Under the pieces are notes generated by a model. That model saw nothing but the letters and a program-made list of their open reading frames with translations. It did no database searches and was not told where the DNA came from. A stretch of DNA of 64,000 nucleotides, taken from the NCBI RefSeq assembly GCF_006345805.1, contig NC_043001.1, forward strand, positions 112,344,001 through 112,408,000, written 5' to 3'. Shown here one piece after another: positions 1 to 64,000 of the stretch (position 1 is the first letter of the stretch; every line of letters starts with the position of its first letter). Source of the DNA: Octopus sinensis. Taxonomy: Eukaryota. The translations under genes were made by a program, and so were the position numbers.

Positions 1-129
1 AGGGCTCTCCTTCATCGTTCGCCGTTTAATGATATAGTTTTCTTCGTCACTCCTTCTCTGTGGATAAAGCATCGAAATGCGTGTGTAAGCTTAGCATACG
101 TACTCTTACATATGTACGCGTGTACACAT

Positions 130-338
130 CAATCAATTCATCTATCCACACACACGTACACATTCACACGCACACACACACACACATATAAGTATGTACA
201 CGTATTTTCTATTTGTGTATAAGTGTGTATGATTATGCCTGTGTATATATATGTGTATATATGCATGTATATATGCATGTATATATGTATATCTAAACAT
301 ACACACACACACACAATATATACACACATATATATATC

Positions 339-403
<65 letters not shown>

Positions 404-553
404 TATATGTGTAGATATATATATGTATACGTATATCTATGCATATATATGTATATATAAATATATACATACGTATATATATATAAATTCTATAATATAT
501 ATATATATTATAGAATTTATATATTATATATATATACGTATGCATATATATAC

Positions 554-592
<39 letters not shown>

Positions 593-610
593 GGTATATA
601 AATATAAATT

Positions 611-654
<44 letters not shown>

Positions 655-660
655 CATAGA
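130..660. repeat. Compound (CA)n/(TA)n microsatellite
   Basis: Direct reading. Confidence 0.95.
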
Positions 661-1173
661 GGAGATAGAAAAGGAGTAAGACATAAAAGAAATATGCGAA
701 AAACAGATTGAAAATAAATAGATAAATAAAAGAGTAAATTCTGAGACAGAAGGGTGGAGATAGGGAGCGTGTGGGCTGCGGTGTTGTGTTGCGGTGATGT
801 TGCAGTGTAGTGGTGCTGCAAAGAGATTGGGGGTGGAGAAAGGATAAGATTCCCAAGATGCTTGTTCAATCAAAAGTGACAAAGGCTGCTGCAATTACAC
901 GTTTAGTTTGTTAATTTTTCTCTAAATAAATGTCATGTGACATTAGTCAGTTCGAAATTGAATTCTTAGAATATATCTGCCACAGACATATTTTTTCTTT
1001 TTTTGCGCGTAGGCATACACACGTATGCAAGCACGTACGCTGATGAATAATACTCACAGATATATATTTGCCGCCATATGAGTAACTAGAAATAACAGCA
1101 ATGTTTCATTAAATTACACCCAGCGTCTTAAGAGAAAGAAGGTCTTATGTTGTAATGTTTCTTTGGTTCATTA

Positions 1174-1565
1174 AAGGAGCGAGCCGGCAGAAACGTTAGC
1201 ACGCCGGGTAAAATGCGTAGCAGTGTTTCGTCTGCTGCAACGTTCTGAGTTCAAATTCCGCCATGGTCGACTTTGCCTTTCATCCTTTCGGGGTCGATTA
1301 AATAAGTACCAGTTACGCATTGGGGTCGATATAATCGACTTAATCCGTTTGTCTGTCCTCTCTGTGTGTACCCTTGTGGGCAGTAAAAAATAAAAAATGT
1401 TAGCACGCCGGGTAAAATGTTTAGCGGCATTTCATTCGTCGTTATATGCTGAGCTCAAATTCCGCCGAGGTTGAAGTTGCTTTTCATCCTTTGGAGATCT
1501 ATATAATAAATATCAGTTGAAAACTGGGGTCGATGTAATCGACTTACTCCTTCCCTCAAATTTGG
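1174..1565 (+). mobile_element. Two tandem SINE family B copies (aaggcggcgagctggcaga...ggggtcgat...)
   Basis: 1174-1395 and 5'-truncated 1397-1565 share gttagcacgccggg...gagttcaaattccgcc...ggggtcgat. Confidence 0.85.
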
Positions 1566-3844
1566 ATCAACTGTTTTTCTTTGATTCATTTGTATAGTAC
1601 AGTAGCCAAGCTGTTAGACGTAGTAGCTAAGCTATTGCCTCGCCATATATGCTCAAAATATAATCCGGCAGAGACACCACAGGGACAATAGGTACTCTTA
1701 ATGATGGCTGCACGAAATCACATTGAACAGTTGAAAGTATAAAAACTAACGGGATCCGTGGAAATACCACTATGTAAGTCAGCATATCTGATAAGATTAC
1801 GTTGATATATTAAACACAAGGAAGGTATTTCAAAGAGTTCTTTTGAAATCCTATCGTTTGAAATGAAGCTGTAACATCCACAGCTAGTTGCGAACTAAAG
1901 TTGTTTCCCTTTAGTTTAACTATCTATCGATATGCCTTTTAATGCATGACTTTATAGATCTTCATGACACTGTTTCATCCTGTTAAACATTTTGGATTCT
2001 GCCATGTCTTCTCTTTCTATTTTCTCACTGATTCCTCTATTTCCGTTTCTCTTATTGTCTCTCTTTCTCCTCTTCTCCCCCCTCTCTCTCTGTGTCTAGG
2101 TATGTCTTTCTCCTTTCGAGTTATTATCTCCCTTGGCGTAACACTCGGGCAAAACAGTAAAATGGCAGGAAGCAGAATAATATTGTAGATAATGTAATCA
2201 ATAAGTATATTATTTGTCCTACTCTAGATCCTCAATTCTTGATGGTTGCTGTCAAGCGGTAAATCTTGTCACAATCACTTGTAGACCTGGCAGACCACAT
2301 CCGTCACTAAGTTTTATTATAACTGATTCATTCTAGTAAGAAAAACCACTAGGTCATGGGTTCGATTCCTCGACCGGGTGGTGAGCTGTGTCCTTGAACA
2401 TAGCGCCTCATTTCACATTGCTGCACTCTGGAAATATTTAGAAACGTCAATCCAATACTTCTACAGCTTCTCTGACTGCACCTACCACATCCCCAGTATT
2501 CCCTCAATTAAAGGGAAGGACTGGAGGCGTCTAAAACATTTAGTGATATCATGATAAATGTTTCGAAGTCACACTCGGGTGGGAAAATCGTTTATGGTAC
2601 GTTAGAATAGTTTTATCAGGAGCGTCTAAGATGGGTTTTCGAAGTGGTAATACTTCCTTACAATAGCAGCCAAAGTAAGAGTACAACGATAAAAACAATT
2701 ATGCCACATAGTGTTGAGCATTTGCTTTGGACCTCACCTTTTGCAATTTCACTCTAAATGTGTAAAGTACCTTACCGAGTCCTATAGACACATAGGGCCG
2801 GTTTCTCGGTTTCCGTGGCGTTTATATTCCCCACCTGAACGAGACGCCGATCCTTTGTAAGAACACCCATTTTTGCCAGCTGCATGGACTGGAGCAACTT
2901 GAAATGAAGTGTTTTGCTCAAAAACAAAACATGTCGTCCGGTCTAGGAATCGAAACTACAATCTTACGATCATGAGTCAAACACCCTAACTACGAAGCCA
3001 GTTTCAATAAATACAGTAAAATTTTCAACGACGAGAGTTCTACGGCCTCTTTATCGAATCTCGACCTTCGAATTTCGACGAGAAGGTCATGAGCTGAAAT
3101 GCATTTGATCATAGGTCTACTCGATCAGGGACCATCCGATTCTGCATAATAACAATAGGAAACAACACCTGTATACAAAAATATTCATTTTCTTGCTGAT
3201 AATGCACATACACATATACACACATATACACACATATACTCAACGCACAAGTTACAACTCTATAATATCAGTTTGTACTGTGTAATATTGTGGTTCAGCT
3301 AATGTAAAACAGTGAATCGAAAGCAGAGCACTATTTCTTGTAGGTTGAGTTATTATGTAAAGGATCCTGCGCTGGGTGAACCAATGTGTGGTTTAAATAT
3401 AGTAAACCAGTTATTGATTCGTTTGAAAACCTGTAAACGAAGTTAATATTAAATATCGACGATATACAATACTTATAAGTAAATGAAGACCAGTTCACAC
3501 AAATATTTTGTACCTGATTTCACTACACAACCCATACTGAAAATATTTCCATCTTCTACAACTCTACACTTCACTAACTTCATCTGCAATCCCGCCAGTT
3601 CCACTGTGTGATCTTTCATATATTTCTATTCTAGCAATTATATAAATTTCGTTCAACCGATTCTACTACCAATCCTCTTCTTAAGCATCTTACAGTGTCT
3701 CCTTAATACGCTTCATATTCAATACTTTAACAAAACCCTTTCGCTCGACCTAAATGTCTATAGAACTATCACCCATGATTTCTATACCGTATTGCTTTTC
3801 AAACAATGCATTGTGGTGCGCAACTGCGTCACCAAGAATATATA

Positions 3845-4736
3845 CAGGGTGCAGTGAATATATTGTCGTCTAAATTACACATAAAGGAAAGTAACATTGA
3901 CATCTCATTTTAACGGATATATTTATCAAAATTACATAAAAAATATCTTGAAATACTAAAGAGTAAATTTATTCAATAAAATCGCCATTGATTTCAACCA
4001 CGGCCTCCAAACGATTTTGGATTCTCCTGTAACACTTTTGGACGGTCTCCTTGTTTAAGTTGTTGTTTAAGCTGCCATAATCCTTACCTTCGGTTCATCT
4101 TTGGTGTTACAAGGAGCTTTGTTGATCTCTCGTTCAACTGAGCCCTACGCATAATAATCGAGGGGGTTGCAGTCTGAGGAGATAGGTGGCCAGATGTTAG
4201 GGGTGATATGGTTGTAGAAATTGTCTGACAACCAGGACTGGGTTCTACTGCTTGTGTGGCATGGTGCAGAGTCCTGTTGCTAGACTTAGGATCTTCCAGC
4301 AGCCACATTCTTGACCCAGGATAGCACTACCTCCTCCAAGCACTTGATATAGGCCTCTGTGTTGAGTTTGAGACCATGTAGGAAGATGAATGGAGGCATA
4401 ATGTCGCCATCACTAGTGATCACTCCAAACGCCGTAATGTTGACTCAATGTTTGATTTTTATCATTCTCGGTATATGTCCTTCGATGGCACTGTCCTCAG
4501 ATTGACGCCCAAACGCTCTGAAATGTTCGTACTGGAGCGTCCGGCGCGAATGCTAAGCAGTACAGAATGTCGTTTCCAAATTTCTGGCAGAGTGCATTGC
4601 GTCTTGGTGCTGTTTTTCTCATAGACGGTGCCCGACTGACCCTAGTATATTGTGTAATCGACAAAACCAAAAAGAAGCGATGTGTATGCGCGAAATTACA
4701 AATATAAAATCACAATAATTTACCCATCGCACCCAG
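3845..4736 (-). mobile_element. Internally deleted Tc1/mariner transposon, DD37D (maT-type) transposase remnant
   Basis: TA|CAGGGTGC left terminus and a degenerate right terminus (gcacccag). Minus strand reads FGVITSDGDIMPPFIF...QQDSAPCH-(37 aa)-DCNPLDY, with TGG>TAG stops. Confidence 0.8.
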
Positions 4737-5439
4737 CTTTAAATATTTTTAATCTGTCATTTAATGCGTTATATATATTGTACAAAATATGGTTGTGAAG
4801 GCGCGTATGTTGTGCTCTTGAATAATACACTTCATTTCACGTTGCTCCTGTCCACTCAACTCAGTGACGGAGTGGCGTTCCGTTCAGTGGAAACATTGGC
4901 CTGCCGGGGAGTAGCATCTTTCGAAAGCGCACAGCAACGTGAGCAAGTGTATTATGACTAGCGGTGTATAACAACATCCGGTAGTCTGATCCATTCAGTG
5001 ACAAAAAGTATGATTATTGAAACAAGGTGAGCAACAAAAAAAATAATGAGAAATAGCTCTAATTTTTCCCGTTTGCTTTTTCCTGTTTTCTTTTCCCCTT
5101 TTCCCGTTTATCAATCTTAGACCTTTTATATCTACTTCATTCACACCTTTTCTCGCTTTTTCTCTCATTCTACCGGCCCAGTTCTATTTTTAGTTCGTTA
5201 TGCCATGTGGACAGTGCCTGATGATTGTACTATGACATCAGACGTTTTTAAAAACACTGTCGGGCATGCTTTCAGCGCATGAAACTTATAGTTGCACATA
5301 AAGAAATATATATTATGTTTATTAATATATATATATATATATACATAATGAGGGAGATAAATTGAATATTAATTTAATTAATATCAATTTAAAACCAGTA
5401 GCCTAGCATACAAACATCTAAAAAATCAGAGAAAATTCT

Positions 5440-5743
5440 TATACATGTGTATATTTTAAGGGCTAAAAAACCACTATATGGACAGCCATATGCTAGAAAT
5501 AGATCACCTACGATCAAACTACAAAGAAAGAATGTTATATAGAGAAAACTTCAGCGGACATCAGAACAATAGGCGAGCAAGACAGATGAAAATTTATATA
5601 AAAAACAAGAATTAATCGCATACTGGTTTCGTCTATTAACGAATAAATCACTTACGTAATCCTTCTTTGTAGTTTGATCGTAGGTGATCTATTTCTAGCA
5701 TATGGGTGTCCACATAGTGGCTTTTAGCCCTTAAAATATAGAC

Positions 5744-5750
<7 letters not shown>
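5440..5750. repeat. Inverted repeat, ~92-bp arms with ~125-bp spacer, next to (TA)n
   Basis: 5440-5533 versus the reverse complement of 5659-5750 (aagggctaaaa...atatgctagaaatagatcacctacgatcaaactacaaagaa). Confidence 0.9.
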
Positions 5751-5817
<67 letters not shown>

Positions 5818-5917
5818 TCAATATAGGGTGGCAAAAAAAAAAATTTTGTAGAATTTCTTTGCCACCAGCGGCCTAGTGGGAAAAATTAAATAGTCATAGA
5901 CCATTTATAAGTTCAAC

Positions 5918-6373
5918 ATCACAATCAAGGAACGGCCATAATAGGCCATTCACCCACTAGAAATAACAGCCAAAGCTTCAACCGCAAAATAACATTAATT
6001 CCGCAACCAGGAGAAAATTAAAAAAACATTTACCCTGTAATTTCTTATACGATGCACCGTTTCATCTATTGTTTAATGGTAAACTAACCTGATTAAATTA
6101 AATCAAGCCAATCTTCCATAGGCCCTTAGATTCGTCAGTAAGAAATAGCCAGATCGGAACAGATATTTTCACGAGGCACTTCTGTCCCTGCCTCGGCAAT
6201 ATCTGACCTAAAATTTTCAAATCATCGCACTCGCGCCAAATTTATCGGCAGCAAATAAATATAAGCCGCCGATTTAATTTTCTCCTGGTTTGCGGAATTA
6301 ATGTTATTTTGCGGTTGAAGCTTTGGCTGTTATTTCTAGTGGGTGAATGGCCTATTATGGCCGTTCCTTGATT

Positions 6374-6378
<5 letters not shown>
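5918..6378. repeat. Inverted repeat, ~105-bp near-identical arms with ~250-bp spacer, next to (TA)n
   Basis: 5918-6022 versus the reverse complement of 6273-6378, differing by about one indel. Confidence 0.92.
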
Positions 6379-6414
<36 letters not shown>

Positions 6415-7030
6415 TTTGGTAAGTAGCGTCGATGTTTACAATACTGTAAATAATAATAATAATAATTATATTTTATAAGCTTAAAGTTTATAAGTCTTCA
6501 CAGTGCACTGACTGCTGAAAATAGTCTAATATTTTTTCCGTCGAATGCTTATATGCCCCAGTATTAGACTATTTTCTTGCACGGTGATTGCCTATATGCT
6601 TTCAGCTTACAAAATATTATTACCACACATACACACACACGCACATATAATGTCCATATTTCTAAATTTTCAGCTTTAAAACAGTTTTCTCCAAACATTT
6701 CTTGTGAATTATATCAATGATATTTTATTTAATCTCCAGTGTGCTACAACCTCAGACAATTAAAAAATCACTGGATCACAGGCATTGACGAAGATAATTT
6801 TAGAATTAATATCAACAGAATTGATATTGCCAAATTCAAAAGACATGAATAAGTTAACGGTTGCGGTTTCTAATATATAAAAAAATATATTAAAAAGTTA
6901 TTCCTGTGTGTGTGTGTGGAGAGGTGGGGGGAGGGGCTTTTTGCTTTGTATTTACTATGATAAATGGTGCTGATTTGTTTAGGCCCCCGTAATTTTGGGT
7001 TTCGGCAATGAGTACTAGATTTTAAAAGAT

Positions 7031-7216
7031 AGGCGTAGGTGTGGCTGTGTGGTAAGTAGCTTGCTTACCAACCACATGGTTCAGGGTTCAGTCCCACTGC
7101 GTGGCACCTTGGGCAAGTGTCTTCTACTATAGCCTCGGGCCGACCAGAGCCTTGTGAGTGGATTTGGTAGACGAAAACTGAAAGAAGCTCGTCGTATATA
7201 TGTATGTATATATATG

Positions 7217-7251
<35 letters not shown>

Positions 7252-7468
7252 ATGTTTGTGTGTCCGTGTTTGTCCCCACAACATCGCTTGACAACCGATG
7301 CTGGTATGTTTACGTCTCCGTAACTTAGCGGTTCGGCAAAAGATACCGATAGAATAAGTACTATGCTTACAAAGAATAAGTCCTGGGGTCGATTTGCTCG
7401 ACTAAAGGTGGTGCTCCAGCATGGCCACTGTCAAATGACTGAAACAAGTAAAAGAGTAACAGAGAGTA
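7031..7468 (+). mobile_element. SINE family A (tRNA-like head, conserved central domain, internal (TA)/(TG) tract, (AAAAGAGT)n tail)
   Basis: gtggctgtgtggtaagtagcttgc...ggatttggtagacg.aaactgaaagaag...aagtaaaagag. The central block resembles the MetaSINE domain (from memory). Confidence 0.9.
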
Positions 7469-7592
7469 TACGTTCTGGGGTCACTTTGTTCGACAAAATC
7501 TTTCAAGACGCTGCACCAGCATGGCCACACTTCAATGACTGAAACAAGTAGGAGACAAAATCATATTTCATTCTCAGGTATACTATGCCACA

Positions 7593-7993
7593 TCTTTATA
7601 TATAAAAGTGAAGTTGTGTGAGTGTCTGTCTCCTACGATTTAGATTCCTAACTACTCCCACATTTTGCGGTGCAGTTTAACCAAAACCGGGTATCTTATA
7701 GTCGTGATTCATATCGAGCCCTTCTGGGTATTAGCGCGCGTCTACGATGACTCTACGATTTAAAAAAAAATTTACCATCATTTTTTCCATTTTAATGCAT
7801 TTTTTCGCTATTAAATAAGGGAAGTAACTCTCTAAAAATGTCTAAGATGAGTCAACGATTTAAAAAAATATTTACCATCATTTTATTTCCATTTTTAATG
7901 CATTTTTTTGCTATTTTTTGGTTATAACTCTCTAAAATTGCTTATATAGTTATTTCCCTTACAAACCCGAGCAACGCCGGGCGATACTGCTAG
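7593..7993 (+). mobile_element. Non-autonomous Helitron
   Basis: A|TC 5' end, subterminal hairpin CCCGAGCAACGCCGGG (7966-7981), CTAG|T 3' end, and an internal ~95-bp tandem duplication. Confidence 0.85.
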
Positions 7994-8614
7994 TATATGA
8001 TAAAATAAAAGACGCGTGGGAGAAAGAATGCTATCATTATTTGACATTAATACTTTTCTCAAAGAAGGGAGCTGGTGCGACCCATCGTTTAATATTTATG
8101 AAAGCAGACAGACAGTCGTAAGTATGGATGGATGGACGGACATTAAATTATCAAACGTACAGAAAAACAAAAACGATAATGTTTAATTATTGAATAGATG
8201 TGACTATTATTTAATTATGTGGTAAATTTTTCTCAGAGTTCCAATTTAATGTAGAACGTTCCTATGTGATGCAGAACTGAATATATTTGCTTGATGGTGT
8301 CATAGAAAATAATTCTTGGCGATATAATTTATACGGACGTGTTTTTCAATTTAAAGCCGATTTTTCAGTTATCAATATAAAAAGAAAACGTTATCTCGTC
8401 TCTGTTTATGACTGTCTCAATTTACTATTCTGCTAGCACCAGAATTACTGAGCGACATTTTTAATGATTTTGCTCTTAAGCAATTCATTTGAAATAATTA
8501 GATTGGGAAGACATATAAAACGGACAGCGTGAGAACTACGTTTTATTGCTTGAGAATTTGTCTGTAGAGTAACTAATAAGATGACAGCAAACTGAATCAT
8601 ATATATGCTTACAT

Positions 8615-8649
<35 letters not shown>

Positions 8650-10123
8650 TATATGATGTGTTTGTGTAAATATGTGTTTTTGCAGTTGTGCGTCTGTGTG
8701 TGAACGCGTGTGTACACGTCTGTGTCTGCATGCGTGTGTATACGTGTATACGTGTGTGCGTTTATATATATTTATCAATGTCCCATTAGGTGTTTTTTTT
8801 TAGAAGATTATCTTCACTCGATAATATTGTCTCCAAGTTATTATATTCACTGTACATGCCAAGATTAACAAATAAAAAGATGTTTATCTAGTCACGTAAA
8901 TATATGGAAACTAACATATAAGTATATGTACATACACACGATGACGCATACAAACACACATGCGCACACACATACACACACTCATACACACATGAACCCA
9001 TATATACATATGTTTGTATATATATATATATAATATATATATATATAATATATATATATATATACATACATGTATAAATATGAATGTATGTAAATATACA
9101 TATGTATATATTCGCATAGGTAAGGAAAAACTTTTCACTTATACATTCTTCGCCATGATTCATTAAAAACACAACTGTGTTCTAGTTTTATCTTTTGTCA
9201 TCACAGATATGTCATACCTTCCTATCAATTTCTAGAAATTCTTTTGAATCAATAAAATTCCTAAATCCATTTTAAATGTTTCCAGATATTCACAACCTCA
9301 TTATCAAGAATTAGAATATATTTAATATCTGTGTTACTCTTTTCATACTGATCGAGTTTTCTGTAGATTTTATACCAAAGGTTTTGATTGTCAGGTTTCC
9401 ACGTTGGCAGGAATAAACTAAAATTTATTATATACTAGTGAGACACCAAGATCAAAGCCCTTCTTTTTAACAGAACATTGCAAATATCTAAAACCGAAAA
9501 CTGGCTACTAGTGATCAACGTATTTGACACATTTCACTGTAAAATATTAATTTTAAATTTCAGTACACTAGGTGTTATATTGGACATACCAATACAACAC
9601 TGTTTTATAGACTTACCATGCAATTGTAATACACTACACTAAAAAAGATAACAGCGTGCAAAGTTAGATGGAAACATAGTAAAGGATAATTCTGGGTATT
9701 CTTTGAATAGATCCATCTTGAAAGCCATACTCATATCGTAATACAATACCAAAAATAACGCCCAAACGACACACACATCGAAAATTTGATGCGTTGATAC
9801 TAACGTGAAATCCACCTGGCAAAATATTTGACCATAACTGAAAAATTGCTATCATGGAAGCATAAAAGCAAAATCATAACCCATGACGGGAAAGTCTACA
9901 AAGAATTCCATCTGTTTATAAAATTCACTGCAGATACAAAATATGATCCGGTTCTATAAAATATGACCGTGAACGTTTAGAAACGTTGAGTAAGGATTTA
10001 AAGCTTGGTTGTTCCAGACCAAAAAATCAATACTAATATTTGAAAAGGTTATAAACAAGAAAAAATCTGTAACATAGTTGTGTCATTAATAAAATACACG
10101 CGCGCGTACATATGCATATGTGG

Positions 10124-10507
10124 TGGAAGCACTCCGTCGGTTACGACGACGAGGGTTCCTGTTGATCCGATCAACGGAACAGCCTGCTCGTGAAATTAAC
10201 GTGTAAGTGGCTGAGCACTCCATAGACACGTGTACCCTTAACGTAGTTCTCGGGGATATTCAGCGTGACACAGAGAGTGTCAAGGCCGGCCCTTTAAAAT
10301 ACAAGTACAACAGAAACAGGAAGTAAGAGTGAGAGAAAGTTGTGGGGAAAGAGTACAGCAGGGATCACCACCATCCCCTGCCGGAGCCTCGTGGAGCTTT
10401 TAGGTGTTTTCGCTCAATAAACACTCACAACGCCCGGTCTGGGAATCGAAACCGCGATCCTACGACCGCGAGTCCGCTGCCCTAACCACTGGGCCATTGC
10501 GCCTCCA
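10124..10507 (-). mobile_element. SINE family C (young, ~385 bp)
   Basis: tggaggcgcaatggcccagtggttagggcagcggactcgcgg...gtaaccgacggagtgcttcca, nearly identical to the copies at 28841 and 52788. Confidence 0.92.
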
Positions 10508-11422
10508 CTACATATACATATACACATACAAACACACCCATACATATACATGCCAAACTGTCAAGCGGGTGCTGTTGTGTTGCTCAAGTCCAATGTTTGA
10601 AATGAATAAAACATAGAATACGTTCAATCCTGGAAGAAAAGAAAGATGACGATGGTCACGTGTGAGAACGAGAGAGAGAGAAAAGGAGTAATCTTTTTGA
10701 TGCGGCTCTATACTATTTTCTCCGCCTTTGTTTTTTTCTCTCATTATTTTCTCTCCCTTTTTCTCCCCTTCACCGTTTTCTATCTGTCCCTCTCCCCTCT
10801 TTCTCCTTTTCTCTCTCTCGTTCCTGACACGTCACCTTCGTCTATCTTCTTTTCCTCACGTGATCATCTTTCTTTTCTTTCAGGACTGACCTAAAGGACT
10901 AGACGTATCATATCTCTCTCTTCTATCTTTTCTCTTGTCAAAAAAATATTTTTCCAGCGTTCGCTATTTTACACCCGTTTTGGTCTAAAGATACTCCATA
11001 TTTGTTTTCGTTCTGTTTCCTTGTAGGTCTCCGCTGTCCTGCTTTTGTTCCCAACTTTGACCCTCCATAAATCCCCGATTTTATTTTGGTACGTATGGGA
11101 GCAACAGTCTTCCAAGACTCATATTGTCGTCCAATGCTCGAAATGAAAAATAGATACTTGTCCTGTTATCCATTTGTTTCTCTCGTTGCTTGCGTATTGA
11201 ACTCATTTGTTTTCGTATTTCATGTTGTTTACTGTTGGTGACGTCTTGTACCCATATATGCATATGTATATATACATACATATATAAAAAGGGAATTACT
11301 CCAATAGGCATGGAGAAAGTAAAACTTCGGTCATAGAATCCGCATATACACACACACATACATGTATGCACACACACGCACACACATGTATGTATGTATA
11401 CACACACACACACACACATATA

Positions 11423-11478
<56 letters not shown>

Positions 11479-11548
11479 CTCACACACGCGTGTACATATA
11501 CATACAAATACACACACATATATATATGTCTACGCATACACGCACATA

Positions 11549-11956
11549 GGCGCAGGAGTGGCTGTGTGGTAAGTAGCTTGCTAACCAACCACATGGTTCC
11601 TGGTTCAGTCCCACTGTGTGGCATCTTGGGCAAGTGTCTTCTGCTATAGCCTCCTGCCGACCAAAACCCTGTGAGTGGATTTGGTAGACGGAAACTGAAA
11701 GAAGCCTGTCGTATATATGTATATATATGTATGTGTGTGTATATGTTTGTGTGTCTGTGTTTGTCCCTCTAGCATTGCTTGACAACCGATGCTGGTGTGT
11801 TTATGTCCCCGTCACTTAGCGGTTCGGCAAAAGAGACCGATAGAATAAGTACTGGGCTTACAAAGAATAAGTCCCGGGGTCGATTTGCTCGACTAAAGGC
11901 GGTGCTCCAGCATGGCCGCAGTCAAATGACTGAAGCAAGTAAAAGAGTGAAAGAGA
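11549..11956 (+). mobile_element. SINE family A
   Basis: Full-length match to 7031-7468. Confidence 0.9.
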
Positions 11957-12459
11957 ATACACACGCATATATACCCATGCACGCACCACTATGCTCATAC
12001 ACACATCTCTACATGCATACGCACATACATACGCGGATATACAAAACGTAGTTTATACGCACAAGCATATACATGCGCAGATAGACGTATATACAAATAA
12101 AAACACATACTCAAAAACGCATCCATCATTATGTTCATTTGCACATCTCTATACGCACATACACATACATTCGCGGAACATAATGAATCGTGTACTTTTG
12201 CGTATGTGTTTTAATTTATATAAACTTGAAGAGGAACGTGAGAGTAGAGAGAGAGGTCTGTTTATCAAAAAATGGTCGACAGCGGCAACACTGGCGGGAC
12301 TGAAATCAACCAATTCTGAATATACTAAGCAGGAGAAAAGAAACTGGAAGAGGGCACTTTCCGATGCCTTAGAGACAGCAGAGTAATCCGGGATATTTGT
12401 TTGGGGTTTTTACCCTGAATGACCCTAAGTGGAATACACCGAAATTTGGGGATTCGATC

Positions 12460-12887
12460 TCTTTTACTTGTTTCAGTCATTTGACTGCGGCCATGCTGGA
12501 GCACCGCCTTTAGTCGAGCACATCGACCCCAGGACTTATTCTTTTTTTGTAAGCCCAGTACTTATTCTATCGGTCTCTTTTTGCCGAACCGCTAAGTGAC
12601 GGGGACGTAAACACACCAGCATCGGTTGTCATGCGATGTTGGGGGAGGGGGGGCAAACACAGACACACAAACACACACACATACATACAAACACACACAT
12701 ATATATATATATACATACATACGACGGGCTTCTTTCAGTGTTTCCGTCTACCAAATCCACTCACAAGGCTTTGGTCAGCCCGAGGCTATAGGAGAAGACA
12801 CTTGCCCAAGGTGCCACGGAGTGGGACTAAACCCGCAACCATGGAGTTCGTAAGCAAGCTACTTACTACACAGCCACTCCTACGCCT
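12460..12887 (-). mobile_element. SINE family A
   Basis: Reverse-complement full-length copy. Confidence 0.9.
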
Positions 12888-13359
12888 ATATTTATATACT
12901 ATTATTTATTTCTCTACTTTCTATTATATATCATCTGTTATATGCTTTAATGTGGCAGTATTTCCACTTGATTGTTGTTAACCCCACATGTTTTGGGGTT
13001 TGAAATTGTCCTCCATGTCTTGGGCCCTTGTGGCCAATAAAAGAAATCATTATTATACTCTATTTTTTTATCAACCCTAGAGCCCTCGGAATTTCAGCCA
13101 TACAAAATGAGCGGAGGGCAAAGCATACATCACCCCAAGCCACACGACACGAGGACCACCACTACAACCGAACCCCCTCCCCAGCAGCAGCAGCACCACC
13201 ACCTCCACCACCTCCAACACCACTACCACCAATAACAACAGCAACAAGAAAAACTGAAACAACAACAACTACAACAACATCAACAACAATATCAACAAGA
13301 ACGACACCAACACAGCTTGTCAACGTTAGTATCCAGAAAAAAATGCTTTTTAAGACGTG

Positions 13360-13397
13360 TATGTATGTATGTATTTGTATGTATGTATGTGTGCATG

Positions 13398-13460
<63 letters not shown>

Positions 13461-13510
13461 ATCTATATCTATCTATATCTATATCTATCTATCTATCTAT
13501 CTATCTATAT
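13360..13510. repeat. (TATG)n + (TATC)n microsatellite
   Basis: Direct reading. Confidence 0.95.
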
Positions 13511-13532
13511 ATATTTCACCCTTTTCAAGCCT

Positions 13533-13817
13533 AGCCATGGACCCGGTTTCCCGGTTTCTGTGGCGTATATGCCCCCCCCCCACTCCAGCTGGACGAGACG
13601 CCAGTCCATCGCAGCGTTACTCAAGAAACAGGAAGAGAGAGTTAGAGATAGTTGTGGTGAAAGAGTACGACAGGGGTCACCAACACCCCCTGCCGGAGAT
13701 CCGTGAAGCTTTAGGTGTTTTCGATCAATAAACACACACAGCGCCCGGTCTAGGTTTCGAAACCGTGATCCTCCGACTGCGAGTCCGCTACCCTAACCAC
13801 TGGGCCATTGTGCCTCC
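13533..13817 (-). mobile_element. Chimeric SINE: family C head joined to the 3' part of the 2790-3000 family
   Basis: 13623-13817 is the reverse complement of the family C head. 13533-13620 matches 2790-2860 (ccggtttc.cggtttc.gtggcgt). Confidence 0.7.
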
Positions 13818-14364
13818 ACACACACACACATAAAAACGTATTCCTGCATTTACATATACATAATTTTTTCCAGTGTATGGACGAGTGCATTGGGACTACT
13901 TCGTTTGCAAGTCCTCTGAGACTGGACATCGCATACATACATATATACATACGAGCATACATGCATATATATACACATACATTCATAGACATATATAAAT
14001 ATATATATATATGTTACATGTCTATATGGATATGTATGTATACGTATATGTATATATGTATATTTATGCATATGTATTATGAATATATATCCCCAAACTA
14101 ATGTAAAAAAAACGAAGAAACACTATTATTGCTTTATTGGCAATAATGTAACTAAAGAATAAGCAATTCATGTCGTATTCCCTTCATTGTAGAAACCTTC
14201 AGGTTCGTGATAGAGTAGAGTGCGAGTGGGGGACACTAAATGACTAGCAACAATAGGAGACATAAGCAGGCAGACAGGCCTATTCTTGCAGACTGAACAA
14301 AGCGACCATCTTTTATTATTATTATTATCATTGTTTGCATTATCATTATTGTTGTTGTTGTTGG

Positions 14365-14397
<33 letters not shown>

Positions 14398-14454
14398 CAT
14401 CATCATCATCATCATCATTATTAATACTACTATTATTATATTATTATATTATTA

Positions 14455-14500
<46 letters not shown>

Positions 14501-14664
14501 GGGTTGTTGTTGTTGTCATTATTATTATCGTTATCATTGTCGCTGTGGCAGTCTTTGTGACGATCTTCTTCTTTCGTGACAGACCAGTCTTACGAGGGTC
14601 ACGGGAGAGAGGAAAAAAAATTATGTCCGCAATATAAAAACGGGAGCGAAATAGCGGAGGAAAC

Positions 14665-14701
14665 ATATGTATGTACGTATGTATGTATGTATGTATGTAT
14701 G

Positions 14702-14732
<31 letters not shown>

Positions 14733-14778
14733 GTATGTATGTATGTATGTATGTATGTATGTATGTATGTATGTATGC

Positions 14779-14811
<33 letters not shown>

Positions 14812-14937
14812 CGTATGTATGTATGTATGCATATATGTATGTATGTATGCATATATGTATGTATGTATGTATGCATATATGTATGTATGTATGCATATAT
14901 GTATGTATGCATATATGTATGTATGTATGTATGTATG

Positions 14938-14971
<34 letters not shown>

Positions 14972-15035
14972 TGTATGTATGTATGCATGCATGTATGTAT
15001 GTTGTATGTATGTATGTATGAGTGCATGTATGTAT
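14665..15035. repeat. Long (TATG)n array with recurring GCATAT variants
   Basis: Direct reading. Confidence 0.95.
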
Positions 15036-15109
15036 AAGCTAAAATGTAAATATATACAGAATATTTGCACCTATCTAAACAAATATGTTCGTGCGCATAC
15101 ATACACACT

Positions 15110-15146
<37 letters not shown>

Positions 15147-15281
15147 CTATATATCATATATATATATACATAATATATATACATATTGCATATATGCATA
15201 TAGTTATATATATGTGCATATATATGTTATACATATATATTTATATATATTTAGTAGTATATATACATACATACACACACA

Positions 15282-15312
<31 letters not shown>

Positions 15313-15569
15313 GTACATATGCATATATATGTATATACATACATGCTAATATGTATGTGGGGGCTGGTGCATTCCCACATGTGCATAAACGCTACACCTT
15401 GCCAAATTAACGTGTACTGTTCTATTGTGTTTTGATTGGCTGATAATTTACTTTTGACATGGCACGACGGCAGGACGTCACGGTGGCACGTATGTCACTA
15501 ATATCATGGCGTTGGACAATTTCGAACAGCGAGTGAAAAAGAGATACAAATATATCTACTGCTAAAGAG

Positions 15570-15604
<35 letters not shown>

Positions 15605-16232
15605 GGAGACATAGGTGGGAGTGGTAAGAGATGGAGATCACTGAAAGGGGATAGAGAATTAAATATGTAAATAAAAAGAAGTTAGACCCTTTTCGTGTAT
15701 ATTTGATAGATTATTAAACTACTCCCTAATTTTGCTGTGACAATAATCACAACAACAACAACGACAACAATACCCACAAGGACTGTGTGAGACACTTTCT
15801 GTTACTTAGTGTTTTGTATATCTCTCTCTATATATCTCTCTCCGTATATATGTCTATGTATGTGTGTGTAGATACACACACACACACGTACACACACACA
15901 CACACACACAATTGTGTGCGTGTTATTTTGTACGAGATTGTCCTGTCATATAATTGCCATGTCCATTTTCGTCCATTTACTCCCTGTCTCAATATAAAGT
16001 CCCCTACTTGTTCCACACTGTCTTTATACAAAGAATATATTGACCCCTATAGAAAACTCGGCTCAATTATTTAGCTACACGTCTCTCAATACTTCAATGA
16101 TGACGGCCATTTTACATACTTTCTGTTTTCCTTCACATATTTATCTCTGCTCTGGTCTGTCTCTCGTTCTATCACCATTTTTCTTTCTTTATTCTACTTA
16201 TTTTTTCTTTCCTTACCTCTCTTATTCATCCA

Positions 16233-16425
16233 TATCTTCTTTATATTTCATACTCCCTTTCTGTCCCTTGCACTCTATTTGCCCCCCTCATCTCTCTATC
16301 TTCTTTATATTTCATACTCCCTTTCTGTCCCTTGCACTCTATTTGCCCCCCTCCTCTCTCTATCTTCTTTATATTTCGTACTCTCTTTCTGTCCCTTGCA
16401 CTCTATTTGCCCCCCATCTCTCTCT
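16233..16425. repeat. 3 x 64-bp pyrimidine-rich minisatellite
   Basis: ctgtcccttgcactctatttgcccc at 16261, 16325 and 16389. Confidence 0.9.
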
Positions 16426-17334
16426 TTCTCTTCACTACATCTCTATTCTACCCACTGTCTTTCATCGTCTCTTTCAGTATCACTTTCTTTACGAATATCC
16501 CACGTTATAACTATCATTCATTTTGCTTCCCTCTTTTACCAATATATTCATTGTATTTCACAATCTTGCTACCTCTTTCTTTCTTTCTTTCTTTCATATA
16601 ATCTCTTGAACGCACCCATTTTCACTATCTCTCAATTTCACTCTCTCTCTTTCTCTATTACCTTCATTACTGCCACACCTCTCTCTCCCACACTCTCTTT
16701 CACACCATACTATTTTCTGGTTCCTTCTTTCTCATACCGCACCTCCGCTGTAGCTTACAATATTACATTGTCTCTCTCTTTCCCCCAGTAAGTCCCTCTT
16801 TGTCTCTCAACTATTTCTCGTTCCTAATTTTCCGTGAATTGGTGGAATCGCCAGACTCTTAAGATATTTATCTGCGTTCCTTTACTTTCTGACTTCTAAT
16901 CTTGTTGAGGTCAATTTCATTTTTAATCCTTCCGAGGTTTAATACAATGAAATACCAATCAATTAATGGGGTGCAATATAATCGATTATATTCCCCACGC
17001 ACAATATTGAAACCTTGTGCATACGATACAAAATCAATGTAATAATTATATAACTGTGGTGGATGCTCCTGCACTTTCAAATGAGGTACCAGTCAAATAA
17101 AGTGGACAATGGATTCGATTATCTTACACCCGTCAAAATAACTGTACTTGCGTCTAAGTCAGAAACAATTACCATTATTATTATTAATATTATTATTAAT
17201 ACTTTTTTTCTTCTTTCAAATTTGCTTCCATTTCTTGCCGAGTGTCTCATAGTATACATTGGTAGGCCATTAAACCAAACTCAATAGTTCGTTCATTTTT
17301 TTTAAGTTAAATTAAAATACATGGGTAGTAATAA

Positions 17335-17345
17335 TTCTTCTTCTT

Positions 17346-17376
<31 letters not shown>

Positions 17377-17388
17377 TTATTATTATTA

Positions 17389-17464
<76 letters not shown>

Positions 17465-17468
17465 GTTA

Positions 17469-17506
<38 letters not shown>

Positions 17507-17525
17507 GTTGTTATTATTATTATTA
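17335..17525. repeat. (TTC)n + (TTA)n microsatellite
   Basis: Direct reading. The TTA part is the tail or target of the adjacent RLE element. Confidence 0.95.
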
Positions 17526-18180
17526 TTTTATGTTTGACTTTTGCTTTACATTTGTACAAGTTGGATCCAAGTCTCACCAAGAGACCTCAAGAGACAAGTT
17601 GGAAGTTCATATTGGTGTTATACCTAGGGTGCCATATATTTGGTTTTGTACTTAGTGTATAAGTAGCCATGAGATAATTATGTTCGTTTCAAAACTTGAG
17701 ATTACATAGAAAGTATTTTGCGTAGGATATGGTCAGTTCCCATGAGCACAATCTTTTGAATTTTTGCCATTTTGGGGTTTCCTAGTATCTGAGCTAGGTA
17801 GCAATCAGGCCTTTTGCTATCATTCCCAGGGCACCTATGACAACTGGTATTGTTTTAGTCTTGATGTTCCACATTTTGCTAATTTCTATTTCAAGATATT
17901 TATATTTGCTCACGTTTTGGTAGGTCTTGACAAATAAGTTTATATCGATTGGGACAGTCATATCAATGAGGAGGCATGCTTTTTGTCTGAAGTCTTTCAA
18001 TATGATGTCTGGCATATTTGCATCTATCTTTCTATCAGTTTGAATGGTGAAGGTCCAGAGGAGTATGAAGTGATCATTTTCAAGCACTGGAGGTGGTTTC
18101 TGTTGCCACCAGTTTTTTGCACATTGCCCGGTGAATATATTGTGATGTTCTATCATACCTGTTGAGATGCTTTCAAGACG
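17525..18180 (-). mobile_element. R4/Dong-like RLE retrotransposon 3' fragment with (TAA)n tail
   Basis: KPPPVLENDHFILLWTFTIQTDRKIDANMPDIILKD...LLIDMTVPID...SKYKYLEIEISKMW...IPVVIGALG, then 3' UTR and the (TAA)n tail at 17375-17525. Confidence 0.85.
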
Positions 18181-18224
18181 CAAGACAAAGCAATGTAAAT
18201 GATAACATTGTTTTGTCTTGGTGT

Positions 18225-19205
18225 CTGATAAAAATGTTTCATGAAAATGTCTAATGAACATGTTTGATGAAAATGTTTGTGGAAAATGTTTGATGAAAAT
18301 GTTTGATGAAAATGTCAGATGAAAATGTCTGATGAATATGTTTGGTGAAAATGTTTGATGAAAATGTTTGATGAAAATATATGAAGAAAACGTTTGATAA
18401 AAATGTTTCATGAAAATTTCCGATGAAAATATTTGATGAAAATGTTTGATGAAAATGATTGATGAAAATGCCTGCTGAAAATGTTTCATGAAAATGTCTA
18501 ATGAATATGTTTGACAAAAATGTTTGATGAAAATGTCTGAGGAACATGTTTGATGAAAATGGTTGATGAAAATGTCTGATGAAAGTGTTCGATGAAAATG
18601 TTCGATGAAAATGTTTAATGAAAATGTCTGATGAAAATGTCTGATGAAAATGTTTGATGAAAATGTTTGATGGAAATGTTTTGATGAAAATGTTTGATGA
18701 AAATGTCTGATGAAAATGTCTGATGAATATGTTTGGTGAAAATGTTTGAAAATGTTTGATGAAAATATTTGATGAAAATGTTTGATGGAAATGTTTTGAT
18801 GAAAATGTTTGATGAAAATATTTGATGAAAACGTTTGATGAAAATGATTGATGAAAATGTCTGCAGAAAATGTTTCATGAAAATGTCTAATGAAGATGTT
18901 TGACAAAAATGTTTGATGAAAATGTCTGAGGAACATGTTTGATGAAAATGGTTGATGAAAATGTCTGATGAAAGTGTTCGATGAAAATGTTTGATGAAAA
19001 TGTTTAATGAAAATGTCTGATGAAAATGTTTGATGAAAATGTCTCATGAAAATGTCTGATGAAAATATTTGATGAAAACGTTTGATATTTGATGAAAATG
19101 TCTCATGAAAATATTTGATGAAGATGTCTAATGAAAATGTCTGATGAAAATGTTAAAATGTTTGACGAATATATTTGATGAAAATGTCTGATGAAAATGT
19201 TTCAT
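18225..19205. repeat. 13-bp satellite (TTGATGAAAATGT)n, about 75 units, with a ~389-bp higher-order repeat
   Basis: Unit read directly. Rare variants recur at a fixed offset, e.g. GGAACATG at 18541 and 18930. Confidence 0.95.
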
Positions 19206-19659
19206 CACACACTCACATATGTATATATATATGACAAGGTAGAAAATGCTAAAATAACTTCATCATGAAGAACATTTTAGTACCGGTTCCAGTCTTTCCA
19301 ACTTTTTCAATTTAGAGTTAAGCATGAAAAACAATTAAATTGTAGAAAAACTAAATGATATATTAAAAAAAATTATTTCCGTAGTTTTCGAATGCAAGGG
19401 ACATTTTCTTATTTTCTGTCTGTCTCTGTCTCTCTTTTTTACTCTTGTGAGTTCTTGGTAGTTGGCAGCATCTAGTAGTAATTCGATATGAATTCTTGTC
19501 TTTGATTGTTTAAGTAGCAGTAGTAGTTGAGAAAGGAGGCGACGAAGAAGAGGAAGAAGAAGAAGAAGAAAAAAGAAGAAAAAAGAAGAAGAAGTAGTAG
19601 TAGAAGAAGAAGAAGATGGAGGAGGAGGAGGAGAAGGAGAATGCGTGAGTAGTAAGACT

Positions 19660-20399
19660 GAGCAGGATGTTGGTGGAATCCTCTTAAATGGGCAAGTGAC
19701 CTAACAGTGACCCGTTGTGGTTGTAATGGTAGTGATTGGAATTATTCTGAATAAATTCATGTGAAGTGACTGTTCTGAATATATCTGAATATATCGTTTT
19801 TAATATTTGTCTGGGTGTTATAGTGTCATTTGTGTTGGATGCATTCAATTGGGTTTTATTTTTTGTGATAAAGAATGACTCTTTACTAATGCGCTGACTA
19901 CAGGTTGCATCGTTCCTGAATCGATAGAGTGGAAAATTCTGCAGCTGGGTTGCTTGTTATTGGCACAAATGTCGATGTGTTCGCTGAATGCTATTTTTCT
20001 TTATTTCCGATTTTTGATCTGAGTTCTGTTTAGAGCCATCCATTGACGTCGAGTGTTTTTGGTTTGGTCTATGTATTACTCTCGACACCCAGAACAGGTT
20101 CATACATATATCAGGTTCTCTGAAGCACACGTGAAGTTACTTTCACTGTGAAATGTTGACCCTGTTTGAAAGAGAACTCTGATCTCTCAATTAGGCAGAC
20201 GCATATACCACAGTGAGGTTTTCCGTACGTTTTTTACTGATAGCTTCAGTATTCTTGTCGAGCGTATTCGGGCTTGTGTTAGGAGGCTTTTCATAGATTT
20301 GGGTTGTCGTTTGCTCTTTATGATGGTGTGCGTTAGGAGGATTGTATCAAAGGCTTCATTGTTTTATATATATATTGGTGCCTTGTTGAACCACATCTG

Positions 20400-20400
<1 letters not shown>
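19660..20400 (-). mobile_element. Penelope-like 3' fragment of a second family (GIY-YIG domain and 3' region)
   Basis: Minus strand with frameshifts: KSKRQPKSMKSLLTQAR...CASENLIYV-TCSGCRE*YIDQT...FSEHIDIC...KESFFI. The 5' truncation abuts (CA)n. Confidence 0.7.
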
Positions 20401-20468
<68 letters not shown>

Positions 20469-20623
20469 ACATATATATATATATCATTAAATGAAATATT
20501 GACTGAGAGAAAATATCTAGGAACACCATTCTTTTGGAAAACCAATGCTTAAGTTTCCTTTTTCGAAACGCAGGAATGTAGTCCAAGGTAAATAAAGCGA
20601 TAGGTAGATAGATACATAAATAA

Positions 20624-20654
<31 letters not shown>

Positions 20655-22981
20655 AAGAGAGTGTGTGTGTGTGAGCGAGTGAAGGGGGAAGGCGGGAGAA
20701 AGCGACCGTTTGTGAAACTTGAATGAACTCGCAAAACTAATGTAGTTCATAAGTACCTCATATATCGGAATGGGTGCGGGAGATCTTTAAACGAGTTCAA
20801 ATTCCCCCGAGCTCGACTTCACTCTTCATTTTTTCGGGATCGATGAAATAAGTACAAGTTGAACATTGGGGTCGATGTAATCGACTATCTTCCTCCCCCA
20901 AACTTTCACGACTTGTGCTTATAGCAGAAAGGACTATTTTGCCATTTATGGAAGCTAGCTAGTAAAAATCGTTCGAGCGTCTTGAAAATGCGTTGCGTTA
21001 TTTTTTCTTGCTCTTTACATTCTGCGTTCAAACTCCACCGAAGTTAACTTGTCATTTTCATTCCTCCGAAGTCAAGAATATAAAGCACTCGTCTAGTACA
21101 GAAACGATGCCATCAATTTACCCCCTCTATTCAAAACTGTTGACCTTGCATCAAAATTAGAAAGCATTATTCTACCATTATATTATTGCTTGATTATAAA
21201 GTTTTGTCTGCGGCCGTAATTCTTTCTATTCTTCCTATATATCTCAGTATTCATGTAATGCTCTACCACTTTCCTCGAGTTTAATACCTAGAAATAAATT
21301 ATTTGCAGTCTTTCCACATGCTAGACATAACAGCTATATTCCACATACATTACACTCTTGATATAACGTTCATGATGATTATAGTTAATACTACACTGGA
21401 TCATAAAGATTTAGATACATATACTCTGAGGAAAATAGAGTTGGAATGGCAACAGTCGGAATGCTAACGATCACAATACTGCTTAATTAGGGCCGACCTG
21501 GGGCTATACAACAACAAATAACATTTTGAGCTTATGGTTATCTCTCTTATGTCTTCAGCTCGCTTGTTTTCGCTAGAAATGTACAGTACGGACTGATTAT
21601 GTAATTGTTGTGATCGTTTAGCCTAAGAAAAGTTTTTTGACTGCGCAAACATTCGACCGAATTATTCCAGTCACGATTGTGTCCTCTCAACTCTTGTGTA
21701 CCGAGTTCAATTTGTGAGGTGGTCAACTTTAACTTTCTTAATTTCAGTGTCGATAATGTACTAATCATGGATGAAAGATTAACAGGACTGATAAAGCATC
21801 GAGAGGATGCCTTGTAATATCTGTTCCGGTTCTTTGCATTCTGATTACAGCTGCAATAACACTGGCACCAAGCTGTATTGGCCCTGTTATTTCCTTGGTT
21901 AGCATGGAGGGGGAAAACCTTGCATGCATGGACAACCATTGCTCTTCCACAAAATGTTTTATCCAGGGTATCCATGTACGATACAGTGGCAGATACAGGA
22001 ATACATTATCTGGTTTGCGATGGCAATCTGTCTTTTGAGGTAGATTTTGCTACTAAACAGTCAAGCGACCTCTTAGAGGCCCCATCCTTGACTAATGAAC
22101 TGAAACTGTGTAATATAACCCTAAAAATGGCTATTTAACACACAGAATCAAATTATCTCGTTGTGAGCGTTGAGCTTGACCAAATATCGATTTTCAGTTA
22201 ACAAAGCTCTTAATGCTTTCAAGATTTCTCTTCTAAATTCCTATAACAGCTTGTATGTGCTTGCATGATTAAACATGTGTGTCCTTGTGAATATATACAC
22301 ACATGCATACTTACATGTGCGCGCGCTTGTGTAAGTGTGTGAGAGTGTTTGTGTGCATGTATTCGTTATTGGCGTATGCAAATTCGTTTCCAAGAGAGGC
22401 TGAGGTGGTCATTTTTCATGTATTGATAAGCTTTTCAACAAGGATCAAAAGCTTTCTGCCAAAAGCGTAAAGGTATATCAACTAATTTGAAGACAAACAC
22501 TTTACAACTGTTTATATTAACCGATTATAGCGCTTATTAACGATAATGGGCATTGAACTCTTGTAAGGATTATTAAGAGTAATACTACAGGTTATTGCCC
22601 ACTTTGTATATAAATACAAATTCTTCAAAAGAATGGAGATTGTGAGTATAGAATGTATAAAATCGGTTAACTACACTAGATATCTAAGACAAAATCTTGG
22701 TGAAAGATGGTTTAATAAATAAGAAATACCTGGTTAATGTGAATGTTATATAATCATTAGATCTTACAACATCGAACACATATATGTGTGTATGTATCTA
22801 TTTATGTGTATATATATGTATCTCGCTGCATGAATATACATAAATATGTGTCAATATATGGATGTACATATAATCGTATATGAGTAGCGTATATGTATAT
22901 CTATCTCTCTACGCACACACACACACACGCACACACACATACACACATATATATATATTATTCTTCAACAAGAATATTATT

Positions 22982-23027
22982 GACAGTAACTTCGAATTTC
23001 GGCCAGCTAACCCGTCGTCGGACTGTC
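22982..23027 (-). ncRNA. Minimal type-I hammerhead ribozyme-like fold (CCGACGA core)
   Basis: GACAGT-CCGACGA-C-GG...CC-GAAA-TTCGAAG-TT-ACTGTC, with a perfect 6-bp stem I, inside a TA-flanked insert. Confidence 0.55.
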
Positions 23028-23234
23028 TAGAGTAAATCTATCAGATTAATAGATTAATGTGATGTAAAACTGTTTTTATTATAACTGAACATAAAAACTA
23101 ACTTCAATATATATATATACCAATTAAGGACTGAACACGAAAAATGGACAGTCAACATGCTAGATATAGACGTCAAATCGCCATTCTCCACAAAGATTAT
23201 GTTCTCAAATAAAATAAAATTCAGCGCAAACTGA

Positions 23235-23520
<286 letters not shown>

Positions 23521-24033
23521 AGAAGACAAGCAGACGCATTCATAGGTACGTTTTATCTTTCCGCTGACTTGTTTCTTCTCACTGGCTGATTGCAGATGCA
23601 TTTTTGTGTAAACTATATTCCAGGCACGTCTTCATCATTTTACGATTTATCAAAATAGCAATATTCGCACCATTCCGTTTAATAGCTTTCATAATTTCCT
23701 TCGTTCTTTCTTTTCTCGTTCTTTCTTTCTTTCTTTTAGTCATTCTTTCCTTCTCTCTTGTGCTTTCAGTCTCTCGCCTTTTTTTCTCTTGTACACACCA
23801 TGGACATAATTTCCGTTTTACCCATTTTCTCACCATCTCTGACACTGTCTCTCGTTATGCACCGCAACACGTATACACACACACAAACGCATTCACACAC
23901 ACTCACACATACTCACATACACGCGCGCGTGTGCACACACTCACACGTTAACACACACATATATATAGGCATATGCTTATGCATATATGTATATATACAT
24001 ATTTATACATATATGTTTATAGCTATCTATCTA

Positions 24034-24127
<94 letters not shown>

Positions 24128-24303
24128 TAGAAATATGGATTTAAAGATGCATATATATAGATATGTGCATGCATGAATGAATGTATAAATGTATGTGGAT
24201 ATATAAATACCCTCACACACAAATATGAATGTACGTATTTATGGAAGCATGTATGCTTGTATGTATACATATATAGATATATATGTATACATAGATACAT
24301 CCA

Positions 24304-24335
<32 letters not shown>

Positions 24336-24928
24336 AACGCATATATATATATATAAATATATATACATATATATAATACACACTCACACATAAATACACA
24401 CACATAGACATACATATACACATGCATACATATATACATGTATACATACAGATGAACTGGTCAGAAAAGGTGATCTCTCAATAAATAATGATGAAGACAA
24501 ACTATCTTCCATTTTACAAATATTTTCATCGATTTGCCTCCTCTCCTAAATGAATATTAATGAAGCACCATTAATTTCGTAGGGGCGGGAAAGTAGTGTC
24601 AATTGCATGATAATGTTGTTCTTGTGGTTACTGTTCTTGTAGTTGTTGTTGTTGTTCATTTTGTGTTTTTTTCTCTATTAACTCTTATATACATCTATAC
24701 ATATATGTATATACATATATAATTATATATACACATACATATCTAAATACATTCACACACACATACACGCATATATATATATATCGATATATACACACAC
24801 ACGCACACACACACACACACATATATATATATGTAAATACACATACACATATACTTGCATACACACATCCATATATCTATGTGCGTGACACTATCTGTAA
24901 ATGGCCATGTTTACAACCCACACATACA

Positions 24929-25014
<86 letters not shown>

Positions 25015-25339
25015 TACATACATATATACATACATGCATATATACATAAATAGATACATACATACATACATGCATACATACATATATACGTACGTACATA
25101 CATACATACAAACTATTGGGTATTTATATATTTATACAATTTAAATGCTATAGAATATGTATGTATGTTTGTGTTTTTTTTATTAGAATTAATTGCTGCA
25201 AAGTTGCAAACTAATCATATTTTCACGACAGCCACGTTCTATATTTGGTGTGAAGAGGAGAGAGTTAAGGAAGCTTATCGATCCAGATAATTGGGAAATG
25301 TCCCGAAATCGATTCTAGAATGTCGGTGAGGAGATGTTA

Positions 25340-25700
25340 GACAACTGCAGCGACTATGGTAATGGCGACGACGTTAATGACAAAAGCAACGATGGTAATG
25401 ATCGTGGTATTTGTAATGGTAGTGGTATCGATGGTAGTGATGATAGTGATGTGTCGACAACGACGGTGGAGGTGGCGGTGGTTGTGATGGTGGTGGTGGT
25501 TTGGTGGTGGTGGTGATGGTGGTGGTGGTGGGTGATAGTGGTTGCGGTGGTGGCAGTAAGGGTAGACTGATAATGGTGATGATGATGGTCGTGTGATGGT
25601 GGTAACAGTGTTAATGTTAATCAAAATGATTATTATGGTCCCTGTCATAAAAATAACGAAATTGCTGTTGATCGTCATAACGGTGATAATGATGATGATA

Positions 25701-25740
<40 letters not shown>

Positions 25741-25900
25741 GGAGGAGGAGGAGGAGGAGAGGAGGAGGAGGATGATGATGATGATGTTGGGGAGGAGGAA
25801 GATGGTGGGGTGATGACGATAATGACGAAGCAAATGACGGTAATAATGAAAGTGGCAAAGTGGCAATGATTAAGATGCTGTTGATGAAGATAATGATGCG
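25340..25900. repeat. Degenerate trinucleotide array (GAT/GGT/GGA)n
   Basis: Direct reading. Confidence 0.9.
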
Positions 25901-26400
25901 CTCTAATATGAATAAATATATATCATAGTATACACCTTTACACAATGATGTGCATACGTAGTTGTCCACACTCTGAGACACTTGCATATATCTACATACA
26001 TACATGCATTCATTCATACATACATACATATACACATACACACACACTCACACGCACACACATATGCCTTAAGTTATTCTCTACAAATTACAGAGGAGTA
26101 CTCAATACATTCCAGAGAATATGAATTTTATGGCAACTGAGACTGAAAAGCTAGTCTCCTAATCTGCGTTTCACGCCATTGCGATCTTCAGGCGCGAACT
26201 GTTATAACTCAGTATTGATAGTGAATTTTTATATGTCTGCGCGTAAGTATGTATGCCTGCATGTGTATGTGTGTATGCTACCTGTGTTAGAAGGGCAAAT
26301 GCATATGATTACCATAGATGCATGTGTTCTCTATGTGCAAAATATAGTGGATTATTACAAGGTATCTGGCTCAGTATATCATAGATTCTCATATATTTAC

Positions 26401-26793
26401 TCACTTTACTCTTTTACTCTTTTACTTGCTTCAGTCATTTGACTGCAGCCATGCTGGAGCACCGCCTTTAATCGAACAACTCGACCCCGGGACTTATTCT
26501 TTGTAAGCCCAGTACTTATTCTATCGGTCTCTTTTGCCGAACCGCTAAGTAACGGGGACATAAACACACCAGCATCGGTTGTCAAGCGATGTTAGGGGGT
26601 CAAACACAGACACACAAACACACACGCATACATATATATATACATATATACGACGGGCTTCTTTCAGTTTCCGTCTACCAAATCCACTCACAAGGCTTTG
26701 GTCGGCCCGAGGCTATAGTAGGAGACACTTGCCCTAGGTGCCATGCAGTGGGACTGAACCCGGAACCAAGCTACTTACCACACAGCCACTCCT
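26401..26793 (-). mobile_element. SINE family A
   Basis: Reverse-complement copy. Confidence 0.9.
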
Positions 26794-28245
26794 TCACGCA
26801 AAAATAATTTCACAGTGAACGTAACAAACCTGATTCTTTAAATCATAGCCACATTCCATTCAGCAGATTTCTGCACGTTTTCCATTTCATCTACACAATT
26901 TCAATTGTAAAATTAGTAATAGAAATAACAAAAGAAGCAAAGATTTTCTCCGGTTCTATGATAAAGACATTTAACCAATGTAGCATTCACTAGGATCTTA
27001 CCTTTAATCTTGTGATTAAGAAGCAACATTGTTAACCACTCGGTTATGGCGCGCAGATTAATGTGCTTAAACTACATCTTCCATGTATTGCAGATTAAAT
27101 GTGTTTAAACCAGATCTTACAAGTACTATCTGATTTTCCTTTTTTTTTTTTGCTTTGTTTTTAAGAAATAGAAATTACAATTATTGTGATCAACCCCTAG
27201 CGATCATTTATATCAAATAAAGCAGAGACTATAGAAAAATCATGAACCAAGAATCAGCATCAGTCTGTCACTTCTATAGTAAAACTCAAATATTTATATA
27301 ATGTACGATGGCTTCTTATGTAGGCGCTGAGCCTTTTAGGTTCCTCTCAATATATGCGGTTGGAAAGTAGGAAGATATTCTCGGGTCAGAGAACTAGGCT
27401 AAACACTTGCACTAGAATGGACTCTTCTAAAGGTACTCAAAGATCTGCTGATAATGTTAAACCATAGAGCGATTTATATCTGCCACTTCAAAACCGGAAT
27501 TCATGAGGCTTGGTTCGATCTGGCGTAATGTTTGAAAATACTTGCGCAAGATTGTACATTGTGTGGTCAGACACAGGGCCAATTGATTTTCAAACAAATT
27601 TCTTTACTCCACCATCATACAGGTTATGAAACATTTTTCATGGATGGCAGTAAATTGTCTGGGGCACGATATTGAACTGCATTCAGTGATGAAGATCCAG
27701 TTTGAATGTTCATGTATTTTGAGGAATATGGCGTTACCCTTTAGTTACCTGATTTGGGCCGAGGTGACTGTACTTGTCATGGACCCCAATAACATGTCAG
27801 AAGCAGATGATATCGTGGTTAAGCTACACGGAGCTCGCAGGAGGGCTGGTTCCTAGACATCTGACATATACCCCACAAAAAGTGTAAATATATTGAGAAG
27901 TCACATAAACAGTTTCTCCCTGTCAAATGGAAGTGTGCCTCGAAGGGAAGCTCGGGAGAATAGGAGACCAGCAGAGTAAATACTAACTAGATTAGCAGAA
28001 AACAAAAAGGAAGCATTGTTGTATCTTTCCCAAGAAAATTAAACTGGACCTTCAGAATTTAGCATAAGGTCCATAACTACCAACATCTGCCATAATGGCT
28101 TATCAACGGAAGTTAATATTCAGTCGTATCTAAACATAACAAATTTCTACAAAGCATTTCAGTTAAGTTCACTTTTATACATTTTACAACACAGCTCCGT
28201 TATTGTTTCTGGTAATTCATTACAAATGTGATTATTACTATGTTT

Positions 28246-28454
28246 AAGGCGGCGAGCTGGTGGAATCATTATCACGCCGGGCGAAATGTTTAGTGGAGTT
28301 TCGTCCGTCTTCATGTTCTGAGTTCAAATTCCATTGAGGTCAGCTTAGCCTTTCAACTTTCGGGGTCGATGAAATATCTTTTACGCTCTGGGTTCCATAT
28401 AATCGACTAGCACCCTCCCTAAAAATTTCAGACCTTGTGCCTAGAGTAGAAAGG

Positions 28455-28455
<1 letters not shown>
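28246..28455 (+). mobile_element. SINE family B
   Basis: Same consensus, followed by (ATT)n. Confidence 0.85.
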
Positions 28456-28521
<66 letters not shown>

Positions 28522-28840
28522 TTGTTGCGGTAAAAATACTGGATAACTGAATCAGCAGAATCGTCAATCAGCAGCAGAATCGTAAATCGTAAATCATACG
28601 CTCTGCGGGCGTATGGTGTTTTTATGAATGGCGGTGCCCCAGCATGGCCAAAGCTCGTGAGCTGAAACTAGATAAAATAAAATAAAATAAAATAAAATAA
28701 AATAAAATAAAATAAAAGTATATTCAGATTTATCTCTCTAAGCTCTGAGTTCAATTCCTGCAGAGGTCGATATTGGGTTTTACCCTTTCGAAGCAGATAC
28801 CTTAATGTAGCAGTCAATCGGCTAGTAGTAGTAATAGTAG

Positions 28841-29225
28841 TGGAGGCGCAATGGCCCAGTGGTTAGGGCAGCGGACTCGCGGTCATAGGATCGCGGTTTC
28901 GATTCCCAGACCGGGCGTTGTAAGTGTTTATTGAGCGAAAACACCTAAAATCTCCACGAATCTCCGGCAGGGGATGGTGGTGATCCCTGCTGTATTCTTT
29001 CACCACAACTTTCTCTCACTCTTACTTCCTGTTTCTGTTGTACCTGTATTTCAAAGGGCCGGCCTTGTCACTCTCTGTGTCACGCTGAATATCCCCGAGA
29101 ACTACGTTAAGGGTACACGTGTCTGTGGAGTGCTCAGCCACTTACACGTTAATTTCACGAGCAGGCTGTTCCGTTGATTCGGATCAACCGGAACCCTCGT
29201 CGTCGTAACCGACGGAGTGCTTCCA
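28841..29225 (+). mobile_element. SINE family C
   Basis: Full-length copy in a (TAG)n context. Confidence 0.92.
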
Positions 29226-29921
29226 TCCAGTAGTAATAATAACTGCGCTGTTGGTAATAGTAGTAACTGCGACAAAAGCAATTGCTGGAGCATCAAAAAT
29301 GTGCCAGTAGCGGAATGATTGGACGCTTTTGTTTTTGTTGAGCAAAAGAAAAAAAAAAGATAACTTGTACTCGCTACGAAACTGTGACTAACATTACGAC
29401 CGAGGCCAGTTGGACAGTTTGACGTTATTAAGAAAGCAGATAGGGCAATTAATGACATTAACCGTTCAACATGGCGTCTAAATGAATCTAATTTCACAGT
29501 TAATTGTGCCATTTATGCAAAAACGGCCATTTTGCTATTTTGTTTTCTTGCTCTTTTTCGCCTAGTTTTTTCACTTGTCATTCCTATTCTACCCGTCTTT
29601 CTCTCTTTCCTTCATTTTTTTCCCTTTCGTTTCTATTTTTATCCTTTCTTTTCTATTTTCTTTCCTATCTTGTACATAATGTTTCTGTTTTCTTTATTCG
29701 TTATATTTATTCATTTGTTTCGCTCTTTTAGACTGTCGCTAATTTTCCAGACATTTTTTTTTTTTCTAATTCTATTTCTTCCACACGATTATAGCATTCT
29801 CTCCTTGTTATATTTCTCATATTTTATCAATGCATCCATAACTCCCTTTCCTCTTTCTTTCCCTTTCACTTTGCAATCTTACCTTATATTCTGTGCTTCT
29901 TTCTCAATATATATAGGAGTG

Positions 29922-30134
29922 AAGGCGGCCAGCTGAAAGATACGTTCGCACGCCGGGCGAAATGCTTAGCGGTATTTCGTTTATCTTTACGTTTTGAGTT
30001 CAAATACCGCCGAGGTCGACTTTGCTTTCATACTCTTGGGGTCGATAAAATAAGTACCACTTGCGTACTGGGGTCGATCTAATCGACTAGCCCCCTTCCC
30101 CAAAATTTCGGGCTTTGTGCCGAGAGTAGAAAAG
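29922..30134 (+). mobile_element. SINE family B with perfect 16-bp TSD, inserted at the 5' end of a SINE-A
   Basis: AATATATATAGGAGTG at 29906-29921 and 30135-30150. Confidence 0.92.
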
Positions 30135-30329
30135 AATATATATAGGAGTGGCTGTGTGGTAAGTGACTTGCTTACCAGCCACATGGTTCCCGGTTCAGTC
30201 CCACTATGCGGCACCTTGGACAAGTACTATAGTCTCGGGCCAACCAAAATCTTGTGAGTGCATTTGGTAGATGGAAACTGAAAGAAGCCCGTCGCATATG
30301 TGTTTATATATATTTACATACATACATAC

Positions 30330-30362
<33 letters not shown>

Positions 30363-30363
30363 T

Positions 30364-30398
<35 letters not shown>

Positions 30399-30399
<1 letters not shown>

Positions 30400-30540
30400 A
30401 AACAAGGTGGAAAAAAGAGTACTCAAATACCAGTGGTAGAGTAATATGCTTTATTTAAAGCAGCAGAAAATTCAACAAAACCTGTTACTCTGAGTTTCCC
30501 GTTGCCGTTCATCGGACAGTTTTTGCTAGAATGGAACTGA
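30399..30540 (-). mobile_element. ~140-bp insert with a minimal hammerhead motif, inside the microsatellite of a SINE
   Basis: Flanked by (TG)n/(TA)n and separates the SINE-A head (30144-30300) from its tail (30590-30790). Confidence 0.6.
30476..30525 (-). ncRNA. Minimal type-I hammerhead ribozyme-like fold (CCGAUGA core)
   Basis: CAAAAACTGT-CCGATGA-A-CG(GCAA)CG-G-GAAA-CTC(A)GAG-TA-ACAGGTTTTG. Stem I pairs 9/10, stem III is palindromic, and the cleavage triplet is GUA. Confidence 0.6.
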
Positions 30541-30989
30541 TATGTGTGTGTGTATATATATATATATACACACACACACATCTATGTGTATATTTGTGTG
30601 CCTTAGTTTGTCCTCCATCCCACAAAACAAAAGCTGCGCTTTACAACCGATGATGATGTGTCTACGTCCCCGTAAATTAGCTGTTTGGCGTAAAAGACCA
30701 ATAGAATAAGTAACTAGCTTACAAAGAATAAGTCCTGGGGTCAATTTTCTTGACTACAGAACCCCGCAAATAAATGAATAAAAGAGTAAAGGAAGAAGTG
30801 GCTGTGTGGTAAGTAGATTGCTTACCAGCCACATGGTTCCGGGTTCAGTCCCACTGCGTGGAATCTTGGGCAAGTGTCTTCTACTATAGCCTCGGGCCAA
30901 CCAAAGCCTTGTGAGTGGATTTTGCAGACAGAAACTGAAAGAAGGCCGTCGTATATATATATATTTCGGGCTTTGTGCCGAGAGTAGAA

Positions 30990-31027
<38 letters not shown>

Positions 31028-31254
31028 ACATGCCACTACGCGGCACCTTGGACAAGTGCTTCTACTATAGTATTGGATATATATATATCCAAGTGTGGGT
31101 GGGTGTGGGGGTGGGTGTGTCTGTGTTTGTCTCCCACCATCACTTGACAGCCGATGCTGGTGTGTTTACATCCACGTCACTAAGCGGTTCGGCAAAAGAG
31201 ACCGATAAAATAAGTACTAGGTGCTGCATTACTATGATTATTATCATTCAGTAG

Positions 31255-31555
31255 TCTTATTTTTATCACGTGCTTTCACTTCACTACCGCGCGCAGCTCT
31301 GTGTGTCTTGGGTATGTGCTGTGATTTGTTGTGATGCTCTTACAGTTACTGTATAAAAATTGTTTACGTAGGATGTGTGCGTCGCCTATTAGTACTATTT
31401 TCTGTATGTAATATATATTTGTTTGTCCGGGTGGTTTTGGTATGTATTTGAATTTTTTTATCGTAGCTAATGTGCCTATTATGATAGGAATTGTTTCTGT
31501 TTTTAGACTCCACATTCGAGTTACCTCTATTTCCAGGTCTTTGTATTTTGAATTT
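31255..31555 (-). mobile_element. Short R4/Dong-like RLE 3' fragment flanked by TAA repeats
   Basis: SKYKDLEIEVTRMWSLKTETIPIIIGTL...IQKIVLIGDAHILRK, homologous to 17525-18180. Confidence 0.8.
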
Positions 31556-31723
31556 ATTATTATTACTATTATATTATTGTTTTTACCCCTTCCATTCTTC
31601 AAATTCAAGTGTTCATACATATTATCTTATTTTTATCATTGAGGTCTATTTTTATTATTGATCTAACTGGTCTATAGTATGAAGCTGCTACTCTTAATTA
31701 TTATTATTATTATTATTATTATT

Positions 31724-32277
31724 GAGTGAGAGAGCAGTTCATGCCATCAAAGTGACACTGGGGTAAAATATACGAAGCCCAATATACCCATCAGGAATAC
31801 CCGTCTGATAAGGGTACACCAGGCACATGCATCACAACCATATGTGCGCGACATGGTGATCTCATATCAAGATAAACAGCGCATGACCTTACAGGTGGGG
31901 CCCAGTTAGAATTTTCTTGAGGTTAAGTAGCCCATCCCGCTCAAAAGGTCCCTGAATAAGGGTTGTTTAAGGATGTTGAAAGAACCACCCATGTTTCCAG
32001 AGGTAAATTATTCAAACCCCAAAGAATCCCTCTCAATACATGGCTATGAGGCTCCCCCACTACTTCTGCTCGTGATCAGAGATGCACATATTGTCAGCCA
32101 CTAAGGGACATGCTCAACTGGTTAAGGTCAAACAACTGACAAGCAAATCTGTGGTATTGAGCAGAATATTTGCTGTAGCCCATCTTTTATACCAAGACAA
32201 AACAATGTACATGATAACACTTCCAATCAATTAAGATCAGAAGCCATGAGAGCCACTGTCTGGTACTGCATCAGGGC

Positions 32278-32280
<3 letters not shown>
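31724..32280 (-). mobile_element. ~557-bp non-coding interspersed element embedded in (TAA)n
   Basis: Complex sequence with (ATT)n on both sides. Its minus-strand 3' end (tgatggcatgaactgctctctcactc-AAT) matches 59783-59812. Orientation is inferred from that match. Confidence 0.6.
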
Positions 32281-32347
<67 letters not shown>

Positions 32348-32399
32348 GTTATTGTTATTGTTATTATTATTGTTATTGTTATTGTTGTTGTTGTTGTTG

Positions 32400-32431
<32 letters not shown>

Positions 32432-32899
32432 TTATTTGACTCTCGTACATTCAAAGCTTCTTTGGGGGTTCTGTTTTCAAAACACACTTTATCCAAGCAT
32501 TAACAACTGAACATTTTTAGTTCTTGTAAAAATAACTCTAGATGCTTAAGGCAAGTCTGCCATTGATAACTGGGGATAGGCATAAAAATACAAAGCGGTT
32601 TGATTCACGCAGTTTTAAACGCTTGTTTCGACACGTTACATTTTCACATCCAAAATAGCTACCACATACAAAATGACTAGCATATCTAACATGGCTACCA
32701 CATCCAACATGCATCGTCCAATGACGTGGAATTGAGGGCTTGTTTGGACGAATTCTTTGAGTCAAGACGGGAAATTCCTAACGCCGAGGCATCGAAAATC
32801 TTATTGAACGATAGGAAGAAGTCGTAAACATCAACGTATAGTATATTATTGATTAATAGGTCGTATTTTTTTTGTTTAAAATAATTTTTTAAAATAAAC

Positions 32900-33316
32900 G
32901 CGCAGGAGTAGATGTGTGGTAAGTAGCTTGTTTACTAACCACATGGTTCCGGGTTCAGTCCCACTGCGTGGCACCTTGGGCAAGTGTCTTCTACTATAGC
33001 CTCGTGCCAACCAAAGCCTGGTGAGTGGAGTTGGTTGACGGAAACTGAAAGAAGCCCGTCGTGTATATGTATATATATATATATATACATGTATGTGTTT
33101 GTGTGTCTGTGTTTGTCCCCGTAGCATTGCTTGACAACCGATGCTGGTGCGTTTATGTCCCCGTTACTTAGCGGTTCGGCAAAAGAGACCGATAGAATAA
33201 GTACTGGGCTTACAAAAGAATAAGTCCCGGGGTCGAGTTGCTCGATTAAAGGCGGTGCTCCAGCATGGCCGCAGTCAAATGACTGAAAGAAGTAAAAGAG
33301 TAAAAGAGTAAAGAGT
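32900..33316 (+). mobile_element. SINE family A
   Basis: Full-length copy. Confidence 0.9.
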
Positions 33317-33384
33317 ATGAATTAGTCCTCAACCCAATTTATAAGGACTTGGGGCTAAGTCAGGTAAGGTGCCTAGGTAGGGGG

Positions 33385-33715
33385 CATACGTTGTGGCAGC
33401 GCATTGTTATTTGTCGGTATAATCTCGGGTACTCCCAGGTGATAAGTCGAGCAAGGTCCCAGTCAGTTACCATCTTCGCGAGATGCCTTCTTATCTACAG
33501 TGACCCTGTGGCATGTGCTTGACCAACACAAACCGCCAACCCAGCCAGATCATCTGTTAAAAGAACAGGGTAACCAGGGTCTACCTCGGAAAATCGAGCA
33601 ACGTGGCCAAACAGTGCAAGCTGGCGCTCCCGAATCATACCACAAACAGGACGCATCCCAGTTTCTGATAGAATCGATGGTTGGATACTAAATCCGACCA
33701 ATGGTAACGAATTAT
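33385..33715 (-). mobile_element. RTE-clade LINE 3' fragment
   Basis: ETGMRPVCGMIRERQLALFGHVARFSEVDP resembles the RTE ORF C-terminus (QLRLFGHVAR). Confidence 0.65.
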
Positions 33716-33876
33716 CTAGCGAAGAGTCCTAATTCCAAAAGAGTTGACTTAGAGTTAGACATCAGAAGAATGTGGCACCTATTGCTATTAGGACACTTGG
33801 AATAATATCTAAAGGGAGAAACAACATTACATTTTGCTTGTATTCACACAAATTTTGTATTTGTACTTCCTTACTA

Positions 33877-33907
<31 letters not shown>

Positions 33908-34439
33908 CTAAGTATGCTTGAATTTCATTCTCCATAACTCCTTCTTTCCCTCTACCATTAAAAAATTTTCCTTTGATTTGTTTTTTATTCTGTTTTTTTT
34001 CATTCGTTCCATCACAAATTCACTCACATTTACCTACACATATCTTTCATTTAACCTTTCATCCCTTGATATTTTCTCTATTTGTATTCTACTGTCTTCA
34101 TTTTTTTTTTTCAATTTTATCTACATAGCATTCTTTACGTCACTTGCCCCCTTTTAAATATTTACTCGACCCTTAGTTTCATGTTGCAAATCCCTTATCC
34201 TTTATATTACCCTTACGACTTTGATGGCTGTCATTCATTTCAAAATATAATGCTACTAGAGTAAATGGTAAGTACCTAACCTTAGAATATAAATCCTGGG
34301 GTCGATTTGTTCGGCTAAACCTTCCGAGATGGTACCCCAGTATGGGGAACCATTACTAACATCTTTGCTATTTTCATCCCTTCCCCTTCTTCCGGTGTTT
34401 TCTTTCAACCTCCTATTTTAATTTCTTTAATGTATTCTT

Positions 34440-34815
34440 TTATTGTTTTAATCATTGGACAACAGCCATGCTGGACACCCTTTTGAAAGGCTTAGTTAAA
34501 CAAAATGACCCATGTACTTATCTTTTAAAGCTAGGCACTTATTCTATCGGTCGTCATTGCCGAACCACTAGAATACGAGCTGCACATATTGTCAAGCAAT
34601 GGTGTAGGAACAAAGACGATGGCACACACACTCACACTGAAACACACACAAACATATACGACGGGCTTCGACGCAGTTTCCATCAACTAAATTCCTTCGT
34701 AAGTCTTTGGTCGGATCAGTGCTACAGAAGAATACACTTATCCAAAGTACCATGCAATGAGACTGAAACCTAAGCCACGTGGTTGCAAAGTGAATTTCTT
34801 AACCACACAGCCATG
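34440..34815 (-). mobile_element. Older SINE-A-related copy
   Basis: Diverged match (catgctgga, ttattctatcggtc, tatacgacgggctt). Confidence 0.65.
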
Positions 34816-35124
34816 TCATATGCTATGGTGATTTCTCATTCTTCCTTCCATTCTTTCGATATCCTCTTTGATTATCTCATTTGTTTATTCCTTTGTGACT
34901 CCAGATTTTTCTTTCATCAACTAGCATTACTCCGTCGGTAATAAACGAATCCTTTCATTCTTTATAAATAATTTCCGCCATTCCTTCGACCTTTCCTTCA
35001 CATATTTCCATATCGTTAGTTTCTTTAACATTTTAATTACTTTCAATTCCATTTAAATCATTTATCAATTCCTGTTATCTCTTACTCTTTGCTTAGTTAT
35101 TCTTTATTTGTTATTCTTTAATCA

Positions 35125-35517
35125 TTACTCTTTTACTCTTTTACTTGTTTCAGTCATTTGAGCAAATCGACCCCGGGACTTATTCTTTGTAAGCCCAGTA
35201 CCTATTCTATCGGTCTCTTTTGCCGAACCGCTAAGTGACGGGGACGTAAACACACCAGCATCGGTTGTCAAGAAATGCTAGGGGGATAAACACACACACA
35301 CACAAACACACAAACATACAAGCACATATATATATATACATATATACATATATACGACAGGCTTCTGTCAGTTTCCGTCTACCAAATCCACTCACAAGGC
35401 ATTGGTCGGCCCGGGGCTATAGCAGAAGACATTTGCCCAAGATGCCACGCAGTGGGGCTGAACCCAGAACCATGTGGTTGGTTAGCAAGCAACTTACCAC
35501 ACAGCCACTCCTGTGCC
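35125..35517 (-). mobile_element. SINE family A
   Basis: Reverse-complement copy with a small internal deletion. Confidence 0.9.
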
Positions 35518-36664
35518 TTTACGTTTCGTCATTCATTAATAACATTTTCTATTCTTTCCTTATAACCTCCTTTATTTACATTCTTTTCTTTATAAATCAT
35601 TCTTTCATTAATTTTCAATTAACTAATTAATTAATTACTTATGATTTTTCATTTTCATTTAACCATACACTTATTTTAATCATTCCTTCGCATTTTTACA
35701 TTTTAGTCTTTCCTTTCATTCTATCATTCTTCACGTATTTGATATATTTATATCATTCCACTTGCTTCTACTGTCAAGTGAGCTTTTATTTTATTTTTAC
35801 TTTCATTCTTCCATTCTTCTCTTCATTTTTTTCTATCCTTTTTATAATAGATTTTCTCTTTTTATAGATATATTTATACTCAAATTCTTCATCTGATGTT
35901 TTCTTATTTCATTCACTCATTAGCTCATTTATTGCTTTTCGTCCATTTTTCTCGTAATTTTTACTATCATAAATTTTCTTTCGTTTTATGTATTTGCGTA
36001 GCTAATGTTGTTTGTGTGGTTGTTGCAACCCTCACCGCCGCATCCCATTTTATTCATTCCATGTCACACCGCGCCTGTTCACCCCCACCACTCCCTATCC
36101 CCACGCCACACCTTAAATATCCTTATACGTGTTTTGTTCGTCTGCCTTCTTGGTTTTCACGGCAGGAACTAGAACCGATTAAGCCACAATTGCGTTATCT
36201 TCTCCCTTGTCAAAACCCAGAGGCAGTTATACAATTATATAAGTGTGACGTTGATTGGCCGAGAGATGTGACCTGTACCATGTGATTTCCTCTCACTGTC
36301 GATGTCAATTTGCTTAAATAAATAGCTAAACATCAAGAAGGAAAAAATATGAAAATTTCAATATTTTTCCAGTAGTGCATAGCAAACATTAAAACAGGAA
36401 GCTTCTGCCAAGCGAGATGAGGTTCTTGTGCCAGTATCGATTTCTAGTTGAAGTCGTTGCATTTCAATACATTGCAAAAGTAACTAGAAAAGACAGGAAT
36501 ATTAAAATTTTTCATGAAGTTCTGATGTTCTTGTTATTCTTGTTATCTAGCCCTAGGTCAACTCCAATCAAACATATTTGTGATGAGAGGCATTTTTTTA
36601 CATGAGCAACTGCTTTTCGTCACGTAAAGTGTATATTGGTTTATATAATATTTATTATCGAATA

Positions 36665-36824
36665 TGCTGTGGCTCAGTGGTAAGAAGCTTGCTTCCAAAC
36701 CAAATGGTTCCAGGTTCAGCTCCACTAACTGGCACCTTGGGCAGGTGTCTTCTACTATAAAATCGGCCCAAACAAAACGTTCTGAGTGTATTTAGTAGAT
36801 GGTAACTAAAAGAAGCATGTCGTA

Positions 36825-36855
<31 letters not shown>

Positions 36856-37055
36856 TTGTTTGTTGCTCACCACCACTTGAGAACCGAAGCGTGAGTGTAC
36901 GCCCCTGTAACCTAGTGGTACAGCAAAAGAGCCCAATAAAATAAAAATGTACCAGGCTATAAAAAGTAAGTACGGAGGTCATTATATTCGATTAAAAAAT
37001 TCTCCAAGCCGATGCCCCAGCATGGCCACAGTCCACTGAATGAAACAAGTAAAAT
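36665..37055 (+). mobile_element. Older SINE-A-related copy
   Basis: Diverged head, central domain and tail. Confidence 0.7.
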
Positions 37056-37847
37056 ATAAAAAATATCCATCATATTTTTTTTGTTTGTAACTAATGAAAA
37101 GAAGCTTGGTTGTGATTTAAAAGTGGTCTGAGGTTTGAGAAAAGGGCAATACTCATGCGTTTTACAGGTTCTTTAAGCTGTGAGGTTGTTACGGATGTTA
37201 TTCACATTTGGAGTAGAGAATCATGGAAAAACATGACTCTGAGAGAATTCCAGAGCGTTATTGTTCGAGGGAGGAATTAATTTTCACTGCGAATAAAGAA
37301 CAGGAAAAATGGGGACAGGGTTGGAAAATGTGGAGGTGGCATGCAATTAGGTATTTCCGGGAGGCAGAGGCCGTTTTTGTAGTGGTAAAATAAGCGGAGA
37401 GAAAACAAAAATAGGACAAAATATCTTGTTGCATTTCGTTACGTCACACATTAGTCTGAGTTCAAAATTTTATATAGGTATACCTAAAGCCTACTTCAAG
37501 CAGAGGTACACTGCACAGTTGCCCAGGATCGCCATGGGTCCAGAGAACCGATACAGATCTGTGTATGCTTTACCTTGGTGCCAACAAATAAATACTATGG
37601 GGCACAGTATATTTATTTTCCCGAGAACTTACAATGTCGTTAAAACGGCTTTGAGCACACCGCGTTTTTCATCCTTTCGGAGTAAATAAAATAATAAAAT
37701 AAACCCTGCCGATAAAATTTCGGCTCAGTAACCTTTGTTACACAGTCAGACAAAAAGCTAATGAGCTGAACCTTCGAAGTCACAATTACCTTTGTCCTTG
37801 CAAAAATAATCTATCAATCAATCTCCCCCTCTCTCTCCCTCTATCCC

Positions 37848-37912
<65 letters not shown>

Positions 37913-38092
37913 ATTGTGTATGGGGAGAATCATTCTCTTTTAGTACCTTATTTAACAATTTAACATACCGGTTCGATTTCCACTCATTTACTTTTTTTAT
38001 TTTTTCCAAAATTTTCGTTGCGTCTCGCAACCTTTTCAAAAGTCGTTGACTCCGTCCGTTGTCAGAGCTGCGTTCTTTTTGTTTGTTTGTTT

Positions 38093-38129
<37 letters not shown>

Positions 38130-38155
38130 TATATATATATATATATATATATGTT

Positions 38156-38192
<37 letters not shown>

Positions 38193-38199
38193 ATATATT

Positions 38200-38300
38200 A
38201 TACGTAGAAGGTAGTCATACCCCAATACCCACAGTTTATATATACTCAGTTGTTAGTAAGCTGATATGCAGACGTATATGTAAGTGTGTGTGTGTATGTG
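38200..38300 (+). mobile_element. Solo ~100-bp 3' terminus of the same PLE family, inverted relative to 38797-38902
   Basis: atacgtagaaggtagtcataccccaatacccacagtttatatatactcag...ctgatatgcagacgtatatg is the reverse complement of 38797-38902. Confidence 0.8.
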
Positions 38301-38413
38301 TATATATATATACATATATATACATATATACATATATATACATATATATACATATATATTATATATATATATATATATATAATATATATATATTATATAT
38401 ATATACATATACG

Positions 38414-38522
38414 TGGAGGCGCAATGGCCCAGTGGTTAGGGCAGCGGACTCGCGGTCGTAGGATCGCGTTGTGAGTGTTTATTGAGCGAAAACTCCTAAA
38501 GCTCCACGAGGCTCCGGCATGG
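38414..38522 (+). mobile_element. SINE family C 5' fragment
   Basis: tggaggcgcaatggcccagtgg... with an internal deletion. Confidence 0.8.
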
Positions 38523-38796
38523 GGGGGGGTGAGGCAACATCTGATAGCTTGGTCGGTCACGGTGATCACGGTGATATATACATATATATATATATATTAT
38601 ATATATATATATATATACATACATATATATATATATAATATATATATACATACATATATATATATAATATATAATATATAATATATATATATATTATATA
38701 TATATATATACATATACATTATATATACCATTTACCTATATATATATATATATGTATCCATTTACCAATATATATAATATATATGTATATATATAT

Positions 38797-39420
38797 ACAC
38801 ATACACACACACATACATATACGTCTGCATATCAGCCTACTAACAACTCTAGCTGAGTATATATAAACTGTGGGTATTGGGGCATGACTACCTTCTACGT
38901 ATATTTCCTATTTAGTATTGGGGATTGTTTCATTATGAGGACGTACTCCTGTATTTGTCTGAGTGTTGGGTCCTTGGATAAAATGTGGATATCTAGTTGA
39001 CCCAGTGTGCCTCCATGTTGAACTTTGGCATGTTGCTAGGGTATGGAATGCTTTTTTTTTGTCGTCATATTTTCTCAAATGTGTCATTTAATCTCTCCGC
39101 AATGCTTCTAGATGTTTCACCTATCTATATTATGTTTTTTATCTTTACAAGCTCCCTCCATGCACCTTATGCTGTAGACTACATTTCTAGTTTTACAGTT
39201 AATACCAGGTTTAATCTTACATACCATGCAGTTATCATTGGTCCCTGTAGTATTCCCAAAGGTGTACGTCCTTCATAGTTGTGATCTGATGGAGCATCCT
39301 GGCTTTTCAACGATCTTAATGTTCAGTTTGGCTTCCTTCAGTGCTTTAGTATCAACTCATATGTTTGGACTAGCTTTTGATTAACGCTTTTGCTCGGCAG
39401 TTTGAAAACAAACAGTCAAC
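38797..39420 (-). mobile_element. 3' fragment of the same Penelope-like family (GIY-YIG and 3' terminus) ending in (TA)n
   Basis: The reverse complement matches 62040-62480 (accaatgataactgcatggtatgta..., acccaacactcagacaaatac.ggagtacgtcct). Confidence 0.85.
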
Positions 39421-40305
39421 CTAAAACTCTGACCTTGCGTCTACGTAACTTCTCGACTCAAAAGCAAACATAACACAACCTCTTTATTTGCGTTATTAAA
39501 TGTAAGTACGTTTATTGAATTTATATGTTACAAGAGGTTTTGTAACATATAAGTTTTAAACTTTAGCATTTAAAATTTTACCATTTCTTTAAACTCTGCA
39601 ATGTTTTAAAGCTTTGCTATTTGTTTAAGTAAGCAGCTTGTCTTTATTTGGCACAGCACTATAGAAAATTGAACATAGATAACTGATCCAAGATATCTGT
39701 AAAATGTTAACATTATAACTGTGAAAATTCGCTTCAGATTTCTTTCTTTCGAACTAACACCCGCTGCACTGCACTTGAGCCCAGCGCTTTTTAACATAGC
39801 CTCGAGTCTGTCAAAGTCATATCACTTAAATTTAGTAAACATTGTTTACAAGCCAGCCGGAGTGACCGCATATGATTTTTGGGTGTTGGATTTAATTAAT
39901 TTTTTCAGTTTAACACTCTCGCTGGTCCTTCTGTAAGTTTAATAGTGTCCACTCAATTCCATTTGAAGGTCTTCATTCAAAGGATAGTTTCTTCCATTTC
40001 TTACTTCCATCGGCATCAGAGACCCTTAAAAGTGTCATAATTTCATCTCTTTCTCCTTTGACTACGATAAAACAAATAGGGAAACGTTCGCAAGTCGTGG
40101 ATGATTAAATATCTGAAAAAAAATTTGTACTGAGATGTCTTATGTTAATGTGGATTCTCTTGGTTACTTAGATAAATCCTGAACACTTTATTGTTATTTA
40201 GCTTATGGTGAATCCTGACAGAGGGTCAAAGATATTTTAGCCATGACTATCTCGTCTTTTATCTAGTTCTTTAGGCGTAGTGTCTATGAATATCCTGTCT
40301 ATATG

Positions 40306-40641
40306 AAGGCGCGTGGCTCAGTGGTTAGAGCGTCGAGCTTACGATCGTGAGGTTGTGAGCTCGAATCCCGGATCGGGTTGCGTGTTGTGTTCTTGAGCAA
40401 GACACTTTATTTCACGTTGCTCCAGTTCACTCAACTGTAGAAATGAGTTGCGACGTCACAGGTGCCAAGCTGTATCGGCCCTTGCCTTTCCCTTGGACAA
40501 CATCGGTGACGTGGAGAGGGGAGGCCGGTATGCATGGGCGACTGCTGGTCTTCCATAAAACAACCTTGCCCAGACTTGTGCCTCAGAGGGTAACTCTCTA
40601 GGTGCAAACCCATGGTCAGTGTCTGACCGAAGGGGGTCACC
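40306..40641 (+). mobile_element. SINE family D (tRNA-like head, Nin/Deu-like central motif)
   Basis: ggctcagtggttagagcg...gttcttgagcaagacactttatttcacgttgctccagttcactcaactgta. Related pieces at 2340-2430, 2790-3000 (-) and 62490-62545. Confidence 0.7.
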
Positions 40642-42529
40642 ATAGGCACAAGACCAGAAATTTGGATGGAGGAGAAGGAAATGTTACATTGAGCGCAATA
40701 CTTGACTGTACTTTCTTTTATCGACCCCGAAGGATGAAAGGCAAAGCCGACCTCGATTGAATTAGAACTTCGAACGTAAAGAAGGACAAAATGCCGCTAA
40801 GCATTTTGTTCGACGCGATACCGTTTCTGTCAACTCGCTGCCTTAATGTCCAGGAATATATTATCTAATATGTCTTCCTTTTCTTAAGATGGTAATATGT
40901 TATTCTATGGCGATTCGGTTGCTATTTTTCGTTGATCAGACTTCTGTAGAGGGTATTTCTTGTTGGCTTGTAATCAGTTCTTCTTTGACTTCACCGGATT
41001 TCACTTTACCACAAGCAGTTCTTTTGTTTCTGAATAATTTACTTCCATATTCTCACTGATAATGGAAAGAAATAACAGGTACTGCATTAAAAAAAAAATC
41101 ACAGGTGCCGTATTCGAATTAAGACATTAATGCATTTTTTCTTCTTAGTGTGGAGCTATAATGTATTGTCCTGTCCATAGTATATTACTGCTATCACATC
41201 AATACCTAATGCGTAAAGCCCAAAATCTACCCTCGGTATGATTCGAACTCAGGACATTGAGTAACTAACTTATATACTTTTAATGCATTGTCACACACTA
41301 TTATTGATTAATTCACTCCAGCAGCTTCCATATAAAAAGTAATATTGCGAAGTTTATAACGATGTCATTACAATGATTCTCCACTGGTTTTTCGGGGTGA
41401 TGAGATCTATGTTATGACAGTCACTCAGTTCTCAAGTACTGAAAGCAAGCTAAAGTGCTGCAGAAATCAGTCAACTGCAACGTAGCTTTTAGACACCTTG
41501 TGTCATCTCAATCCAGAATTGCTGTTCATCTTCAAACAGATTATCATCAACGTCATTATACTCTAACGCTTCTGCCCTTCGCTCGAAATAGATTCTCTGG
41601 TAAGAGATTTTTCGAAACGTTACTTACAATGTTGCTTGAACTAACATTTCGAGTGGAATGTCAACAATATGGGTCTGAAATATTAGAAAATCGCCGAGGA
41701 GATACACCTACTTGAAGATACTTATGGTTCAATTGCTCAAGTATTTACATGACGGAGTGGACAAATGAAGAGACGGGAATACGTTCGAAATTACCTGATA
41801 TTTTCCAATATTTACGAATTCGAGAGATATCACAAAAGACAACTTAGAAGTGAGTTATTAATAAAACCAGTTTCAAGGAGAGAAGCTACATCGAAACCAC
41901 TCCTTCAGCTGTCCATTCATCCATGCTCTCTTTTTCACTCGACTTCGTCTCCCCGCCACCTTCGCTCATTATCAGTTTTCTGTCTCGTTACTGTGGTTAG
42001 CCTAAACATCTCATGGAGTAAAGAAACGGTGCATGTCAAACTAAATAACTTCCCTTCTTTAGCAATAGTGAGTAGCAGAATCGGTAGAGCAACCAGCTAA
42101 ATTCATTGTGGTAATTAACACCAGTATCTTACGTTATAAGTTCTAATCTCACCGAGATAATCTTTATCTTTATTATCCTTACCCTTTCGAGACCGATATT
42201 TTTTTTATTTTTAAAAGACCCCCATCACTCCAAAACTATAGTCATATATATATAGTTGATCATGGAAACGACTACTTAGCATAAAATTATCCTCTAAGTA
42301 CCCTTACCTCATGTTCTAGCACGGTACATTTTAAAATTTCTTCGGAGTGGCTGTGTGGTAAGAGCTTGCTTACCAATAACATAGTTCCGGGTTCAGTCCC
42401 ACTACCTGGCATTTTGGGTAAGTGTCTTCTAGTATAGGTTCGAGCCGACCAAAGCCTTGTGAGTGGATTTGGTAGACGGAAACTGAAAGAAGCCCGTCGT
42501 ATACAAAGATACATATATATATATATATG

Positions 42530-42795
42530 TATAAAATATTATTAGAGACAAAACCACTATTTTGCAAAACAAACAAGGAAAGACTTAATCAATACATAAA
42601 ATTTTAATAAATAGTCAAAAAAACCGCCACTACAATTGTTTCTTGTCTTGATCGATTGTCTGAAGATTGTCGATCAAGACAAGAAACAATTGTAGTGGCG
42701 GTTTTTTTAACTATTTATTAAAATTTTATGTATTGATTAAGTCTTTCCTTGTTTGTTTTGCAAAATAGTGGTTTTGTCTCTAATAATATTTTATA
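42530..42795. repeat. Near-perfect palindrome, 126-bp arms, 14-nt loop
   Basis: 42530-42655 is the reverse complement of 42670-42795 with one mismatch. Confidence 0.95.
42656..42701 (+). ncRNA. Hammerhead-like core at the apex of a long palindrome (stem I weak)
   Basis: CTGAAGA-TTGTC(GATCAA)GACAA-GAAA-CAATTG-TA: canonical core, 5-bp stem II, palindromic stem III, GUA. Confidence 0.5.
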
Positions 42796-42870
42796 ATATT
42801 TTACTATAAAATTGGATTTAATCCTAAATCTGATTTTTTCCCTGTAAATTTGGATTTATTCCCTAATATT

Positions 42871-43003
<133 letters not shown>

Positions 43004-43559
43004 GTGTGTGTGTGTGTGCGTGTGTGTATGTGTGTGTGTGTGTTTGTGTGTTTGTGTTTGTCCCCCAACATTGCACGACAACCGGTGCTGGTGTGTTTAC
43101 GTTCTAGTAACTTAGCGGTTCGGCAAAAGACAACGATAGAATAAGTACTAGGCTTACAAAGAATAAGTCCTGGGGTCGATTTGCTCGACTAAAGGTATTG
43201 CTCCAGCATGGCCGCAGTCAAACGACTGAAACAAGTAAAAGACATACTGTAATCTAAAACCTTCAGCACCTATATCTAATCCCCTACACCAATACTCCAG
43301 TATATTCTAATATACCCATTATTCCTATATTCTTAAAAAACCTACACATTAACAACAAAATCTCTACTCCTATTCTCTAAAACGTCCTAGTCTTATATTC
43401 TAATACACTCTATCGGATATCTTAAAATTCTGTCCCTAAACTCTAAACTCTTCTAGCTCTAATCCAAAATACCTTACTACTCTACTATAAAACGGACATG
43501 CACGAATATACACACTCACGCACGCACACCGGTACACACATAGAAAAGCATGCTCGCAC

Positions 43560-43601
<42 letters not shown>

Positions 43602-43602
<1 letters not shown>

Positions 43603-45640
43603 AAATCTTTATTATGATTATAAAAATCGTTACAGAGATAGTACATTACAATACAAAACATAATTACAAAAAGTTTACGTTGTTCGTTTGATATTTACAT
43701 ATGTTGATTATGATACTAGACTTTACTTTTCTCCTTTTTTTAAAAAATAAAAATGATTTTGGCCAGATAGGTATATCACAGTCAGGATTCTTACCCGACA
43801 GCCTAAGAGCCCAGAGACTATTTTCTCCTTTCATGATGACCAAGCAGGGTTACTCACACCCACCTTTTTTATCACATCCTTCCATCGATTCACATACTTT
43901 TTCTGTGTCAGGTTCCTCTTCTCCAAATCCATCTTGCTCTTTAGATGGTATCTGAAGTATTTTAACATACCATATCCAGAGACAAAGGATCCTGACACCA
44001 AACCTTCCAATCTAGTTCTCCACACACACTCTTTCAGTACTTCCACCGTACAGTGAAAACAAGCCTCACCTTCCTTTGAGAGTCCAGCTGGAGGTATCAT
44101 CTTTATTATAGAACCAGCCGATAGCTGTACTCGTCCCAGATGCGACAACACGTGTTCTACGTAACTTATTAAGCCTGACAGCTCCTGACAATGTACAAAA
44201 GCGTGCTGAACGGTTTCATCGTCCAACCCACATCTTGGACATGTCGGTGACACTGACATTCCATGCCTATATAACTTATCGCGAACAGGTAGAGCACTCC
44301 TATAGCACTGCCAAGTCAGGGATTTTTGGTAATTGTCCAAATACCCCGGCTTGAAAGTCTTCTTAAACAGGTCGGATAGTTGATCCTCATCGAACCCCAG
44401 AGCCCCTCTTAGGATGTCGTCATTTTTTGCCTCTACCATCCTTCTATAAAATGTCGAGGTGGTATTCCCGCTGCCGGCTTTGCCTATCTTGTGGATCAGC
44501 CAGAGTGCCTGTCGGCACTCTTTCTGCTATAAAGTCAGATTCCGTCTTTTAATGAAACCGGGTTTAAATCTCTCCATAGAGTCCGGTCGCGGGAAGAATT
44601 TATCTGCCAGCGGACTCCACACCTTATCACCTTCCAGGTGAAACCAGAGATGTCTCAGTCTCAGCGCATGCCTGCGCATCATTAACCAAGGCATCCCCAA
44701 CCCACCCTTTAGTGGTTCCTGGCAACACACGGAGCGCCTTACAAGTGGCTTTCCTCCCTTCCACAAAAAGCGGAAAAGGAGTCGATCCAACTTGCTTAGC
44801 CACGAATCGGGGCAAGGCACGACGGTCAGGCGATAGGTGATGACAGATGCTATAAACACCTGTACCACTTCCGCCCTCCCTTTCAAGGAAAGATGCCTTC
44901 CGGACCACTTCCGTACTATGGCTTCTACCTTGGTCACTACCTCGCTCCAATTTTTCTCCGTCTGGGAGTCTGAACCAAACCAAACTCCAAGCAATTTCAC
45001 AGGACCATCTGTCCAGTGTCCAACAACACTGGACGATATCGATTTGTTCCTCCAGGTGCCGAGGCGCAAACCAGTGGACTTGTCCTTGTTAACTTTTGCC
45101 CCTGCCACCGCTTCGTATCTTCGGAGAGCACCCTCTACACGAGTTAGTTGTGCTTCGTTGGACACGATGAAGGTGACGTCATCCGCATACGCAGAAACAG
45201 ACTTACCGCATCCGATTTCATTAGGATCGCATCCCACCGTCTCCAACTTCCGCAGCAATGGCTCAAGAGCCAAAACGTACAGGAGAGGGGACAAGGGACA
45301 TCCTTGACGAACTGAACGCTTAATCGAAAACGGTTCCGTTAAGTAACCGTTTATCTGGACTGTGGACTTGATACCGCTGTACATAGCTGATATCCACCCG
45401 CGAAAGTCAGGGCCTAGCCCAGCCGCTTCGAGAACCGTCGCCAGGTACTGATGATTTACCCTATCAAATGCTTTACTTTGGTCTAAATGGACCAATGCCC
45501 CTCCTTTGCCGGCTAATTGCCCAACCCTGTCTATAGTGTAGCGTAGAAGGTGAAGATTATCTTCGATCGACCTGCCTGCGATTGCACATGTCTGTGCCTT
45601 CCCGACAAGTTTCTTCATGACGACCTTCAATGGCTAACAG
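43602..45640 (-). mobile_element. 5'-truncated L1-Tx1 clade LINE (RT plus CCHC zinc knuckle), open except for one TAG
   Basis: RT motifs LDQSKAFDRV, VRQGCPLSPLLY and YADD, then CPRCGLDDETVQHAFVHC. ORFs 44527-45630 and 43831-44439 are in the same frame and separated by a single TAG. The 3' UTR has AATAAA (43608-43613, minus) running into (TA)n/(TG)n. Confidence 0.93.
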
Positions 45641-46994
45641 CTGTTTCCTGCAGTCATTATAGGTACATTACTGATAGGTTTAATTAATTGGTCTTTTGAT
45701 CAGTTGAGAAAATTGAACGACCTAAGAAAACTAATGCTACTTTCGTCAGAGCCGAAGTATATTAGATGTTTTTGTACAGAGTTTTCCGAAGAATAAGTTA
45801 CAACAACCGTAATTTAAACAACAATATCAAGAATTCTTAAGTTTTTAAATGACCTTTCACTTAATATGTTTGGTGAAGTGATTTGATCCAAAATCATGTG
45901 AAAAAAAAAGTCATTTATTAGATATTAATTTGAGTTACATTGCTCAGTTCTTTATTAAATTTAATAAATCAAAGTTATGCAAACCGCACGCCAGGTCGAT
46001 TTCTTAATTATTTACGACTAGAGACATGTCTGTCAATAGGCGATCGATCTGTGATATGGTCAGACCATGATTAGTTTCATCTAGGAGTCATTTGCATTGA
46101 GTGATCACTGTAAGGCAATGAACGAAATATTTTAGAATACTGTGGACTTTATGACAATGAATCAATCCCTATTTGAGGAGCCTGTTTGTATTTACAAGCG
46201 CCAACGCGTTGATATTTAAATGTATAGTCTAGCCACAAGCAATCTGCAGCCCTTGGGATTATATGAATGAAATACCTAACGAAAAATGACCACCAAATTT
46301 TTTAGTCGTTCGACCTGCCTGCTGATGAATGATGTCTCATGCGGCACGCTTCTCGAAAAAAGGTTGCCCATGTCTGGCCTTGCTTGATGGTAGGATATGG
46401 AAAGATTGATGCTATACAGGGTATGTGACAGTCTCTTCACATGGTCTTCATTGGATTTCATTTTAGAGTCGATAAGAGGATTCTTCAGTTTTCCTGAATT
46501 GAAATAATTGTTTTAATTTATGATATTCTTATCAAAAATTCTATGAAGTTTGTCTGTTTAGTTTATTTACTGTTTTGTAAGTGACTTGGATAGAGAAGAA
46601 CGTTCATGACTCTTGTCAGAGACTACGGAAAAAGGTGAATGAGAGGAGGAAATTTTTCTCAGACTCAAATGATAACTTAAACTTTCTTTTCGATACAAAT
46701 ACCCAAGAAGCACCAAGTGTTTGTGTTAAACGGTGAAGGATCACCACCCGAGTCTACACAGCTTACTTTTACCAATTTTATTCACAAAGCTTTGGCTAAT
46801 CGGATGTTGTGGTTAAGGAACTTATCCAAAATATCCCACAGCGTGATTGGATCCGAAACCTCATAGTTTCAAAGCGTCCTTCCGAACCACGCATCTATAA
46901 AAGGGAAGTTTAACAGAAGGTCGTGGTTTTGATCTGAATAAATTGGAAGATGCTGAAATCTTACCTTATGACCTCCACTATTAGCTAAAATACT

Positions 46995-47207
46995 AAGGCG
47001 GTGAGCAGGCAGAATCGATAACACTCCGGGCAAAATGCTTAACAGCATTTCGTCCGTCTTCACATTCTGAGTTCAAATTCCACCGAGGTTGACTTTGTAT
47101 TTCATCCTTTCGGGTTTGACAAAATAAGTACCAATCGAGTACTGGGGTCGAGATAATTGACTTGTCTCCTCCCCCGAGCTTGTTGGCCTTGTATCAACAT
47201 TTGAAAC
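46995..47207 (+). mobile_element. SINE family B
   Basis: Same consensus. Confidence 0.85.
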
Positions 47208-47849
47208 TATTCTTAAATGAAATATTGATTTGACCCACTTTTACCAAAGCCGCACGTCTGTAAACCGGTGTAACCAATTCCGACACCTGTATATGATAGG
47301 TAAATGTTTTATGAATCACAAACTGAATGTAGAAATGAAAGTAGAACCCCGCCAGTTTATCTGCTTTTCTAATATTCATCACCTTTGTATTCATATTGTG
47401 TATCAAATGTAACAATGTAAAACTAAAGCAGGTCGTAAAAAAGCAACATTTACCAATATTATTAGATGATTCTTTCGCTGACAGCCGTCAGATGAAGCAA
47501 ACTCTGAATTTCCAATATATAGAATATGGAAAGAGTGAACGAATGGCAATCTGGTGTGACATTAACTTGGACCAAAGTGTCTCAAAATGGAGTAAATTGG
47601 TGTTAGTGTTTCCGATATGTCTTATTTGTGATATGAGTCTGGTGTATTTGAGGTAGTCTGCATTATTTTGTGTTAAAAGCCATTATATCATGTATCAAAT
47701 GTGACTGACTAAAAAATTCAAATTCGTGTGGTGAAATCAAGCATATCAAATATACAGCAATCGATAAGAGAAAAAGAGTCCTAGGGAATACATACAACCC
47801 ATCCTTACATATGATTGCGATTACATGGAACATCAGCAAACAAGTAGAA

Positions 47850-48230
47850 AAGGTTATCGATTCTTCAGAGATGAGATTTCGGAGAAGGAGACCAAAAGTG
47901 TTCTATACAGACAGAGCCACAAATAAGTAACGGCCACCTGAAAGCTTCTCGACAATATAAGGTCCAGTCCATTGGATACCAAATGAGAAAAAGTAAGTCT
48001 TGAGTTGTTAGTAGTTAGAACTGGAAAACTGAAAGGAAAAACTAGGGAAGATAGTGAGATAGAAGATACCCGATGGCGTCACCAGCTGGTTACGGAAAAA
48101 TATATTCAATAATGTGCTAAGATTTGCGGGAGAATAGGCGAGCGCGAAGATTCATGATCACCGACGCTTACAGGCACGGCACATGAAGAGAAAGAGAAGT
48201 AATGTAGAATTCTGCTCGATGGAACGCATA
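47850..48230 (+). mobile_element. Highly decayed RTE-like 3' fragment
   Basis: GYQMRK..LE.LV..TGKLKGK resembles RTE GHIMRK..LE.LV.TGKI.GKR. Confidence 0.35.
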
Positions 48231-50619
48231 ATTCCTCAAACTTATACGCATTGCAGGTGTTGGGTTCAGTAATTTACGAAGTTCCTTGTGTAAATCTTGC
48301 TGACAAACAACATGGGCATCAATTTTTCTAGGTCTACTATTGCAACTAGCACCAATGCCCTGAGTCTATTCCTTATCACAGGCTCTGAGTCTATTCCTTA
48401 TCTTCGAATGCTTGATATTTTCTTACCAATATTTGAAGTCAATATTTGATAAATAATACAAGAAATGTTTCTTAATTTTGCCTACATCAGACAGCCTATA
48501 CGCGGCTGTTTCATCTACCAGAAATAATAGCCAAATTTCCATTGAGTCATAAAAATGATGTTAGCATCACGTTGTATAACATAATATTAGATACATATCT
48601 CGGAAATTACCTTTAATTATATATCATCGATTAGTGTAATCAGGAACGGGCGTATACAATATCATTAGCTGTAGTATCGCTATCACCACTAACACCAAGT
48701 ATTACCTGTAGTAACATCACTATTAACACTACGCCGACCACTATCATCAACAGCCCAGCCAGTACATCAACAATAACACCAATAACAACAATATTTGTAG
48801 CACCACCAAAACAGCATCAACACCTACAACAGCAACAATAAAACCAACCCCCAACTCTGCTACCTCTAACAACAGTAAAAAAGCCAACAACAATAATAAT
48901 GTACAAGCAATGCAAACAATTGTACAAACCCCACCCCCCAAAAAAAAAACAAGAACATCATTACCAACACAACCAACAACAACAACAATGGCAGCAAGTG
49001 CATCGAAATGGCAGCCGTTTGATATTCGTTTACAAGTCAGGTGTATCAGAATTAAGTATCCTGATTATGGAGACAAGATACGGATAATAATTTTCGTGCA
49101 TCCTTTTCATTACTGTATGTTTTTAGTCATCTTGTTATTTCTCCCTTCTTTTGCACTCTCTGTACTTCTAAATAAATTGCTAAATATAGTTAGATAACTT
49201 GGATATGTTTCGGCCAAAGGTTGACCCTGGTCATTTTTAAACGTAATAGCACCACCTGATAGGATCTGTTAAGTCATTTTAAAGTTATGTTTTTTTGCAT
49301 CATCGTCCATTCAAGTAGGAAGTTGTTACTGACTGAGATGAATCGATGTGTAGATGGCTTATCTGGTATCTCTTGAAGTTGTCCAGGTTTCATTTGAAGG
49401 TGATGGGAGTTTTTTTCTTTTTTCATGTTATCCGGGATAATGTTAAACAGAGCATGGCTTGTTGAGGACAAAGAACGTTGTAGTTTTGGATTTATGCGTT
49501 GCAAATCTGTATTGTGTCGGGAGCGTTAAATATAATGTTCTAATCCCGCCGATGCAAACTTTGGCTTTCATCATTCCGGGATCGAAAAATAAAATACAAA
49601 TCTAAGGCAGAGAACTGGCAGAATAGCCATAGAGTCGGAGTAGATGCCTTGGTGGTATTTGTTTCGGCTCTTTGCATTCTGAGTTCGAATCGCACCGTAG
49701 TCTACTTGAGTGGCAGACTTAACCCGTCAGTGGGTTTATCACCACTTCTTGGCATCCACTTTATTGTAAGCACGAGGAGAGAAGTAGGTCATCAAATTAA
49801 GGACACTTTCTCCCTTCCTCATTCCCACTATTTTTTATGGTCCTTTAGAGGGCCAAGCGCACTGTTCTTCCCTCTTAACTAATATATATATTTAAAAAAC
49901 ACAACATTCAAGCACACAAACACAATTATCTTGGGCAAATGTTTTGATATAATGTGACACAATTACGTCGTGGAAGAGGTTGTGTGAGTATGTGTGTGTG
50001 TATGTGTGTGTGTATGTGTGTGTGCGCACGCACACTCTGTTTTCTGTGTATGCGTATTGCTGCGCATATGTGTGTGTCTATGGTTTTCAAATTCTTTGAT
50101 TTACTCAAGCTATAGCTATATGGTGTTCAACCCGTATGGAATCTGTATTGATGATTGGATAAATGTGCTCGTAGGAACATTTACCGCTTGTGTAATACGT
50201 TCCTCGTATTAAAACATGGAGTTATGTAGTAAAACACGGAAGGATCACAGCTAGAGCACCTTCGATCAGTTACCTCGATTATGAGTAATCTGGGTATAAG
50301 TATCACCAATCGCTACAAACACACGGGATAATGTAATCCTACGTAAACAATGCCCGTTAAAAAAGAAAAAAAAGAAAACGAAGATGAGGTTGTCATGGTC
50401 GGGAGTCTTTGATTATAGATCTGCTCAGTTAGAACTGAACTGAGGTGGAAAAAAATATCAACAACAACGATAAATAACCCATTCAGAGTTGAAACTACCA
50501 AATTTCACAAGTCATGAGTCACAATACTCCCGTATTGCCTTTTATAGACTACTGTTAAGCTACGTAAATGTTACATTGAAGTTTGAGTGAAACTTATTGA
50601 AGTGATAACTCAAGCTGAA

Positions 50620-50655
50620 TTCTATGACGTTATAAACAAGTAAATGACGTAACAA
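50620..50655 (+). promoter_or_regulatory. Candidate promoter elements upstream of the EB1-like gene (two TGACGT CRE/ATF-like sites flanking TATAAA)
   Basis: TGACGT at 50625 and 50645 and TATAAA at 50631, about 380 bp upstream of the ATG. Motif presence only. Confidence 0.3.
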
Positions 50656-51011
50656 CAAGGATCGTTAGAAAGTAACGCATTCTTGGGATGTCGCTTTTTG
50701 GCCTTTATTTTTTCCTATAGTTTCTAAGCCTTCCTAAGCGTCTAATACGAACAAGAAAATTCGCTTCTGGAAAGTTAGTAAGCTGCAAAACTTAGATAAT
50801 TGTTATAATTCTCTGAAACCAGATATATATCTTTTCTTGTTATCCATATCGCCCCTGCTGCTTGTCATTTGAAACTAATTGAAAAATTGAAAATAGTAAA
50901 TAAATCTAAATTGAAAATTACCCCTCAGAATTACAGAACTATTAAAAGAACGAAAATTAACTATTCGGAAAAATAATTAAAAAGCGAATTAAAGAAAAAA
51001 AGGCATCTACC

Positions 51012-51953
51012 ATGGCTTGGAAAGCTATTACAGTATTACCAAATGTCCGAAATACTAGTAAAAAGGAATTGATGGACTTCCTCCAACGGTACATTAACCC
51101 TCAACTTGAGCGCATTGAAGACCTTGGCAGCGGATTCGATTTATGTTTCGGGATGTTTTTACTTTTTCCTAATTCTATTAAAGTTTCCGAAATCAGGTTC
51201 GGTAAGAACCTAAGTGTTAGCTCGAGACATAATAATTTTAAACGGCTCCAAAGTGCATTCAATACTGTTGGTGTAGAAAAGAATTTCCCAATGGAAAATA
51301 TGATGCGGGGAAACTTCCAAGCTAACTACTATTTTGGACAATGGTTTAAGGGGTTTTTTGAGGCTAACTACAGTGGCGAACCTTACGACGTAAATAAGCT
51401 ACGCCAAATGTGCTGCAACCGAGCAGCATCAAAAGATCGATTCACCAAGGACATACGCGGAGGAGAATGCAGGTTAGCAGCAGAAGCCAAGAGAATGCCA
51501 AAGTACATCAAACAAAGAGCAGCTATTATCTCTCCTACTACATCTTCTCCTCCACCTCAATCTCCTCATCATACTTCTAATTCTCCTCCTCCTTCAAGGC
51601 TACAAAGTGCTGTGAGCATATTAACTAAGGCCAATTTGGTAGATACTTTGTCGCAGACTGACGAAACTTATTGCGGGATTCTTAACAGCATTTACAGCTT
51701 CGAACAAGAAGCAGATGAACAAAAAGAACTTCGATCTGATTTATTACGAGAGAAAGCAGAGCTTGAACAAGCAGTTAGGGAACTTCAGAAAGAAAAGGAA
51801 AAGTTGTCCACTAATTACGAACATTCGAATCGGGAAAAGAGGTATTTCTATGATAAATTACGTGAAATCGAAAAGTTATGCCTCGAGGAACCGATAGACA
51901 GCTTGAGAATGTCAATAAAAACAGTCTTATATCAACAAGGAATTCCTTTATAA
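51012..51953 (+). CDS. EB1: Divergent, intronless microtubule end-binding protein (EB1/MAPRE family): N-terminal CH domain, Ser/Pro linker, coiled coil and EBH domain, no EEY/F tail
   Basis: 313-aa uninterrupted ORF with ACCATGG start context. The N-terminus aligns by eye with the EB1 CH domain: RIEDLGSG~KIEQLCSG, LLFPNSI~[27 protein letters not shown]~[48 protein letters not shown]~[28 protein letters not shown]. The C-terminus [17 protein letters not shown]...VLY matches EB1 KERDFYFGKLRNIELIC...ILY. Confidence 0.92.
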   Translation: [313 protein letters not shown]

Positions 51954-52787
51954 AACTCTGTTCTCTATTACCCGTAATGTCAGTAAAACATGGATCAACA
52001 ATCGTTGTTCTTCAGTCAGTGAATTTTATTTCTTCACTTCTAAATTATTTTTATATTTTTCCAGTTGTTATTTTTAAATTTTGATATTGATTTCTGTCGC
52101 CATTTATAGGACATTTTTATCATTCTTTTTTACCCTCAAAACGTCAGCTCTGATCAATTAAACTTATAATCGAAGGCATTTCTGTCTTGGCTAATCCATA
52201 TTTTTCGTATATCAGGTTCTACTCGTCTCTTGTCTAAAACGGATGGGATTTCACTTGAAGAAATGTTTAGCTACAATTTCAAACAGATTGAGCGAACTAA
52301 TAACAAAGGGGTCATTATTAGAGTTAATTAACATTGGAGTATTTCTTTTAATTGATAATTAAGAGGTCATTAAATGTACAAAAGGTCAAGATTCAGTAGA
52401 AGCATATCAGGCATCAAATGTCGAAATAATTTAAGACATCAGAAAGTTTACAATTTTTGGTATCTTTTTTATTGTTTGTCTTTTCCACTTGCTTCACTCA
52501 TTGCGGCACACTGAGGCAACGCCTTGAAACGTTTGGTTGTACAAATCGGCTCAAGTAATATACTTATTGTCTACCAAATTCATTCACAAGGCTTTGAGCA
52601 CCCTGGTACTATAGATGGAGTCACTATAGTTGAAGTCACTTAGCATCTCACGGTGGAACAACTCGGAACCATGTAGTCTGACTGCAGACGTCTTACCGCG
52701 CAGCATTTTTTTTAACGACTTATATAATAAATTTTAATTATATAACATTAAAATGACCTTTTTACTTACTCATTTACTGTCTTACTG

Positions 52788-53172
52788 TGGAGGCGCAATG
52801 GCCCAGTGGTTAGGGCAGCGGACTCGCGGTCATAGGATCGCGATTTCGATTCCCAGACCGGGCGTTGTGAGTGTTTATTGAGCGAAAACACCCAAAAGCT
52901 CCACGAGGCTCCGGCAGGGGATGGTGGTGATCCCTGTTGTACTCTTTCACCACAACTTTCTCTCACTCTTACTTCCTGTTTCTGTTGTACCTGTATTTCA
53001 AAGGGCCGGCCTTGTCACTCTCTGTGTCACGCTGAATATCCCCGAGAACTACGTTAAGGGTACACGTGTCTGTGGAGTGCTCAGCCACTTACACGTTAAT
53101 TTCACGAGCAGGCTGTTCCGTTGATTCGGATCAACCGGAACCCTCGTCGTCGTAACCGACGGAGTGCTTCCA
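52788..53172 (+). mobile_element. SINE family C
   Basis: Full-length copy inserted in the tail of a SINE-A. Confidence 0.92.
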
Positions 53173-53550
53173 TTCTCTTACTCTTTTACTTGTTTCAGTC
53201 ATTTGACTGTGGCCATGCTGGAGCACCGCCTTTAGTCGAGCAAATCGACCCCAGGACTTACTCTTTGTAAGCCTAGTACTTATTCTATCCGTCTCTTTTG
53301 ACGAACTGCTAAGTTACGGGGACGTAAACACACCAGCATCGGTTGTCAAGCGATGTTGGGGGGACAAACACAGACACACAAACATATACACACACATACA
53401 TATGTATATATACATATATACGACGGGCTTCTTTCAGTTTCCGTCTACCAAATCCACCCTCAAGGCTTTGCTCGGCTATAGTAGACGACACCGGCTCAAG
53501 GTGCCACGCATTGGGACTGAACCCGGAACCATGTGGTTCGTTAGCAAGCG
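53173..53550 (-). mobile_element. SINE family A
   Basis: Reverse-complement copy whose tail abuts a family C SINE. Confidence 0.88.
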
Positions 53551-53639
53551 ACTTTATTTCATTAAATTTGTCATAAAAACAGTACATAGATTAGGTAGCT
53601 TTGCGGGCTAGACATAGACATTAATGAGACGGATGATTA

Positions 53640-54200
53640 TGATCCAAAAATGATAAAGATGGGAGAAGGCAGAAAGCGCCCGCCGACCCTCTGCTTCTCT
53701 AAAACATTGTTCTTTAAAAATGCATATACAGAGGTATTAACCCTCTTACAATTTAAAATACAATATATTTGGACTAAAAAGTCCATACAATTATAAATTA
53801 CAATTTATGCACAAACTAGAGGCGATAAACCTCTACAATTCTTCCCTGAGTAAATTTCTTGCAACTTGCAGACATTGCTACCACCGAAATCTGGGATTCC
53901 AAAAAAGGATTCTATAATTCTCGTTTTTACGCGAGTCAATTATCTGATCACAATACTTTCTTTCCAGCACCAGAGCAGCCACCTGCGAAGGCCACTCTGG
54001 GCTGTCAATACAATTCGGTTCCCTCAGGACCCGACTACCCATTTCATTCTCCACAAAACTGTCAATAACCCCTTCCTTGAGATAGCAGAAAATACATTCT
54101 TCACCACCTTCACTGGAAGGGGCCTCAACTCCCTCGCTCGATGGCACACATCCCACTGACGAGGTCATCTTCTTCCCACCCCAATCATTTTCCAAACTGT
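53640..54200 (-). mobile_element. Possible decayed LINE 3' end and UTR
   Basis: GC-richer block followed by a TGTA-rich UTR-like stretch similar in style to 43602-43830. No unambiguous motif. Confidence 0.25.
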
Positions 54201-55859
54201 TAATTACTTAAAACTAAATACTTAAAAACATCATTAACTTTTTGTTAATGGAGTTTTTCTTATAGTGTGCAAGTAACACCAATTATATTATTTACCGTGT
54301 GAAATTAAATTGGGAAGCCGCGAAAATTTTCTTTTGAAACAACTCTTTAAAATGATTGAACAGGTAACATGATTTAGCATATTTCTGACAAAAGGATTTA
54401 AAATTCCTTTTTCATGGTTAGAGATGACTGATACTACAGTTTAGTATTTCACTAATTATACATTTTAACATGTCTATGTAAATATGGCGTAGCATAGCTC
54501 TGATAGTGGTGTGTAGAATGGCTCAGATAATATGATTTACTACATATTTGATAACATGGATTATTGTTAGTCTTATAAAATAACTAACGTGAGTGATAAT
54601 ATTGTTCAACTATTAACTTTCATAACGGTTATGATATGACTCATATAAGCTCATCTGTATCTGACTATAGATAAAACTACTATAGAAAAAGGCGAATGAT
54701 ATATCTGTATGTTACATTTATAACACAGTTGCAAATTCAGCCAGCAACGAAGGGCTTTTATTAGGTATATTGAACTGCTTGAAATAACATCCAACTGTCC
54801 TTGAAAATTACACGCTACTGTCTTAGAAGAGCAACGAATATTAATGAAACAGAGAGAAAATAAGGACATTATAAGATCACACAAGAATACGCTAACACAC
54901 ATACAAAGAGAGAGAGAAAGAAGCAGACAGAGAGGAAAATTGGGAGAGAGACAGAGAGAGACAGGCAGAGAGAGCGAGAGAGAGAGCGACAAACTTACAG
55001 AGAGAAAGAGAGAGGAAGAGAGGAAGAGAGAAGTTTACTAATAGACTAAATTGTGACTGACACTGAAAACTGCTAAAGGAATTACAAATAATAAACTGTT
55101 GTTGGAAAAGTTGGATCAATTTTTGATATGACAAAATTATTAAATTGCTCAACAATAGACACCTCAACGAGTAAAAGTTTTTTTGTTGTACAGTCTCTTA
55201 AAAGCCCGTCGTTTATTTATAAAGATGGAAACGCGTAAAACCGAAAAGATAAAAGACAACCATTTTTAATCTTTACTTATTACAGAGTGTCATCTGACTA
55301 TTTTGCAGCCACACATCTCTTGGCTAATTACTCTGGCCTAACGGTTGGCTGGTATAAAAAAATGTAACATCATATCTGTTTTCTTTACTGCATGAAGGAA
55401 GGACGTCCTTCGATGAAGGCTGACCGTCTGCGGCACATGTATGTGCAAAACTGAGCAAGATTTTATTGTGAAATCTGGTAGTTATGCATCCATGCGAGTC
55501 TCTTCTCACCATGACAATGATGGTTATTCCTGGGAAGATCTACCGATTTGGGCCGATGCAACCTGGCACCAGCATCGTTGCGGACTTTACTGTTAGAGGG
55601 CAAAGAGTCGGAACATACACCGCAGGCATCTTGCTCGAACTCTCACAGGTCTGCCAATCCGATCCACCCAGATTGGAATTTAGTTTTTTTCGATTCCGAA
55701 AGGATGAATGACAAACTTAACTCTAGCGGAATTTGAAATCTGAGCGCCAAGAGTCGAAATAAAACACGCGGGCCTTTCTATGCAATCCTTTTACGATTCT
55801 GCCAATTAGGAATCTTATATATTCGTATGTATGTCTATGTGTATATACACCCGACATAG

Positions 55860-56150
55860 TAAGATCTTGGTGGTCCACAGATCATTTCAATCACTTGGCG
55901 AGAGAAGACTAAACGCAGAGAAAGGATTACGCGCAGAAGTGAATTCACATAAAGCAAACATCAACTGAGATGGCTCAGTTGTATGCACCTCTATTTCACA
56001 TAGGATCCTCCATAGCAACCTACACCATGGTCAACATATGACTGGACAACAAAAGCGGCATTTCAAAGATCAACTAAGAACAATTTTAAAGAGGAACAAC
56101 ATTAATTCTTCAGGAGTTGATGATATCGCTACTCACCTCCGAATTTGTCC
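55860..56150 (+). mobile_element. RTE-clade LINE 3' fragment
   Basis: KHQLRWL... then, frameshifted, ILHSNLHHGQHMTGQQKRHFKDQLRTILKRNNIN. Confidence 0.65.
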
Positions 56151-56461
56151 TTTTCACTGTCTAGTGGGTCGGGCTTGAAGAAATGGAGGTAAAACGCATA
56201 CGGGTATTACGAGAATAACTAAATAAACGTACGCAGAGTTAAACTTGATCTCTCTTACCAAACATATACACATGTTTATCACCCATGTGATAAACGATTG
56301 AGTTGTTTCAGTAAACCACAACTGAACTGCATCATTACAGCCATTTATTTACTATTTCAATATACCCAACATTGAGCAAAGATTTACCATTTGAGACTCT
56401 AATCAGTGTCATTACAACTAAGCCAAAACTATCTGATTTCAAGTCTTGGCGCAAGGGCAGC

Positions 56462-56632
56462 AAGTTCGGGGTGGGGTGTAAATCGATTTCATCGACCCCG
56501 GTGTCCAACTTGTACTTATTTCATCGACCCCGAAAGAATGAAATGCAAAGTCGATCTTGGCGGAATTTAAACGCAATCGAAATACTGCTAAGCATTTTCC
56601 CGGCGTGCTAAGGATTGCGCCAGCTCGCAGCC
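56462..56632 (-). mobile_element. SINE family B
   Basis: Reverse-complement copy. Further partial copies near 20790-21175, 40720-40845 and 55690-55810. Confidence 0.75.
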
Positions 56633-56729
56633 TATTATTTGTATCTTAATAGCAGTTCATCAGATATCATTGTAACAATCCCTGGAATTTGTCACTGCCG
56701 CCATTTCCCTATTTTATAACTTCTCATTT

Positions 56730-56925
56730 ATTACCGCTACCTTAGTGAAGGTGGAGGTATCGTTTTCGGTCGCGTTTGTTCATTTGTCCGTGGACCAAAT
56801 ATCTCAAGAACTGACGAATGGATTCGGATGAAACTTTCAGGGATATTTGACCTCGTGACTGGCACAAACTGATTAGATTTTGGGATCGATCTGGTACTGG
56901 ACAATGGTTCTGGATAATTTTTGTT
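56730..56925 (+). mobile_element. Non-autonomous DNA-type repeat fragment (DINE/HINE-like architecture)
   Basis: ttaccgctaccttagtgaaggtggaggt 5' stem-loop, followed by a tttgtcc tract and atatctc...ggattcggatgaaacttt. The family call is from memory of similar elements. Confidence 0.4.
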
Positions 56926-57049
56926 ATATTTACTTTAATTTAGATGAGCTCTTTGAAATCGTTCTCTGATTATCTCCCTTATATAGTATATTACCTCCCT
57001 TATATTTTATATTATTAATACATATTCACACTTTACATTATACTTACTC

Positions 57050-57443
57050 TCTCTCTCTTACTCTTTTACTTGTTTCAGTCATTTGACTGCGACCATGCTG
57101 GAGCACCGCCTTTAATCGAGCAACTCGACCCCGAGACTTATTCTTTTGTAAGCCCAGTACTTATTCTATCGGTCTCTTTCGCCGAACCGCTAAGTGACGG
57201 GGACGTAAACACACTAGCATCGGTTGTCAAGCAATGCTAGGGGAACAAACACACACACGCATACATATACATATATATATATACGACAGGCTTCTTTCAG
57301 TTTCCGTCTACCAAATCCACTCACAAGGCATTGGTCGGCCCGGGGCTATAGTAGAAGACATTTGCCCAAGGTGCCACGCAGTGGGACTGAAGCTGGAATC
57401 ATGTGGTTGGTTATCAAGCTACTTACCTCACAGCCACTCCTGC
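57050..57443 (-). mobile_element. SINE family A
   Basis: Reverse-complement full-length copy. Confidence 0.9.
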
Positions 57444-57864
57444 ATAATTCTATACATCGATCTAAAACAACAGGATTACTAAAGAAAGGCCGGATTTTAA
57501 GAGAAGAGAAAGCCAAAAGGGCTCATACTATTTATTTAAAACGGACAAGGATTCTGGATTAATTTTTCTGTTTATTGTACTTAATTTTTGAGAGTGATCG
57601 GGTTCATTTTTAGTATTCTCGTTTGGGAGAGCAGTCGAGTTTATTTCAGACATTTTCAATTTAAATTTCACTTCCGGCTAATCGTTGAGAGGACGCTGGA
57701 GTTGCCGACAAACAACTTGTTTGTTTGAGTTCTGAGTTTCGTCCTTCTTGACCATGGTTTTGGATTGTTATTACGTCCTATCACTCTTATCGTCGACTGT
57801 TTCTTCTGGAGGGACTAGCTTTATTGCGTCTCCCTCTTTTTGTATAAACTGTTCACTTCCAGTT

Positions 57865-58782
57865 TTGGTGGACGTCTGCCAAGAGACCACCGAACACGTC
57901 TGGCATATGGAAATAAAGCTCGAAGAGCAGACCATCCTACCTCGGAGACTTCTCTCTAGCGCAGGCCGTTATCGCGCCCTGTATATTTTCGGCTGTTATC
58001 AGCATTTCGCAGAACTCCGGATCCCTGGCTGAGAGACGCAGCATACCACTGTTACAGGAGGTGAAATCCACCACCGTCCCAGAACCACAGCAAGCCCCAT
58101 ACAGTTCGGCGAAACACCACTGAAATACCGTACACATCTGCTTGGGCTCGGTTATGCGCCCATCGTAGCTCACCAAAGACCGAATTGTTGATTTGTTTCT
58201 ATGTTGCACCTCTGCCACCCAGGCCCATCGAACAGCATTCGTCCCCGTCTCAGTGCAGGCGCCCTAGCTCCAACAACGCAACTTTCGTACTCGGCATTGA
58301 AGAATTGATCAAGAGCCTATCTCGTCGGTTGCTATGCCTTTCCTAAACGCCTCTTCTAGCTTCCTAACTAGGTTTCCTTCTATTCTAGATTCCTCTAACG
58401 TTATTTCCTTACTAAAACCTACCGCTTCTGCTCTAATAGTTCTCTTCAGGGCTATCCACCAACGGCTGTTGACAATTGTACCCTCAAACTCTCGATGGAC
58501 TAACTTGCTAACCCGGTCTCTGAAAGCTTGGAGCACCAGGAAGGACGCGTCCAACTTCCAGTATCCAGGGCCTTTTCTATGGATCCTATCTATGTCAACT
58601 GTACATATCACAAATGTATGGTCCATGTAGCGGACACCTTTGAAACATGGACAGGCTTATACTACTTCTATCTACAGGCCTACAAAATACTCTATCTATA
58701 TACGATCTAGAAGACCCGATGCGATTCGCCCATGTCATCATTGGCGCATTCGGAAAATCCAGTCGGTACCTGTCAGCCAACT
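57865..58782 (-). mobile_element. Degenerate L1-Tx1 fragment (end of APE endonuclease, linker, start of RT)
   Basis: SSRSYIDRVFCR, DHTFV, GPGYWKLDASFL and REKSPR*DGLLFELY are typical Tx1 ORF2 segments, here with frameshifts and stops. Confidence 0.8.
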
Positions 58783-59237
58783 GGCACAGATTAGGGCATC
58801 CGTTTCCGGTTTTAAGTCACTTTTAGTCACACCATAGCCATATTTTCCCTCTGTCTTATCTTCAACATCCCTATGAAATTATCCATGCATTCCTTTCTAT
58901 ATCCACCTATAGTCAGTTTCATTCATTCTCAAGTGTTTGTACAGTGCTTTATCTTTGCAATCTTCTCACCTACAAAAGCCTGATCTTCTTAATTCCAATT
59001 ATAGCGGTTCTGTGGTATTTTTATATACCATGCTATGCTGTTTTCTCCAGCTCTGATCCTGTGTTCGCATCCAATAAGTCGTCACCCCTCTCTCTTTCCT
59101 AGTACATACAGTCTGTCTCTGTCACTTTTTGGGTGGAGTATCCCATATCTAGTCAGCAACGTCCTTGTCTTTCTGCATAAGCTGTTTAGTTCGTCTCCTG
59201 TCCAAGCGATTACCTCTGCTCCATATCTAAGTGCTAC
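58783..59237 (-). mobile_element. Inverted 5' part of an R4/Dong-like (RLE) non-LTR retrotransposon (RT C-terminal region)
   Basis: Minus-strand translation LRYGAEVIAWTGDELNSLCRKTRTLLTRYGILHPKSDRDRLYV...GMHG*FHRDV...SDLKPETDALICA. Confidence 0.8.
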
Positions 59238-59812
59238 CTAAGAACCAATTACATCAAATACAGAACAGACAACACATCAGAAAGTGATAAATGCAGAGAT
59301 TGTGGACAAAATGGTGAAACCGTATTGCATATTACCAGTCAATATACGCCAATAACCCAGAAAGAATATACGAGACGTCATGACAATAGAGCAAGGATTG
59401 TCCATTGGACACTTTGAAACATGTATGTACTTGACAGAGCAAAAATGTGGTACGACCATAAACCCGAAGGCATCATCGAAAATGATAATGCAAAAATCCT
59501 ATGGGATTTTATGATTCAGTGCGACCATGAGATAGAGAATAGGAAAGCAGACATAGTGTTGAGAAAGAAAGCAAACGATGCCGGATTACAGATATAGCAT
59601 GCCCAGCTGACAACAAGGTATGCGATATGGAAGGAAGAAAAGTCGATAGATATAACAAGTTAAATTGAAAGGTTAAGCAGTTGTGGTCGCTGAAAAAGGT
59701 GGTTGTAGTACCGACAATTGTCGGAGCCCTGGGAACAGTGAGTAAAAATTCTGAGAGGAACAAATAGGGTCCGCAATAAGGGTGATGCCATGCATTGCTC
59801 TCTCTCACTCAA
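59238..59812 (+). mobile_element. 3' part of the same RLE element: CCHC finger and PD-(D/E)xK restriction-like endonuclease, (TAA)n tail
   Basis: LRTNYIK...CRDCGQNGETVLHITS...RRHDN...WYDHKPEGIIENDNAKILWDFMIQCDHEIENRKADIV...DIACPAD...VPTIVGALGTV, ending CTCACTC(AAT)n. Confidence 0.85.
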
Positions 59813-59837
59813 TAATAATGATTATTATTATTATTCA

Positions 59838-60031
59838 TTCCAATATAGACACAAGGCCTGAAATTTTGAGGAAGGGGGTTCACGGGTGCTTGACAGGTAC
59901 TTATTTTATCGACCTCGAAAGAATGAAAGGCAAAGTCGACCACAGAGGAATATGAACTCAAAACACGCAGATGGATGAACTGCCGCTAAGCATTTTGCCC
60001 GGTGTGCTAACGATTCTGCCAGCTGCCGCCT
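59838..60031 (-). mobile_element. SINE family B
   Basis: Reverse-complement copy. Confidence 0.8.
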
Positions 60032-60056
60032 TAATAATAATAATAATAATAATAAT

Positions 60057-60116
<60 letters not shown>

Positions 60117-60140
60117 AATAATAATAATAATAATAATATA
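60030..60140. repeat. (AAT)n/(AAC)n microsatellite
   Basis: Direct reading. Confidence 0.95.
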
Positions 60141-60746
60141 TTGGCCTTAAAGTTCGCAAAAACTATTTAGGACAGTAATAATACTCTACTTTGTAAAAAA
60201 AAATTGGCTTTTCGTAACGAACCAAACATTCTGTAGTATATGTCATTGCTTATCTGTCATTATTTGAAGCTATCACACTGAGATAGAAGTTATGCCAAAC
60301 GCTAGCACTTTAGTGGTGTGATTCATGCTCATGTCCGTGTATTTTTATCTGATTTGAAAACAATTTATATATCCCACGTCTGCAGAACTATAAATAGATT
60401 TCTGGCTAGTGTTGCGACAGACAAAGATAAATTTTGATTTCTTATCTGAATTCTGTGACTGCTTATCTGAATTTTGTAAACTGCTGTCTATTGATTGACA
60501 TTAGGTGGAATTCGGACAGGTAATATCGAATAATATATATATGTATGTGAATAATATGTGCTTATGGTGAGCGTGTATGATTTTAGACATATGCATGTAT
60601 ATGTGTGTTGTGTGTGTGTCTACGTATACAGTTACATATACACAAACACAGACACACGCACATATGTATGTGTGTATGTACGTATTTGTACAAACTGAAG
60701 TGATGATTCGTAGTAAGGAAAGTAACAACGGTGTTGGTAAATGAAT

Positions 60747-60752
60747 AGCAGC

Positions 60753-60828
<76 letters not shown>
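60747..60828. repeat. (GCA)n(GTA)n microsatellite abutting the PLE 5' truncation
   Basis: Direct reading. Confidence 0.95.
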
Positions 60829-60829
<1 letters not shown>

Positions 60830-62485
60830 ATCTCAGTAAATCAGTACTTGCAACCACTCCAACGACCTCACAGGTTGTGTAGTGGGTAGTATGGATGTGA
60901 TTTCACTCTACCCATCTATAGACATAGATTTTGCTGTGGAGAAATGCATTCAGGTAATCTGTGAGAGTCAGGTGGAATTCCGTAAGTTCAACTCGAGGGA
61001 AGTGGACCTCCTCCTCAGACTATGCTATGGCAGTAACTATTTAGATGACCAGGACCTCAGTAGATTCTGCCCCACCAGGTCACAGAGGGAAAGACCACTT
61101 ACCATCACTTCAGCAGTGAAGAAAAGCACCACAGAGCGCTGGAGTGGCTGCACCGCACCCACCCGAAACCCTGAGAACAACAATCAGGTGAAAGAAATGA
61201 TTGCACATGCAATAGGGGCCAGTGTACAAACCACCTTGAAAAACCACATAGTAAAGTTCAACAAAAAACTATACATGCAGGTTCAAGGTGCAGCCATCGG
61301 TGTCGGTGTAGCTGGAGATGTGGTTGGCCTCTTCATGACCTGGTGGGACAGAAAACTTAAACAAATGTTAACAGAACAGTTCACAACTCTTCTACTCTAC
61401 GGTAGATATGTAGATGACATTAATATCATAGTTAGGACCAACTCTAGTGATGTAGAGACTGAGAAGAACGTAATGGAGAGCATCCAGCAAATAGCTAACT
61501 CCATCCACCAAAGTATCAAGGTAACTATAGATTAACCCACCAAGCACTCCAACAACAGACTCCCTGTACTTGATACTGAACTTTGGTTAGACACTGTGAA
61601 CAATAGAGTGCAGCTCCTCCACTCCTATTACATGAAACCCATAACTTCAAAATATGTTGTTTACAAGAACTCGGCTTTGTCACACAACATGAAAATTAAC
61701 ATACTGATAGCAGACCTAGTTAGAATAATGAACAATGTGTCACCACTATGCGAACCCTATGAAACGAAAATACATATACAGAACTTCATGTACCGCATGC
61801 AGTACTCTGGATATGATCAGAAAGATAGGGTTCGAGTATACAGGGGGGGGCTAGAAAGAAATTCAGTAACATTATACATAATGATACCAGTGGTACCTGC
61901 CTTAGATATAGAAGCAAATAATGGAATAGGACACAAAGAACTTGTGACAAAGCAAACATGACGAACACGTGGTATAAAACCGACAAATATCAAGGAGTCA
62001 TGTTTGTAGAGGCCGCAGCCAATGGAGAACAAGCTCGTAGATTTATAAAATCTCTGAAGGAGACCAAACTCAACATTAAGATTGTTGACCACCAGGGAAC
62101 TCCGTCAGATCACAACTATGTAGGACGTACCCCTTTGAGAATATCATATGCACCAATGATAACTGCATGGTATGTAGGATTAGCCCTGGCATTAACTGTA
62201 GAACTCGAAATGTAGTTTACTGCATAAGATGCATAGAATGTGCTTGTAAAGACATGAACATGACGTACATAGGGGAGATATCTAGGAGCATTACGAACGA
62301 CTAAATGAACATCTGAGACAATATGTCGACAAAAGACAGTCCTCCATACTCTATCAAAATGCCAAAGACCACCATGGAGGCAACTTGGGTCAACTTGACA
62401 TCCGCATCGTATCCAAGCACCAAAAAGACCCAACACTCAGACAAATACGGGAGTACGTCCTTATAAATGAAACTTCCCCAATAAT
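60830..62485 (+). mobile_element. 5'-truncated Penelope-like element (RT, Cys-rich linker, C-terminal GIY-YIG endonuclease), disrupted
   Basis: GSMDVISLYPS, QVQGAAIG, RYVDD and RLPVLD RT motifs. In-frame TAA at 61533-61535 and a frameshift near the G-run at about 61845. Then CTNDNCMVC...CRTRNVVYCIRC...YIGEISRS (GIY-YIG) and ERLNEH. Confidence 0.88.
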
Positions 62486-62567
62486 TGTGTCTTGGATGGT
62501 AGCTTTCTAGGTGCAACCCCACAGTCATTCTTGACCGAAAGAGGTCTCTGCCCTTTATCTTTTATAT

Positions 62568-62647
<80 letters not shown>

Positions 62648-62671
62648 CATATATATCATATATACATAGAC

Positions 62672-62705
<34 letters not shown>

Positions 62706-62732
62706 TAGACATATTTATATAATATATACGTA

Positions 62733-62770
<38 letters not shown>

Positions 62771-63183
62771 TATAATATATACATAGACATGTATGTGTGT
62801 GTGCATATGTGTATGTGTATGTATGTACATATGTATATATGTATATACAGTAAGGATTCGTTTTACGAAAGTAATGTGTTCCAGAAAATCTGGCTGTAAC
62901 GGGAAATTCCGTAAGTTGAAACTAATTTTCCTATTGATTTTCATATTATCAAGTGAGACTGCGTTCCGACGGACTTTTTCGGAAGAATAAAAAAAAAAAA
63001 CACATGAAAAGAACAAAGAACAAGTAAGACGGTCACCTTTACATGTAAATAACACTTTCTAAACACACACATGTCAAATAATTAATAATATTAGGGTAAT
63101 AAAAATTTTAGAAATTCTTACTACCAGTGACCTAGCGTGTAGAAAAATAAGTCAATAGACTATATATTATTCATATAAATACA

Positions 63184-63428
63184 GTGTACATTTAAACACC
63201 TAAGAGGTATCCATTATAGGATTCCTGGCATGCTAGAAGGAACAGCCAAAATCCAAACCACTATTAGGGATAAACTTCGAAGGGAATGAAAAATGAAATA
63301 CATGGTAAATGTTTTTATTTTTCGTTTCCTTCGACGTTTTAGCCCTAATAGGGGTTTGGAATTTGGCTGTTCTTTCTAGCGTGCAAGAAATCCTATGATG
63401 GATACCTCTTATGTGTTTAAATGTACAC
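63184..63428. repeat. 245-bp imperfect fold-back palindrome (5-nt loop at 63304-63308)
   Basis: gtgtacatttaaacac.taagaggtatccat...gctagaa.gaacagccaaa... pairs with its mirror through to the centre. Confidence 0.9.
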
Positions 63429-64000
63429 ACACATGTACAATACAGACACATAAAAGCACAGAAACATTTCAAGGGGAATACGTTCGGGAATTGATAAGTA
63501 TTGTAATATCGTAAGAGTATGTTCTTACCACAAAAGATGTTCACTACTGTGTGATGGGTGGTGGTGGTGGTGGAATAAGCATTACTGGGAGGATGAGGGA
63601 CAATATTTATCCTATAGTTCATTATTATCAACATCAGCTTCAGGAGTGAAGAACTCATCCGAAGTTATTGTTTATGACGCATTATCTCTTTGTAGAACTC
63701 GGTATAGGAACTGAGCTCATTGTAAACTGCTCTTGTAATTTCCATGTTACATTCACGATTATTATAATTATCAGCGAGAATCTGCAGTGCTTCCTCTATA
63801 AGTGCCAACTCTTTAGAATTAATTTTTATAGCGAATATAAGTGGTGTAGGTGGAAATATCGTTGTCCCATTTGTATACTCAGCTTGTTCTTTTTCTCATA
63901 GCATCAACCCCTCGTTAGATAATTTTTCTTTCTAGGACACCAGCAATTTAATCACATCATTTTGTATGACTTCTTCAAATGTCGCAATATCTCTTCAAAT

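What the first reader, a model, noticed from the sequence alone, without database searches (positions are those of the whole stretch)
51012..51953. Intact, intronless, fast-evolving EB1 paralog: probable functional retrogene
Seen: a 313-aa ORF with no internal stop and an ideal ACCATGG start, in a window where every transposon ORF is broken, with an EB1-like CH domain and EBH motif. Known: canonical animal EB1 genes are multi-exon and their CH domains are very highly conserved. This one keeps the core but replaces many near-invariant residues (SRHD>SKKE, LCSG>LGSG, HEY>SSR, QDNFEF>QANYYF, KKFF>KGFF). Inference: a lineage-specific retrocopy under selection for a new role. Divergent germline EB paralogs are known in Drosophila. 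Whether one is described in cephalopods I cannot check.
Basis: partly seen in the sequence, partly recalled or inferred. Interest (0 to 1): 0.7.

Follow-up and report, generated by a model that had tools for sequence, protein, structure and literature searches.

The report
Ancient intronless EB1-like gene in octopus
This is a real, selectively maintained single-exon gene for a divergent, tail-less relative of the microtubule end-binding protein EB1; it is shared by octopuses, argonauts and cuttlefish and belongs to a wider, apparently undescribed cephalopod family of such genes.

Summary
It encodes an EB-type CH domain, a disordered Ser/Pro linker, a long helix and an EBH motif. It lacks the acidic EEY tail of canonical EBs.

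The gene is under purifying selection:
- Octopus vulgaris carries the identical protein, with 3 synonymous changes and flanks 2-4% diverged.
- dN/dS is about 0.23 against a second octopus, 0.11 against Argonauta and 0.07-0.12 within cuttlefish copies.

Every orthologue examined is one uninterrupted ORF, whereas a canonical EB1 gene used as control has at least 5 introns, two inside the CH domain.

The gene is not octopus-specific. It sits in a 100%-bootstrap clade of divergent, mostly single-exon EB-like proteins whose named members are all coleoid cephalopods. That clade includes double-CH and long-coiled-coil forms and a tandem pair.

Retroposition is therefore plausible, but probably at the base of the family. 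No poly(A) or target-site trace remains, and I could not retrieve the canonical octopus EB1. The O. vulgaris database model of this gene is a chimeric mis-prediction. Expression and function are untested.

Verdict: observation confirmed, interpretation partly supported, moderate interest.

The parts
51012..51953 (+). Complete single-exon CDS (313 aa plus TAA) of the divergent EB-like protein.
   Evidence: Searches show the ORF. O. vulgaris carries the identical protein with 3 synonymous differences. Orthologous uninterrupted ORFs exist in Argonauta, cuttlefish and a second decapodiform. dN/dS is 0.07-0.23.
51048..51407 (+). EB-type calponin-homology (microtubule-binding) domain, aa 13-132.
   Evidence: phmmer against PDB gives E=7e-25 to human EB1. 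The AlphaFold model of this part matches EB3, EB1, Mal3 and Bim1 CH domains with TM 0.71-0.81 normalised to target and rmsd 2.4-2.9 A; actin-binding CH domains only reach E>=0.05. The equivalents of EB1 K89, Q102, N104, F107 and W110 are kept; many surface lysines are lost. dN/dS within this domain is 0.06-0.12.
51408..51659 (+). Disordered basic Ser/Pro-rich linker, aa 133-216. It ends in the conserved SQTDE motif (aa 214-218, nt 51651-51665).
   Evidence: AlphaFold pLDDT is below 50 for aa 134-222. This is the fastest-evolving part, with dN/dS 0.17-0.66. SQTDE is invariant in 7 of the 8 orthogroup sequences, and P0008 has SQTED. Variants occur in paralogues P0011, P0045 and P0158, and the motif is absent from about 130 canonical EBs.
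51660..51887 (+). Long predicted alpha-helix, aa 217-292: the presumed dimerising coiled coil.
   Evidence: The AlphaFold model has helix 217-292 with pLDDT 74-89 in its C-terminal half. The segment aligns with the EB1 coiled coil. dN/dS for aa 226-313 is about 0.11. Dimerisation itself was not tested.
51831..51932 (+). EB-homology (EBH) motif, aa 274-307; the protein ends 6 residues later with no acidic EEY/F tail.
   Evidence: Pfam PF03271 scores 27.5 bits against a cut-off of 27. The equivalents of EB1 F216-Y217-F218 (here YFY), K220, L221, R222, E225, C228, L246 and Y247 are kept. The last 20 residues carry net charge +1, against -8 in canonical EBs.
50622..50682 (+). Conserved upstream non-coding block with two TGACG(T) CRE/ATF-like half-sites 20 bp apart (50625-50629 and 50645-50652). 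It is a candidate promoter element.
   Evidence: Apart from two repeat-like matches elsewhere in the window, this is the only flank sequence still alignable between Octopus and Argonauta. It lies at -387/-367 from the ATG in the window and at -355/-335 in Argonauta. Function is inferred only.
52157..52162 (+). First ATTAAA after the stop codon (+204): a candidate polyadenylation signal.
   Evidence: Motif scan only. There is no transcript evidence.
46639..46746 (+). NOT part of the gene. This is the counterpart of 'exon 1' of the O. vulgaris database model (P0002).
   Evidence: In this window it carries an in-frame TAA. It is separated from the rest of that 'exon' by an insertion of about 0.8 kb that is absent in O. 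vulgaris.

Best explanation
The ORF is a functional, single-exon gene of Octopus sinensis. It encodes a divergent member of the RP/EB (end-binding) family: an EB-type CH domain, a basic disordered linker, a coiled coil and an EBH motif, but no acidic EEY/F tail.

It is an old coleoid-cephalopod gene, not a recent retrocopy. It belongs to a clade of divergent, mostly intron-free EB-like genes in which every member with a taxon name or identified sequencing run is a coleoid cephalopod.

The most likely history (inferred, about 0.5-0.6) is this. One EB1 mRNA was retroposed before octopods and decapodiforms split. The intronless founder then multiplied by DNA duplication, as the tandem pair in Argonauta shows, and diversified.

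The most likely mechanism (inferred, about 0.6) has three parts:
1. The protein is a homodimer that binds microtubules through its CH domains, because the equivalents of EB1 K89, Q102 and N104 are kept.
2. Because it lacks the acidic tail and is basic overall (pI 9 against 5), it would bind along the lattice or bundle microtubules rather than track tips cleanly.
3. It may recruit partners through the conserved EBH pocket and the family-specific SQTDE linker motif, but it cannot dock CAP-Gly proteins, which need the EEY/F tail.

A germline (spermatid) role like that of Drosophila Mst27D is a guess (about 0.3).
For: Shown by tool results:
- ORF and domains.
- CH fold matching EB CH domains.
- Source genome is GCA_006345805.1 chromosome CM016863.1.
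- Purifying selection: 0 nonsynonymous and 3 synonymous differences against O. vulgaris, whose flanks are 96.4-97.8% identical. omega is 0.23 against the second octopus, 0.11 against Argonauta and 0.12 for P0004-P0005, with 0.06-0.12 in the CH domain. omega is 0.065 between two cuttlefish.
- Uninterrupted ORFs: Argonauta, the ERZ21867824 decapodiform, Sepia pharaonis, and paralogues in O. vulgaris and Argonauta. In P0045 the CH domain is also uninterrupted.
- Control: the canonical EB1 of Amphiura spans 14.5 kb with at least 6 coding exons and has introns after about aa 45 and aa 94, inside the CH domain.
- Family: an exhaustive profile search puts the divergent cephalopod proteins on top and canonical EBs only from about 150 bits downward. 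In an NJ tree of CH domains the divergent clade has 100% bootstrap and the orthogroup 90%.
- Two paralogues per decapodiform species.
- Retained and lost functional residues, charge and absent tail.
- Pfam CH matches 7 of 15 and Pfam EB1 matches 5 of 15 family members.
- Precedent: Drosophila Mst27D is a testis-specific EB-like retrocopy that homodimerises, binds along the microtubule lattice and bundles (PMC10359004).
Against: - No transcript or expression evidence. All Logan contigs carrying these genes end in simple repeats and look genomic.
- No poly(A) tract or target-site duplication at the locus.
- The canonical EB1 of octopus was not retrieved, so the parent, its introns and the nesting of the clade within molluscan EB1s are untested.
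- The NJ tree on about 136 columns is vulnerable to long-branch attraction. The closest canonical hits come from assorted phyla, which gives no signal of origin.
- Stepwise intron loss cannot be excluded.
- Many basic CH-surface residues of EB1 are replaced (K59/60, K66, K83/R84, K95, K100, K113), so microtubule affinity could be weak or the target different.
- The AlphaFold model is only moderately confident, with mean pLDDT 58 from a 5-sequence alignment.
- The O. vulgaris annotation gives a multi-exon model for this locus.
Confidence: 0.75

Rival explanations
1. It is a primary, lineage-specific retrocopy made directly from the canonical octopus EB1 mRNA.
For: The CDS is intronless while canonical EB1 genes are multi-exon. 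The gene is dispersed, with no other EB-like copy in the 64 kb window.
Against: Orthologues or co-orthologues exist in Argonauta and in two decapodiforms. The nearest relatives are other intron-free EB-like genes forming a 100%-bootstrap clade. No poly(A) remnant or target-site duplication is present.
Confidence: 0.08
2. The family arose by ordinary DNA duplication of EB1 and lost its introns later, either stepwise or by gene conversion with cDNA. No retroposed founder was involved.
For: Family members do duplicate at the DNA level: P0011 and P0045 are tandem neighbours 5.5 kb apart in Argonauta. P0045 is annotated with a short internal gap and a small 3' exon.
Against: All seven family genes mapped on genomic DNA lack introns in the CH domain, where the canonical control has two. 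The remaining members were called as uninterrupted ORFs on short contigs. Simultaneous loss of all introns is the signature of retroposition (established knowledge).
Confidence: 0.25
3. The real gene is the multi-exon model annotated in O. vulgaris (P0002, 299 aa), and the 313-aa ORF is only partly coding.
For: NCBI/UniRef carry that model. It spans 27 kb with an upstream first exon and a tiny last exon.
Against: In O. sinensis the model's first exon has an in-frame stop and is split by a 0.8 kb insertion. The model discards the first 61 residues of the CH domain and the EBH motif. Those parts are 100% conserved between the two octopuses and conserved as far as cuttlefish. Every other species has one uninterrupted ORF.
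Confidence: 0.05
4. It is a decaying processed pseudogene whose open frame is a matter of chance.
For: It lies among transposon debris and there is no expression evidence.
Against: The frame is open in at least 7 species or copies. omega is 0.07-0.23, with 0 nonsynonymous against 3 synonymous changes between O. sinensis and O. vulgaris. Shuffled sequence gives ORFs of at most 169 aa.
Confidence: 0.02
5. The protein works mainly by heterodimerising with canonical EB1 through the coiled coil and EBH region. This would make tail-less heterodimers that modulate or inhibit recruitment of plus-end-tracking proteins, rather than acting as an independent microtubule binder.
For: The EBH and coiled-coil core residues are conserved. 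Mammalian EB1 and EB3 heterodimerise (established knowledge).
Against: The CH domain is at least as constrained as the C-terminus (omega 0.06-0.12), which argues for a CH-dependent function. Drosophila Mst27D did not co-precipitate with Eb1.
Confidence: 0.15

Closest known systems
Canonical RP/EB proteins (human EB1/MAPRE1 and EB3, S. pombe Mal3, S. cerevisiae Bim1)
   Same: It has the same order of parts: an N-terminal EB-type CH domain, a linker, a coiled coil and an EBH motif. The CH fold superposes on theirs with TM 0.71-0.81. Key residues are kept: K89, Q102, N104, W110, K220, L221, E225 and Y247.
   Different: The CH domain is only 37% identical to human EB1, whereas the three animal canonical CH domains compared are 68-78% identical to human EB1. 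There is no acidic EEY/F tail, so no CAP-Gly docking site. The protein is basic (pI 9.0 against 5.0), and many CH-surface lysines and the HEY loop are replaced. It has a family-specific SQTDE motif. The gene is a single exon, against at least 6 coding exons in the canonical control.
Drosophila testis-specific EB1-family paralogues (Mst27D, CG15306, CG32371, CG2955)
   Same: They are divergent EB-like proteins that exist alongside a canonical Eb1. Mst27D arose by retroposition, homodimerises through its C-terminal region, binds along microtubules rather than at tips, and bundles them (PMC10359004). This is the best functional analogue.
   Different: The origins are in different phyla, so independence is assumed rather than tested. 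Mst27D resembles EB1 only in the CH domain, whereas the octopus protein keeps a recognisable EBH motif. Testis expression and Nup358 binding are shown for Mst27D and nothing comparable is known here.
Other cephalopod EB-like paralogues: O. vulgaris CAI9736750.1 (P0014); Argonauta GAB1600285.1/GAB1600286.1 (P0011/P0045), GAB1599771.1 (P0006, two CH domains) and GAB1601711.1 (P0051)
   Same: They fall in the same 100%-bootstrap clade. Their CH domains are uninterrupted by introns, they share CH signature changes such as GTG.DFC and NF(Y/F)F.(Q)WF, and none has an EEY tail.
   Different: Their architectures differ: CH only, tandem double CH, or CH plus a coiled coil of about 500 aa. Their CH domains are 39-51% identical to that of the window protein.
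[quoted passage not shown]
   Same: They represent the same gene. P0003 is the Argonauta orthologue (67% identity, single exon). P0002 overlaps aa 62-288 of this ORF at 100% identity.
   Different: P0002 is a chimeric model that loses half of the CH domain and the EBH motif. No publication discussing these genes was found.

Membership tests
RP/EB (end-binding, MAPRE) family | N-terminal EB-type calponin-homology domain | tested here: met
   phmmer against PDB gives E=7e-25 to human EB1, aa 13-132. Foldseek top hits are EB3, EB1, Mal3 and Bim1 CH domains with TM 0.71-0.81. The generic Pfam CH model matches 7 of 15 family members but not this protein itself.
RP/EB (end-binding, MAPRE) family | Microtubule-contact and nucleotide-state-sensing residues of the CH domain | tested here: inconclusive
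   The equivalents of K89, Q102, N104, F107 and W110 are invariant in the orthogroup. H18, K59/K60, K66, H69-Y71, K83/R84, K95, K100, E106 and K113 are replaced. The importance of K89 and Q102 is from established literature recalled from memory.
RP/EB (end-binding, MAPRE) family | Coiled-coil dimerisation segment | tested here: inconclusive
   AlphaFold predicts one long helix at aa 217-292, and the segment aligns to the EB1 coiled coil. The oligomeric state cannot be tested with these tools.
RP/EB (end-binding, MAPRE) family | EB-homology (EBH) C-terminal motif | tested here: met
   PF03271 scores 27.5 bits against a cut-off of 27, which is marginal, at aa 274-307. YFY-x-KLR-x-IE-x-x-C and the LY motif are conserved. 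5 of 15 family members match PF03271.
RP/EB (end-binding, MAPRE) family | Acidic C-terminal tail ending in EEY/F (CAP-Gly docking) | tested here: not met
   The protein ends ...VLYQQGIPL. Its last 20 residues have net charge +1, against -8 in human, insect and brittle-star EB1. The tail is absent in all orthogroup members.
RP/EB (end-binding, MAPRE) family | Autonomous tracking of growing microtubule plus ends | not testable with these tools
   This needs live imaging or TIRF reconstitution.
Retrogene (processed, mRNA-derived gene copy) | Coding sequence lacks the introns present in the parent gene type | tested here: met
   The window ORF and all orthologues are uninterrupted. The canonical EB1 of Amphiura has at least 5 introns, two within the CH domain.
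Retrogene (processed, mRNA-derived gene copy) | An intron-containing parent gene identified in the same genome | not tested
   The canonical octopus EB1 could not be retrieved.
Retrogene (processed, mRNA-derived gene copy) | Poly(A) remnant and target-site duplications at the insertion | tested here: not met
   There is no A-run of 8 or more within 700 bp after the stop codon. Target-site duplications were looked for only by eye in the printed flanks, and no repeat search was run. Erosion is expected for a gene this old. The cuttlefish P0007/P0153 copies do have an A14-15 run 5-6 nt after the stop, of uncertain meaning.
Retrogene (processed, mRNA-derived gene copy) | The closest relative is the parent gene (a direct copy) | tested here: not met
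   The closest relatives are other intron-free EB-like genes of cephalopods. Any retroposition is best placed at the base of the family.
Germline-specific divergent EB paralogues (Drosophila Mst27D type) | Testis- or spermatid-restricted expression | not testable with these tools
   No expression data were reachable. The only hint is a conserved upstream pair of CRE-like TGACG sites.
Germline-specific divergent EB paralogues (Drosophila Mst27D type) | Common descent with the Drosophila genes | not tested
   The Drosophila paralogues were not in the tree. Every named cephalopod-clade member is a cephalopod, so independent origin is assumed.

The most novel reading that the evidence does not exclude
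Coleoid cephalopods carry an ancient, previously undescribed family of at least 6 paralogue groups of intron-free, tail-less EB-like genes. The family was founded by one retroposed EB1 mRNA before the octopus-squid split. It then diversified into single-CH, tandem double-CH and CH-plus-giant-coiled-coil forms that carry a family-specific SQTD(E/K) motif. On this reading the proteins are lattice-binding or bundling adaptors for specialised microtubule arrays, for example in spermatid head shaping or in neurons. The window gene is one conserved member.
Probability: 0.35. Interest if true: 0.6.

Novelty: new variant of a known kind. Interest (0 to 1): 0.42.

Why it matters
EB proteins are the hub of the microtubule plus-end network and are among the most conserved cytoskeletal proteins. 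A whole clade of EB-like genes has lost the CAP-Gly docking tail, turned basic and gained a new conserved linker motif. It has still stayed under purifying selection since before the octopus-cuttlefish split, which is a few hundred million years on published estimates recalled from memory. That amounts to a natural experiment on which EB features are separable.

It parallels the independent testis-specific EB expansion in Drosophila, including a retroposed member. It may therefore point to a recurrent route by which animals build specialised microtubule-bundling adaptors.

There is also a practical point. The gene is mis-modelled in the O. vulgaris annotation, where the model truncates both functional domains, and the correct CDS is the single 313-codon exon.

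The finding does not open a long-standing question and the function is still unknown, so interest is moderate.

Tried and rejected
1. Two of the three large homology searches were wasted. A CH-only alignment (A3) returned nothing at all. As a result the canonical EB1 of octopus, or of any mollusc, was never retrieved.
2. Naming 30 of the representative hits found no molluscan canonical EB1. The best canonical hits are a dragonfly (an artefactual double domain), a brittle star, a tapeworm, a flatworm, an acanthocephalan, a tick and nematodes, which gives no phylogenetic signal of origin.
3. I looked for transcript evidence in Logan contigs. All end in microsatellites or A-rich low-complexity sequence and are colinear with genomic flanks, so they are most likely genomic and say nothing about expression.
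4. Searching the literature for the run and assembly accessions found nothing. One run, ERR12945500, was identified as Acanthosepion esculentum through the Sepia officinalis genome paper.
5. Retro-insertion hallmarks (poly(A), target-site duplications) were looked for and not found.
6. Whether the octopus gene is orthologous to the decapodiform P0004/5 or P0007/8 copy is unresolved. The CH-domain bootstrap is 62% against 38%, and the C-terminus looks more like P0007/8.
7. No second EB-like copy exists in the window.
8. Literature searches for a described cephalopod EB family found only a 'MAPRE1' label in the giant-squid Hox region.
Full report
**What is in the sequence.**
Window 51012..51953 (+) holds a 313-codon ORF that starts at ACCATGG and ends in TAA. 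It is the only long ORF in the 64 kb window that is not transposon-derived or low-complexity. Thirty mononucleotide shuffles of the window never gave an ATG-ORF longer than 169 aa.

- Against PDB sequences, aa 13-132 match the CH domain of human EB1 (2r8u, E=7e-25), then EB3, fission-yeast Mal3 and budding-yeast Bim1. A second, weaker stretch aligns to the EB1 coiled-coil and EBH region.
- Pfam finds the EB1 C-terminal motif PF03271 at aa 274-307 with 27.5 bits, just above the cut-off of 27.
- An AlphaFold model built on a 5-sequence alignment has mean pLDDT 58. It shows a helical CH domain, a disordered segment at aa 134-222, one long helix at aa 217-292 and a short return helix at aa 295-308.
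- Foldseek places the CH part on EB3, EB1, Mal3 and Bim1 with TM 0.71-0.81 normalised to target and rmsd 2.4-2.9 A. Actin-binding CH domains score far worse.

**Where it comes from.**
The exact protein is encoded once, on chromosome CM016863.1 of assembly GCA_006345805.1. From memory that assembly is Octopus sinensis. The window is 95-99% identical in non-coding DNA to the O. vulgaris assembly GCA_951406725.2, which fits.

**Is it a living gene?**
Yes, as far as sequence evolution can show.

- O. vulgaris carries the same 313-aa ORF. The two ORFs differ at 3 of 942 nucleotides, all synonymous third positions. The 1.5 kb upstream and 0.8 kb downstream are 96.4% and 97.8% identical.
- A second octopus species, known only from Logan contigs that are colinear with the window at 84% identity, gives dN/dS = 0.23 at dS = 0.19.
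- Argonauta hians has a 305-aa orthologue at 67% identity. dN/dS is 0.11, with dS saturated.
- By domain, the CH domain (0.06-0.12) and the coiled-coil/EBH region (about 0.11) are strongly constrained. The linker is relaxed (0.17-0.66).

The pseudogene reading is excluded.

**How old is it?**
Two full-length relatives exist in decapodiforms.

- P0007/P0153 has 313 aa and ends EGLPM, like the octopus QGIPL. It occurs in Sepia pharaonis and in reads of Acanthosepion esculentum.
- P0004 has 275 aa and occurs in the same sequencing runs, so it comes from the same animal.
- A second decapodiform-like assembly, ERZ21867824, also has both copies, P0005 and P0008.

All are single uninterrupted ORFs under purifying selection: 0.12 for P0004-P0005 and 0.065 between the two cuttlefish. 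The P0007/8 lineage evolves about four times faster in protein than P0004/5. P0007/8 is 51% identical between the two species and P0004/5 about 85%.

In an NJ tree of CH domains, the octopod genes plus both decapodiform copies form an orthogroup with 90% bootstrap. Which decapodiform copy is the strict orthologue is unresolved, at 62% against 38%. The gene therefore predates the octopod-decapodiform split, which is a few hundred million years ago by published clocks as I recall them. It is not an octopus-lineage novelty.

**The wider family.**
An exhaustive profile search of 1.84 billion cluster representatives gave 2083 EB-family hits. At the top of the list, separated from canonical EBs, is a set of divergent proteins. 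Those that carry names are all cephalopod:

- O. vulgaris P0014 (369 aa, CH only).
- Argonauta P0006 (two CH domains in tandem).
- Argonauta P0011 (695 aa, CH plus a long coiled coil) and its neighbour P0045, 5.5 kb away.
- Argonauta P0051.

Several unnamed Logan and ENA proteins belong here too, including further double-CH forms (P0009, P0158). In the CH-domain tree this set is monophyletic with 100% bootstrap, with the usual caveat about long-branch attraction.

Wherever genomic DNA was available, the CH domain is uninterrupted: P0014, P0011, P0045 and all the orthologues. As a control, the canonical EB1 of the brittle star Amphiura spans 14.5 kb. It has at least six coding exons, with introns after about aa 45 and aa 94 inside the CH domain.

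The window protein's CH domain is 37% identical to human EB1. Human EB1 is 78% identical to an insect EB1, 68% to the brittle-star EB1 and 68% to an unnamed canonical EB1.

Many paralogues keep an EBH-like ending of the form F-x-KL-x-x-IE-x-x-C...LR...L. None of the sequences printed ends in EEY/F.

**Retrogene or not.**
Wholesale absence of introns across the clade, set against a multi-exon canonical gene type, is what retroposition predicts. Three reservations apply.

1. The window locus has no poly(A) remnant or target-site duplication.
2. The nearest relatives are other intron-free paralogues, and some of these are tandem DNA duplicates.
3. I could not retrieve the canonical octopus EB1 to show the parent.

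The best reading is one old retroposition that founded the family, followed by DNA duplication. This particular gene may never have been a primary retrocopy. DNA duplication with later intron loss remains possible, at about 0.25.

**The database model is wrong.**
The O. vulgaris entry 'RP/EB family member 1-like' (P0002, 299 aa) spans 27 kb. It joins an upstream exon to an internal acceptor inside the ORF, leaves through an internal GT and ends in a tiny exon 22 kb downstream.

In this window the upstream 'exon' contains an in-frame TAA and is split by a 0.8 kb insertion. The parts of the ORF that the model discards, half of the CH domain and the EBH motif, are perfectly conserved. The true CDS is the single exon.

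**How it probably works (inference).**

- *Kept in all orthogroup members:* the equivalents of EB1 K89, Q102, N104, F107 and W110 in the CH domain. In the EBH region, K220, L221, E225, C228, L246, Y247 and the aromatic triad (YFY in place of FYF).
- *Lost:* H18, K59/K60, K66, the HEY loop, K83/R84, K95, K100, E106, K113, E211 and the entire acidic tail.
- *Charge:* the whole protein has pI 9.0, against 5.0 for human EB1.

From established EB biology as I recall it, dimerisation is needed for microtubule binding, the EEY/F tail docks CAP-Gly proteins, and the acidic tail disfavours lattice binding. From this I infer a homodimer that still binds microtubules, more likely along the lattice or as a bundler than as a clean tip tracker. 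It could still recruit partners through the EBH pocket but cannot recruit CLIP-170 or p150-type proteins.

The invariant SQTDE motif just before the coiled coil has variants in paralogues P0011, P0045 and P0158. It is absent from about 130 canonical EBs. It is a candidate family-specific docking or phosphorylation site.

Drosophila Mst27D behaves in the way I infer: it is a testis-specific EB-like retrocopy that homodimerises, binds the lattice and bundles (PMC10359004).

**A possible promoter.**
Apart from two repeat-like matches elsewhere in the window, the only flank sequence still alignable between Octopus and Argonauta is a block of about 60 bp, 320-390 bp upstream of the ATG. It contains two TGACG(T) CRE/ATF-like half-sites 20 bp apart. 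The decapodiform copies also have clustered TGACG sites upstream. This is a lead for where transcription starts. It fits, but does not show, CREM-type germline regulation.

**Novelty and verdict.**
The gene is already labelled 'EB1-like' by automatic annotation, and divergent EB paralogues are known in flies, so the kind is known. Full-text searches found no description of an ancient coleoid family of intron-free, tail-less EB-like genes with double-CH and giant-coiled-coil members and its own linker motif. The only trace was a 'MAPRE1' label inside the giant-squid Hox region.

I rate it a new variant of a known kind, of moderate interest (0.42). No step had to be referred.

Noticed in passing
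window 46639-47686; L022 3001-3276: The first 'exon' of the O. vulgaris gene model P0002 is continuous in O. vulgaris. In O. sinensis it carries an in-frame TAA and is split by an insertion of about 0.8 kb (window about 46747-47563). By eye the insert contains a SINE-like element similar to others in the window, for example near 49590-49700.
   Followed up: partly
window 50622-50682; L001; L003 9644-9705: A conserved non-coding block with two CRE/ATF-like TGACG(T) sites 20 bp apart lies about 370 bp upstream of the ATG. It is shared by two octopuses and Argonauta. The cuttlefish and ERZ21867824 copies also have clustered TGACG sites upstream.
   Followed up: partly
window 51651-51665 (aa 214-218): The SQTDE motif is invariant in the orthogroup except in P0008, which has SQTED. 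It recurs as TQTDK, AQTDK or SQTDQ in paralogues P0011, P0045 and P0158. It is absent from about 130 canonical EBs. Its function is unknown.
   Followed up: partly
L013 10001-12088 and 17559-19342 (Argonauta hians): Two EB-like paralogues lie in tandem 5.5 kb apart: P0011 (695 aa, single exon) and P0045 (355 aa). This shows that the family also spreads by DNA duplication.
   Followed up: partly
P0006 (Argonauta), P0009 (ENA) and P0158 (Logan): Some family members carry two EB-type CH domains in tandem on one chain. I know of no such architecture among canonical EBs.
   Followed up: no
L012 and L014, just after the stop codon: The cuttlefish P0153 and P0007 copies have an A14-15 run starting 5-6 nt after the stop codon. 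It could be a poly(A) relic or chance. The octopus locus has nothing similar.
   Followed up: no
window 43831-45630 (-): A broken LINE: an RVT_1 reverse-transcriptase fragment (367-aa ORF) and a zf-RVT fragment (202-aa ORF) lie in separate frames.
   Followed up: yes
window 17794-19047 (-): The longest ORF of the window (417 aa) consists mostly of tandem 'HFHQTFSSNIFI'-like repeats, followed by a C-terminal part that looks transposon-derived to me. The only Pfam hit (DNMK, 32 bits, no separate stretch) looks spurious.
   Followed up: partly
window 60882-61535 (+): A 217-aa ORF resembles a reverse-transcriptase fragment by eye but has no Pfam match.
   Followed up: partly
PMC6962438 (giant squid genome paper): A gene labelled MAPRE1 is listed among the non-Hox genes inside the Architeuthis Hox cluster region. 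It might be a member of this intron-free family.
   Followed up: no
window 49981-50024 and many other places: (TG)n and other microsatellites generate most of the other long 'ORFs' in the window.
   Followed up: no
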